In this document: positions 1-64,000 of the stretch, piece by piece | Layout: each line of letters begins with the position of its first letter | Position numbering within the stretch: the stretch's first letter is position 1 | Origin: Mantamonas sphyraenae STR306 | Lineage: Eukaryota; Protista; CRuMs | Assembly (NCBI GenBank): GCA_026936335.1 | Contig: JAPMXV010000023.1 | Span: 124,001 to 188,000 of the forward strand | DNA: 64,000 nt | Reading direction: 5' to 3' | Notes under the pieces: generated by a model | Databases searched by the model: none | What the model saw: only the letters and a program-made list of their open reading frames with translations | What the model was told of the DNA's origin: nothing | Position numbers and translations under genes: made by a program

Positions 1-1340
1 GGAGTGTCTCCGCGTGTACAGGAGGGTCTGGAGGAGCTGTTGCGGCTCAAGACACTCTGGCGCCTGCGGACGATCCTGACTATTGGAAGGATGTGGAGGC
101 ATTGATGGAGGAGGCGGTGAAGCAGGGAGTGTCCCCGGGTCTTGTGGCCGTGGTGGGCAAAAAGGGGCTGGGACCCGTGTTTTCCTACGCGGCAGGACAC
201 TACACGTACGGTGCGGTGCCACCGTACAACAAGGAGAACCCAGCCATGACAGAGGAGACACTGTTTGACCTTGCGTCGCTGTCGAAAATCCTGGCGACGA
301 CCACGGTGACGGCCAAGTTGTACCAAGAGGGTTTGCTTGCGCTGGACACACGTGTGACAGAGGTGCTCGGGGCCCAGTTTGGCCAGTATGGCAAACAAGA
401 CATCACTGTGTTGAATCTGCTGTTGCACAACGCCGGCTACCCGCCCGACCCCACACCAGAGTACTGGTCGCCGCAGTTTGGGTGTCCCAACACGAACACG
501 ACCCACCCGGCCATGGACAACTCGTGCCGAGATCGCATCTACAACGCCCTGTTTACGCAGACGCTGGAGAACCCCGTGGGAAGCACGTATGTGTACTCGG
601 ACCTGTCCATGATGACAATGGCGTACATTTGCGGCACCGTGATTCGCAGCCACGGCTTGGTGCACGCCAGCGACCTGCTGGAGGGATGTGCAGGCGGTGG
701 TCCCTCGGACGTGCTGTGCTACTTTGAAGCGTACCTGCGTGTGCATCTGTACAATGGATTTGCAAGCACGGGCTACCTTCCGCCGCTCAGCGATGCGGAC
801 CTGTGTGCACCGACGGAAAACGACACATCGTACCAGAACAAGCAAATCCAGGGACAGGTGAGCGATGGCAACGCATACGCGTCGGGAGGCATCCAGGGTC
901 ATGCGGGTCTGTTTTCCAACGCCAAGGAGGCGCACGCCATTGTATCCACCGTGTGGACGGCATGGTACGACACAAACCTGCTGCTCAACGCCACCACAGT
1001 GGATCTGTTCCGCAAACAGTACGACAACTCGTCGTCGCGTGCGCTGGGCTGGAACACAAACGCAAACCAGTTTGACCAGGGTTGGAACCATTCGTGTGGC
1101 TCCCTCTCGCCACGCACATACATGCACCTGGGCTACACGGGCACCCAGATCTGTGTCGATCCCGACCGTGAGGCGTACACCCTGCTGTTCACAAACCGCG
1201 TGTATCCCACGGCGGACAACATCAAGATTCGAGCATTCCGCCAGCAGTTTAACGATCTCTGCCAGAAGAAGATTGACGCGTTCCCGCCGCACGGGGACGT
1301 GGAAGAGATGTCTCGCAGTCGCCATGGCCAAGGAGGATGA
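1..1340 (+). CDS. Beta-lactamase/serine hydrolase family protein (class C/AmiE-like), 5' end lies upstream of the window
   Basis: FDLASLSK (SxxK), LLLHNAG, YVYSDL (YxN-like), HAGLFS, HLGYTGT and LFTNR motifs; the frame is open back to position 3, so 5'-partial. Confidence 0.85.
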   Translation, partial: SVSACTGGSGGAVAAQDTLAPADDPDYWKDVEALMEEAVKQGVSPGLVAVVGKKGLGPVFSYAAGHYTYGAVPPYNKENPAMTEETLFDLASLSKILATTTVTAKLYQEGLLALDTRVTEVLGAQFGQYGKQDITVLNLLLHNAGYPPDPTPEYWSPQFGCPNTNTTHPAMDNSCRDRIYNALFTQTLENPVGSTYVYSDLSMMTMAYICGTVIRSHGLVHASDLLEGCAGGGPSDVLCYFEAYLRVHLYNGFASTGYLPPLSDADLCAPTENDTSYQNKQIQGQVSDGNAYASGGIQGHAGLFSNAKEAHAIVSTVWTAWYDTNLLLNATTVDLFRKQYDNSSSRALGWNTNANQFDQGWNHSCGSLSPRTYMHLGYTGTQICVDPDREAYTLLFTNRVYPTADNIKIRAFRQQFNDLCQKKIDAFPPHGDVEEMSRSRHGQGG

Positions 1341-1361
1341 GTGGGGATCTTCATTCGCCTC

Positions 1362-3297
1362 TCACGCCCGATTCGAATACACTTGGAATGCTTCCTCCTC
1401 CTGCTCCTCCTCGTCTTCGTCCAGCTCCTGGAATTGCTCGAGCTGGTCCTCGCCCATGCCGCGCTGTACCTCACGGGAGTGACGGGGAGTGATGCGGAAC
1501 CAGCCGCGGCGGCGAAGGAAAACAACGCCTGCGACGAGGGCAAGGCCTGCACCGCCGATGCCAAAGCCAATCTCCATGTCTTGGATGGCCTTGGCCTGTG
1601 CCTGTCGCTTGGCCTCTGTGGCAGCGTCGTCGTTGGCGGCAGAGGAGGCCGGAGAGGTCGGGCTGGGCGTGGGACTGTTGTCAGGATTCTTTGGGTCGAC
1701 AGTGTAGCAATTGAAGAGCGGGAGGCCTGTGCACTGTGTGACGACGTCTGCGCACACAGCCTTGTAGCGCAGACACTGGGAGAGGCACATGGGCAGATCC
1801 TGGCCGTTCTGGCACTTGGGAATGGAGCGGCCGCAATGAAGGCCTCAAACTCGGCGGAGGAGCAGCCACTGGCTGTCTTTGCGGCGCCGACGGTGGCGTC
1901 GATGGCCTGTGCCTGGAGAGGGTTGATGGTCGTTGAGTACCCGAGCATGGTGCAGGTCTGCAGGTTTGTGGGCAGCGCACGACATTGGGGTGTGGGGGTG
2001 GGCGGCAGAGGGCCAAGCGAGGGAGAGGGCAGTGGGAAAGGAGTGGGCGCAGGAAGAGAGGGAAGATGGTCGAAACAGGAGGGTGGGTTTGCCAGCTGCG
2101 CGGAGATCAGCGTGCACGGGTTGAGAAAGGATGGGATGCCACAGTACGACGCAGTGCTTGCACACAAAGTCTGGCAGGGGCGCACGAGGGTGCCATTGGT
2201 GGTGGTGTTGCACAGCGGGAAGAATGCGGCACAGGCGAGGAACTTGAAGGTGGTGCGACACTGTTGCGGGGCGTTGCTGGGCAACACAGCCGTCAGGCCA
2301 TTGTATGTGGTCTGAGCCTGGGAATCGAGGGTGGCTGCGTCCAACTGAGGCACCACGGTGTAGTTGACCATGTCACAAAACGTGGGCTGGACCAATCGGC
2401 ACACGGGGGCGGGCTGCGTCACCGTGGCGCACGTTTGGCCAGCATCGGCAAACAAATGGGAGGGAAGAGGACAGGATGAGCCCTGAGTGGGCCCCAGACA
2501 GCGTTGGTTGGCACTGATGCAGCTGGAAGTGCATGGAGGGGTGCCACCCTGGCCCGGAGTGGAACAGGGCTGCAAATGGGCCCAGCAGAGCACGTTCTTG
2601 AGCTGGGTGCGTCCCTCTTCGTCCATGCAAGCACCGGACACAATGGAGTTGTAGAGGGATTGGGCGCGAGAGTCGCTGAGGGCCACGTTGACTGTGGAGG
2701 AGACGTTGTGTGTGATGTGTGTGCAGAAGGAGGCACCTTGGGGTGCCTTGCAGCCACTGGGTTTGTCCAGAGTGGCATTGAAACAGTTTGCATCGCCCCA
2801 TGCCGTGGGTGTGCTGCAGGACAGGTCGTTGAGCTGGCAGTCACGTGTGTAGCTGCGGCACTGGGCTCGGCAGACTTGGCGCGTGGTGTTTGTGGCTGGG
2901 TCGCATTTGGGGAACCCTGTGAGGGGGGTGGGGTGGATGGGAAAACGAGACAGATGGGATGTGGGATGGGGTTAGAGGCACGGTGGGTGACATGGAGGGT
3001 GGGTTGGGTGCAGCAAAAAGGGGTGGTGGGAAGGAAAGGGTGCCACGCACATTTTGCGCAAATGATGTGTGTGGGGTCAAGGTTGTTGCAACTGTGGGTG
3101 TTGTACTCGTGCAGGGCGTGTGCTTGGGCCTCGGTGACGTTGAGAGAGTCTGCCAAGGGATAGTCGACCTGTGCAGCGCAGAAGCCCGTGAAATTGGCGG
3201 AAACGCACGCCAACGCATGGCCAGGCTGTGCAAAGAGTGCCACGACAACCAGCACCAGGGCAAGCACAGATGGAAGTGCGTTTCTGCTGAGGTGCAT
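1362..3297 (-). CDS. Type I membrane protein with about four Frizzled-like cysteine-rich domains; one intron (2917-3050) and an apparent -1 frameshift at ~1835
   Basis: Signal peptide MHLSRNALPSVLALVLVVVALFAQPGHA; repeated C..FC..V.Y...C..F.C...FP.C...PC...C pattern; TM IGFGIGGAGLALVAGVVFL followed by RRR; adding one T at 1835-1836 restores FICGRSIPKC. Confidence 0.75.
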
Positions 3298-3358
3298 GGA
3301 CAGCGCAGGAATGTGTTGGGTGTGGGGTCGCCCTGGCTGCGCTCGCTCGCCCAAGCAC

Positions 3359-4270
3359 ATGTTTGCAAGGGCGTCCACACGCGTTGTGCCGTGTTTGGAG
3401 TGTCGCGAGGAGCACAGTCGTCCAGAGGGAAGGATACACATGGACTTTTGGGGCAATCGGTTGTGTGACAAGCACCTGCGGCCGAACTGCAGGGGCTGCG
3501 GCACGTTTGTGTCACCTGCGCTGCACAACTTCCACGGCAGCTGGATGCAGAGGGGAGAGAGGGCATTCACTGTGAAGCAACAATTGTGTGGGGAGTGTGT
3601 ACGTACACGTGTGACGACACAGCACCAGCTGGACGACATCACGCACATGGTGTTGCGAACCATGCGACAGCGTTTTGGTCTGCAGTTCACAAAGAAACCA
3701 CGCATGCTGGTAAACTTGGTACAGGAACGGGAGCTGGCACACACACGTGCAGGCATGGTGTGTACGGGAGTCACAAAGGTGCACCATCGCAAGGACGGCA
3801 CGTTCTCCGTCCGGCTGCTGGAGATTCTCAGCCACCAAACGTTCATTTCCACCGTGTGGGTGGTGGCACACGAGCTGTGTCACGCATGGGTGTATTTGGA
3901 ACGTGGGGTGGAGTTGCCGCACGACGTCAACGAAGGGCTGGCGGAACTGTGGGGTCTGGCGATGATCCACGCTTTGCCACGTGAAACACTGCATCGACAT
4001 GCCAAACAAATGGTTTATGAAGAGTGCATGCAGCGCTTTGGATCTGGTGATTACCCAAAGTACCTTCTTGCGCGCTTGCAAGAGGTGGCGATGGGAATGA
4101 GCGTGGAGAGGATCATCGCCACAGCTCTGGCCGCCAAACACGCACGACACAAGCAAGAAGTGTCCGACGGACAAACGCAGGGGTTGTTTGTTAGCAAAGG
4201 ATCGCCACAGGCTGGGGTTGAACAGCTTGTGGAGCGGGGAACACAGACGTTTGGGGCGAAAACGCGTTGA
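3359..4270 (+). CDS. DA1-like zinc metallopeptidase with Cys-rich LIM-like N-terminal region
   Basis: CLEC, FWGNRLCDKH, CRGC and LCGEC zinc ligands; AHELCHAW (HExxH) and downstream NEGLAEL; start codon uncertain. Confidence 0.7.
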   Translation: MFARASTRVVPCLECREEHSRPEGRIHMDFWGNRLCDKHLRPNCRGCGTFVSPALHNFHGSWMQRGERAFTVKQQLCGECVRTRVTTQHQLDDITHMVLRTMRQRFGLQFTKKPRMLVNLVQERELAHTRAGMVCTGVTKVHHRKDGTFSVRLLEILSHQTFISTVWVVAHELCHAWVYLERGVELPHDVNEGLAELWGLAMIHALPRETLHRHAKQMVYEECMQRFGSGDYPKYLLARLQEVAMGMSVERIIATALAAKHARHKQEVSDGQTQGLFVSKGSPQAGVEQLVERGTQTFGAKTR

Positions 4271-4414
4271 TTGATTGATTGGGACTGGAACCATGGGGAC
4301 GTGTCCTCTCTGCTGTCAATGCAATGCAAATGGGCTCATCATCGCCTCATGTCACCCGGCATGTGTTTCCTTTGTCATGCTTTCATGCTTTCATGCTGTG
4401 GTTGTGGAAGCCGT

Positions 4415-6078
4415 TCAAAGCAGGTTGGCAACGGCGTCGCGCTCCTGGAGCAGTTCCTTGTAGGTCTTTTCCATCCTCTCCTCGGAGAAGGAGTTGATGT
4501 CCAGACCCTGCACGATCTCGACCTTGCCGTCGGCGCACTTGACCGGGTAGGAGTAGAACACACCCTCGTCGATGCCGTAGCTGCCGTCGGACGGGATGGC
4601 CATGCTGGTGACGCGTCCCTTGGTGCCCAGGGCCCAGTCACGAAGGCTGTCGATGGCCGATCCACCGGCCGAGGCAGCCGAAGAGGCGCCGCGAGCATCA
4701 ATGATCTCGGCACCACGCTTCTGCACACGCGGGATGTACTCGTTGACATACCACTCGTTCTCCACGAGGTCCAGGGCAGCCTTGCCGTTGACGGTGGCGT
4801 GGTGCAGATCCGGGTACTGGGTGGCGCTGTGGTTGCCCCAGATGATGACGTTCTCCACGTCGGTGTTGAGGGCACCAGTCTTTTCGGCCAGCAGAGCCAC
4901 GGCGCGGTTCTCATCCAGGCGGGTCATGGCAGAGATGTTCTCCGTGGGGATCTGGTCCGCGGCGTTGGCCAGGATCAGCGCGTTGGTGTTGGCCGGGTTG
5001 CCCACAACCAGAGCCTTGGCTGTCTTCTTGGCCTTGTTGAAGGCCTTGCCCTGGGCGGTGAAGATGCCACCGTTGTCACGCAGCAGATCACCACGCTCCA
5101 TACCTGGTCAGGGACGGGGGAGGGGAGTGGGTGAGTGGGGGTGGTGCCAATGGGAATGGTGGCAAAATGCAGGGCAGGCGTCAAGTTGTGGTATGGGTAG
5201 GCCGTCAGAGAGAAGATTTGCAGTTCGTCTCGCTCACGGGCACATTGACAACACATTAAAACGTTGCTGTGCCTCGGATAAGCGTCATTGAACATATGTA
5301 TCACATCACCCGGTGTGTGTGTGTGGGGGGGGGGGGGGGGGGGGGGGGACGGAGAATGAAACATACCGGGGCCACGAGGCTTGGCGCCGACAAAAAGAGC
5401 ATAGTCGACGTCGTCAAAGGCCTCCTCGGCGCTGTCGGTGCCGACGATGCCATGAAGGAGCGGGAAGGCGCAGTCCTGCAGCTCCATGGTGACACCCTTC
5501 AGGGCCTTCATGGCCGGGGTCAGCTCGAGGCAGTGGAGGATGACCGGCTGGTCCTTGCCCAGCATGTCGCCGCTGGCAATGCGGAACAGCAGGGCGTAGC
5601 CAATGGCACCGGCGGCACCAGTCACGGCCACCTTGACGGGCTCCTTCTGCTGGCTCTCCGACTCGTAAGGGATGTCTGCGTGGCAAGCCGGGGTGTGTGC
5701 GGGGCGGCGGGGGGGGCGGGGTTAGGGTTGCCCGGATTTCGAAGGGGCGCGCGGGAGGGGAAACGGCCTCGTCAAGGCGGCGTGTGCAGACGTGCACAGG
5801 CGCAGCATGCTTGGTGGCCATGGGAACGAGGGAGTGGCACACGTATGCACGCCCACAGAAAGCACATACACAGGCCGGAGTTGTCCTGTGGGCAAGACGG
5901 GCAGGTGAGTGGGTCAGCGTATGAACGGCGGTGGAGAAACTTCCGTCGCGACGAACAAAAACTGCGCGCAGGGGTTGCAGGGGTTGCTTACAGTGGCATA
6001 GGCACGCGAGGCCACAGGGGCGCTCACGGCAGAGGCAGAGACACGGGAAGAGACGGTCTTGAGGTTGCGAGTGAACAT
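4415..6078 (-). CDS. MDH: Malate dehydrogenase (MDH type 2, cytosolic/bacterial-like) with mitochondrial presequence; exons 6078-5992, 5885-5870, 5675-5367, 5103-4415
   Basis: [38 protein letters not shown]; four exons join in phase with GT-AG; N-terminus [29 protein letters not shown] is Arg/Ser/Ala-rich with no acidic residues. Confidence 0.92.
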
Positions 6079-6621
6079 GTGTTGACGAATTCAGGTGGAT
6101 GCAACGGTGCGCGGGGGGGGGTTTTGCGGCAGCCAATGCACCCCATGTGGACACGGACACCCAAGAAACACGGTGTGGTGGCCCTTTGGCGCATGTCGGG
6201 TGTACGTGAGGGTGCACACGGCAGCCTGGCATGCACACGAAGGGCAAACGTGACCGGGCAAGCGTTTGGCAGGTCACTGGGAGGCATGCATGCGCGTACG
6301 GTGCACATGGATCCTTGGCAGAGGGTGTCACGGGGTTGGATGGGCACGAGGGAAGGTTGCAGGTCGCAGACAGTGTGTGGTGAGGGTGCACGAGGCGAGA
6401 GTGGGCTTGTTGGACTTTCACTCGGGGCTGCTGCAGACGCACATACCACGGGAAAGGCACAGTTACACACGTTGGGACGACACCAGGCACATGGAAAACG
6501 GATGAGCGGACATGGGGCGGAACGTATGGCGGGCCGGCCATTCACGGGCGTGTCCCGACACGGCGGAAGCCAAACGAGTTCCGCTTCCGGAGGTGCGCCG
6601 CTGTGGGCAGCGAAACAGATC

Positions 6622-8523
<1,902 letters not shown>

Positions 8524-8790
8524 GCTGCTCGAGGTGCGTAGCGAGCGCCTGCGTGCGCGTCTGTAAACCAGGCGACGTGCGTATGGTGGCTCCCCCTCGA
8601 GCAGGGTAATCCTGACTCTGATGATGTGTGTCTGGTGCACATTGTGTGTGTGCACGAAACAGGCAGCAGCAAAACACAGCAACACCCCTTTCCTCAACCC
8701 CAACCCCACACCCCCCCCGCAACCTTTCCATCCCATGAATCCATGGGGCGGCAGCGAGGGGGTGTGGTGGGCGAGGGGAAAGCGATCGTT

Positions 8791-8870
8791 CCACCGTGCT
8801 TCGCATGACGCATGCTATTCCTGGGAAACGGCCGAATGTTATGGTCGCAGGACATGCTGACGGAGAGTGG
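8791..8870 (+). promoter_or_regulatory. SECIS element (type II) in the TrxR 3' UTR
   Basis: ATGAC 8805-8809 and TGAC 8858-8861 form the GA quartet; helix II GCATG/CATGC plus TCCTG/CAGGA; apical AAA then mini-helix CGGCCG/TGGTCG; lower pairing CCAC/GTGG and TTCG/CGGA. Confidence 0.75.
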
Positions 8871-8960
8871 ACGGAGTTGCGTTGGCCAGGTTTTGCATAG
8901 TGAACAATGGACAATGGCAATGGTGTACAGAAACCGAGTTGGGACTTGTCTTGGTGACCG

Positions 8961-10540
8961 CGACTGGGATTTGCCCTTGCCACTGCTGCCCTGGCTGTCG
9001 TCCACTGCCAGATTGAGCTCCATTGCGTGTGTGTGTTTGGTGTTGGGATGGGTTCAAAGGAGGGTGGGGGGGGGTGACGCAGGTGCTTGTTGGTCTGGGT
9101 GTGGCATCGCTGGCTCCGACCGACCCATCCCAAACACAAAACCACAGAGAAAGTAAGTTGCAGGCGCACGTATCGGTGCAATGGGAGGACAATGGACCTG
9201 TGCGCACCATGGGCATGCACATGACGGAGCTGGTATCCGTTTGCATGTGTGTGTGCGTGTGTGCAGTGCCGACTCGTGTGTACAGGCGGTCAGTCCGTTC
9301 TGGGAAAGAGGGCGGCTGGGTCGAAAATGCCCGCCGCAAGGGACACCGGAAGAGAACACTGACACGGAAAGCAATGTGTGTGTGTGTGCGTGTGTGTGTG
9401 TGTGTGTTCAGTGTCCAAGATCTCGTCTGAAGTGCTGCGAAGCTCGATCCGTGAGGTGCTGAACCCGGAGAAGAAGCGCAACTTGTGAGTTTTTTGCATG
9501 CGATGCGAGTCGACTTTTGCAAGTGGCTGTGCTTTTGAGGGGCACACACAGAGAGAAATGGAAAGTGCAATGGGACACAAGGGATGAGACATGCTGACAA
9601 ACGCGTGGATGGACACGACACATTGCAGCCTGGAGTCTGTTGAGCTGCAGGTTGGCCTGAAGAACTACGACATTGCGCGCGACAAGCGTTTCTCGGGCAA
9701 GGTGTCTGTGCCGCACCAGCCGCGCCCGCGCCCCAAGGTTCTGATCTTTGGTGACGTCAAGGCTTGCGACGCTGCCAAGGCTCTGGGCTACGACACGATG
9801 AACGCCGACGAGGTGAAGGGTGTGTTCAAGCAGAAGAAGCCGATCAAGAAGATTGTGCGCAAGTACGATTACTTCCTGGCGTCGAGCACGATGATCCGTA
9901 ACGTGTCGAAGAGCATGGGATCGTACCTGACCAAGGCAGGCAAGTTCCCCACTGTGCTGGGCAACAACGACGACCTGGAGGAGAAGATCGCCGAGGTGAG
10001 CGCTCAGGTGCAGTTCAAGCTGAAGAAGCTGTGTCTGGGAGTGTGCATTGGCCACCTGAACATGACGGAGGACCAGCTTGTGCGCAACATCGTCAAGGCT
10101 GTGAACTTCCTTGTGTCTCTGCTGAAGAAGCAGTGGCAGAACGTGGGTTCGCTGTACATCAAGAGCACGATGGGCCCCAGCTTCCAGATCTACTAAGGAG
10201 ATGGTGGAACGGCGGGAGGCTTGTTGTGCCACGGAGCTTGGTGTGCACTGCGTCGTAGTGCCCTTGTGTTTGACCCAAGGGAAGACGGAGCGCTGCTGGA
10301 AGGCGGCGAGGCTGTCGCAAGGGCGCAGTGATTTCTCGATATCAACTCGTGTCAACTCGTTATTCAGGCGTTGTGGAGGAGAGGCAATGAGTGCGTGTGT
10401 GGGTGTGGGCAATTGATTTCCATGAGTGTGGAGTGTGTACTCCTGCAAGGAGACCCGAGAGGCAGGAGGAGCACAACACACACCCCCGGTTCAGAAGAAA
10501 ATGGAAGCCACAGCGAGCACGTGCGCAAAACAGGCCAAAC
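8961..10540 (+). repeat. Inverted repeat 1, left arm (~1.58 kb): first 21 codons of DDX31, shared upstream region, complete RPL10A gene and its 3' flank
   Basis: Near-identical reverse complement of 17554-19132 with scattered SNPs and small indels. Confidence 0.95.
9152..10196 (+). CDS. RPL10A: 60S ribosomal protein uL1 (L10a), copy A; exons 9152 (A of ATG), 9412-9484, 9629-10196
   Basis: Spliced [39 protein letters not shown]...KAGKFP...NFLVSLLKKQWQNVGSLYIKSTMGP. Confidence 0.92.
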
Positions 10541-10572
10541 CAACGTAGGAGATAGGGTGACTGGTCTTGCAC

Positions 10573-12000
10573 ATGGATGTGTTGCATGAGAACGCAGTGC
10601 GGTACGAGCTCAATGAGATGATGGTGGAGGCGTTGCGTGGTGGGGATCTCGACTCGGCGTGCGCAAAGGCCAATGCGGTCGGATTGGACCGGTTGGAAGT
10701 TGGCCACTCGGAGTGTGTGGCTTTGGGATCTGTGTTGACGTCGCATCGGCTGAGGGTGAACTGCATTCACGTGGAAGTGGACGATTCGCAGTTGTCTGAT
10801 GCTGCGCAGGTGTTCAACGAGCTCGTTGCGGGGATTGCGGCCAACCCATCCGTGCTGACGCTTCGAGTGAGTGCCTATTCTCTGTCCAGTGTGCACGAGG
10901 GATGGAACGCATTGCTGGAGGGATGGAAAGCGGGAACGTGCCACCTGCGGGAACTTGTGTTGGGTGGTGTGCTTGACATCGACCAGTGGAGGGCGATAGC
11001 GGAGGGCCTGAGTGAGGGCACGCACACGTTGCAGAGACTGAGTGCGTCTGACTTGTGGATGGGCAGAACAAACGCAGAGAGGTTTGGCAGACTCCTGGCA
11101 GCAAACACGAGATTGCGACACCTCGACCTCACCGCGACGGGGTTGGATGACGTCGGTGTGGCAGCTCTGGGCAAAGGCCTGGCACAGAACAACACACTGC
11201 AGTCGTTGATGCTTTCACACAGTCGATTCCAAAGCGAAGGGCTGTTGGCGCTGGCAGAAGGGGTGCGCGAAAACACATCGCTGCGCCTGCTGGACATCCA
11301 CTTGGGCAAGTTTGAGAGTTTGGATGAGTTTGTGAATATGTGTGCAGAGAAGCACACGTTGCAGGTGACGGTGGGACAGTTCTCAGGGCCGGTGTGGCGT
11401 CGTCCCTTTGTCCCGCTGCCTCGTTTGCTGAGCATTGTCGAGAGCACACCGGTGAACGCGATGAGTTTGCCCCTGAAGAATCTGGAGATGTCACAGATGG
11501 AACGGCAGATTGCAGTTTTTGACGTGTGTTCGCGTGACGCCGACGATTTGCTGGAGATCTTGCTGGACGACGGCGTTTCCCCCGACACGCTTGTGAACCA
11601 AGGACTGGTCCCGGGTCACAGCACATGGTTCATGGTCACAGCGTTGGCACAAGCTGTGTGTGACGGACATGTGGCGGTGGCACGTCTCATGGTCGAACGA
11701 GGCGCATCTGTTCATCTGGGCAACCCCTCTGCGATGGAGTATTTGGAACGCATTGTGTGGAAGATTGGACGAGACGATGCGTGGCAAACCTGGCATTTCA
11801 TGCATGGTGACCACGTGGACGAGGCCATGGAGACGGCGTTGGCGATGAACATGGAAGAGCGTGCGGTGATGTTTGAGGCGGGCGGCATGGAGGATTACGT
11901 GCCCGAGGCACTGTGGAGCACACTCCCGGATGAGGTGATGGAACGGGTGGTCGATTGGATGGCCAAACAGGAACACCCGTTGGCGCAATGGCTGCAATGA
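10573..12000 (+). CDS. RI-like leucine-rich repeat + ankyrin-like protein with C-terminal F-box-like motif, paralogue A
   Basis: LRHLDLTATGLDDVGVAALGKGLAQNNTLQSLML repeats; TALAQAVCDGHVAVARLMVERGA; terminal LWSTLPDEVMERVVDW; no intron seen. Confidence 0.75.
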   Translation: MDVLHENAVRYELNEMMVEALRGGDLDSACAKANAVGLDRLEVGHSECVALGSVLTSHRLRVNCIHVEVDDSQLSDAAQVFNELVAGIAANPSVLTLRVSAYSLSSVHEGWNALLEGWKAGTCHLRELVLGGVLDIDQWRAIAEGLSEGTHTLQRLSASDLWMGRTNAERFGRLLAANTRLRHLDLTATGLDDVGVAALGKGLAQNNTLQSLMLSHSRFQSEGLLALAEGVRENTSLRLLDIHLGKFESLDEFVNMCAEKHTLQVTVGQFSGPVWRRPFVPLPRLLSIVESTPVNAMSLPLKNLEMSQMERQIAVFDVCSRDADDLLEILLDDGVSPDTLVNQGLVPGHSTWFMVTALAQAVCDGHVAVARLMVERGASVHLGNPSAMEYLERIVWKIGRDDAWQTWHFMHGDHVDEAMETALAMNMEERAVMFEAGGMEDYVPEALWSTLPDEVMERVVDWMAKQEHPLAQWLQ

Positions 12001-12031
12001 TGCGCCTCCTACGCCAGCAACACCATCAAAA

Positions 12032-12711
12032 ATGTCGCAGTCTGTGAAAGGTAGGCACATGGGAAGAGAATACATTAAGAAGGAAAGAGAGGGATGGAGA
12101 TGAAATACACATGCACATCTTGTTGCGGGCGTGTGCGTGTGTGTAGGAAGCACGGGGGAGGGGACTGACGCCCGGGCTGATCAAAATCTCTCTGGAACCC
12201 AGTGCCCCGCAACTTTGTCCTGCTTGAGGAGCTGGACGAGGGAACCAAGAGCTCGGGCGAGTTCTCCTACGGTCTGGACGACCAGGACGACACCAAGTTG
12301 TACAACTGGAACGGTTCGATCATCGGCCCTAGCAACGTGAGTGGGCGAAGGAGGCGGAGAAAGCGGGAGGGAAATTCGCCCAGGAAATCGGCGCAGTTCC
12401 GAGGGCGCCGCAGACGGAGCACTGACCCGCAGACACACACACAGACGGCGTTTGACAACCGTATCTACACACTGAACATCTTTTGCTCGGACAACTACCC
12501 GGAGGAGCCGCCCACGGTGACGTTTGTGACCAAGGTGAACATGAACTGCGTCAACTCGGACGGCAGCATCAACACCAAGAAGTTCAAGCTGCTGGGCAAC
12601 GACTGGACCGGTGACAAGCGCATGTTTGACGTGCTCAAGGGTCTTCGCGACGAGATGGCCTCTTCCAGCAACCGCAACCTGAGCCAACCTGACGAGTTTG
12701 AGACCTACTGA
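12032..12711 (+). CDS. MMS2: Ubiquitin-conjugating enzyme variant UEV1/MMS2; exons 12032-12050, 12203-12336, 12445-12711
   Basis: VPRNFVLLEELDEG, SYGL, WNGSIIGP, NRIYTL, FVTKVNMNCV; introns in phase. Confidence 0.92.
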
Positions 12712-12774
12712 TGAAAGTGACGATTTTGGCATCCATATGCATCCACTCCATTTGCTGGTTCATCGAGCCCACCC

Positions 12775-15260
12775 TCATCGCTTGCCACCGTGGTGCTTGC
12801 GCTTGCTGTGGTGCTTCTTCTTGTCCACCGTGCTGTCGTGGAAGATGCTCTCCTTCTTGGCCTGGACCACCTCGTCGTCCGTCAGGTCTTTCCTCTTGGC
12901 CGAGCTGCCCGACTTGGAGCTGGAGCTTGTGCTGCTTGCGCCTGCGCTGCTGCTGCTGTTGGAGCTGCTGTTGGAGCTGGAGCTGATCTTTGTGCTTCCC
13001 GCCTCCTCGTCGTCTTCACCACTCTGTGTGGTCGACACAATCATCTTGCCCTTGCCCTTGCCGCTCTTGTCGGCAACGAGGGAGTGTGTGAACACAGCCT
13101 TGTCGCCCGTGCCCACGGCGCTGATGACGCCGATGCCTCGCGTGCGACCCTCGCAAAACACAATCTTCTCGCCGACCTTGAGGAACTCGGGACGGTTGGT
13201 GAAGCGGAACTTGACACGTGTCTTGTCACCCGTGCGCAGGTACTCCTTGTCCATGCCCACAATGGAGGCAGCCTGGCGTACTGTGGCGCTGTGCACGACG
13301 GGCTGGTAGTTCAGGCGGATGGTGGTACTGTGGTGGAGAATGAGCACATCCGCCTCAAAGTCCATCGCACTCTGGATCTCCTCGTGGCCTACACCCAGCA
13401 TGACCATACCGCGGCGGATGCTACTGCGCTTGATGCGCTTCAGCGCAAAGCAGCACGACTGCCCCGCCGTCACCTGCTTCACCGCCATGCGCTGGTAATG
13501 GATGCTCTTGACGCTGGCCTTGACAAACTCGCCCGTGCCCGTGGGTCCCAACCACAGCGTGTCGTTGCTCTTCACCACACCCTGTGTCAGGATGCCCGAC
13601 ACCACCGTGCCCACACCGGTCACGTAAAAGTCGTCCGTGATGTAAAACTCGGCGGGCTTCTTGGCACGAGCGTCCCACTCGCGCCGTGCAGGCACGAGGT
13701 TGAGGAAGGAACGGACCAGGTCCAGGTTCTCACCCGTGACGTTGGACACCAGAAAGATGGGCACCACGCGGTTGTTGCAAATCTCCTTGGCGTACTTGAT
13801 GACATCATCCTCGTTCTTGACAATCACGGGCATCTTCTTGTCCGCTCCGGGCGACTTGAGGATGCGCACCAGCGTCTTGAGGTTGTCCTTGAACACGTGC
13901 TTGGGACAGATGTCAATCTTGGTCACCACGCACATCACCGGAATCTTCATCGCCAGCGCAATGCCCAGGTGCTCCTTTGTCATGCGCGTGATCCCATTGT
14001 TGGCTGCCATCATCAGCATGCAATAGTCCGGGATGTGGCCCGTCAGACCAGAGATGGTCGTCTTCAGATAGCGCTTGTGACCTGCCAGATCGATGAACGA
14101 CAGCACCTTTGCACTGTTGGCCACAATCTCGCTCCACGAGTAGTTGTGCAGCTGCGAGTAGTTGGTGACCTCGCCCTGGTTGTCAAACCCCAGGATTTGG
14201 TGGCTGATGGAACTCGTGCGGCCAGTCTCAATCTCGTGCGGGTGGTTAAACACCTGCGAGCGCGCCAGACCACGGCCGTTGTCCAGCTTGCCGCCCACAA
14301 GCACACCAATCAGTGTGCTCTTGCCACTGTCGACGTTACCTGCCACGGCAATGCGCAGATCCACACACGACTCGCCTGCAGCCGGGATGCGACGCACCAG
14401 ACACACGGCACTCTGGCCAGAATCGCCCTCACGACGCTTGACCACCTGCACGCCGGCACCCAGCTCAGCAGCCATGGCACGCAGCGTCTCCAGGCTGGAC
14501 TCCAACTCGTCTGCATCCAGGCCCTTCACGTGGCCGTCATCCTCCACGCCAATCTCGTAAATGGCCTCGCCCGATCCTTCCGCCAGTCGGAAGTTCATCT
14601 GCGTCACCAGACGCTCGAATCGAGCCTTGGAAGGCTTCAGGAACAGTTTGTACTCGGTGTTGCCCTCGTCGTCCTCTGCGCCCAGCTCGCTCACGTCATC
14701 CATCATGATGGAGTCTGTACGGAGTTGATGGGTTGGCCAGTGCGTTTCCGCAGAGGTAGCCCAACGCGGAGAGTGTGAAGGGTGTCAGGAGGTGCGGTGC
14801 AGGAGGAAAAGGCAGGAGGAAAGGCCCGGATTTTGAGAGGGAAGTTTCAGTTCTGTACGGGCTCCTGGGCGCCACAATGGCCTCAATGGCACTTGGTGTG
14901 CAACATACCTGGGATTTCAATCTCCACGTCATCGTCTGCCTCGTCGCCCGCGGCAAACTGGTCATCTTCGTCGTCGGAGGCGCGCTGCTCCTGCTGCTTG
15001 CTCTGGAACCTGCTGCTGCTGCTGCTGCTGCTGCTCTGGCTCTCGCTGCTGCTGCTGCTGCTGCTTGTTCCGGCCGAGCTCATGATCGTTGTTGTCTCAT
15101 CCTCCACCTGCTTGCCCTGCTTGGTGTTTGTGGAGCTGTTGTTGTCCTCGTTGCTGGTGGTTGTGTGCACGGTTGTGCTGCTGTTGTCGCTGTTGTTCAG
15201 CACAAGCTCGTCCACTGCATCCATGCTCGTGTTTCCAGAAAAGCCGTTGTCGTCTGCCAT
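12775..15260 (-). CDS. GTPBP2: Translational GTPase GTPBP2 (GTPBP1/2 family); intron 14715-14908
   Basis: EGNTEYKL, LVTQMNFRLAEGSGEAIYEIGVEDDG, GNVDSGKST, HEIETGRTSS, DLAGH, TKID; low-complexity first exon joins in phase. Confidence 0.88.
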
Positions 15261-15951
15261 CTAAACTCACACGTGGACGACGAATAAATTAAAACAAAAA
15301 TTGGAGTGTGTGAGAAGCGGGGGACGGTTCGGCTTGCTCTCGCGCTCGCAAACTCACGTGGCTCAGCACAAGTACACTCTGGTTGTTCATCGTGGGTGGT
15401 CGTTTGTTTGCTGTGTTTGGTACATGTGCAAGGGGCAGCGTGAGTTGTGTGCTCGAGGCATTCTGTGACTGGTGTGCAGTTGTGGCCTCGTTCCCATTTC
15501 CGTGGAAATCGAAACTCGGATTTCGGCAAAGAGCAATTTTCTGATGACGGTGGCGCCCACGTCTACCCGCTTCACACGGCCCCGGACACTCGCATGCGTT
15601 CTTGCGTCCATGGATGAGGCCTGGGGACAACGTTGCGAGATGCATGCATGCAGTGGGAGGCCACAGAAGCAGCCAGAAGGCAGTGTTTTGTGCAAACGCA
15701 GTGGCGGCGGAAAGAAGCGTACCTTCAAAAAGAGTTGTTGATTCAATCACAGAACTATCCTCAGGATCATACACAATGTGGGTGGGTCTTCACGATGGGT
15801 TGGTTGTTGTGAGATTTACGGGAAGAATCACCAAGGAGATGCGATTGGTTGCGAATCAGGTTGGGTGGACCTGGGCGGTCGTGGCATCGAGGTTTTGAAG
15901 TGCACACAAAGGCAAATCGTTTAATCTACAACAACGACGCTGTTCGATGCT

Positions 15952-17463
15952 TCACAAAGTCTCAGGAAGGGCATATTGTCCGAATGGGAGGTGGAACCTG
16001 GCTACCCAATCGACCACTCGTTCCATCACCTCATCCGGGAGTGTGCTCCACAGTGCCTGGGGCACATATTCTTCCATGCCACCAGCTTCGAACATCACAT
16101 CACGCTCTTCAATGTTCATGGTGAGTGCGGTTTCGACAGCAAGGTCAAGCGACGGCGGATTCGCTCCGTGCCACGCACGCCACGGCGTATCTTCCTTGGA
16201 CGCCACAGCCCACACTATCCGCTCCATGTGCTCGTATGCACTTGGCACCCCAAGGTTTGCCCGTGCACCACGATCAAGCAGCAACTGGGCCACATCTGGA
16301 TGTTGTGCACCAGCCACAACCATCGCCAATGCTGTCGAAATCTTGGCCGATTGCACATGACCATGCACACGTGTGCTCCGGTTGCTTTGATACTTGATTT
16401 CGCTGGTGTCTACCAGCGCATCCGGCGATGTGCCCTGATCCAACAACTCGCGCACCTCTTCCAGCCTGCCGTCATCACAAGCAAACCGCATCCTGCTCCA
16501 ATTCTCCATCATTTGTGTTTGCCTGTCAGAGAGATACTGCAGCTGCAGCGTTCGGCCAACGAGGAGCAGATCGGGCCTGATTTCTTGCAGCCTGCTCTCC
16601 ACATCTCTCGTGGTGCCTGCGATGTCCCCAAACATCGTGAGGGCGAACCCTGCCAAGACCAACAGTCCAGTGTTGCCAATGCAAAGCTCCAGAAACGCTG
16701 CCATGCCTTCGGCGCTCGCGTGGCTCCGCAGAATGCTCAGTTCCCGCAGTTCATCATTGGTGTGCAGTGCACGACCCAGCGCCTGCAACCCATCGTCTGA
16801 AAACTTGTTCCAGTCCAACTCCAACATTTGCAGTTTGTCATTCGTGGCCAACGCCTTGCTGAGGAGCACCAAATCGTCGTCTTGCAAACCACACGAACGC
16901 AGCTGCAAGTGACAAAGGAGACACTCCGGGTCTCCGAGTGCAGCTGCCACTGCCACAACAACCTCTTTGGCCATGTCCTTGCACTCCAAGCTGATGCTGT
17001 TGAGAGTGCGCAGCTCGCCTTTTCCCACCGCCGCAAACAGCTCCACCAGCGCCTCAGTCGTCACACGAGCAGAGATGGCGAGCTTGCGCAGGTTGCACGT
17101 CCCATCTCGCATTCCTTGGCACAGCACAGACAAGCCCCGTTCCCCATCCAACCGGCTTTGCGCCGAAAACGTGAACGTGAACACAAACGGGTTTTCGGAA
17201 ATGGCCTCGGCAACGTCGTTGAAGATGGCTCGCACCGTGTTCTGGCCCTTTGCCACCATGAACACATCCAATTCGTTCAAACGAAGACCATTTTTCAGTG
17301 CAACACTCATTGTGCGTGCGAGCAACCCACTGATGCGCAAACTCCTGCATCCCGACGCCTCCACCTGCCTCCTCACCTCCTCCTCGTCCTGCGAGCTCAG
17401 AGCGTCCGATATTCCACGCATGGAATCTCTCAAACGGTCGAGTTTGGCAGCGAGACTCCCCAT
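15952..17463 (-). CDS. RI-like leucine-rich repeat + ankyrin-like protein with C-terminal F-box-like motif, paralogue B (start uncertain)
   Basis: LCHLQLRSCGLQDDDLVLLSKALATNDKLQMLEL; TALAMVVAGAQHPDVAQLLLDRGA; C-terminal ~45 aa nearly identical to paralogue A. Confidence 0.75.
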   Translation of the reverse strand: MGSLAAKLDRLRDSMRGISDALSSQDEEEVRRQVEASGCRSLRISGLLARTMSVALKNGLRLNELDVFMVAKGQNTVRAIFNDVAEAISENPFVFTFTFSAQSRLDGERGLSVLCQGMRDGTCNLRKLAISARVTTEALVELFAAVGKGELRTLNSISLECKDMAKEVVVAVAAALGDPECLLCHLQLRSCGLQDDDLVLLSKALATNDKLQMLELDWNKFSDDGLQALGRALHTNDELRELSILRSHASAEGMAAFLELCIGNTGLLVLAGFALTMFGDIAGTTRDVESRLQEIRPDLLLVGRTLQLQYLSDRQTQMMENWSRMRFACDDGRLEEVRELLDQGTSPDALVDTSEIKYQSNRSTRVHGHVQSAKISTALAMVVAGAQHPDVAQLLLDRGARANLGVPSAYEHMERIVWAVASKEDTPWRAWHGANPPSLDLAVETALTMNIEERDVMFEAGGMEEYVPQALWSTLPDEVMERVVDWVARFHLPFGQYALPETL

Positions 17464-17553
17464 TGCGAGCGTTGCGGTTTCCGACTCGCCTTCCACCGAC
17501 AACGTTGGATTGGCTGGTGCAGTTGCCTCGCTGAACTGATTCCCCACACATTA

Positions 17554-19132
17554 GTTTGGCCTGTTTTGCGCACGTGCTCGCTGTGGCTTCCATTTTCTTC
17601 TGAACCGGGTGTGTGTGTTGTGCTCCTCCTGCCTCTCGGGTCTCCTTGCAGGATTACACACTCCACACTCATGGAAATCAATTGCCCACACCCACACACG
17701 CACTCATTGCCTCTCCTCCACAACGCCTGAATAACGAGTTGACACGAGTTGATATCGAGTAATCACTGCGCCCTTGCGACAGCCTCGCCGCCTTCCAGCA
17801 GCGCTCCGTCTTCCCTTGGGTCAAACACAAGGGCACTACGACGCAGTGCACACCAAGCTCCGTGGCACAACAAGCCTCCCGCCCTTCCACCATCTCCTTA
17901 GTAGATCTGGAAGCTGGGGCCCATCGTGCTCTTGATGTACAGCGAACCCACGTTCTGCCACTGCTTCTTCAGCAGAGACACAAGGAAGTTCACAGCCTTG
18001 ACGATGTTGCGCACAAGCTGGTCCTCCGTCATGTTCAGGTGGCCAATGCACACTCCCAGACACAGCTTCTTCAGCTTGAACTGCACCTGAGCGCTCACCT
18101 CGGCGATCTTCTCCTCCAGGTCGTCGTTGTTGCCCAGCACAGTGGGGAACTTGCCTGCCTTGGTCAGGTACGATCCCATGCTCTTCGACACGTTACGGAT
18201 CATCGTGCTCGACGCAAGGAAGTAATCGTACTTGCGCACAATCTTCTTGATCGGCTTCTTCTGCTTGAACACACCCTTCACCTCGTCGGCGTTCATCGTG
18301 TCGTAGCCCAGAGCCTTGGCAGCGTCGCAAGCCTTGACGTCACCAAAGATCAGAACCTTGGGGCGCGGGCGCGGCTGGTGCGGCACAGACACCTTGCCCG
18401 AGAAACGCTTGTCGCGCGCAATGTCGTAGTTCTTCAGGCCAACCTGCAGCTCAACAGACTCCAGGCTGCAATGTGTCGTGTCCATCCACGCGTTTGTCAG
18501 CATGTCTCATCCCTTGTGTCCCCTTGCACTTTCCATTTCTCTCTGTGTGTGCCCCTCAAAAGCACAGCCACTTGCAAAAGTCGACCCGCATCGCATGCAA
18601 AAAACTCACAAGTTGCGCTTCTTCTCCGGGTTCAGCACCTCACGGATCGAGCTTCGCAGCACTTCAGACGAGATCTTGGACACTGAACACACACACGCAC
18701 ACACGCACACACACACACATTGCTTTCCGTGTCAGTGTTCTCTTCCGGCGTCCCTTGCGGCGGGCATTTTCGACCCAGCCGCCCTCTTTCCCAGAACGGA
18801 CTGACCGCCTGTACACACGAGTCGACACTGCACACACACACACACACATACAAACGGATACCAGCTCCGTCACGTGCATGCCCATGGTGCGCACAGGTCC
18901 ATTGTCCTCTCATTGCACCGATACGTGCGCCTGCAACTTACTTTCTCTGTGGTTTTGTGTTTGGGATGGGTCGGTCGGAGCCAGCGATGCCACACCCAGA
19001 CCAACAAGCACCTGCGTCACCCCCCCCACCCTCCTTTGAACCCATCCCAACACCAAACACACACACGCAATGGAGCTCAATCTGGCAGTGGACGACAGCC
19101 AGGGCAGCAGTGGCAAGGGCAAATCCCAGTCG
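17554..19132 (-). repeat. Inverted repeat 1, right arm
   Basis: Reverse complement of 8961-10540; continues into the intact DDX31 gene. Confidence 0.95.
17898..18942 (-). CDS. RPL10A: 60S ribosomal protein uL1 (L10a), copy B
   Basis: Same protein as copy A (one synonymous CTG/CTT difference noted); same split start codon and intron layout. Confidence 0.92.
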
Positions 19133-21860
19133 TCGCGTGACAAGTGGATGCAGAAGCATAGGAAACGGCAAGGTCGGACAAAGATGCTGGAAAAACGAAA
19201 GAAAAAACGAGAGGAACGGGCAGCACGGGCGCCACGCAAACCCAAGGCCCAGGAAAAGCCAAAGGGGCCAAAGCCCGAACGGAAATCCGCGGTGACTACA
19301 ACACGGCCTGGCAAACCCGACGCCGGGGTGTTCAACGCCAACGTGAATGTGGAAATAGGCACACGTGCGCCGTTGGCTGACCAGAGCGCATCGTGGAAGC
19401 AAGAGGTGGCAAACAAGCAGCAGGCGGCACGCCAACGTGTGCGTGCAGCTCGGCCGAGCTCGGGAAATGCAGACGAGACGTCCGGCGGCGGCAACAGCAA
19501 GCGAGGCAGCAAGAAGAAGCCCAAGCAGAAGAAGAAGGGCGACCGACCGGTAAGTGGATGGATGGGAGGGAGCAAACAAGGCCAATCAGCGATACTGACG
19601 CGTACCATGCCCCTGCCACAAAAAGATGGCTGTGCTGAAAGAGCCAATCCCGAGCACAGTGGAATCTGCGCCTCCGGTGTCCGTCTACTCTGCACACGCC
19701 CTGCTGCAACAGCAGGTGGAACACACATCGCATCTGCAACAGGCCAGCAGGCGACACAACACCACAGACAATCGTCATGGCAACAACACGACCACAACCA
19801 GCACCACAACGTCGACATCCACAAAACCCACCACTGCACCCAAGGCACGCGGTGTACAGACCAGCGACAGTGCATTTGGCCAATTGGGATTGGATGCGGC
19901 TGTGTGTGAGGCGGTGGAAGAGTATCTGGGACATTCCGAGCCGACGGAGATCCAACGCAAGGCAATCCCGGAGATGTTGGCGGGCAAGGATGTGGTCATC
20001 CGTGCACGCACGGGTTCGGGCAAGACGCTAGCATTCCTGCTGCCTGTGTTCCACGTGCTGAGCACCATGGAGCCGCGGCTGACGCGTGCGGCGGGTACAA
20101 AGGCGCTGATCTTGACACCGACACGCGAACTGGCCATCCAGATTTTCGACCAGTGTCAAAAGCTGGTGCGCCGGTTCCACTGGCTGGTGCCGGGGTACAT
20201 TATTGGGGGCGAAAAGATGAAGAGCGAAAAGGCACGTCTGCGCAAGGGGGTCAATGTGCTGGTGGCCACGCCCGGCCGTTTGTTGGATCATCTGCAGCAC
20301 ACAAAGAGCTTCTACGTCCACGACCTGAGTATGCTGGTGTTGGACGAGGCCGACCGATTGTTGGACATGGGGTTTGAGCGCACGCTGTTGGACATCACCC
20401 AGCTGTTGCCCAGGCCCACCACCCGCCAGAATGTCCTGTGTTCTGCCACTGCCACAGAGAAGCTGGAGAAGCTCCAGCACTTTTCCTTGCGCCAGAACTA
20501 TGCCCGGGTCGGCTTTGACAACCTGGGCAAGGACGGCCGCGAGGAAGAGGCTGAGGAGGAGAAACAGGTGGTGGACATGGAGGACGACGAGGTGGAGGCA
20601 GGGCACACGGAGGCATCCTCCTCCTCCTCCTCCACTATGTCTTCCGACAACGGCGCACAGAAGAAGGCCGGGAAGAAGCTGGCAGGCGACGGGATGGAAT
20701 TGGAGCAGTTTGCAGTGCCCGCCGAATTGAAACAGTACGTGGTGGAGGTACCAGGACGCCTGCGGCTGGCTTCGCTGATTGGCTTCATGCGACACACGGA
20801 AAAGAATTATGGGGAAAAGTGCAAAATGATTGTGTTTCTGAGCAGCCGCGACTCGGTGGACTTTCTGCACATGCTGCTGACGCGTGTGACGGACATGTCG
20901 TCTGCACTGCTGCGTGCCAAACTGGACCTGGATGCCCTCGACGCAGACATGGATCTGGGTGCGCTGAGCGACGACATGCAGGCGCTTGCACGCGGCGATT
21001 TGCCGCCGCTGGTGAGCATGCAAGTGTTTCGCCTGCACGGTGCAATGGGCCAGGCCGAACGCACTGCCTCCTTTGTCGGGTATGCACAAAGCAAGGCGTC
21101 GGTGCTGCTGTGCACCGACGTCGCCGCACGCGGTCTGGACTTGCCCTTTGTGAACTGGATTGTGCAGTACGACCCGCCGGGAGATGTGGCGTCGTATCTG
21201 CATCGCATCGGACGCACAGCACGTGCAGGCCGGTCGGGCAACGCAATGCTCTTCCTCATGCCCTCTGAAATGGAGTTTGGCACCATGCTTAAGGAGCAAT
21301 CGCACATGCAGATGAAGGTGGTGGAACACGACGAATGGCTCCCTGCCCTCGCCAGCGACGGCTCCCTCGACGCCGACGAGGCCGTGTCCAAGTTTAATCA
21401 CCATCTGCAAACAGCCACATCCAGCGACAAGGAGCTGCATCGACACGCCATGTCCGCCTTTCAGGCCTACGTACGTGCGTACGCCACCTATCCCAAGAGT
21501 GTCAAGCACATTTTCCATCCGCGACGTCTGCATACGGGCCATCTGGCAAAGGCGTTTGCCCTGTGGGATGCCCCATCGACCGTGGGCACCAAGAAGCGCA
21601 AGTATGACGACAGCAAGGAGGACGGTGACGATGGCAAGGGCAAGAACACGAGCAAATCCAAGGTCAAGTTTGCAGGCACACGCATCGCCTTTGACAGCAA
21701 GGGCAAGGCCAGGAAATTGGACAAGTGGCAGCCCAAGATGCTCATGGCAGGCGGAGTGCCCATGCGGGCAGGCCAGCGAGGTGATGCTGACGACGATGAC
21801 GACAGCAGCGACGACGAGGACAACCACCACCGCAAACGGCAGAGGAAAAGCAAGCGATGA
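19070..21860 (+). CDS. DDX31: DEAD-box RNA helicase DDX31/DBP7; intron 19550-19625
   Basis: Q motif PTEIQ, TGSGKT, PTRELA, GGEKMKSEKARLRKG, DEAD, SAT, TDVAARGLD, HRIGRTAR, HTGHLAKAFAL. Confidence 0.9.
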
Positions 21861-21899
21861 CGGTGAACGTGAACGATGTGGGACAATAGGGTGGGAAGG

Positions 21900-23059
21900 G
21901 AATACATGTATTTTGTGAGCTGTGGTGACAGTGTGCAACCAACATCATCACTCGCTCAGGGCAATCTCCCGAAACTCCCTGCGCATGGCCACCACAAAGT
22001 GTGAAAAGTTGTTGCTCTTGTTCAGCTCCTTGGCCATGCTGCTCAACTTGCGTCCCCCAATGCCCGGTGAGCACTCGTCCACGTAGTACTGGTCGTCAAT
22101 GTCCACGTGCACCGTGAACAAGAACTGCCGCTCCGCATCCTTCGGATCCACATGAGTAAACACAAAGCGCAGATAATCCTGCTGCAGCACCTCAAACGAC
22201 AGCTTCAGCCTGTCCTCGTAGAAGAACAGACCCTCCTGCGCGTCCTTGACCCGTGTGTCCAGCTCACTCTTTGCTTGTTCCACCTCTGTGTGTGTGTGAC
22301 CCCGTGTGGTGTGGTTCGTACACGACACTTGTTGTGTCAGTCCACCCATCCATGGATCTCTCTCTCTCCCTCTCTCTGTGGGGTCATCACGGGTCTCACT
22401 CTGGTCTTTGCTGTGCCTCCAAGCCTGTGGATCCGACACCCACTCCACCCCTCCTCCCACACGTTCCCACATGCCTCCCCTCATCCTTATCCCACATGCA
22501 AACCCGTTCCACACTCCATACACACCCCTTCCCTCCCGCCTCTGTCACCCTCGCCCTCTCCATCCCAAAAATCCGTCAAACGCCCGCCATCTCCGTCTCC
22601 CGCCAAACGGTCACCCGTCACACACACCCCCTGCCCCCGCTCCCTCTCTCCACATCCATCCACACCCATACTGCAACTCACCCTTGGTCTTCTTCTCCAC
22701 CCCCTTCTTCTCCTCGTGCACCTTCATCTTCATCGCCGTGCACTCTTCCGTCGCCGTCTTCTTGTCAGCCTGCGCCTGCTCGATCTGCTGCTGACACGCG
22801 TCGATCTCCTCGTTCTCCTGCTGCAACTGGTTCTGCACCTGCTGTGCCAGACTCTCCAACTGGCTGTGTTGCTTCTCCATGGCTCGAAGTGACTGCTGGC
22901 CGTCCTCCATGTACATGGTGTGCGCCTCCACGGTCTGCTGAACCTCGTCCAGCTTGGCATCGGCCCAGGTGTCAAACTGCTCCTGAAAGTCAGACACACG
23001 TGTCTGAAACGACTGCATGTGGTTGATGTGCTGGCGAGCAAGCGATACACTCATGGTTG
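21900..23059 (-). repeat. Inverted repeat 2, left arm (SPC25 gene)
   Basis: Reverse complement of 25055-~26225; exons near identical, intron with indels; outer edge decays gradually. Confidence 0.93.
21948..23054 (-). CDS. SPC25: Kinetochore NDC80-complex subunit Spc25, copy A (one ~400 nt intron)
   Basis: N-terminal coiled coil then FYEDRLKLSF...LRFVFTHVDPKDAERQFLFTV...YYVDECSP...LNKSNNFSHFVVAMRREF. Confidence 0.85.
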
Positions 23060-23132
23060 GTGGTGCAATGATGTGTGTGATTTGATTTTGATCTGCCAGC
23101 GCACTCCCTTCTCCCTGTGCTTCATCTGTGCT

Positions 23133-25006
23133 TCATCCAGCCCAATCGGCACTCTTGAGGCCATGCGGCTGCAGGAAAACCTCCTTTTGCAGCTCCTCTT
23201 CGATGCGCTTGTTCTCCTCCTCGATCTGTTGGCGGAAACGCTCCCATTCCTCGCGGATGAGCTCCTCCTCGTGCTCTGCCTCTGCCTGCTTCTGCTGAAT
23301 CTGCGAGTTGAGCTGACGGCGATACTCTGCGTCTGCCCGCACCCTCTCTGCTGCCATGGCCTCAGCACGTTCGGCGTCCTCCTGGGCCATGCGCTCCAGT
23401 TTGGCAGCCTCTGCACGCGCCTCCTCCTGCTCCACTTTGTTCTGCTCCAGTTGGAAGGCCAGCTGTCGCTCGCGCTCGTCAAACACCTCTTTCATGAGAC
23501 GGTTGCGAGCCTCCTGCTCTGCGCTCCAGCGATCCATGCGCTTCTGCCACTCGCGCTCCTGCTCCTCGAAACGCAGGCGGTTCAGGTACGCCTCCATGCG
23601 TGCCTCCTCTTCACGCACCTTGGCCAGGTGTCGCTTGTACGCCTGTGCCTCCATGCGCAGGTACTGCTTCATCGCATCTGCCGCCTCCTGCTCCTCCTTT
23701 TGCTCCTGCAGCACCTCGGCAATGAATGCCAGATCCCGTTCGCGCTCCTCGTCCTTGCGCTTCTGTTCCAGAGCCCGCTTCTTGATGTTGTACTCAAACA
23801 GGTCCTTCTTCATGTCGCGGTCGCGGCGAATCTGTTCCTGTTCACGCAGCTTGGCCTGCTCCTCTTCGATGGCCCACTTCTTCTTCCACAGCTCCATCTC
23901 CTCCTCCTGCAGTCGCTTCTCTTCCGCCTTCTTTGCCTTCACTTCCTCCACCTGCGAGTCCAGGAACTCCTTGATCTTCTTGTCCTCCAGAGCACGCGCC
24001 TTTTCGCGCCGCACGTTCTCCTTTTCAATTGCTTCGTAGTACTCCTGCATCCGCTGTTCCTCTTTCCTTTCGCCTGTGTATGTGTATGTGTTTGTATGTG
24101 CGGAGTGTGAGAGAGTGTGTGTGTGTGTGTGTGTATCCACGTGCAGGTGTGGTTTCGGGTGTGAGCGCTTTCCGCTGCTTCTGCAGCCCCTCCCTTTCAG
24201 GGTTCTCACTCCATGATGCCTGCCACTCCCGTTCCACAAACATACGCTGCTCTTCTTCCTCGCGGATCTGGAGCTTTTCGCGCCGTTGTTGGGCGCGCAC
24301 CTGATGCACGTGCTTCTCCAGCGCCTCCGACTCCCGCCCGCGCAGCTCGTCGCAATCGTTGCGCCAGCGTCGCGCCGCGTTTTCTTCGGCCATCTGTGCA
24401 CGCAGCGCCTCGCGCTTGTCCCGCAGCTCCTGTGCACGTGCGCGCATCTCGTCCACGCGTTGTTCTGTGAGAAGGGGTGAGGCACGTGAGTACGGTGTCC
24501 GTGGGGTCCAGCACAGGAGTGCGCTCTGGTTTCGCGCTAGCTCGACGATTGCCAACCGCCCTTGTGTTCGGCCTCTCTCCCTCCACTGCGCTCTCCAACA
24601 CACCTGTCGTTGATTCACGCTGAGCCAGCTCGTTCTTAAACTGTCGATCCTCGTTGCTCAGCAAGTCGGCGAGGCTGTGTGTGGCATGGGACGCGGGTCA
24701 GGTGATTTGCAACGGTCGAAAAAGCAAAATGGGGTGGGCCCCTGCCATGGTCTGGCATCCCCTCACAAAGCAGGGTTCAACGTACGCGCGTCGACGAGCA
24801 TTCAGCTCACGCTGGCTCTGTCGTTCCAGGCGCTTGTAGTGACGGTTGACGGTGTTCTGCTTGATCTTGCGGTTGGTGCTCTTCTCCCACGACACCACAT
24901 GCAGCTGTCGAGCAGCCTCTTGCTTGGTCTGCTCAAACACAGCGCGGCGGTCCTCCTCCGCACGTCGCTTCAAAATCAGATAATCCGAGGGCGGCTTGCG
25001 AGACAT
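23133..25006 (-). CDS. CFAP53: Trichohyalin-plectin-homology (TPH) coiled-coil ciliary protein, CFAP53-like, multi-exon
   Basis: RELNARRRALADLLSNEDRQFKNEL, RWRNDCDELR, EWQKRMDRWSAEQEARNRLMKEVFDERERQ; GT-AG introns. Confidence 0.7.
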
Positions 25007-25054
25007 CGGTGTGTGTGTGTGTTTGGCAGCGCCGGCGGCACAAAGTCAAAACCG

Positions 25055-26225
25055 CAACCATGAGTGTATCGCTTGCTCGCCAGCACATCAACCACATGCA
25101 GTCGTTTCAGACACGTGTGTCTGACTTTCAGGAGCAGTTTGACACCTGGGCCGATGCCAAACTGGACGAGGTTCAGCAGACCGTGGAGGCGCACACCATG
25201 TACATGGAGGACGGCCAGCAGTCACTTCGAGCCATGGAGAAGCAACACAGCCAGTTGGAGAGTCTGGCACAGCAGGTGCAGAACCAGTTGCAGCAGGAGA
25301 ACGAGGAGATCGACGCGTGTCAGCAGCAGATCGAGGAGGCGCAGGCTGACAAGAAGACGGCGACGGAAGAGTGCACGGCGATGAAGATGAAGGTGCACGA
25401 GGAGAAGAAGGGGGTGGAGAAGAAGACCAAGGGTGAGTTGCAGTATGGGTGTGGGTGGATGTGGAGAGAGGGAGCGGGGGCAGGGGAGGAAGGTGGGGGC
25501 CGTGTGTGACGGGTGACCGTTTGGCGGGAGACGGAGATGGCGGGCGTTTGACGGATTTTTGGGATGGAGAGGGTGAGGGTGACAGAGACGGGAGGGAAGG
25601 GGTGTGTATGGAGTGTGGGATGGGTTTGCATGTGGGATAAGGATGAGGGGAGGCATGTGGGAACGTGTGGGAGGAGTGTGGAGCGGGTGTCGGATCCACA
25701 GGCTTGGAGGCACAGCAAAGACCAGAGTGAGACCCGTGATGACCCCACAGAGAGAGAGAGAAAGAGAGATCCATGGATGGGTGGACTGACACAACAAGGT
25801 CGTGTACGAACCACACCACACGGTGTCACACACACACAGAGGTGGAACAAGCAAAGAGTGAGCTGGACACACGGGTCAAGGACGCGCAGGAGGGTCTGTT
25901 CTTCTACGAGGACAGGCTGAAGCTGTCGTTTGAGGTGCTGCAGCAGGATTATCTGCGCTTTGTGTTTACTCATGTGGATCCGAAGGATGCGGAGCGGCAG
26001 TTCTTGTTCACGGTGCACGTGGACATTGACGACCAGTACTACGTGGACGAGTGCTCACCGGGCATTGGGGGACGCAAGTTGAGCAGCATGGCCAAGGAGC
26101 TGAACAAGAGCAACAACTTTTCACACTTTGTGGTGGCCATGCGCAGGGAGTTTCGGGAGATTGCCCTGAGCGAGTGATGATGTTGGTTGCACACTGTCCA
26201 CCACAGCTCCCACAAAGTACATATG
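25055..26225 (+). repeat. Inverted repeat 2, right arm (SPC25 gene)
   Basis: Reverse complement of ~21900-23059; identity starts about 5 nt before the ATG. Confidence 0.93.
25060..26177 (+). CDS. SPC25: Kinetochore subunit Spc25, copy B; intron 25433-25839
   Basis: Same as copy A apart from a Q/E change and a synonymous AAG/AAA. Confidence 0.85.
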
Positions 26226-26287
26226 TCCATTGCCCACCACGCCCATCATTGTTGCAAAGCGTCGAGGCACCCATCCAAATCCCGACG

Positions 26288-27769
26288 ATGGCGGACGACT
26301 TTCCCACGTCGTACATCGACGAGTTTGGCAACGAGGTGCACATTCACATGGGCGAAGAATACGACGTGTTTGACAGCCACGACGCAGACTACGATCTGGC
26401 TGGCTACCAGGGCACTCTGATGGACGACATGCCTCGCGACTGCGTGGTCTTTGTGGGCCACGAAGATGCAGGCGTCATGGAGCTCGTGCGAGCCATGTAC
26501 GGCGAAGGAACCTCGCCAGAGGATGCTCAGATCGACAATGTCCACGAGTATCTGCAACACAGCAGCAGCCTACATCTGAGCACCAAATATTACCAGGCAG
26601 ACATCAAGCTGCAGGTTGTGTCTCCTTTTGTCAACGCCGACCTCGTCGACGACTTTGACTTTTTCACAGGCGTGCTGGGAACCACCTGCCAGGCCATTGT
26701 GCTTGTGTATGACCCGCTTCGTGTACGTTGAACAGTCCAGAGTGGACCACACACCCGCTGAATTCCCCTCTTTCCAACCCTCCGTTCCTCACCCTCCCCC
26801 ACCCCACACATACACTCACGCACACGCAACCGCACACAGCCAGAGACGTTGGACGTGTGCACACAATGGGCCGACTTTGTCAGCATGTACGTCCCATCCA
26901 TCCGGCTGCTGGTGGCCAATTTCCACAACAACGACGAAGCTGTGCATGCCGACCTGAGCCCTGCCAACGACTGGTGCATGTCCCTGGGCTATGACATTGG
27001 CTTTGAACTCGTCGAGTTTGCCCACCCGCACCACCTCCTCCCTGCCGAGCAGCAGCAACACATGGCCATGCACGAAAAGGTCGGCGCCGAACGCGTTGTT
27101 CAGGCCCTGGAAACCTGCATCGACTGGCCCGGCATCGAACTCGGATCCGGTGTCCAGGCACCATCGGGTATGGCTGGATTTATGATGGGTGGTGGCATGG
27201 GTGATGGGATACTGGGTGGGAGCAGCAGCAGCAGCAGCAGCAGCAGTAGCAGCAGCTCTTCCTCGTCCTCCTCATCGGCCGACGCTGCCACTACAGACAA
27301 GGCCGTGATTGTGGAGGGTGGTGAGGAGAAGCCCAGTGAAGCAGAGGGTGACAAGACGCAGGAGGCAACCCCCACGTCAGAGGAGACCACGAAGCAGTTT
27401 GCCACAGCCGACGAGATGGCAAAGAAGATCGAAAGCGACCTGGCTGGTGACATGGCAGCATTGGGTGGAGGGGCAGCCGGAGGCGTGCCCTCAGGCGTTG
27501 AGGCTATGTTTGCCGCCCTTTTTGGAGCGGAGGAAGGCGACGACGACGACGAACCAAACGAGGAGGACATCGAGAACTTTGAGCGTGCCATGGCCCTCAT
27601 GATGCAGATGAAACGTGAGGCTGCCGATTTGCCCGACGATGTGCGCCGCCAGCGTGCTGCAGACGTCGCTCTCAGCCTGTACAAAGCGTTGGGCGTTGAC
27701 GGCGATCTGAGCGACGATGATGAGGAGGGGCAGCAGGCGACAAACACAGAAACTGAAGACAAGGCATAG
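26288..27769 (+). CDS. AAGAB: Alpha/gamma-adaptin-binding protein p34 (AAGAB/Irc6-like), one intron near 26724-26839
   Basis: LSTKYYQADI, QAIVLVYD, GAERVVQALETCIDWP, C-terminal LPDDVRRQRAADVA. Confidence 0.7.
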
Positions 27770-27811
27770 AAACAAAAACGGCCGCATTTCAACGCATCAC
27801 AGTTGACATCT

Positions 27812-30800
27812 TTAGTTCATTGCTTTCAGCTTCTTGTTGATATGAGCCAAGGAGACGAGCCAGGGCTTGATCCTGGATTGGGTCTGCTCCTTGGTGGGCT
27901 TGATGCCATTGTTCTGCTCCTGGAACGTGTGTGTCCACTGCTCGATGAGTTCGCTCCACTTGCGCAGACTTGCCTGCAACACCAACTTGAGCTCGTCCTT
28001 CTCGAGATCGTCGTCGGCCAGCACGTCGTCGACAAAGGTGACCAACGAGTCGCCGTCGTGAGGCATGTTCTTGATGAGCTTCTGGCTGGGACGGATGGCC
28101 ACCTGCTCCGTGGTCACCTTGACCTTCTTGGTCTTCTTGGCCCGCTTCTTCAGGTCCTTTTGTGACTTGCGCAGATCCTCCTCCATGGCCTGCAGCTCCT
28201 GTTCCTCCTTGTCGTCCAGTTCCTTCATCACCTGTTTGATCGTGGCATACTTTGTGTACAACAGAGCCAGTTCGGGCATTCCTCGCTTCTCCTCTGCAGA
28301 CGCCTTGCGTCCGTACTGCTCCTCAAACTCCGCCTCCATCACTTCAATCTCCTTGCGTGTGCTCTTCTTCAGCTTCTTCAGCGTCTTGCGGCTCTTGCCA
28401 CGATACTCGTCCGCCGGATCATACACCACCGGCTCGGGAGACGCAGGTTTCGCCTCTCCAGACCCTGTGCTGGCGTTGCTCTCGCCACGCGGACCAGACA
28501 GAGAGGACGACGAGGATGAAGAAGAGGATGAAGAGGACGCCCCTGCGTCCTCTTCGGCGGTGGGTGCCGTGGCTGGTCTGGAGCCCGGGGCAGCTCCCTT
28601 GTCAGTTCGCTGAGTCTGCTTCTGCTGCTCGTCGGCATCGGTGTCCTCCTCCACCAGCACCTGAGACTGGTCGATGACGCGTTGGATCTCGTCGAGCTCC
28701 TTGCGCCTGCGCTCGTCCTCGAGGGCTTGCAGGGCGCGCATGTCTTCGAGCTCCCGCTTGCGTTTCTCCTCTTCCAGCTGCTTCTTCATGGCAATGGCCT
28801 CCTCGCGGCGGCGCTCCATGTTTGTGGCAGCATACTTCTCACCGGCCTCCATAAAGGCGCGTGCAGCGAGGCAAACGAGGAGGAAACGACGGCGTGGCAG
28901 GGGCATAAAGGTGAGTTCGCGGTCGCGCTGGTCCAGACGCAGACGGAAGTGGTGCAGGAGGGGCTCCAGGTGCGGGTTGGGAAACATGGACACGCGTAGG
29001 ACGCTGTTGTAGATGCGAATGAGCTCCTCAACGAGATGAGCGAGGATAAAAACCATGGGGGATTCGCTCATGCGAGCTTGACTCAGGTGCCGTTGCATGA
29101 CTTCGATCTCGCGACGCAGGTGGCCCTTGTGGACGAATTCGGGCATGGAACGGCGCATGTTGTTGACTTCCTGCAGCACACGCTCGCAGTTGCCAATGGC
29201 AATCAGCACGTTCTCGTTGTCGCGCGTAAACGACAGGGCGTCCTTCTTGGTCACGGCCATCGGGCGTCGGGCGAAAAGGCGTCCTTGAGAATGATGAGGA
29301 GGGCAATGAGGGTGGCGAGGCCGTTGATGAAGAGGAGCTCGTAAAACAGGGTGTTGGGCAGCAGCAGCGGGGAAAACACCTTTGCGGCCACAAGCAGGGC
29401 GAAGAAGGCGTTGGCAATAAACATCCACACTTGAGTGTGACGCAGCAGGGAGCTGCTCCACATGCGATACGGGTTGGTCTGCCACAGCAGCACCGAGGCC
29501 CACAAGGCCCAGAGGGCCAAGAACAGAGCTGCCTGGAGCACGTAGTCGGAGGTGACAAAGACGAGGTTGAGCAGGAGGAGCAACTTCATGGCCAGGGGGA
29601 TAAGTCCTGAGCGTGCAGTGTTCCTGTGGTAGGAGCTGATGACATGCAATTGCTTGATGGCCCACTGGTCGTCCAGACCCATGAGGAAGGCCATCTCCAT
29701 TTCCACCAGCCAGTACCGGTGGCGTTCCTCGCTGCTGTAGATGATGTTGTAGTGGATCAGCTGGGCCATGTACACGGGGAAGCCCACGCTGAAGAGGACA
29801 AAGGTGACCACAGACAGGGCAAACGCGACCACATACACAGGGTCCGTGGAGGCCAGGTCCAGCCGTGTCGAACACGACACGGTAGGGTCAACACGCAGTG
29901 AGTTGGTCGCGGATGAACAGTCCCACAGGCGAAGGGTCACCAGCGTGATTGGAATGTACAGAAGCGAACCTGTGGGTAATTGGGGGGTGGCGTCAGTGGA
30001 TGCAGACACAGAGGAACAGAGGAACAGAGGAAGAACAAAAGGGCGATCACACGAACAACAGCCACCAGCACAGCAATCGGGAGAGGCGGCCGTGAGGGAG
30101 GTGAGGGGAACGTACAGGTGGTGAGGAGGATGCGCTTGATGGTGGCCTCGACAAGGAGGCGGTAGCGAGGGTTTGTCTGTGTGTGTGCGTAGAAACGCAA
30201 GGCCATGGCATAGGCCAACATGAGGAGGAAGGGCATGGCCACAAAGGGCAGGCTGTACCAGGCAAAGGAGAAGGCGACGGGGAAGCCAAGGGCGTCGGGG
30301 AAAAACGTCCACAGATCACCAATGGCCAGCAGCATGTAGTCGGTGTACTTGTACCATCCGGCGGGCCATGGGTAGGGTTTGGCCATGAGCAACAGGATGC
30401 CGTACATTTGCACGGCCTCGACGAAAATGCCCAGCTTTTCGGTCCAGTAGCGGGAAACGTTGCGAATGCGAGAGGAAGTGCGTCTGTGGGCGGTGCGTGG
30501 GAGGGCATCAGAGCATGGGAGGGCGTCAGTGGCGGTGTCATATGGATGTACGCTGTGTGGGGCGCATGTTGCTGTGTGTGCGTGTGCGTGGAGCGTGGGG
30601 CGGGCGGGGCTAAGTTTGGAAAAGCCGTTACGGCCGGTGTGGGTTCACTCACGTGCGCAGGCGCTCCACATAGGCGCGCTTCAGCGAGTCCTCGTCGTCC
30701 AGCCCGTCGACCTGAATGCCTTTGAGCAATTCGGTGCTCTCTGTGACGTCGTCGTCGTCATCGTTATTGTCGTCGTGGTGCGAGAGTCTGCGTCGGGTGC

Positions 30801-31326
30801 TGCTGTGGGTGGTGGGTGATTCGGAGCGGCCGGCGTTGTCGTCGTTGGTGAAGCGAACCACGTTGGGCGTCTCCTCGGCAATGTTGGCGAGTGACGTGCC
30901 CATGGAAGGCGCCCTACGTTTGCTCAGGCCCCCGGGCATGCCTGGAGAGCCACCTGAAAAGATGTCTGTGGGCGAACGGGTGCCCAGCACGACGTGGGAG
31001 GCGCTGGCGCTGCTGGGCGGAGGCGACAGTTTGCCTTTGTACATATTGAGGGCGCCTGCATCCGAGCTCAGCGCTTGCATTTCCACACTGTCCCTGCGGC
31101 CGTGGACTCCGCCGCCGACCCCGCCTCCACTTCCGTGGAGCCGTGCAAACCGGTTCTTGCCCGATTGGGAGCTGCGTGAGAACGAGCCCAGATTGCGCAG
31201 AGGCGGCCCTGGCGTGCTGGTGTCCACGGGCACGACACTCTGCATGCTCGCTAGGCCACCGCCTCCCCCGCCGCCACTGTGGATGTTCAGCCGATGGATA
31301 GGTTTCGGCCGAGGCGGCGTGTGCAT
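27812..31326 (-). CDS. Multi-pass membrane protein with C-terminal coiled coil and FAM13-like helical repeats; two introns and an apparent -1 frameshift at ~29255
   Basis: Exons join in phase (donors near 30651 and 30115); 8 or more hydrophobic segments; EFEEQYGRKASAEEK and WTHTFQEQNNGIKPTKE motifs; start uncertain. Confidence 0.55.
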
Positions 31327-31427
31327 GGGATTGGGGTGTGTGGTGTGGTGAGGTGTTGCGCCGACGAGCGCAAACGAAGCGACATTTCATTAGCATGAGT
31401 CTGAGCGGAAGAGCATGGACGCGTGGA

Positions 31428-32315
31428 ATGAAGTGGAAGAAGGGCAACATGGCCCTGTGTGCACTTGTGGTGTTGTGTGTGCTGTTGTGTGTCCGTACAG
31501 GCGAGGCAGGAGGGGCAGAAGGAGGAGGACGCAACAAGAACCGAGTGATGCCCTGGCTGTGTCTGCAACGGTGCAACCAAACGCTGGCAGAGGTAAAGGC
31601 GAATGTGGCATCACTGAAGGCACACTTGGACGTGTTTGACGCCGCATCGTTTGAGATGTTCAACCTGGGGGCCAACGGGACGCTGGTGTACAACTCGGAC
31701 CTGTACGACGTGATGCAGGACCTGGCGCCGCTGGGCATCAAAACCTACGCCATGATTTCATCGTATCCTTACCCGCCCCAGTTTCTGGATTGGATGCGAC
31801 AGGTGTTTGCGGCGCCACAGCCGTTTATTGCAAAGTGTGTGGCGGCGATGCACACACACGGCTTCCACGGCTTCAACGTGGACTGGGAACCCACCAGCAG
31901 CCACGCCACCGACGCAGACGCAGTGGAATACGCGAATTTTCTCAACGCTTTTGCGGATGGCATCCACGCGGCGGGAGGGGAGGTGACGGTGGATGTGGGC
32001 GGGTGGAGCCCGATTTGGAACTGGACTCTGTTGGCCAGCACACGTGTGGACAGGATCATCAACATGGCCACGTACACGGGTGCGTGGGACACATGGGAAC
32101 GCGTCTTTCAGCGCTCCTTGGAACAGATTGGCGTGGATCGGCTGGGCGTGGGCCTGCAGAACGTGGACCCGCGCACAAACGCCCCGCTCAACGACACTCA
32201 GATTGCGCTGCGCATGGGCGCCATTGTCGAACATGGATGCACCGAAATCGATCTGTGGCGCTTCCCGTTTGCCGACAACTGGTGGCCTGCGCTGGAGAAG
32301 TATGTGGGGATGTGA
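31428..32315 (+). CDS. Secreted glycoside hydrolase family 18-like protein
   Basis: Signal peptide; GFHGFNVDWEP (DxE catalytic motif); INMATY. Confidence 0.7.
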   Translation: MKWKKGNMALCALVVLCVLLCVRTGEAGGAEGGGRNKNRVMPWLCLQRCNQTLAEVKANVASLKAHLDVFDAASFEMFNLGANGTLVYNSDLYDVMQDLAPLGIKTYAMISSYPYPPQFLDWMRQVFAAPQPFIAKCVAAMHTHGFHGFNVDWEPTSSHATDADAVEYANFLNAFADGIHAAGGEVTVDVGGWSPIWNWTLLASTRVDRIINMATYTGAWDTWERVFQRSLEQIGVDRLGVGLQNVDPRTNAPLNDTQIALRMGAIVEHGCTEIDLWRFPFADNWWPALEKYVGM

Positions 32316-32339
32316 AACAGCGTGTGGAGACCTGACGAA

Positions 32340-32792
32340 TCAACGGCGCCAAAAGGTCTGCCACAGCCAGTGGACGATGCCGGCGGTAATGTTGAGGAGG
32401 ATAAAGCCCACCCAAAGCTGATAGAGCCAAATGTTTTGCGGATCGGTGCCCAGGAGCAGAAGTAGCTGCTGGAGGGTTTGGAGGGGCGCCACGCAGTCGA
32501 TCAGCGACGTGGTTTGCCCACACACACGCGTGACGACGGCGCCGCCGAGGCTGGCAATGCCAAAGCTCACCACAGCCACAAACACCAGGGTGTAGATGAG
32601 GCGAGGCAGGGAGACGTGAGTGGTGGGTTCGTTCGTGGAGTGTTGGGGCTGAGGTGTCTGGTGGGGCGGAGGCTGTTGTTGCGGCACTGCAGGGGCAGCC
32701 GTAGAGGCGTCGAGAGAAGCCAAGCGGGCACGAAGGAGGGCGTTTTCCTGACGCAGACGCAACACTTCTGCGTCGTCGTCGTTGCCAGCCAT
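32340..32792 (-). CDS. Small membrane protein with N-terminal coiled coil and two TM helices
   Basis: MAGNDDDAEVLRLRQENALLRARL; two hydrophobic stretches; fills the gap between neighbours. Confidence 0.5.
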   Translation of the reverse strand: MAGNDDDAEVLRLRQENALLRARLASLDASTAAPAVPQQQPPPHQTPQPQHSTNEPTTHVSLPRLIYTLVFVAVVSFGIASLGGAVVTRVCGQTTSLIDCVAPLQTLQQLLLLLGTDPQNIWLYQLWVGFILLNITAGIVHWLWQTFWRR

Positions 32793-32898
32793 GGTGGGCA
32801 ATGTGGGGGGAGGGGGGATGGGGGTGGGGACAGGAGAGAGAGATGGCGTGCTGGGGAGAGAGCGACGAGGCCGCCACCGCAACACCAACAGCAAAACC

Positions 32899-33752
32899 AT
32901 GTCAGGGGGAGCCAAGAAGAAGCAAAACTCGCATCGTCCGGCTCACCAGAACAAGACGGCGTTCAAGCACAACAAGAACTCGAAAAAGACAAAGAAGATC
33001 TTGGAAATGCCCATCACCGGGGTGTGCAGCAAATGCTACGAGGTGCTGACCTGGAGGAAACAATACCGCAAATACAAGCCACTCAAGGCACCGGGAAAAT
33101 GGTACGTGGGACAAACAGGCGTGTGCAATGGCATGGGCTGCACTACAGGCGCCCAGAGACGCATGTGTGGCTGACACACTCGAATTCCGTTGGTCAGCGC
33201 AGCAGCAAATGCTTGAGGCGCAACCTGAAGGTGTCCTACTTTACGTGTTGCAAGGACTGTGCCACTCAGGGCAAGGAGAAGCTGTGTCAAAAGTGTCTGA
33301 AGCCCACAGGCGGGTTCGATCCGGGGTAAGTGGTCCGCGTGCGCTGGACGGAAATCCGCGTGCGCCGCTGACGCCCATTGGGACATGGTTGACCGCACCC
33401 ACCACCATCATCGTCACCACACAGGGAACAAACGGCCATCGAGCGCAACAACGACAACACAAAGTTTGAGGCGACGCTGCAGGGGCTCAGCGAACGCGAA
33501 CGGCGCAGCGCTCTGCGGGCTCTCGAGAAGGGCACGCTCGTCGTGCACGCCAAGGATGGCAGCACTGTGTATAAAGGGAACCATGTGGATGACGGCGAAG
33601 AGGAGGAAGAGGAGGATGGGGAGGAAGAGGAGGATGAGGAGGATGAGGAGGATGGGGAGGATGAAGAGGATGGGGAGGACGAGGAAGAGGCAGAGGAGGT
33701 CGAGGTGCTTGTGGGGGACGAAGAGGACCAGCAGATAGCAATCGAGCCGTGA
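32899..33752 (+). CDS. C9orf85/DUF2039-like protein, two introns, acidic tail
   Basis: HQNKTAFKHNKNSKKTK, GVCSKCYEVLTWRKQYRKYKPL, spliced CSKC...CKDC...CQKC. Confidence 0.8.
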
Positions 33753-33785
33753 TATGGACATGGAGTGTACTAAACAAGGTGTTGG

Positions 33786-35007
33786 TCAGCTATCTTGATA
33801 CCGGGAGCGCCGTGAGCGTGTGCTGCGACGCGTTCCTGATTGGTTTTGCTGCGTTTCGCTGCTGTTCTGCCGTGACGAACGTGTGCTCGAGCGAGAGCTT
33901 GTGGTGCGTGTGCGGCGCGCTTGGCCATTGCGGCTGTTGCTGTTGTTGCTGTTGTTCCTCCGATTGCTGCTGCTACGGGTGTTGCTGCTGCTCTGCTGCA
34001 CTTCGTCTGCAGGCACTTCCGTCCTGCACAGCGGGCACGTGTTGTTCTCACTGAGCCACGGCGTGATACACTCTTCGTGGTACACATGCTTGCAAGGCAG
34101 CTGTCCCACATTCTCGCCATCCTGAAACTCCTCTTGGCACACCGCACAGGGCAGATCTGCAACGGGGGGGGAGAACAAGACAAAATCCGCGTGAGCAACC
34201 GACCGAAGGGCATCCAGGAAATTTGCGAGCCAGAAATCAGGAACTGCGCCTTTCAGGCACACGCAGTGCGGGAAACACTCACCTTGCATGCTCCTCTTGT
34301 CAAACGCAACCATGGGCATCTTCTTGAGCCACTCCTTGGCCGTGGGCTTTGTCTGTGGCTGGCCCTGCAGCTGCTCGAGCAATCCGTCCCATTCCTGCTG
34401 GTTGCCCGAGAACACATCCCCTGGGTTCGTCGTCAACATGTGCTGTGTTATGTGCGCGAGGATGTCACCGAAAGCCGACATCGGGTTCTCTCTGTGCGTG
34501 TGTGCCAGCGTGTGCGCATGTGTCAGTTTGTGGGGCGTGGGGGCCAGGTGAGTGATGCGCGCTTCCATTCCGGCTCGAAACACTGCACGGGCTACGGCGC
34601 GAGACATACAGTTGTGAACCGCCTGACTGGGTCGGCGTTGTGGCAAATGCAACCTGAACACGCCCTCCGCGGAAACGGTTGTGCATGTACGTGTGCACCA
34701 GGTCCATAAACAAGCGTTGTTGGCTGAACAGATTCTGGTTGGCTCGTTCCTCATCCATTTGTTCGTCTGTGAGATCCTCGTCGTCGTCCACGATGAACCC
34801 ATCGTCGTCGTCGTCCTCGTCTTCGTATGCGTACTCCTCATAGTCGTCCACGTTGAACCCATCGTCCTCCATGATCTCCAGGAAATCCCCTCCGCACTCT
34901 GGGCACACCATATCCGTCTGCGTGGTGTCGGCGTCCACCACGCTCCTGCACGTGTGGCACCACACCTCACCGTCGTCCATGTGTTCCACGGTCACCTGGA
35001 TATCCAT
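33786..35007 (-). CDS. RNF126/RNF115-like E3 ligase (N-terminal zinc ribbon + RING-H2), two introns
   Basis: WCHTC...CPECGGDFLE; CAVCQEEF...LPCKHVYHEECITPWLSENNTCPLCR. Confidence 0.85.
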
Positions 35008-35072
35008 GCGAGTGGGCAAGGGAGGTGTTTACTTGTGTCCGCGGGCGCCCGGCGTCTCGAGAGATCCAACAA

Positions 35073-37565
35073 TCACCGTCGCCTGTGGTCTTTCATCCAG
35101 CGGTTCTCATGCGGATAGTCCTCGTCCAGAACCGAACGCTTGCCAATGGTCCAGGGCTCGGCGGTGTGCAGAATGCGCAAACGGCGCCTGTCCTTCGTGA
35201 ACAGCCAGCCGGTGTCGCCCGCGTACGCAAGGTGCTTGGGGGCCACATCCTTGTTGGTGGCATACAGCGACAGGGTTGCCAAACGAGGCAGCATTTCGTT
35301 GTTGTCCATCCACACGAGCGCCGACTCGTCCAGATCGTGCAGGTAGGACAGGTTGAGTTCTTGCAGCTGCACAAAGCCACCCATGCACAGGGAGGACTGC
35401 AAGCCCTCGTTGCTCATCAGCATGCAGCCACTGATGTCCAGCTCGAGCAGACACGGCGAGAACGCAAGCGTGTACAACGTCATTTCGCTCACCATTGTCT
35501 GCGACAGATTGATGGCACAGATGCCCTCAATTGTGGCCAGCTGAGCCACACCCACGTCGGTCAGCTGCGTGCATGCCTTGAGTGACACTTTGCGCAACGG
35601 GGCCTGGTTGACCTCGAGCGCCGCTTCCAGCGTGGCGTCGTCCAAGGTGTCGTTGCCTGCGAGACGCAGCAGTTTCAGCTGGAGGCAGCGGCTGAGGATG
35701 CTGCCCAGCACATTCTGTTGCTGGTTCTGCTGTGCAGACATGGCCAGATCGCACATCGACAGATCCAACTCCTCCAGCTTGGGACACAGCTCGCCGATGC
35801 GGCTGACCGAGGCCGCATCAAAGTAGCGCCCTGCGTGCAGATCCAGTTTCTGCAGACACCAGCCCGTCTTTTCCAGCAGATGCACCAGGCTGGAGCTGCA
35901 CACGGCTACGGCCTCATCCACATCTGTCAGAGGGCTGCACGGCGTCTTGATCCACTTGAGCTTTGACAGCACATGGATCTCCTCTTCCAGCCACGGGTTG
36001 TACCCGAGGCGCTCTTCGAGCTCGGCAAACTGCGGGTCCTTTTCAATGGAAGCCGGAGTCGACTCGTCGTATGCCATCAATGCAGGGGCGCACAGCGACA
36101 GCAGATGGCAGTTTGAGTCTGCAAGGATGTCCAGCACGGACACGTTGCAGAAAGGAGGCAGCACAAGGTGTTGCAGGCGTGACATGTTGCCCAGCTGCGG
36201 CGCAGGCTGGAACAGACCCAGGCATCGGCCAATGTCCAGCCTGCGTACGTTTCTCTTGTTTTCCAGGGCCTTGGTCAGGGTCGGATCGCCCACACCCAGC
36301 GGCGCGATGGCTAGGCGCAGACTGAGCAGCTCCTGGTCCTGGTCCAATGCGTCCAGGAATGTGGGCGACACAAATGACTTTTTCAGATCTGCTGCTGAAA
36401 AGGTGTCGTTGAGGAAGGCAGACACGTTGACGGTCAGACCAAAGTGCTCGAGAGTGGGTGCCACCATCATGGCCGCCTCTGCCACACGTTTCCAATCCTG
36501 CCAGTGGGCCACGTGGTTGATGTCCAGCCAGCGCAGCTTGTGCAAATCACCCAGGTACGTCCAATACTTGCTCAGCATCGCCTCGGTCTCGCCTTCGTCG
36601 CCATGGATGTCCTCAAACGGGAACAGCAGCGTTTCGTCGCCTGCAAACTCCTCCAAATTGCCCAGCGCTGCCTCCCACCCGGTTTCGTCGTCTGCCTTGA
36701 GACCGTATGTGCACTCGCGAAACCTTCCCACATCGTAGCGCGACACGTTTTCGTTCTGCTGCCAACCCAGCTTGCAGACGCGCAAGTGCGGGGTATCTTT
36801 CACCATGTCGACCTTGGAATACACGGCAGAGTGACGCGATTCGTCGAATGACAGTACGGGTGGTTCGTACTCCACGTGCTCGGTCGCCTTCAGGGTGTGC
36901 AGGTTCATGGCAATGATGGAGTTGCGGATGGAGATGCGTCGCAGCGACCGGCCGCGAATGGCCTTGTGAAGCACTTCCCATGAAGCATGTGGCGAGTTGA
37001 CCACATCCAAGCTTTCCAACTCTCGCAGCTGACGGATCATTTCCTTCACCGAGTTGCCCTGGCGCCGGTCAAAGCCACTCAGAGTCAGGTGACGCACGTC
37101 GCGAAAGTTTTCCACCGTCTCCATGATGTAGACGGGCAGGTAGCGAAAGTTGCGCAGCTCGAGCACGCTTACAGTCTTGCTGTCACCTGCACACTCGGTC
37201 ACCCACTGGATTTCGTTCCTGTAGGCGATGGCAGCGAGCAGATTTCGCGTCAACGACTCGACATCGCGTGTGCCTCCGCTCATGGAGCTGTTGTCAAAGC
37301 GCAGGCGACCCCACAGCGTCGACGTCGACGCATCCACAGCCAGTTTCCATTGTGAGCTCACCAGGCGTAGCCGCAGCCAGTCGGGGGTGTCCAGGAACGT
37401 CAGCACACGCTCTGCGAGCTCGGTGGGGATGGTGCCCAGGTCCAGCACAAACTCGTCGTCGTCTTCGTCGTCGTAGTACTCGTCGTCGACGGAGTACTCA
37501 CCCTCCTCCTCCTCCTCGTCGATGCTGTGATCGATTTCCTCAACGGGATCTGGCACTGGTTCCAT
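35073..37565 (-). CDS. F-box/LRR-repeat protein
   Basis: N-terminal LGTIPTELAERVLTFLDTPDWLRLRLVSSQWK; C-terminal cysteine-containing LRRs (CPKLEELDLSMC, LRKVSLKACTQLTD). Confidence 0.8.
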   Translation of the reverse strand: MEPVPDPVEEIDHSIDEEEEEGEYSVDDEYYDDEDDDEFVLDLGTIPTELAERVLTFLDTPDWLRLRLVSSQWKLAVDASTSTLWGRLRFDNSSMSGGTRDVESLTRNLLAAIAYRNEIQWVTECAGDSKTVSVLELRNFRYLPVYIMETVENFRDVRHLTLSGFDRRQGNSVKEMIRQLRELESLDVVNSPHASWEVLHKAIRGRSLRRISIRNSIIAMNLHTLKATEHVEYEPPVLSFDESRHSAVYSKVDMVKDTPHLRVCKLGWQQNENVSRYDVGRFRECTYGLKADDETGWEAALGNLEEFAGDETLLFPFEDIHGDEGETEAMLSKYWTYLGDLHKLRWLDINHVAHWQDWKRVAEAAMMVAPTLEHFGLTVNVSAFLNDTFSAADLKKSFVSPTFLDALDQDQELLSLRLAIAPLGVGDPTLTKALENKRNVRRLDIGRCLGLFQPAPQLGNMSRLQHLVLPPFCNVSVLDILADSNCHLLSLCAPALMAYDESTPASIEKDPQFAELEERLGYNPWLEEEIHVLSKLKWIKTPCSPLTDVDEAVAVCSSSLVHLLEKTGWCLQKLDLHAGRYFDAASVSRIGELCPKLEELDLSMCDLAMSAQQNQQQNVLGSILSRCLQLKLLRLAGNDTLDDATLEAALEVNQAPLRKVSLKACTQLTDVGVAQLATIEGICAINLSQTMVSEMTLYTLAFSPCLLELDISGCMLMSNEGLQSSLCMGGFVQLQELNLSYLHDLDESALVWMDNNEMLPRLATLSLYATNKDVAPKHLAYAGDTGWLFTKDRRRLRILHTAEPWTIGKRSVLDEDYPHENRWMKDHRRR

Positions 37566-37867
37566 GGACGAATCTGGTTTGAGGTGCCAGGGGGGCCGCC
37601 ACTGGAGACAACCCTTTCTCAGAAACACCCGCTTCGGTTTTGGCCAACCAACACCGAACGGACAAGCGCACTTTGCAAACCCAAGAAAGCCTCAAAGACC
37701 TTTACACCCCACCACCCCTTGGCGGCGACACCAACCAACAGCATGGAAGAGAGCAGCGGCAGCAGCGACTCTTCTTCTTCCTCCTCCCACAAGTACCACC
37801 AGCGGAGACACGAGACCTATTGCCCACAGCAGGCAGGATGTTGGGATTTTCACAGGAGCATGCAGGG

Positions 37868-38637
37868 ATGGCACTGCTAACAGGCGGACGGGGCGAGCAA
37901 ACCGAGCCCGAACGGGAGTCGCCGCCGATGCGGAATTCCTCGCAGGAGGCGCAGCTGGACGACGCGTCCACGCACAAGAATCGATACGTGCACTACAGCA
38001 AGCGAAAGTGGAGCGATGCGGAAGACCGGCCGTTTACGCGCAAGGAGGACACGGATCTGGGGTGGCGCAAGCAGCAGCGGACGATGGAGACGGACGACAA
38101 TGCTGAGGTGGCCGGCCGAAAAAAGTTGCCTCTCAGTGCCCAAGCGCTGCAACTGGGCCAGGACGACGCCATGGTGTGCCACAGCACAAGCAGCAGCCGC
38201 GCGAGTGGTGGCACTGGAACTGGCAGTGGTCGAGGTGGTAGCAGTAGCAGTAGCAGTGGTCGTAGGAGCAGCAACGAGATGATGATGGAGGTGGAGGAGG
38301 AGAACGTGGACGAATTGATGGCCCAGCTGCTGGACAGCCTGCACGAAGACGAACGCGTGCAGCTGCACCAACTGGAAGCCATTGGAGACGATGACACGGT
38401 GGCTGAGGGGTCGTTTGGCCATGTGCTTCAACGTACACTGTACAACGAAGCACACCCGGACGGAGTGCGTGTGGCGGTCAAGGTGATGCGTCTGGCAGAC
38501 GAACGCGCACCCACACGCACCGAAGTGCTGCAGTTTGCCAGAGAGGTACACATGCTGCAAAAGGCCCAACACGACCACGTCGTGCGCTTCTACGGGGCAG
38601 GAGCAGAGTGTGAGGAAGATGACGACGGCGACGAGGG

Positions 38638-38679
<42 letters not shown>

Positions 38680-39570
38680 TGACAATGACACACGACATCG
38701 CTGTGGTGGTGGACGTGAGGATTTGGACGACGACGATGATGATGACGGAGCACTGGAGGAGGAGGAGGAGGACGGGGAGGAGGAGGTAGACGAAGGCGAA
38801 CGAGTTACGAAGCGGCGTGGCAGGTACAGTTTGTTTCTGGTGACCGAACTGCTGGAATGTGGCGATCTGAGCATGCCCAGCGGATTGCACAGGGACGGCG
38901 CAGACGGTGCAAGCAATGCAGCAGCAGCAGCAGCAGCAGCAAACGGCACTATCTCCTGGGTCGTGGTGGGCTGATCTGCAGCATCGGCCTGGGTGTCGCC
39001 AACGCCCTCAACTGGCTCCATGAGTTGGGCATGGTGCACCACGACGTCAAGTGCAGCAATGTGCTGCTGGACCGCAACTTTGAACCGAGGCTGTGTGACT
39101 TTGGCCTGGCCAGCATGGCCGAGGAGCATGAGAAGCGCACTGTGGGCGCCGCACGGTACCTGGCACCAGAAATCAAGCGAGGCGAAGCGTTTGACGCAAA
39201 GGTCGACGTGTATGCCTTTGCCCTCATGCTGTGGGAGATGATTGCAGGCAGGCAGGCGTTTGCACAGTACGGCAACGACTCGTTGCGCGAGCTGGCTGCA
39301 CGCGTCGCCGACGTCGAGTCTCCCCTACGCGAGAGCCTGGATGGCTGGCAGTTCCACGACATGCCCGACGACCTGCTCCAGCTCATCCGTGACTGCTGGG
39401 CCGCACGCGGATGCGACAGACCCGCCATGTCCGAGGTTGTCGAACGCCTCGCCGCCATGGATTGCCAACCTGCAACCTCGGAAGACTGCAGCTGGCTTTG
39501 GGACCATCGGTTCATCCGTGACCTCACCGTTAGCACCAGCTACGACGATCTGGCAAACATCATCGAATGA
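37868..39570 (+). CDS. TKL-like protein kinase with large low-complexity inserts; apparent -1 frameshift near 38869
   Basis: AEGSFGHV, VAVKVM, FAREV, HHDVKCSNVLL, DFG, YLAPE, DVYAF, CW...RP; N- and C-lobes lie in different frames. Confidence 0.8.
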
Positions 39571-39693
39571 AGAACAAAATTGATTGCGCGCAAAGCTGCT
39601 GCAACGCGTTCAAACACCAGAAGGTCCATGTTGAGGCGCAAGAGCTGTGGAACGTGTTTCATTCTCCGTGAGAGGACATTCATTCAACACATC

Positions 39694-42600
39694 TCAGTGA
39701 CCCACGTGCAGGTGTGCCGTGGCGTGGTGACGTTGGCCATCCTTGGGCGACGTGCCATGCATGGTGCCCTGCAGGGCGCTGACGGTAGCCAGGTCCGACG
39801 AGGTGCGCTTGCGATTCGACTTGCGTCCTACAGACACGCTGGCCACTGCGCCAAAGCCTCCCATGCCGTCAACAGCAGCTGCGGCTGTGGGCGACTCGCC
39901 ACGCACGCTTTCTTCCCGCTCCTTGTCCAGCTTGAGCAGATCGGTGGCGCCAGAGAATTTGTCCAACTGTTGCAGCTCAAACTCCTTGAACTGCTCCAGG
40001 TCGTTCATCAGCAGGTCACGCGACCAGCGGCGTTGCTTGCGTACGTTGAAGCTCACCTTTGTGTCGCCGTCCTTCTTGGCCTGCTCTTCCTCTTCCTTGG
40101 TCTGCGTGATCTGCAGCATGATGTTCTTGTCCGAGTCGTGCAGGTCGCGCTGCACAAGGAAGATTTCGAGAATGAGGGCCACCACCAAGTTGACCACAAT
40201 CATGACCACAATGATGGTGAAAATGACAAAGAAGTACGACGCGTACGGGTTCGTGGCTTCCATGTGCGCGTACATCACGCCATGCCAATTGCTTGTCGTC
40301 AGCAGCTGGAACAGCACAATGTACGACGAGCCAATGTTGTCAAAGTTAAAGTCCTTGATGGACGAGGCGTACGTGCCCTGCGCAGCTGTGCGGTGCGCAA
40401 TCTTGGCATACGCGCCGCCAAACACCTCCATGCCGATGCCTGCGAAGAAATAGAAAATGATGATGATGAGGAAGCACATGGTGGTGAACGCAGGCACAAT
40501 GCGCACAAACGTGCTGATGAGCACGCGGAAGCGGCGGCCCGTGGCAAACACGCGCAGCGAACGGAAGCCGCGCACGAGCTTGAGCAAGCGGAAGACGACC
40601 ACCAGCCGTGCCGAGCCTGCGCCTTGGCCATTGGTGAGCACAAACGGGAGCACAAACGACACCCAGCTCATGACGACAATGAGGGCGTCAAACTGGTTCC
40701 AGCCGTCGCTGAAGTAACCGTGCAGGCCGAGGGCAATCAGCTTCAGGAACATTTCCAGCGTAAAGAGGCACAGGATGATGAGGTCAAACGTGTCCAGCAC
40801 CGCCTCTTCTTGTGCGCTGATGCCGTACCGGTACAGGCAGAGCACGATGGTGTTTACAAGGATGAGGACAAGCACACCTGTGGTGAAGGCAGAGTGCGTG
40901 GTGATCTTCTGAAACGTGTCGCGATGCAGGTTCTCGTTGCACCACTTGCGCCAAGTGGCCGGGAAGAAGAGGTCGATGTCGGTGAGCTTGGTGAAGCGCA
41001 GGAGCATGAGGTCACAAAACTCAAAGAATTCGAGGACGTCAATGGTGCCGCTGTTGTCCGTGTCCAGGGTCTCGAACAGCAGGCGGATCTGCCGAGGCAA
41101 GATGTCTGGCTTGAGCTTGATCATGAGGCTCTCCCACACCTCGAGGGTGACGTAGCCCTTGCCCTCGTCGAGGGTGTGGAAGGCGGCCATGAGTGCGCGG
41201 CGTTCCTTGACGCGGTCGTGGAGGACCTGACGCTGCATCTGGACCTTGTAGGCGTCGTAAACGACGGCAATGAGCACAGAGAGACCGATGTACAGGCCGA
41301 TGACGATGAAGATGATGAAAAACAGGGAGTAGGCCGGGGACTGGCGATAGGCCGGCACCATGACGCCTGGGTAGTTTTCGGTGGTGATGAGCGCAAACAG
41401 GGCGAGGAGAGCAGAGGGAAAGTCGTCAAAGTTTTCGATGGCGACGCTGCCGTCCGGGTTGCGGTAAACGCCTGCAAAGAGCTGGACGCCGGCGATGGCA
41501 AAGACGATGAGGAGGCCGAGGATGACGCCGGCCATCTCGGCAATGTTGGGCACGGTCTTGACAAAGGTGTTGAGCACGTTGCGCATCTTGTGGTGAAAGA
41601 TGAGGAGGAGCAAGCCGCGGAGCGGGCGTGTGATGTGCACGGTGGCGAAGCCCGAGGCGCCGTAGATGATGGTGTCGATGAGGAGGACGAGGGTAAAGAT
41701 GAGTTGGAAGTAGTTGCGCTTCTTTTTGAAGAAGTACTTGGGCCCCATCTGGTAGAAGTTCATGGCAAAGTCTGTCAGTTCGACGACGATGCAGCACCAT
41801 TCGATGATGTAGGCAATCATCTCGTAGGGAGATGTGTTTGTGGACCGGAGGGCGGAGGAAGGCGACTCGAGGACAATGACACACATGTGGAGGAGGACGG
41901 CCAGGTAGAGGAGTCCGCGCCACTGGTCGCTGAACATAAAGTTGTACACGCGGAGAGGCCACTTGGAGAGACGGTGAGATTTGACGGTACGGCCATTGAT
42001 GGCTTCGTTGATGTAATGTGTGGCACGGTCGAGGCGCTGCTCGGCCGTCTTGGGCTGCGACTTTGTGTGAAGCCAGAAGCCTCCCTTGTCCTTCTTCTTC
42101 TTCATTGGAGTGGCACCATCGAGGGAGCCTGCTGCGTCGGCCATCTCTGCGTCCTTCTTGGCCGAGGTTTCGTCTGGAGGAGGAGTTGTGTCATGTGCAT
42201 GGGGGGGCGGTGGGTTGCACGGGGGAACGAGGGGGCATCAGTGTCAGAAGTGGGTGTGTGTGGGAGCACGGCAGACGGGGGAACGGGGTGAGAGGGACGT
42301 CGAGGGATCGGCAGGCAGGAGGGGTGGACATACGCTGGACAATGAGGCGATCGAGGTCATGGGCACTGGACTTTTTCGAGCCTCGGAGGTACTGGTCGAG
42401 GGCGACGTTGTCGGCCTGCTGGACAATGTTGCCGACAAGGCCGACTGTGGGAGACGGGAGGGATGGACGGGTTGGGTACAGGAGCAGTGTGTGAGCAGAC
42501 TGGATAGGGAGGAAATGGGAGGTGGGCGCTTGACGGGCGGGGAGGAAAAGTGCGCTTTTTCACAAAAACATGCGTCGGCTCACAGGCGTGCAATTTCGGG

Positions 42601-43778
42601 ACGTGTGTGCAAGGGTAGACAGGGAGAGGAGGCAAGGGGAAAAGGGCCAAGGGACGTCAGGGCAGAGGGTGGCCCAGGGACGACATGTGGGAGGTGGCAG
42701 ATGCGCAGGGATGGGAAATGGGAAGCGAAGGAAGCGAAGGCGAGGAGGCGGTTGAGAAATGAAACGGTGGAGTTGGGAAATCCGAGCCAAGAAAGGCAAA
42801 CGGCGGCTCAAGGCAAGGCCAAAGCAAGTTGCGGGCGAGAGGAGGGCACTTACGTCCTTGGAGGGCCATGGCAACCTCGTTCTTGTTGCGGAGAAAGAGG
42901 GGCTGGTGTGGTTCGGCCTGTGTGGAGCCGCCGGAACGTCGCTTGACCTTGTTCATGGCGCCCTTGAGAGCCTTGGTGGCCTTGTTTCCCTTGTTTTCCT
43001 TCTTCTTGTGCTCTTTGCTGAGGTCACCGAGACGCATGACACGATCGAGCTCAGGGTTCTTGCGAGCGGCACTGCCTCCGCGCAAGGAGGACTTCAGTTC
43101 CATGGCCTGTGCGACGGTGCTGTCGGTGCGCTCCAAACTCGCACCGGAAGGGAAGCGCACATTGCGCGCCGACTTGCGGCGTACAGGTTGTGGCACGGCA
43201 GCATCGGTGGCCTTTGTGGCAGATGCGTCGCCCTCAGCTGCGTCTGTGTCCATATTGTCGTCGCCCTGCGGCTCGTTCGAGTCGGCGTGGGGTCCTGCGA
43301 GGATTCCGGGATTTGCCTCCCGCTCGTCTTTGTCTTCTTCAGCGTCGGCTTCGTCGTCCTCCTCCTCTTCCTGCTGTGCTGCCTGATGGCCACTGAGCTG
43401 GTTATCGCTGTCGTTGCTGCCGTCGCTATCGTCGTCGTCGTCGTCGTCGTCGTCGTCTTCGTCGGCGAGCTGTTGCTCCTCGACTCCGTCGTCGACGGCC
43501 GGTGTCTGCGACTGGTCGTCGCTCTCAGCGTCAACACCGGTGTCTGCAGCGTCGCTGGCGTCTGCTGCGTCTGCGGCTTGCATTTGCATAGCCACTGCGT
43601 CGGTGTTGGTGTTGGTTGTGTCTTCCAAAGCAATCTCTTCGGCGTCGATGCTGGCGTTGCTCGTGCGCGAGCCGCGGCGATTGAGCGCGCCACGCAGACC
43701 CTGGCTACCGTGGCGAACGGCAGACTGGGCTTTACGGATGACGGCTGTCTTTTCCGGAGTACTTCCTGTGTCAGACAT
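39694..43778 (-). CDS. TPCN: Two-pore cation channel (TPC) with EF-hand linker and long acidic N-terminus; exons 43778-42854, 42444-42334, 42173-39694
   Basis: Two 6TM repeats; pore loops LITTENYP and LLTTSNW; S4 RLLKLVRGFRSLR; EF loop DTDNSGTIDVLE; exons join in phase 1. Confidence 0.88.
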
Positions 43779-43895
43779 TCCAGTCGGTGTCGGTGTTTGT
43801 CTGCGGTGGTGGGTGGAAGGTTGGGTGGCGGCGCGCCACCACCCACCAACGCAAACCGAAAACGTGTTGGCCACCCGCGGAGCACAGGCGCCAAG

Positions 43896-44995
43896 ATGAA
43901 CATTGTGGAGTTTGAAAAGGAGAACAACGCACTGCTGACGTATCTCAAGTACCAAACGGAGGATTTGCTTGTGTGGAGGGCGATCGTGCGGCACAGGCCT
44001 GCGATCCTTGTGCCTCACTCGGCCGAGATGGACAAGGTGTTGCCACTGACCAAGGCATTTGCACGCAACCACGTGGCGCTGATGTCAGACGACGTCTCTG
44101 GAAGCGAGCAGGACGAAGAAGCCTGGGCTGTGCATCGGCGCTTTGTGACGCTGTCCGGGTTGTCAGGCCTGGTGTTCCCCAAGGACAACCGGTTGACCGT
44201 GCTGCAGGCGCCTTCGGGCATTACGTCGCCCTCGCTGTCGCGTCTCAAGACACTGGTGCATTCGGGTGAGTGGGGCGAGAGCGAGGCGTGGTGGGAGAGG
44301 GCATCCGCCACGGGGCGTGTACGCAAAGCAAGGATGCTGACTCACAAACGGACACATGGACACCACCGGTGAAATCACACCTCGATGACGCATGGCATGT
44401 GTGTGCGCCGTCTGTGTGTGGCCAACCAGATCCCGTGTTTCGGATGTGGGAGCAGCTGAAGGACAAGGCTGCGGCTGCGGCGGCGCTCCACTCGCCGTAT
44501 GTGATGCGAGAGGCGGAAGTGGAAGTGACGGTGCCGGAAATGATTGCAAACGACCTGCAGATGGACGAGGAGGAGGAGAGGGTGTACACCCTGCCGCTGT
44601 ATCTGATCTCTGCAGTGGTCAAGTGCGACACGGGCCTGGAGGACGTTGTGGAGAGCAGCGAGGGCAGCGGGAGCAGTGCCGGAGGGGTCAGTGGCACCAA
44701 AGACGATGAGAAAGTGCGCACACGGGACGACTCTGCGCTGGCTGGGGGCAGCGGACGTGGGGCGAGTGCAGCGAGGGCGGCTGTGGCGGAGCAGCAGCGC
44801 GGCCTGGCGAAGCGAAGCGTGTCCCTAAGCGCAGCACAGGGCAAAGAGAAATTGCGCAAGGAGAACAATTTGCAGATGGCAGTGGAGGAGAGCAGGTCGG
44901 CAACAAGCAAGGGTGGCTCGTCGTTCTTCTCGTCCTTGCAAGTGAAGGAACCGCACGTCGGAGGCACAGACGAGGAGGTTCAGGTGACAGCCGAG

Positions 44996-45032
<37 letters not shown>

Positions 45033-46285
45033 GTGGCGATGGAAGTGGAGGAGGAGGAAGCAGTGGCAGCGGAAACACACGGACACGCAAGGCAAGCGAT
45101 GCAGTGGCAGCGGAAGAGGTGGAACAAGAATCGCCAAGCAAAGAGGGCAAAACGACGACCACGGGCTCCATCAGCTTCCAGAGCTTTCTGTCCAAGATGA
45201 AGAACGCAGCCGCAAGAGATGTGGTGATTTCGCTGAAGCAGTTTATTCAGCGGTTTCGGCTGCTGCCCGAGACACTGAGCAGCGACGAGCTCGCGGCAGA
45301 GCTGACTGGGTTTATCGAAACGACGATGGAGGAGCTTGTGGAACACCCGCTGTGGCGTAATGCAAGCGAGCTGGAGATGGAAAACACGCTGGAGGGCCTG
45401 GAGAAGTATCTGCTGACAAAGGTGTACAACCGTGCGTTTGCGCCACGCGGAGAGACAGACCACGAGAGGGACTGGGAAGTGAGCATGCACCTACGCTGCC
45501 TGCAGTTTGTGGGGCCCAAGCAGCTGGACGTGGAGGGGGAGCTCGTGAAGAACGAAAACTTTGAGCTGGCAAAAGGAGAGTTGCAGAAGATCAATTCGTT
45601 CAAGGCGCCCCTGGACAAACTGATCTGCATTTTGAACACATGCCGGCTGATTGGTCGCATTTTGGACGCACACAAGGAAGGGGCAGGGGCGGACGAGTTT
45701 CTGCCGCTGCTGGTGCTTGTGATTCTGCAAGCGAACCCGCCGCACCTGGTATCGAACCTGGAGTATGTGAGTGCGTTTAGGAATAGCGGAGGCATGGCGG
45801 GCGAGACGATGTACTATTACACACAGGTGTGGAGTGCAGTGCAGTACCTGCGGGATCTGAAAGGGGCCAAGCAGTTGAGTGGAATGGAGCAGGAGGAGTT
45901 TGACAGGCTGTACCAGGGCAACCAAAAGCGTCTGGAGGCCGAAATGGGCGGAGAGAGTGTAGACGACGAGCACACAGGGCAGTGGGAGGTGGTGTCGAGC
46001 AGTGTGCGGCCCACCGGAGTCGGAGAGGCGGGAATGAGCACACCGACACATGGGATGGGCAACAGCAGCGCCTTGGGTGGCTTGGGAGGCAGCAACGTAA
46101 CGCCGGCCAAGAGCGAACTGGTGCAGGAGCTGGTGCAGCCGGACGATCGCTTTCTGCAGATGGATTTCGACCAGCTGACCATGGCAGACGTGAAGGAGCT
46201 TTTGGAGAAGTATCAGAGGTTGGTGCATGAGCGTGATGTGTTGCGTCTGTTGGTGGGGCAGCTGAAGGAGCAATTGGGACAATGA
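43896..46285 (+). CDS. VPS9-domain Rab5-family GEF (Rabex-5/VPS9a-like); intron 44266-44429
   Basis: EGLEKYLLTKVY, ELQKINSFKAPLDKLICILN, GADEFLP, ANPPHLVSN, GETMYY. Confidence 0.85.
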
Positions 46286-46325
46286 GCGGCGAGTCTGCCA
46301 ACAAAAAGAAACATCCGTGCAGAGA

Positions 46326-47641
46326 ATGAGTGAGACGTTGAGCCTGGCGGATGCACACGTGCTTGGTTTTGACATGGATCACACGATCATCCGGTACAAT
46401 GTGGAGTTGCTGGAGTCGATTGTGCACGAGTCGACGTGGGACTTTTTGGAGAAGGAGATCGGGCTGCCGGACGGCGTGACCCGAAGCGAATATGTCCACA
46501 ACTCGACGACGCGGGGTGTGCTGGTGGACATGGAGAACGGATGGATGCTGCAGATTGGCAAGGATGGCCAGATTCTGCAGGCTCGGCAGGGCCGGGAAAT
46601 GCAGCCGGAAGAAATTGCCGCGGCGTACGGAGAGGAGATGCGCATTGAGTACGACGCGTTGGCAAGCACAAACACAGATCGTTTCCATGCGTGTCACAGC
46701 TACTTTGAGCTGCCCATGCTGGCCATCTTTGGCGAACTGGCGAGCGTGTTTGAAGAGTACAGCGGCTGGGCATGGAGCGACTACAAGGGACTGTACGACA
46801 CCATCATCAGCAGCTTTGACTTTAACTTTGGAAGCATGACTCGTGGGGTGTTCTTTCCGCGTGTGATGAAGGAGCTGGACCAGCTGATCTACAAGCGGCC
46901 GTCAGTGCGCACATGGCTGGAGAAGCTGCACACAGAAGGCAAGGTGGTCGTGTTGGCGACCAACAGCAAGGCAGACTACACGAATTTGCTGATGACACAT
47001 GCGTATGGGGAGGACTGGCGGTCGTTGTTCGACGTGGTGCTGTGCCGCTGCGGCAAGCCGCGATTCTTCACAGAGAAGCGAGACTTTGTGGAGGTGTTGG
47101 ACATGGACAATGCTGAGTATGGAGAGACGACGACGACCCTGGAGGTGGGCAAGGTGTATGAAAACGGCACGCAGAGGCAATGATTGCGAGCATCGAGGCG
47201 TGGGGCACGTGGGAGATTGGATCGACGGCAAAGGAGGCAAGGTGGACACGTGCGGACAATGACGAGGTGCTCAAGGTGGTCTACTTTGGTGACCACGTGA
47301 TTGCGGACGTGGTGTCCAGCAAACTGCACTGCGACTGGCACACGGTGGCCATTGTGGAGGAGCTGAACGACGTGGAGGAGACAATGGACAGCGAGGGCAA
47401 CATGGTGGACGGCAAGGGGACGACAGCAACACGATACGGCGACTGGGGCCATTTCCTGCTCGGCAACAAGGACGACGACGTATTGTCGTACTGGGCACAT
47501 GTGGTGTGTGACAACGCGTCCACGGTGACTCCGTGTCTCAGCCATCTGGTAGAACTGGAGCTGGACTATGAGCACCAGCCACTGGCTGTGCAGCTGCAGG
47601 AGAAGATGGGAGTGGAGATTCCGTCCTCGGTGGACAATTGA
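46326..47641 (+). CDS. HAD-superfamily 5'-nucleotidase (NT5DC/cN-II family); apparent -1 frameshift at ~47169
   Basis: GFDMDHTI, LATNS, WRSLFDVV, KPRFF, VYFGDH..AD, WHTVAIVEEL; adding one A gives YENGNAEAM. Confidence 0.85.
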
Positions 47642-47646
47642 AGCGT

Positions 47647-48058
47647 TCATTTCAACAGCTTGCTCCACTTGGAATGTTTGGAGATGTAGTGTGCGACGTA
47701 GGAGCATGTGGGCACGACGGCAATGGAGTTTGTTTCGGCGTGGTTGAGGGCCGCTTCCACAAGGAGGCCAGCAATCCCTTGGCCTCGGGCAGCAGCAGGG
47801 GTCTGTGGATGCAAGGACAAAGCGAGAGTGTGTGAGAACAACAGGAATAATGATGGGGGTGGTGAGTCGAGTGGGTGACAAATGCACGTACGACGTGTGG
47901 AGCATGTCATAGACGTCGCCTCCTGGCGACTCCTGGAAGGAAAGCTCCGCTTCGCCATTCTCGCCAAGATCGATGAAGAAGCGGCCATAGCCGTCCTTGG
48001 GAGGTTCCAACACAACGTCGTCGATGGTGAACCCTTTCTTTTCTTCTTCGGTGGACAT
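47647..48058 (-). CDS. YjdJ/NATD1-type small GNAT acetyltransferase, one intron
   Basis: DMLHT...PAAARGQGIAGLLV...VVPTCSYV. Confidence 0.75.
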
Positions 48059-48122
48059 GGGGATTGTGGTGGGCTGGCTTTCGCATTGTATTTTGCAAAT
48101 GCAACAGTATGTAGGCGGATCC

Positions 48123-49274
48123 TCATTGAACAGCGCACACCTTTGTGTCGTCCGTGACAGACACACCGTCCCAGCGCTTGAGACCGAGGACTTTCATGCC
48201 ATCTTCGTCGAGTTCGTCGGTGAGGTTTTCCTCGTGCTTCTCCAGCAGGGTGGCCACTGTGAGCGCACGGGCCTTCTCTACAGTCTTGTTGGTCAGAGGC
48301 GGCTCTTTCCACATTTTGATATACTGGCAGAGGCGGAAGTTGGTGCTGTTGTTGGGATGGTTGCCGTGCGGCTGGCGAGAGTCCCAGATGACAAGCGAGC
48401 CCGCACGCACGGCAATCTTGCGGATGTGGTGGCGCATGGGATCGTCCTTGGGCACAGACACAAAGGAGGCATTGTGTTTCTGGCTCTCGAAAAGGTCGTC
48501 GTGAGCCTTGGCCCAGGAGCGTAGCTGCTTGGCGAAGCCAGGGACTGTGTGGAAGCCACCATCTTCTTCCCTGGCGTCGCTGATGGCCAACAGTCCCTGC
48601 ACAGTGGCATTCTCGCCCATTTGGGCATCGTTGTTCTCCAGCAGGAGGCTGGAGGGCGAAAGCAGCTGGTTGCCGTCCAAATACTCGGTGTATGCCTCTC
48701 GTTGCGTGCTCACCGAGTCGTCGTGGGAGTGCAGGCGATGAAAGTACCATGGGTTCAGATCCCAGTGCAGCCACTTTTCGATGGATCTGCGTTTGGGAAA
48801 CTCGTTGCCGTTCTCGTCAAAGGTGGGTCTCATGGCGCCAAAGCGGTCGACGCTGACGCGCAGTTCGTTGGTGCCCACGGTGAGCTCAAAGGCCTTGCGC
48901 AGATTCTTGTTGAGCCTGTTCTTCCAGGCCTGAAGCGCTGTGCAAGGCTGGGAGCTGACGATGCCCATTTGCGCACCAAAGGGCCACCCCTCGTCCCAGG
49001 TGCTCTCGTCGTTGCGGTCAACCCCTGAGGAGAGCACTTCGATGGTGTCCCACACCGCGTCGACAGAGGCGTCAATCTCCTCCTGGGTCAGGATGTCCCG
49101 CACGACGACAAAGCCAAAGTCGTTGAAGAATTCCACGAGGGCTTCCTCGTCATCCAAAGCAAAGGAGGGAAAGAAGCCCTCTTCGTCGTTGTCAATCTCG
49201 GGATAGTCGAATTCGACCTCTGCAGAGGCCAGTGTGGTGGTCCTGCTGGCCGTATGGCCGTGTTTGGAGCTCAT
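48123..49274 (-). CDS. PhyH-like Fe(II)/2-oxoglutarate dioxygenase
   Basis: FFNDFGFVVV, WLHWD (HxD), VQGL, GGF..VPG, AGSLVIWDSRQPHGN, R..QY. Confidence 0.75.
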   Translation of the reverse strand: MSSKHGHTASRTTTLASAEVEFDYPEIDNDEEGFFPSFALDDEEALVEFFNDFGFVVVRDILTQEEIDASVDAVWDTIEVLSSGVDRNDESTWDEGWPFGAQMGIVSSQPCTALQAWKNRLNKNLRKAFELTVGTNELRVSVDRFGAMRPTFDENGNEFPKRRSIEKWLHWDLNPWYFHRLHSHDDSVSTQREAYTEYLDGNQLLSPSSLLLENNDAQMGENATVQGLLAISDAREEDGGFHTVPGFAKQLRSWAKAHDDLFESQKHNASFVSVPKDDPMRHHIRKIAVRAGSLVIWDSRQPHGNHPNNSTNFRLCQYIKMWKEPPLTNKTVEKARALTVATLLEKHEENLTDELDEDGMKVLGLKRWDGVSVTDDTKVCAVQ

Positions 49275-49398
49275 GATTGGAACGGAGTGCGTTGGATTGG
49301 ATTGAATTGCGTGGAGCCAGTGGATTGATTGCGACACCAGGAAATGAGGATGTATTCTACTGTATGACGACATGAACCCACCACGACCGTGCATGGCA

Positions 49399-50043
49399 TC
49401 ACCGCCCCACAAAGCACCAGTCGATGGCAACAGGTTCGCCGTACACGTTCTTGCCCTGGCATTCGTCCAAGGCAGCCTTGGCTTCGTTGTAGTTGTCAAA
49501 AGTGACCCACGCATGACCCATGGACGCCCCCGTGCGTCTGTTGAGCGGGAATCGGACTCCCTTGACATCAAAGTCGCCAAAGAGATCTTCGACACTTTCC
49601 TCGTCGCTCTCTGTGTGGAGGCCAGACACAAAGAGGACAAAGCCTTCCTCGGCTGTATCATTGGTGGGTACGTGAAGCGCCCGTGGGCGTGAGTGTGTGC
49701 TTGCAAACGGACCTCATGCACGGAGAGAGGCCACAAACTCACACTCGACAGGTTCGCCGCGCGCCGCGTGTCCTCGTCCGGCGTCAAAGTGGCCCGAGGA
49801 GCCACCGTAGCGCTGAGAGACGTCGGAACGCATGCTGAAATCGCTGCCGCGGCCTTTGATGACAATCTCGCTGGCGACAGTGGCTGTGTTGGAAGTGTGG
49901 GTGAGATCTGGCTGTGGCGGCGAGGTCGGAGAAGGCGAACGGACGTCCTCGGCATGGGCCGGGGACACGGGATGGTCAACAACGAGCACTTGACCGTCGA
50001 CAATGTCTACGGCAATGTCAAGGTCGTCGGGGTGGGTGGCCAT
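49399..50043 (-). CDS. RBM8A: Exon-junction-complex RRM protein Y14/RBM8A, two introns
   Basis: IKGRG, spliced P.ESEEGFVLFVSGLHTE, NRRTG, IDWCFV. Confidence 0.75.
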
Positions 50044-50100
50044 GGGGAGGAAAGAGTGCGTGGGCAAGCGCAGCGCGAGCTGCGGCAGCAAAAAGCAGCG

Positions 50101-53100
50101 ATGGGCCGGCGAGGACGCAATCAACGGCGCAACCGTAGTGCAGCGAAGGAGATTAACATGGATGTGTACGATGCAGAAGAGGGGAGGGACAACCGCACGG
50201 AGAGGCGAGTGACGGCGCGTGAGGATCGGCCTCAAAACTACGAGTACCAGCTGCCGGCTGACTTTGAGGACGAGGAGATTGATGAAGAGCTGGCGTTTGG
50301 TGAAGAGGACGACGGAGACGATTTTGCGTATGGGGTGCATTCTTCGTCGCGCTGGTCGATTTCCGAGCCGAGCAAGGGGCCCTCGGTAGGTGAAACATGC
50401 AGCGCAAATCCGCCCGTGAGGAAGTCGGGACGCAGGCTGACACGGACGGAACCACACAGGATCTGCTTGGGGAGGATTCGGAGAGCGAAGACGATTTCGG
50501 GGCTGAGGACACGCTGAACAGTGACGAGAGCGATGAGGAGGAGGGTGGGGTGGACATCTCAAGCATGCTGGACGAGAAGCCGCAAGAACGTGCGGCACAC
50601 GACCGGTTGGTGCGCAAGATTGTGTCTGCAAGCCGAGGGCCGCGAGACAACGAGGCAGGCTTGGAGAGCATTGCCGCACTGAGGAAGCAGCGCAAGGGAA
50701 GGGGTCGCGGACCGGCAGGACCAGAGGCAGAATTTCCAGGCATGGAGGGAGGCGCACAGGAGGAGCTGGAGCTGGACACGCTGCTGGAGGGACTGGACAC
50801 GACGGTGCCCGGGTATAGCAAGCTGAAGAAGCAGGTGAAGAGTCTGCAGAAGCGCGGACGAGCGGGGGCGGCGGACGAGTTGCTGGAAACGCCTGTGGAC
50901 AAGGTGGTGACGGAGCGCATGACGCGTCAGGTGTCGTACGATCAAACAAACAACTATCTGAAGCGGTGGCAGTCTGTGGTGAAGATGAACCGCGAACGGC
51001 ACACGCTGGATCTGACGAAAGAAAAGGTGCGGGTGCCTGCACCGAGCACAGGCAGCATGGTGGAGAACCACGAGGCACGCAGCGAGATGGAACGCGAAGT
51101 GCAAGAGCTGCTGATGGCATCGGGGATGCAGGAGCAGGAGCTTGCGCGTGCAGAAAAGCTGGCGTTGAACAAGCTGGACCCGAAGCAGGTGGAGAAGCGC
51201 AATCAGGAGCTGGCGCGCATGAAGTCGTTGCTGTTTCACCACGAGCAGAAACGCAAGCGGATGAGCAAGATCAAGAGCAAAACGTACCGAAAGATTCGCA
51301 AGAAGCAGCGAGATCGGCTGCAGGCGAAGCTGGAGGATCTGGATCCAGAAGCGGCGGAGGAGCGTGCGATGAAGCAAGAGTACGACCGGATCAAAGAACG
51401 CATGTCGCTGAAGCACAAGAACACAGGACGATGGGTCAAGCGTGCGCTGCGCAAGGGGATCCGCAACGAGGGCACGCGTGCAGCCATTGCGGAGCAGTTG
51501 AATATGAACGCGGAGCTGGAGCGCAAGATGCGCAACGCTGATGGAGAAGATGGAAACTCGAGCGACGAAGTGCTGGAAATGGACTCCGAGGAGGAGGAGG
51601 AGTTCTACTCGTACCTGCAGGACCAGGGTCTGTCGATGGAAGACGTGCCCGAGGTGCGGAAACGCAAACGGGGCGGCGAGGACGACGAAGACAGCGAAGA
51701 CGAGGAGGAGGACAGCGACAGTGAAGGCGAAGATGACGAAAAGGCACAGCGGCGTCGTGCGGTGAAGGAGCGACTGCGCAAAATGCGACGCATGATGGAC
51801 CCCAGCGAAGATGCGCCGGAGGTGCCGACCAAGGGCATCTTTGGGATGAAGTTTATGCAGCAAGCGATGGAACGAGAGCGTAAGGAGGCGCAGGAGATGT
51901 TTGAGAAGTTTGGGGAGGACTACAAGAACATGGACGACCTGGACAAGGCAGAAGCAATGGAGCAGGGCGGAGAGAGCTCGGATGGAGAGGATGGAGCGGA
52001 GGACGACGAGGCGCTGTACGACAGCGACGAAGACGCGGTGGACAGGCGTGCACGTGAGCGCCGTGAACGAGAGGCACGGGCAGAAGCAGCCGCAGACGCA
52101 GAGATGGAGGAGGAGGCGGAGGAGGCGGAGGAGGCACGGAAGGAGGCAGCAGAAGCAAAACGACGAGCAGGGGCTGAGGCATTCCGAGAATCGTTTGCAG
52201 GCGGCAGCTTGGAGTTGGACCGAGTTGGCCTGTCTGGAGGGCATCGCACGCGCACCGGTGGGCACGTGGGCGTCGGCAAAGAGGTGACGAGTGATGAGAT
52301 GGGCGGCCTGGCTGGCAAGCCTGGCAAGAAGAAGAAAGAGAAGAAGGGGAAGAAGGGTAGTGAGAAGAAGAGTGGTGGAGAACAGGCACAGGGGATGGTG
52401 ATGGAAGAGGAGGAGAGCGAGGAAAGTGAGGCGGAAGAGGAGGTGGAGGATGAGGAAGACGAGGAGGAGGATGGAAACGGAGGTGACAACCCGTGGCTTG
52501 CAGTGGACAGGGAGGCGCAGGGCAAGTCGGAACGTGTCAAGGCGCTGCAGGAGGAGGACGAGGAGGAAAAGGTGGTGATGATTGACAACAACACGGGCAT
52601 CGACATGAACAAGGGCAACGACGGCGTGGAGGGGGAGGAGGATGAAGAGGATGAGAACGAAAACATGCTGTCGCTGAGGAGCTCGCAGAACCAGGAGATC
52701 CTGAGACAGGCGTTTGCAGACACGGGTTTGGAGGTTGCGTTTGCAAAGGAAAAGGCAGCGCAGGTGGAGACGGAAAACCCGGAGGAAGATGTGAAGGAGA
52801 GGCGAGGCTGGGGCGAGTGGACAGGACGAGGTGTGAAGCTGAGCAAGAAGAAGCAGGCGTGGAAGAAGAAGCAGCTGAAGGCTCGGAAGGAGGCAGTCGC
52901 AGTGGCGGCGGCGGAGGCGCGAGGCAAGCGGAAGGATGCAAAGCTGAAACACGTGATTATCAACGAAAAGAGAGACAAAAAGGCGGCCAAGTACATGCTG
53001 GACAACCTGCCCCATCCGTTTGCGAGCAGGGCGCAGTACGAGAGGACGATTGCGCATCCGCTGGGCTCGGAGTGGAATGCGGGCAACGCGCACCGCAACA

Positions 53101-53360
53101 TGACGCGACCCGAGGTGATTACACAACGGGGACAGGTCATTGACCCGATTAGTTTTGACCAGGCGAAGCACGACGTGCTTGTGAAGCGAGAGAAGAAGCG
53201 AGTGCGAGGCGAGAAGCTGGCACAGACATTTGGACAAAAGAAGGCGGCGCTGGGCAAGGCGCTGGCAAGTGCAGAGACGCCGGCAAACCCGCACAGCAGG
53301 AGGCAACGCATGAAGCGGAAGGAGCAGAAGCAAAAGCGCAAAGGGATGGGGAGTGGATGA
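50101..53360 (+). CDS. UTP14: U3 snoRNP-associated protein Utp14; one intron ending at 50459
   Basis: RQVSYDQT...[49 protein letters not shown]...[15 protein letters not shown]. Confidence 0.92.
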
Positions 53361-53398
53361 GCGAGAGCCAAAGCAACAAAACAGAGAAGTGTGCAAGC

Positions 53399-56300
53399 AT
53401 GGGAGTGCCAGCATACTTTCGTTGGTTGACGAGAAAGTACCCAAAGGTGTTGGAGGATGCCAAAGAGGACGAAGGGACGGTGTTGGACGGGGTGCGGGTG
53501 CCGCCTGTGTTGCAAGAGGCCAACCCGAACGGACGGGAGTTTGACTGCCTGTATCTGGACATGAACGGCATCATTCATCCGTGTTGCCACCCGGAGGGGC
53601 GTGTAGGTTTGGGTGGAAAGTCAAGACGGACTGAGGCGGGGCGAGAGAAGAACATGCATGGCTGACACAGGCGGGCTCCCACACACACAGCCGGCGCCCG
53701 GAAGCGAAGCAGAGATGATGAAGGAGGTGTTTATGTACATCGACAGGCTGTTCTCGATTGTGCGTCCGCGCAAGCTGTTGTTCATGGCCATCGGTAAGTG
53801 TGCGCAACTTGAGCGCAACTTCCAGATTCCGGCGAGGATGGTGGGTGGCGGGGCACAGCGCAGCAGCTGACAGGAAGAGGGCACACACAATGCACACACA
53901 CACAGATGGTGTGGCACCGCGTGCAAAGATGAACCAGCAGCGATCGCGCCGGTTCCGTGCGGCACAGGAGGCTGCAGTTGCGGCACAGGTGGAGGAGGAG
54001 CTGCGGCAAAAGTTCCTGAAGGAGGGCAGGCCGGTGCCGGAGAAGAAGGAGCACTGGGACAGCAACGTAATCACGCCCGGTACACAGTTTATGGACGAGC
54101 TGGCGCAGGCACTGCGTTTCTACGTGCGCAAACGGCAAGAGGAGGAACCTGCGTGGCGAGACATCAAGGTGATCCTGAGCGACGCGAACTGCCCTGGTGA
54201 GGGTGAGCACAAGATCATGGAGTACATCCGTGCACAACGCAGTGACAAGGACTACGACGTGAACACGAGCCACGTGCTGTACGGCCTGGACGCAGATCTG
54301 ATCATGCTGGGACTGGCCACGCACGAGATGGACTTTACGCTGCTGCGTGAGGTGATTTTCTTCAACAAGAACCAGAAAGCATGTGCCATTTGCGGCTCGA
54401 CATCGCACCCTGCGGCCAAGTGTCCGCGTACGATGAGCAAGGACGCAGGGGGAGGCGACGTGAAGCTGGGAATGGAGGACGAGGACGAGGACGAGGTGGA
54501 GGATCCGAGGCGCAATGCGATTGCGTACATGAAGCCCTTCCAGCTGATGAGCCTGCCTGCGCTGCGGCAGTATCTGGAGTACGATTTGGTGCGTCCGCTG
54601 CATGGGAAAGGGTGGGATTTGGAACGTGTGCTGGACGACTTTATCTACCTGTGCTTCTTTGTGGGCAACGACTTTCTGCCGCACCTTCCATCGCTGGACA
54701 TCTACGACGGGGCCATTGACATCCTGATGGACCTGTACAGGCGAATGCTGCCGGATTTGCCGGACTACCTGACCGAGTCTGGCGAACTGAACATCCCGCT
54801 GGCGCTGAAGTTTGCCCGGGAGCTGGGGTCTGTAGAGGACGAGATTTTCGCGCGGCGCAAGCTGCAGGAGGAGAAACGGAGGCGGGAGAAGGAGGCACGT
54901 GAGCATGATCAGGAGATGCGAAAGCAGGCGGAACAAGCGACGTCGTCGTCACGTGCAGCACAGGCACAGGCGCAGGCACAGGCCATGGACACGGAGGCTG
55001 TGAAAAAGGCCAATCAGAGTGCGGCAGCCAAGCTCAAGGCGCAGCTGGCGGCCAAGGAGCGGGAAGCGGCGGAAGAGTTTAACCGGCGGGCGGAGGAGAA
55101 CAACAAGGACGCGGGGAAGAAGAAAGTGGGTGTGCGGATGATGCCCATGGCCATCACGGGCTCGGGTGAGATGGAGGTAGAGGGAAAGGTGAAGAAAGTG
55201 GAGGAAAAGGTGGAGGAAAAGGTGGAGGGAAAGGAAGAGATGGAGGTGGAGGCCTCGGTGGCAACGGAGGCGACAGAGGAGGAGGACGAGGAGGAGGAAG
55301 AGGAGGACGCAGAGGCGGCAGAGGACGCATTCAAGGCGGCGGTGAAGGAAGAGGTGAAGGCCAAGATGGCATTGGATGGAGAGGACAAGGTACGGCTGGG
55401 TGAAGACGGATGGAAGCAGCGGTACTACCTGGACAAGTTTCCGCACTACGAGCCAAAGGAAGACAAGGCGTTTCGTGCACAATTGGCACTGAAGTATCTG
55501 GAGGGGATGTGTTGGGTGTTGAAGTACTACTACCAGGGCTGTGCATCGTGGCGTTGGTTCTATCCGGAGCACTACGCGCCGTTTGCGTCGGACCTGGGCG
55601 ACCTGCCAGACGACACGACGATTACGTTTGAGCTGGGCGAGCCGTTTACGCCGTTTGAACAACTGATGGGCGTGTTTCCGCTGGCGAGTTCGCACGCAAT
55701 CCCAAAGCAGCTGCGGCAGATGATGGACAAGGAGCCGCTGGTGCAGTTTTACCCGACCAAGTTTGAGATTGACCCGAATGGGAAGAAGCAAGCGTGGTTG
55801 GGTGTGGCACTGCTGCCGTTTATCGACGAACAGGTGTTGCTGGGAGAGATCCAACCTGTGGAGCGAGCGCTGGAGGCGGAGGATCCGGAGCTTGCACGAC
55901 GCAACGGGCTGGTTGCACACCAGGAACTGTTTGTGTACTGCGAAGAGGACGACGAGCAGCTGGAAGACGACCAGACGCAACGATCGGACGTGGCGCAGCT
56001 TGCCTACGAGCTGTACCGTATGCCGCAGCTCATGAAGATGTTTGGGGGCGAGGATAGCGAAGAGGGGCGTGAGGAGTGCAAACTGGAGGCCAACTGGGCG
56101 AAGCATGGGGTCAAGGGCGTGGTGAAGTACTCTACGGACCACGTGGGTCTGGGCATGACGGTGGAGAGCCCGCAGGCGGCACTGGGCATGGAGGACATTG
56201 ACGAGAATCATGTGTTGTTGGGCAACTACTACGTGCCGAAGAACGTGAAGCACCAGAGTGTGCTGCTGCCCAAGACACGCATGCTGCTGCCGTTGGACCA

Positions 56301-57093
56301 AAACGATCTGGCGGGCAAGCCGCGCGGACGTGCACACATCCTGCAGCACAGGCATCTGGACACAGGACGAAACCTGGGCGGGGGCTACGCAGCCAAGATG
56401 GTGAATGTGAGGCACGACAACTATGGGCGTGAAGGGTTCCAGCAGCGGCGCAACTACCAGGATCACAGCCAGCCGTTTGGGTACCGTGGAGGAGGACGCG
56501 GTGGAGGGCGAGGCGGCGGCGGAAGAGGGCGCGGACGAGGAGGATACCACGGTGGGCAGCCGTACGGGCAGCCGTATCAACACGGGCAGTCGTACCAACA
56601 GCACCATCGTGGAGGATACAATGTGGATCGAGGGCAGCACAGGGGCGGCTACGGGCAGCAGTTTGTGCCTCAGCAGCCATACAACCAAGGCACGCAGTTC
56701 CATCATCCTCAGTCGTATGGAAACAACCACAACCACAACTACGGCTACAACCAGGGGTATTCGACACAGGGCGCACGGCAACATACGTTCTTTGGCGGAC
56801 CTCAGGGACAACCGCAGCCGCAGCAGCAATTCGGAGGGGGAGGAGGATTCGGTGGGATGCAGCAGCAGCAGCCGCAGCCTCAACAGCATGTGTTTATGCC
56901 TCAGCAGCAGCAGGGGATGGCGTACATGCCATTTCCACAGGGTCAGGGGCATTTTGGAGGTGGAGTGCAGCCGCAGCCGTCGCAGCCGAGGATGCAGAGT
57001 TGGAGCAACAACAGCAACAGCAGCAGTGGGAGTGGGAGTGGGAGTGGGAGTGGAGGAAAAGGCAAGAAGAAGCAGTTTGTGCGCAAGGGTTGA
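53399..57093 (+). CDS. XRN2: 5'-3' exoribonuclease XRN2/Rat1 with zinc knuckle and RGG/Gln-rich tail; two introns
   Basis: [79 protein letters not shown]. Confidence 0.93.
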
Positions 57094-57125
57094 AGGGTTG
57101 AGGGAAACAAAAGGAACAAAACTGC

Positions 57126-58855
57126 TCATTCGTTGGATTCTTCTGGCTCTCCGAACGGATCGGCTTCGGCGACGAGCGCGTTGGGTCCGTCGTCTTCATC
57201 GTCTTGGTAGTCGTCGATGTGGTCGACAAAGGCGTCTGCGTCGTCGTGATCGCCGTCCGCGTCGTCTTCGTCGTGGTCCAGAAAGTCGTCCAAGGCGGCA
57301 AGGTCCTCCTCGGTGACTTCGACAAATTGATCAAGATCTTGGTAGTCATCGAGATGGTGCTTCTCCGCTTGCTGTTGTTGCTGCTCGTCGTGGGTGACTG
57401 GGTCTGGAGAAGAGGAGGACGAGGCGTCGTCGACAAAGTCGGCCAATGTGGCGCCGCCCTGGACCATTTCGTCCATGTTTGCCTGCTTGCGTTCAGGGAT
57501 GTGATCGCCCTGGCCGAGTTGGTCGAGATTGCGCTGGAAGCGGGCACGGAACTGGTCTGTGGCGAGGTCGAGGGGACGGTAGCCGGCTTTGTTGAGGACG
57601 GTGAGATCGGCGCCTCCTTCGTGGTAGACGGTCCAGGAGGCGTCAAACTTGCGGTACTGGGCAAACACATGGAGGGGTGTGAAGAGGTCGTTGTCGGCGA
57701 GTGTACAGTTGGCGCCTGCGTTGATGAGGAGCGAGAGCAGCTGCTCGTTGTCGGTTTGGAAGGCGCCGCAGTAGAACAAAGGGGTCCATCCCTGGGCATC
57801 CTGCAGGTCTGGGTTTGCACCGTGGTCGAGAAGCAGCTTGCAGATTTCCAGGGCCTCCTTGCGCTTGTCCGGCTCGACTTGCTGCACAAGGGTGTGCAGA
57901 GGCGTGTCCCCTTGTGTGGTTTGTGCGTTTGCATCTGCACCGTACTCCTCGAGGAGGAGCTTGACCATGTCGACGAGGGAGTTTGCGGCGGCATAGTGGA
58001 GGGGTGTCTTTCCGCCGTGGTCGGTGGCGTTGATATTTGCCTCGTGACCCAGCAGCTGCCAGGCAAGATTGAGCTTCTGCTGGCTGCGTGCGCAGTGGTG
58101 GAGAGCCGTGCAGCCTTCCTTGTCCTTGAGTTCAGTACGTGCGCCGGACTCCAACAGAATCTGGGAGATAGGATGGAAAGGAGTGGGTGCAATGGCGGGG
58201 TGAGGAGGGACGAAAACATGGTGGGGAGGGGCAGCGGCTCCTGCGAGGAGCGAGGGCATGGAAGTGTGCAGTGCGACGGAAAGGGATGGGATGGATTGGG
58301 TGGGAGGAGAGAGAGACAGAGAGAGAGGAGGAGGGAAGCGGTTGGAGAAGAGAGACTGACCTGAACGGCACGTGCAGCCCTGTTTGCGTGGGGGCCGATG
58401 CAAGCGAGAATGAGAGGTGACTTGCCGTCGACCTGGTCGTCCATGTCGACGGAACCACGCGCAAGCAGGACTTCGATGACACTGTCCTGTGCGTAGAAGC
58501 AGGCGAGGTGAAGCGGGGAAAAGCCTTCTGCATCGGTGGAGTCTGTGTCGGCGCCGTGGTTGAGGAGAAGGTCGGCCATGACAACGTGACCAAAACGTGC
58601 GCACTCGTGGAGGGGAGTCTTGTCGTCGGCCATGCCCTTGCCATTGGGGTTTGCTTTGCAGTCTTCGAGGAGGTGTTTGGCCACTTGGAGGGCGTTGTTG
58701 CGTGCACATAGGAGGAGCGGAGTGACACGGTCTCGGGTCAGTTCGGCGCTTACGGACGCGTTGACCTGCCGTGTGTGTTCGGCGGTAAATGCCTTTGCGT
58801 TCTCCAGATTGTCCTGGGCGCAGTCGTTGGCAAATGTGTCAAAGGCGTTGCCCAT
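57126..58855 (-). CDS. Ankyrin-repeat protein with possible N-myristoylation (MGNAF) and acidic tail; intron 58161-58360
   Basis: About 10 TPLH/SPLH ankyrin repeats across two exons. Confidence 0.85.
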
Positions 58856-58929
58856 GGTGGCACGACGGGGGTTGGAATGGGCGAGCTGGGGGAGTGCCTG
58901 AGTTGTGCGCAGGCTGCTCAAACGCAAAA

Positions 58930-60525
58930 ATGTCCACGAGGAGTTCCGTGGGGCCGCTGGAGACACGGCATCAGCAAATGATGGCTGTGGAGGAGAGTCT
59001 GTTGCATGCCAAGCGGCATGGCAAGTATCTGATGCTGCGTAGACTGTGCATGTACGAGAAGGAGAAGGAGAAGGAAATGGGACAGGAAGAGGTCAGAAAA
59101 GTGGCCAAGGCAAAGGTGCAGGCGTACCTTCAGCTGCGCTCGCTTCTGCTGTCGCACAAACGGCACATGATTGAGCAGAACCTATCGCGTAGCAGCGTCG
59201 TGGCCAAAATGGCCGAGAGTGCAGACGGGTAGGTGGCTTTGTGTGCTGGAGCCGGAACGAAAGCTGGGACGGCGGGCTTTTGCGGCTGGAAACGCTGACG
59301 CACAGGGATGTGGTGATGGGCGGTGTGGCGTGTGGGGACACACAGACGAGCATGGACAAATATTGACGAGGTGTCGGACCGGGCGTCGTCTGTGTCGCAC
59401 TCGTCGTTCTACGAGGACGGCGACGTGATGCCGCTGGAGCCGAGCGACATTGACGCGCAGCTGGTCAAGGCAAAGAGCAAGAAGCAGGCGGAGACACTGG
59501 AGGAGGCGTATGCATTCCGAGGGATGCATCACATCTTTACACACGCAAAGGACGCAGTGACGTGCGTGCAGTTTGGCAACGAAGATCGGGATCTTCTTGC
59601 GTTTGGCAGTCTGGACGGAACGATCACGGTGGCGACGGCCATGTACTCGCCAGGCATTGCCACCATCCTGGCTGGCCACAGGAAGGGGGTCACCGACATA
59701 CAATGGAGCAGCGGGAACGACTATCTCCTGAGCAGCAGCAAAGACGGAACGCTGCGTTTGTGGACGCCATCGCCGGGCAAATGTGTACGTACGATTGAGG
59801 ACGGGAAGCAGGCTGTGAACTGTTGTTGCTTCCATCCGCTGAACGCAAACATGATTGTGTCTGGAAACGAGCGAGGCCAGCTGCGGTCATACAATTTCAG
59901 CACGGGCCTGCAGCTGGACAAGACGAGCTACACAGGAGCCATCACAGCGCTGCGCTTCTCCATGACAGCGTACGGGGCGATTTTGTTTGTGGGCACGAGT
60001 AAGGGCAAGATGGGCGCATACACGGTGGACCTGCAGTCGGGCTCATTCAGCAAGGTGTTTCGCATGTCGGTGGGAGGAAAGGACGACCATGTGACGAGCA
60101 TTGCGTACAACAACTACCTGGGCACGCAAGCACACCCATTGCTGCTGGTGAACATTAGCGGGAGCAACGCAGTGCACGTGTTTGAGTTGACAAGCAGCAG
60201 CCGAGGCAACGTGGAGGCGCAGGTGCTTCGCACGTATGGCATCCAGCACAGGCATCATGGTTTGCGCTCTGTGTTTTGCCCTTTAATCCCATTCAACCGC
60301 AAGGGGGCATGTGTTGTCAGTGGCTCTGAGGACGCGACTATTTATGTGTACGACATCACGGACACGCGCGGCGGCGGGTTGGTCAACACACTGTTGGGCC
60401 ACAACGGGCCCGTGTTGGCCGTTCACTGGAACTACGACGAGTCGCTGCTGGTCTCTGCCGATTTGGCAGGCACGGTGATTTTGTGGAAGCGGATGGACTT
60501 TCAGATCGCAGAGCGGATTTTGTGA
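58930..60525 (+). CDS. WDR13: WD40-repeat protein WDR13-like; intron 59229-59345
   Basis: N-terminal QQMMAVE...YLQLRSLLL; YAFRGMHHIF; LRSVFCPLI; CVVSGSED; WNYDESLL. Confidence 0.85.
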
Positions 60526-60590
60526 GGCGGGTTCATCTTCATTCGCGAAAACACTTTGTACAGCGTGTGTTGGCACATCCAATCTCCTGT

Positions 60591-63500
60591 CTACGCCGTG
60601 CTGGTGGAGCTGTTGCTGTTGATGAGGCGCGAAATACCTGTGCCGACGCCCGAGGCGGCAAGGGTGATCATGCTCTTGATAAAGGCGTCGTTGACCTCAA
60701 AACCAAGGACTTTGAAGTTCATGCGCACGCCGCGGAGGACAATGATGAGGTTGTTGAGCATGTTTGCGACCTCGCGGGAGTACTGGCGCTGCTGGATGGA
60801 CAGTTGCGGGTTGACAACCTCGAGGTTGGCGTCCCACTGGCGGTCGCTGATGACCATCTCATGACCCTTGAGGAGACGGTTGATTTCAGCGCCGACGAGG
60901 ATGGTGCGGATGAGGAAGGAACTGAGGACAGCGGCGTCGTAGATCAGCTTTTGCACAAAGAGGGAGTTGATGGCGAGGCCCGAGGTGGGAAACACAAGGC
61001 CGAGAATCATAAAGACAAGGATGCCAATGTCGGCGAGGAGGACAAAGGAAAGAATGACCTCTTGCCAGCGCAGCTCGACGATTTTGTAGGCAAGAAAGAA
61101 CTTGCGGATGCGCATCCAGGCGCTGATGTTGCGGAGGTTGAGGAGGTTGAGGAACGGGATGGAGTCCTTGGTGCAGTACTCGATGGAGGAGCAGTGGGAA
61201 AACAGGAGGATGCGGTTGCGGCGTGCGAGAAAGAGCATCTCGGAGCGCAGCACGACAAAGAGGAGCATAAAGAAGAGGAGGTAGTCGAGGAGGATGGAGC
61301 CGAGCATGATGAACTGGAAGAGCGGATCTTCAGTGCCGAGGAAGCTGCCGCCGCGGGCGATGCGAGTGATGGGAATCATGAGGGCGTGAGGAAGAGCCCA
61401 GAAGAGACTCTTGTAGATTTGCGTGCGCTTTGCGTCTTGGATCATGTCGAGGGCACGGTCATTGATATGCTCGACAATGTCGCGGCATGTGTCGATGCCA
61501 GGTGTGCTGTCGACCTCGACGTCGCCGAGATCTTCGAGCTCACGTTCTCCGACGCCCTGCTCGTCTTCGGAGGCGAGCATGGTGGCACAGATGATGCTGA
61601 CCATGAGATAGATGGTGAGTGGGGCGTATACCTGGACGGTGGCGGAGCCGTCGAGGGTGGAGGCAGTGGTGTCGCTGAGAGCAAAGATGAGAGGGACGAC
61701 GATGAGGATGAGGTAGGATGGGAGCATGAGGAAGAGCCAGGCGAGGGCGGCGACAAGTCGGTTGGAGCGGATGGTGCGTGTGATGTCGGGACCAGTCATG
61801 GCGTAGAAGAACATCTTGACAGGCTGGAGGCGGTTGAAGTAGCGGCTGAGAGGGAGGGTGAAGGGCAGAAAGAGAAATGCGGCGAGAAAGACGCCAAACT
61901 CGGTGGGGGAAAAGGTGACACGTTCCTTCTTGTTGACCCAGTTGCGCATGCGAATGATGTTTTCAGGGTGGAAGAGAAGCTGCATGTTTTCCCAGAGCTC
62001 GCCAGTTTCCTCGTCGCCCGAGGCGAGGATGCGCATAAGGTTGACAAACTCGTCCTCTTCGATGGTGTTGTCGTGGTCCTGGTCGGCTGTGGCAAAGATG
62101 CGCACGAGCTGCTCGTTGCTCATTTCGATGCCAAGGAATGCGACGACGTTTGCGAGGTCGTCGAGGTCGATTTCGCCCGTGCCGTTTGCGTCAAAGAGGT
62201 GAAAGGCCTCGCGGACATCGTCTTCTTTCTCTTGGGAAAAGTGAAAGGTGCTGTGAGCGGAGGAGAGGAGGTCGACGCCAGCCTCTTTGCTTTGGCGGAG
62301 CTGGTTTGCGCGGAGCCGCAGCTTGGAGCTGGCAGACATGACGGGGAACAGGGAGTGGGACTGCTTCTTGGAGATGGAAGGGGGATGGGGCGGAGCGGAG
62401 TGGAGTTGCAGAGGCGGACTGAGGCGTGTGGGGAGCGTGGCACCCGGGGTGATGTGTGCGTGGGCCTCGGAAAAGGTGAGGCTTGCGTTGTGGGACGGGA
62501 TCATGGTGCTCTCGAGGGGCGAGCGGTCGCGAGGAGAGGTCGGGGCACGTCGCAGCTTGGCGTGTGCTGAGCTGAGGTGAGTTGGGAACTGGATGGCATG
62601 GTGTTGGGGATGATGTGGGGCTGCGGCTGTGGAGATGGGCTGCGGGACGGGGACGGGGAGCGTTCACGGGGCTCGGGTAGTTGGACAACGCGGATCTTGT
62701 CGCGAGAGACGAGCTTCTGGGAGGCACCCTTGCGCCATTGGATGAGATAGAGGTCACGGTCAACGTCGTAGCTGAGGATGATACAATCGCGCCATTTGGT
62801 CTTGCCCGAGTTGGAGGTGTAGGGGCTCTTGGCAAGGGTGTCACGAGGAAGTGGATGGATGTCTTGATAGCGTGTGTCGTGGGAGCGTGCGGCGGCGTCG
62901 AGGTTGCGAGCTCGGGAGGCGGCGGCAGCGGCTGGCGGAAGCGTGGACCTTTGGGAGAGGCGTTTGTTGGAGGCAGAGCGAGAGGTGGAGTTGCTGTTCT
63001 GTACAGGGGAGGCGCCGGCGAGGGACTTGCGGATGGGACCGGCAGAGCGGCGTGGAGGACCGCCGGTGGTGTTGCTGCGGAGGGGCGGCATGGAGTTGCG
63101 TTGACCCGGCTGTGCGTCGGAGAGCGTGGCATGTGCGCGAAAGTCGGCTGAGGAGTGTCGATTGGCGTGCGTGGTTGTGCGGGAGAGTGGGCCGTTTGGA
63201 GAATCGCGAGAGCGTTGAGGGCCGGAACGACGCGGTGGACGACGGTCGGAGGGTTGGGTGTCGTCGACATCATCGTCATCCTCGTCCTCTTCATCCGCCT
63301 GGTCGTCGTCGACGTAGTTGTGGTAGTCGTCGCCGTCGTAGTCGTAGTCTTGTGTGGCCCGGGTTTCGGGTGTCCGTTGGCGAACGTTGTGTGCGCGCGG
63401 GGCGGCCATCATGGCACGTTCGGCATTGTGAAGCTGCTCGGCGTCGTACTCTGAGTAGGGATCGTCGTCCTGGGAGGGCTGTGTGAGGATGTCGTTCTGC

Positions 63501-63649
63501 TCTGCGTCGTCGTCGTCGTCGTCGTAGTCGTCGTCGTCTTCTCCCCGTTGCAGCTGAGGCTCGCTAACGGCATGGTGTGTTCGCGAGAGCTGGGGTGAGT
63601 CTAGCGAAGAGCCACGGTGGGGTTGAATGGGCCGGAGCTTTCGGTGCAT
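60591..63649 (-). CDS. PHTF-like multi-pass (7TM ion channel superfamily-like) protein with EF-hand pair and upstream Tudor/SH3-like segment; apparent -1 frameshift between ~62500 and ~62700
   Basis: EF loops DANGTGEIDLDD and DQDHDNTIEEDE; about 7 TM segments; IPFLNLLNLRNISAWMRIRKFF and terminal FKVLGFEVN..ITLAASGV resemble PHTF; fusion to the upstream ORF is inferred. Confidence 0.6.
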
Positions 63650-63808
63650 GGATGGTAGGGTGAGGGTTGGGTGGGTGCGGGCAAGACGGACGCGTGGGCT
63701 GGGCGTCGGGCCAGCCAACGAGACGCAGGAGCAGGTGAGTGGAAGCGGTCGTGCTGAGGTGGAGAGGATCCAGGGGGCGCTGACACAGACACACAGCTGG
63801 CAGCAGGG

Positions 63809-64000
63809 ATGTGGGTCAAGAAGCTTCGGGAACAGTGGACGAAAGAGCAATCACGAAGCAGTCTGCAGATCAAAGAGACGCTGCAGGACGATGAGGCAGA
63901 GGAGGAGCCGAAGAAGGAGAAGGAAGAAGAGGAAGTGAGAAAGAAAGACGCCGATGTGGATGGCGGTGCTAAGGAAGGCGCAGAGAGCACGGGCGAGGAG
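63809..64000 (+). CDS. 5' fragment of a charged protein running off the window
   Basis: ATG TGG GTC AAG... open to the window end (MWVKKLREQWTKEQ...EEEPKKEKEEEE); GT-AG intron with CTGAC branch site just upstream. Confidence 0.4.
   Translation, partial: MWVKKLREQWTKEQSRSSLQIKETLQDDEAEEEPKKEKEEEEVRKKDADVDGGAKEGAESTGEE

Follow-up and report, generated by a model that had tools for sequence, protein, structure and literature searches.

An RPL10A-bearing inverted repeat enclosing a 7-kb segment in Mantamonas sphyraenae: passive duplication or switch?

A gene-bearing inverted repeat around 7 kb of DNA, with two strongly diverged LRR genes at the inner edges, raises the question of whether the enclosed segment is inverted as a switch between the two LRR variants, or whether the structure is a passive product of duplication. 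Such a locus was analysed in a 64-kb stretch of the Mantamonas sphyraenae genome (the window; features in Table 1). We interpret it as a two-layered segmental duplication, palindromic in form and passive in nature, and not as a switch, a reading held with as much doubt as confidence; the passive readings taken together (an old palindrome kept alike by conversion, or a younger second duplication) were considered very probable.

Table 1. Features of the inverted repeat, the segment that it encloses and its flanks (positions in the window).
Feature	Positions	Strand	Description
Left arm	8961-10546	+	1586 nt; 98.9% identical to reverse complement of 17548-19132; contains 63-nt DDX31 5' CDS fragment, RPL10A/DDX31 bidirectional promoter, whole RPL10A and 350 nt of 3' flank
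DDX31-side ORF fragment	8961-9023	-	first 21 codons, identical to 19070-19132 (+)
RPL10A, left copy	9152-10196	+	exon 1 end 9152, exon 2 9412-9484, exon 3 9629-10196
LRR-A	10573-12000	+	475 aa; RNI/NLR-type LRR, short ankyrin-like segment, conserved C-terminal helical domain
LRR-A patch	11845-11965	+	88% nt identity to reverse complement of 15999-16119 in LRR-B
UEV1/MMS2-type ubiquitin E2 variant	12202-12711	+	Pfam UQ_con E 5e-10; PDB Mms2/UBE2V2 E 1e-15 to 1e-19
GTPBP1/GTPBP2-family translational GTPase	12775-14706	-	Pfam GTP_EFTU, D2, D3; PDB GTP-binding protein 1 E 3e-166
Ser/Asp-rich ORF	14883-15260	-	125 aa; weak low-complexity Pfam matches only
LRR-B	15952-17463	-	503 aa; sister paralogue of LRR-A
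Right arm	17548-19132	-	1585 nt; putative parental copy; continuous with DDX31 gene
RPL10A, right copy	17898-18942	-	exon 3 protein same as that of left copy
Lys-rich N-terminal ORF upstream of DDX31 helicase ORF	19070-19909	+	begins within right arm and exits it

The near-identical reverse-complement arms noticed in the preliminary description were real: over 1586 nt they differed by 16 substitutions and one indel (17 differences in the arm alignment, the indel in a G-run at 9066), and they flanked a unique spacer of 7001 nt. The inner limits given there (10540 and 17554) were where the last perfect run stopped, and the true limit lay 6 positions further, with 2 mismatches. The repeat sequence occurred exactly twice genome-wide. 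Only three repeats of at least 100 nt were present in the window: besides the RPL10A inverted repeat, these were one other inverted repeat and a patch of 121 nt within the LRR genes, so that the RPL10A repeat is not a chance feature. The distribution of the differences tracked constraint (7 in the 259 nt of intron 1, 2 in the 144 nt of intron 2, 6 in the 350 nt of 3' flank, but only 1 in the 640 nt of CDS); the alignment of both arms showed no clear patchiness among them, and the GC content of the arms was not elevated (0.56 vs. approximately 0.59 for the window). Inverted copies of once-unique sequence stood at both ends of the segment with abrupt junctions, the outer junction of the left arm lying approximately 440 nt past the TrxR stop. 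RNA genes in the arms (e.g. intronic snoRNAs) and a SECIS element were sought over 8000-27000, where no Rfam match was obtained at E ≤0.1.

Each arm contained a full RPL10A gene, as had been claimed. The exons were inspected singly, exons 1 and 2 by reading the sequence; the gene was complete in each arm with three exons, its introns opened with GTAAGT and GTGAGT, and exon 3 matched Pfam Ribosomal_L1 (E 6.8e-44) with 201-aa ORFs identical between arms. The CDS differed at one synonymous site (9878/18216). These two were the only copies of cytosolic RPL10A in the 25-Mb genome. Pfam also agreed with the earlier naming of TrxR and DDX31 as the flanking genes. The left arm is, judged from the sequence, the derived copy and the right arm the parental one, because the right arm continues into the DDX31 CDS and the left holds only its first 63 nt; the copied fragment was truncated at the left arm end and directed into the 3' region of TrxR.

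The two LRR genes were both directed inward, their starts mirroring each other at 27 and 85 nt inward of the arm ends, and the same 350 nt lay in each arm upstream of them, in agreement with the common upstream region of about 350 bp described before. Their description as paralogous and strongly diverged also held: LRR-A and LRR-B were 35% identical at the amino acid level over their full length (E 3e-64), were reciprocal best matches in the genome (204 bits vs. at most 112 for the next) and were sisters in the tree (support 99/99), their terminal branches measuring 1.9 and 2.8 changes per site; the divergence was saturated. The family to which they belong evolves fast and has more than 100 members. 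Identity was lowest beside the arm (17-26% in the N-terminal 60 aa), and at the inner edge of the arm an identity of 99% gave way, over a few bases, to sequence that could not be aligned. The pair was assigned to the RNI/NLR type, with the alternating strand-helix horseshoe of ribonuclease inhibitor: LRR-A matched Pfam LRR_6 (E 8e-6) above the family cut-off, and its AlphaFold model (pLDDT 70-90 over residues 1-265, but low, 46-60, in the C-terminal part) matched ribonuclease inhibitor and NLRP3 in Foldseek at E of approximately 1e-7. The F-box label put on the C-terminal motif had to be dropped, since neither C-terminus gave an F-box, PRANC or SOCS match in Pfam at E up to 1. A word-based protein search gave no orthologue of LRR-A at E ≤1e-10 among the 8000 candidates sharing most words, a weakly informative result.

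The 121-nt patch shared by the LRR genes encoded the conserved C-terminal domain of the family. Its codon identity (22 of 29) ranked 4th of 90, a value within the spread shown by family members from other contigs; being unexceptional in the family, the patch gave no independent sign of conversion. A 40-nt patch of identity in the LRR genes was likewise rejected as proof of conversion, unlinked family members having a similar codon identity in that domain.

Between the LRR genes, the UEV1 gene and the GTPBP-family gene reported earlier were recovered with Pfam and PDB; the GTPase was of the GTPBP1/GTPBP2 family and best described as GTPBP1-type. The UEV1/MMS2 ORF probably contains an in-frame read-through intron, and it is uncertain whether the Ser/Asp-rich ORF is a gene. 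A second gene-bearing inverted repeat lay 2.8 kb off, around an unrelated gene. It consisted of a 374-nt perfect block with a fringe of approximately 40 nt holding 2 substitutions and 4 indels, a pattern that, on its sequence, would look like a homogenised core with an unconverted edge.

One RPL10A locus falsely doubled, or a heterozygous inversion misjoined, might give a similar picture in an assembly. The matched passages of the M. sphyraenae genome paper describe a diploid genome and an assembly polished with short reads, which could not be placed uniquely within 1.6-kb repeats, and the sole indel between the arms, in a G-run, could be a polishing error. However, the arms differed at 16 substitution sites, each was joined to different unique genes on either side, and the diverged LRR paralogues indicated that the mirror structure itself is old. 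An artefact is extremely improbable because the window belongs to the published PacBio assembly, for which the same passages give a coverage of 106x and a read N50 of 11 kb (7 times the arm length).

A regulated inversion that alternates the expressed LRR variant, in the manner of the MAT locus of Ogataea or Komagataella, agreed with the geometry only: an inverted repeat flanks a segment able to invert, and a diverged paralogue stands at each end of it. The mating-type flip/flop systems (PMC5720833) likewise have an invertible segment between inverted repeats, with two alternative genes at the ends. In those yeasts switching is induced, and it is the orientation that places one or the other cassette under repression by a centromere or telomere. 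In Mantamonas, the end genes keep identical upstream DNA either way: the 350 nt upstream would be carried along on inversion, leaving promoter and neighbour unchanged, and no orientation-dependent expression context was found at this locus, which was separated from the two contig ends by no less than 133 kb and 45 kb, with no silencing neighbourhood evident. With RPL10A entire, the common promoter and the LRR upstream stretch all present in both arms, the surroundings of every gene stay the same within 1.6 kb after a flip. The positions from 7 to 22 kb were filled by ordinary genes with no recombinase gene among them, as had been noted before, and the same architecture 2.8 kb away surrounded an unrelated gene. 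The switching function, which the preliminary description itself had put forward as speculative, is thus unsupported, and a programmed flip-flop very unlikely.

The origin that we favoured, with a confidence poised midway, was an old palindrome of RPL10A and an LRR gene, of which the RPL10A part was kept alike by gene conversion between its arms. A block consisting of the 63 nt of DDX31 CDS start, the RPL10A/DDX31 bidirectional promoter, RPL10A and an LRR gene would have been copied in inverted orientation, the copy being placed beyond the UEV1-GTPBP1 segment, just downstream of TrxR, with the right side as the parental one. The LRR copies would then have escaped homogenisation and diverged to 35% identity; repeated conversion between the arms would have held the outer 1.59 kb at 98.9%, with the LRR heterology acting as the inner barrier to conversion. 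On geometrical grounds, the 7-kb middle could be turned round by homologous recombination of one arm with the other; the resulting isomers would be functionally silent, each gene having the same promoter and neighbour for 1.6 kb. Precedents for long-term homogenisation of gene-bearing inverted repeats come from yeast (PMC9731477) and from the X chromosomes of primates (PMC8327919).

The part of the preliminary description in which the original inverted duplication included the LRR gene gave the simplest origin, because LRR-A and LRR-B were far more closely related to each other than to any other relative. Its second part, in which conversion or inversion conserved RPL10A while the LRR genes diverged, fits the contrast between arms 98.9% alike and saturated sister genes, but a younger second duplication explains the same contrast. 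In that alternative, an ancient inverted LRR duplication was followed by a far younger event that made the RPL10A arms, with approximately 2% neutral divergence and conversion unneeded; we regarded it as a real possibility, if rather less than probable. This later event might have been an inversion of which one break was staggered, following the Drosophila model, which predicts the ancestral order TrxR, LRR-B, ..., LRR-A, RPL10A, DDX31, or else a template switch by which an inverted copy was placed between TrxR and LRR-A. Both arm ends were sharp, identity was uniformly high in coding and non-coding DNA, the outer junction split a CDS as a breakpoint would, and a non-coding divergence of 1.4-2.7% beside a near-identical CDS is the pattern of a duplicate that is young and subject to purifying selection. 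Inversions by staggered breaks that leave inverted gene duplicates (up to approximately 1.9 kb), and the reuse of breakpoints, have been documented (PMC1885836). The younger duplication also better accounted for the step from 99% to unalignable at the inner edge beside the most diverged LRR part; read from the sequence, this step and that position would speak against the old converted palindrome, as slow inward erosion of a converted arm predicts the opposite LRR gradient to that seen. What the younger duplication requires is a coincidence: its inner junction has to fall at the mirror position, immediately upstream of the sister paralogue (our own rough estimate being approximately 1 in 7 for nearby intergenic sites), so that one LRR upstream region was replaced at -27 or -85 by precisely that of its sister.

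Each of these passive readings has counterparts in known systems. The 24-kb flip/flop region of Saccharomyces cerevisiae chromosome XIV (Salzberg et al. 2022, PMC9731477) is similarly a gene-containing inverted repeat around ordinary genes, with no known regulatory role. Its arms have been continually homogenised and re-inverted over evolutionary time, with both orientations, and homogenisation within species, shown across strains and species, whereas the Mantamonas locus was read in one genome; its arms are 4 kb long (1.6 kb with a ribosomal-protein gene in Mantamonas), and its repeat genes are a fast-evolving, often duplicating family, such genes lying, diverged, just inside the arms in Mantamonas. 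Sex-chromosome palindromes (PMC8327919, PMC8981503) share the gene-containing arms of approximately 99% identity, the unique spacer and the sharp boundary between arm and spacer. Mammalian palindromes differ in having arms of 10 kb to megabases, sex linkage and testis genes, and in showing a signature of GC-biased conversion, whereas the Mantamonas arms had no GC excess. The Drosophila staggered-break inversions (Ranz et al. 2007, PMC1885836) are alike in the inverted, once-unique, gene-bearing copies at the segment ends, in the comparable size of these copies (up to approximately 1.9 kb in Drosophila) and in the abrupt junctions. They were established with outgroups and their copies are mostly decayed (approximately 88% identity, often non-functional); in Mantamonas both copies were intact and 98.9% alike, the enclosed segment was only 7 kb, and the structure was read from one genome.

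Taken alone, the locus is an ordinary structural variant, a small gene-containing inverted repeat that doubled the sole RPL10A gene. Its value is that of a clean, dated-looking case, with near-identical arms beside saturated sister paralogues. Gene-bearing inverted duplications appear to be unusually frequent in the compact M. sphyraenae genome, with two in the window; the matched passages of the genome paper make no mention of them, and describe only transcriptomes for the related species. They may reflect a genome-wide habit, which we put forward tentatively and consider unlikely, in which kb-scale gene-bearing inverted duplications would frequently arise around segments of 2-10 kb, would be kept approximately 99% alike by conversion and occasionally flipped, and could last long enough for the inner genes to become new members of fast-evolving families such as the LRR family. 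If this is true, the two haplotypes, or different isolates, could differ in orientation. Mantamonas branches deep in the eukaryote tree, and such repeats may help to show how a compact CRuMs genome is moulded by duplication, gene conversion and inversion.

The inverted-repeat arms carrying RPL10A (1586 and 1585 nt, separated by 7001 nt) were 98.9% identical, and the inverted, gene-bearing duplication reported in the preliminary description was confirmed by concordant results from a repeat search, MAFFT and BLAST. The locus is a genuine inverted duplication with genes, of a kind already known, and the arm sequence was present in exactly two copies in the genome. The 17 differences between arms (16 substitutions and 1 indel) were distributed as follows: no substitution and the single indel (in a G-run at 9066) in the 5' 192 nt, 7 differences in intron 1 (259 nt), 2 in intron 2 (144 nt), 1, synonymous, in the RPL10A coding sequence (9878; 640 nt) and 6 in the 3' flank (350 nt). 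Apart from these arms, no repeats of at least 100 nt occurred in the 64-kb window except another inverted repeat and a patch of 121 nt within the LRR genes.

The arm copies were the sole two cytosolic RPL10A genes in the genome. Reading the exons one by one from the sequence gave three exons with canonical splice sites (exon 1 ending at 9152, exon 2 at 9412-9484 and exon 3 at 9629-10196), exon 3 matching Pfam Ribosomal_L1 (E 6.8e-44). In both arms intron 1 apparently splits the start codon A|TG, the A being the last base of exon 1 and TG TCC AAG the first bases of exon 2. Outside the left arm, the TrxR (thioredoxin reductase) ORF ended in GC followed by TGA, GGA and TAA (8509-8523), which reads as the Gly-Cys-Sec-Gly terminus characteristic of selenoprotein TrxR; within 8000-27000, no SECIS element matched in Rfam at E 0.1 or better. 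The first 63 nt of the Lys-rich ORF lay within the right arm, and the ORF continued past the arm's end. The left arm, whose alignment ended abruptly at the outer junction, held just those 63 nt (8961-9023, minus strand), aimed towards the 3' region of TrxR. This makes the right arm the parental context and the left outer junction a derived breakpoint.

Positions of the features discussed (bare coordinates count within the window; C4 to C76 are other contigs of the same assembly)
Feature	Position	Strand	Remarks
TrxR	7144-8517		left of left arm; Pfam
Left arm	8961-10546		
LRR-A	10573-12000	+	between arms
UEV1/MMS2	12202-12711	+	between arms
GTPBP1-family GTPase	12775-14706	-	between arms; PDB GTPBP1, E 3e-166
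Ser-rich ORF, doubtful	14883-15260	-	between arms
LRR-B	15952-17463	-	between arms
Right arm	17548-19132		
Lys-rich ORF	19070-19909	+	upstream of, and overlapping, DDX31-type ORF
DDX31-type helicase ORF	19626-21860		Pfam
Second inverted repeat	21890-23059 and 25055-26238		core 21927-23059 / 25055-26198
LRR member, contig start	C18:4115-4336	-	
LRR member, contig start	C22:4061-4279	-	
LRR member, contig start	C9:4097-4312	-	
LRR member, contig start	C68:4026-4241	-	
LRR member, contig start	C4:4120-4338	-	
LRR member, contig start	C30:4072-4281	-	
LRR member, contig start	C19:4075-4284	-	
LRR member, contig start	C60:4035-4235	-	
Long LRR tandem array	C69 280-316 kb		
Long LRR tandem array	C29 11-67 kb		
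Long LRR tandem array	C73 168-194 kb		
Long LRR tandem array	C76 133-162 kb		

Mantamonas sphyraenae is a marine flagellate belonging to CRuMs. The genome searched comprised 25,061,354 bases in 78 contigs (GC 59%), with TTAGGG repeats at contig ends among the contigs listed, and the window corresponds to C23:124001-188000. The relevant passages of the genome paper give a FALCON assembly of 25.06 Mb (78 contigs, GC 59.19%) for a diploid organism, built from PacBio RSII reads (N50 11,048 bp, ~106x) and polished with Racon and Pilon; inverted duplications were not mentioned in its term-matched passages (PMC10492846). An assembly artefact is an unlikely source of the inverted repeat, because 16 substitutions separate the arms, each arm is joined to different unique genes, the read N50 is 7 times the arm length at 106x coverage, and the diverged LRR pair shows the mirror layout to be old. 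Some of the listed arm differences, above all the G-run indel, may be errors, since short reads used for polishing a diploid could not be uniquely placed within the arms. The substitutions were also ordered by type, in what is a small sample: transitions made up the first 8 (9184-9508) and the last 2 (10541, 10544), with 6 transversions in between (9571-10484). One possible cause is erroneous polishing of a diploid repeat.

LRR-A and LRR-B, the inward-pointing leucine-rich-repeat genes just inside the left and right arms, aligned end to end (35% identity, E 3e-64) and were mutual best matches in the genome (204 bits vs. 112 and 90 for the next), within a family of several hundred matches and well over 100 genes, many in tandem arrays. 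Maximum-likelihood analysis of the 13 best full-length members placed them as sisters (99/99 support) on long terminal branches (1.9 and 2.8 changes per site). The AlphaFold model (mean pLDDT 70.5) had a ribonuclease-inhibitor/NLR-type LRR at residues 1-265, a short ankyrin-like part and a low-confidence C-terminal helical domain; Pfam LRR_6 was above cut-off for LRR-A only, and Ank matches were below it. This C-terminal domain of ~70 aa (11743-11997 and 15955-16230; loci L012-L032) had 31 invariant columns across 13 family members and no Pfam match, F-box-type families included, at E up to 1. A word-based search returned no relatives outside the genome at E 1e-10 or better, which says nothing on their absence. 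About ten family members lay ~4 kb from contig ends, and at least 8 contigs had one ~4.0-4.3 kb from the contig start, all on the minus strand; this near-fixed distance looks like that of a conserved subtelomeric gene.

Two origins were considered for the arms. There is about an even chance that the locus is an old palindrome, whose first inverted duplication spanned a DDX31 5' fragment, the promoter, RPL10A and the LRR gene. Starting arms would have been ~3 kb, with a spacer of ~4 kb; the LRR part would have diverged and the remainder stayed homogenised. No coincidence is then needed for sister paralogues to lie at mirror positions inside the arms with common upstream DNA, but it must then be explained why 99% identity gives way in one step to unalignable sequence, beside the most diverged part of the LRR genes (the N-terminal part adjoining the arms, 17-26% identity). 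Sharp arm ends and uniform non-coding divergence of ~2% are accounted for by a possible, not a probable, alternative: an ancient LRR pair and a recently duplicated RPL10A block, arising by an inversion in which one break was staggered or by template switch (PMC1885836). This requires the new inner junction to have fallen directly upstream of a sister paralogue, a chance estimated at ~1 in 7 given the intergenic sites nearby.

Homogenisation of the RPL10A part by arm-to-arm gene conversion, as put forward in the preliminary description, is plausible but unproven. Where LRR-A and LRR-B have the same residue outside the C-terminus, they share its codon in only ~40% of cases, and synonymous sites are therefore saturated; near-identical arms beside such a pair fit a homogenised remainder. 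Neither a 40-nt perfect run in the LRR C-terminal patch nor arm GC gave independent support. At 0.56, GC in the arms was not elevated. LRR-A and LRR-B had 22 of 29 codons in common in the conserved C-terminal domain, but members on other contigs reached 20/24 and 22/27 and the A-B pair ranked 4th of 90 pairs; because unlinked members match as well, the patch is explained by strong family-wide constraint and is not good evidence of conversion.

The second gene-bearing inverted repeat began 30 nt past the DDX31 stop, 2.8 kb from the RPL10A repeat. Its core arms (~1.13 kb, ~98.5% identity) each held an SPC25 gene (Pfam Spindle_Spc25, E 2e-21), and its 2-kb spacer a single TPH-domain (CFAP53-like) gene. 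A perfect block of 374 nt adjoined an outer fringe (~40 nt; 2 substitutions, 4 indels), as expected if a core had been homogenised and its edge had not; error-prone synthesis at the original junction is another possible source of the fringe.

If the RPL10A arms recombined, the 7-kb middle would change orientation. Since a complete RPL10A, the bidirectional promoter and the LRR gene's 350-nt upstream sequence all lie within each arm, a flip would leave the surroundings of every gene unchanged over at least 1.6 kb, and the LRR switch, speculative when proposed, was not supported. In Ogataea, orientation puts one cassette under centromeric repression, the defining feature of that system (PMC5720833), whereas nothing points to orientation-dependent repression at the RPL10A locus, which is separated from the contig ends by at least 133 kb on one side and at least 45 kb on the other. 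No recombinase gene lay in 7-22 kb of the window, that space being filled by ordinary genes, and the same architecture around the unrelated TPH-domain gene also argues against a switch. The closest known parallel is the flip/flop region of S. cerevisiae chromosome XIV, where a homogenised 4-kb gene-containing inverted repeat re-inverts a 24-kb block over evolutionary time, with no known regulatory role and with an orientation stable on laboratory timescales (PMC9731477). The wider interest of the RPL10A locus lies in the apparent abundance of gene-bearing inverted repeats in this genome.
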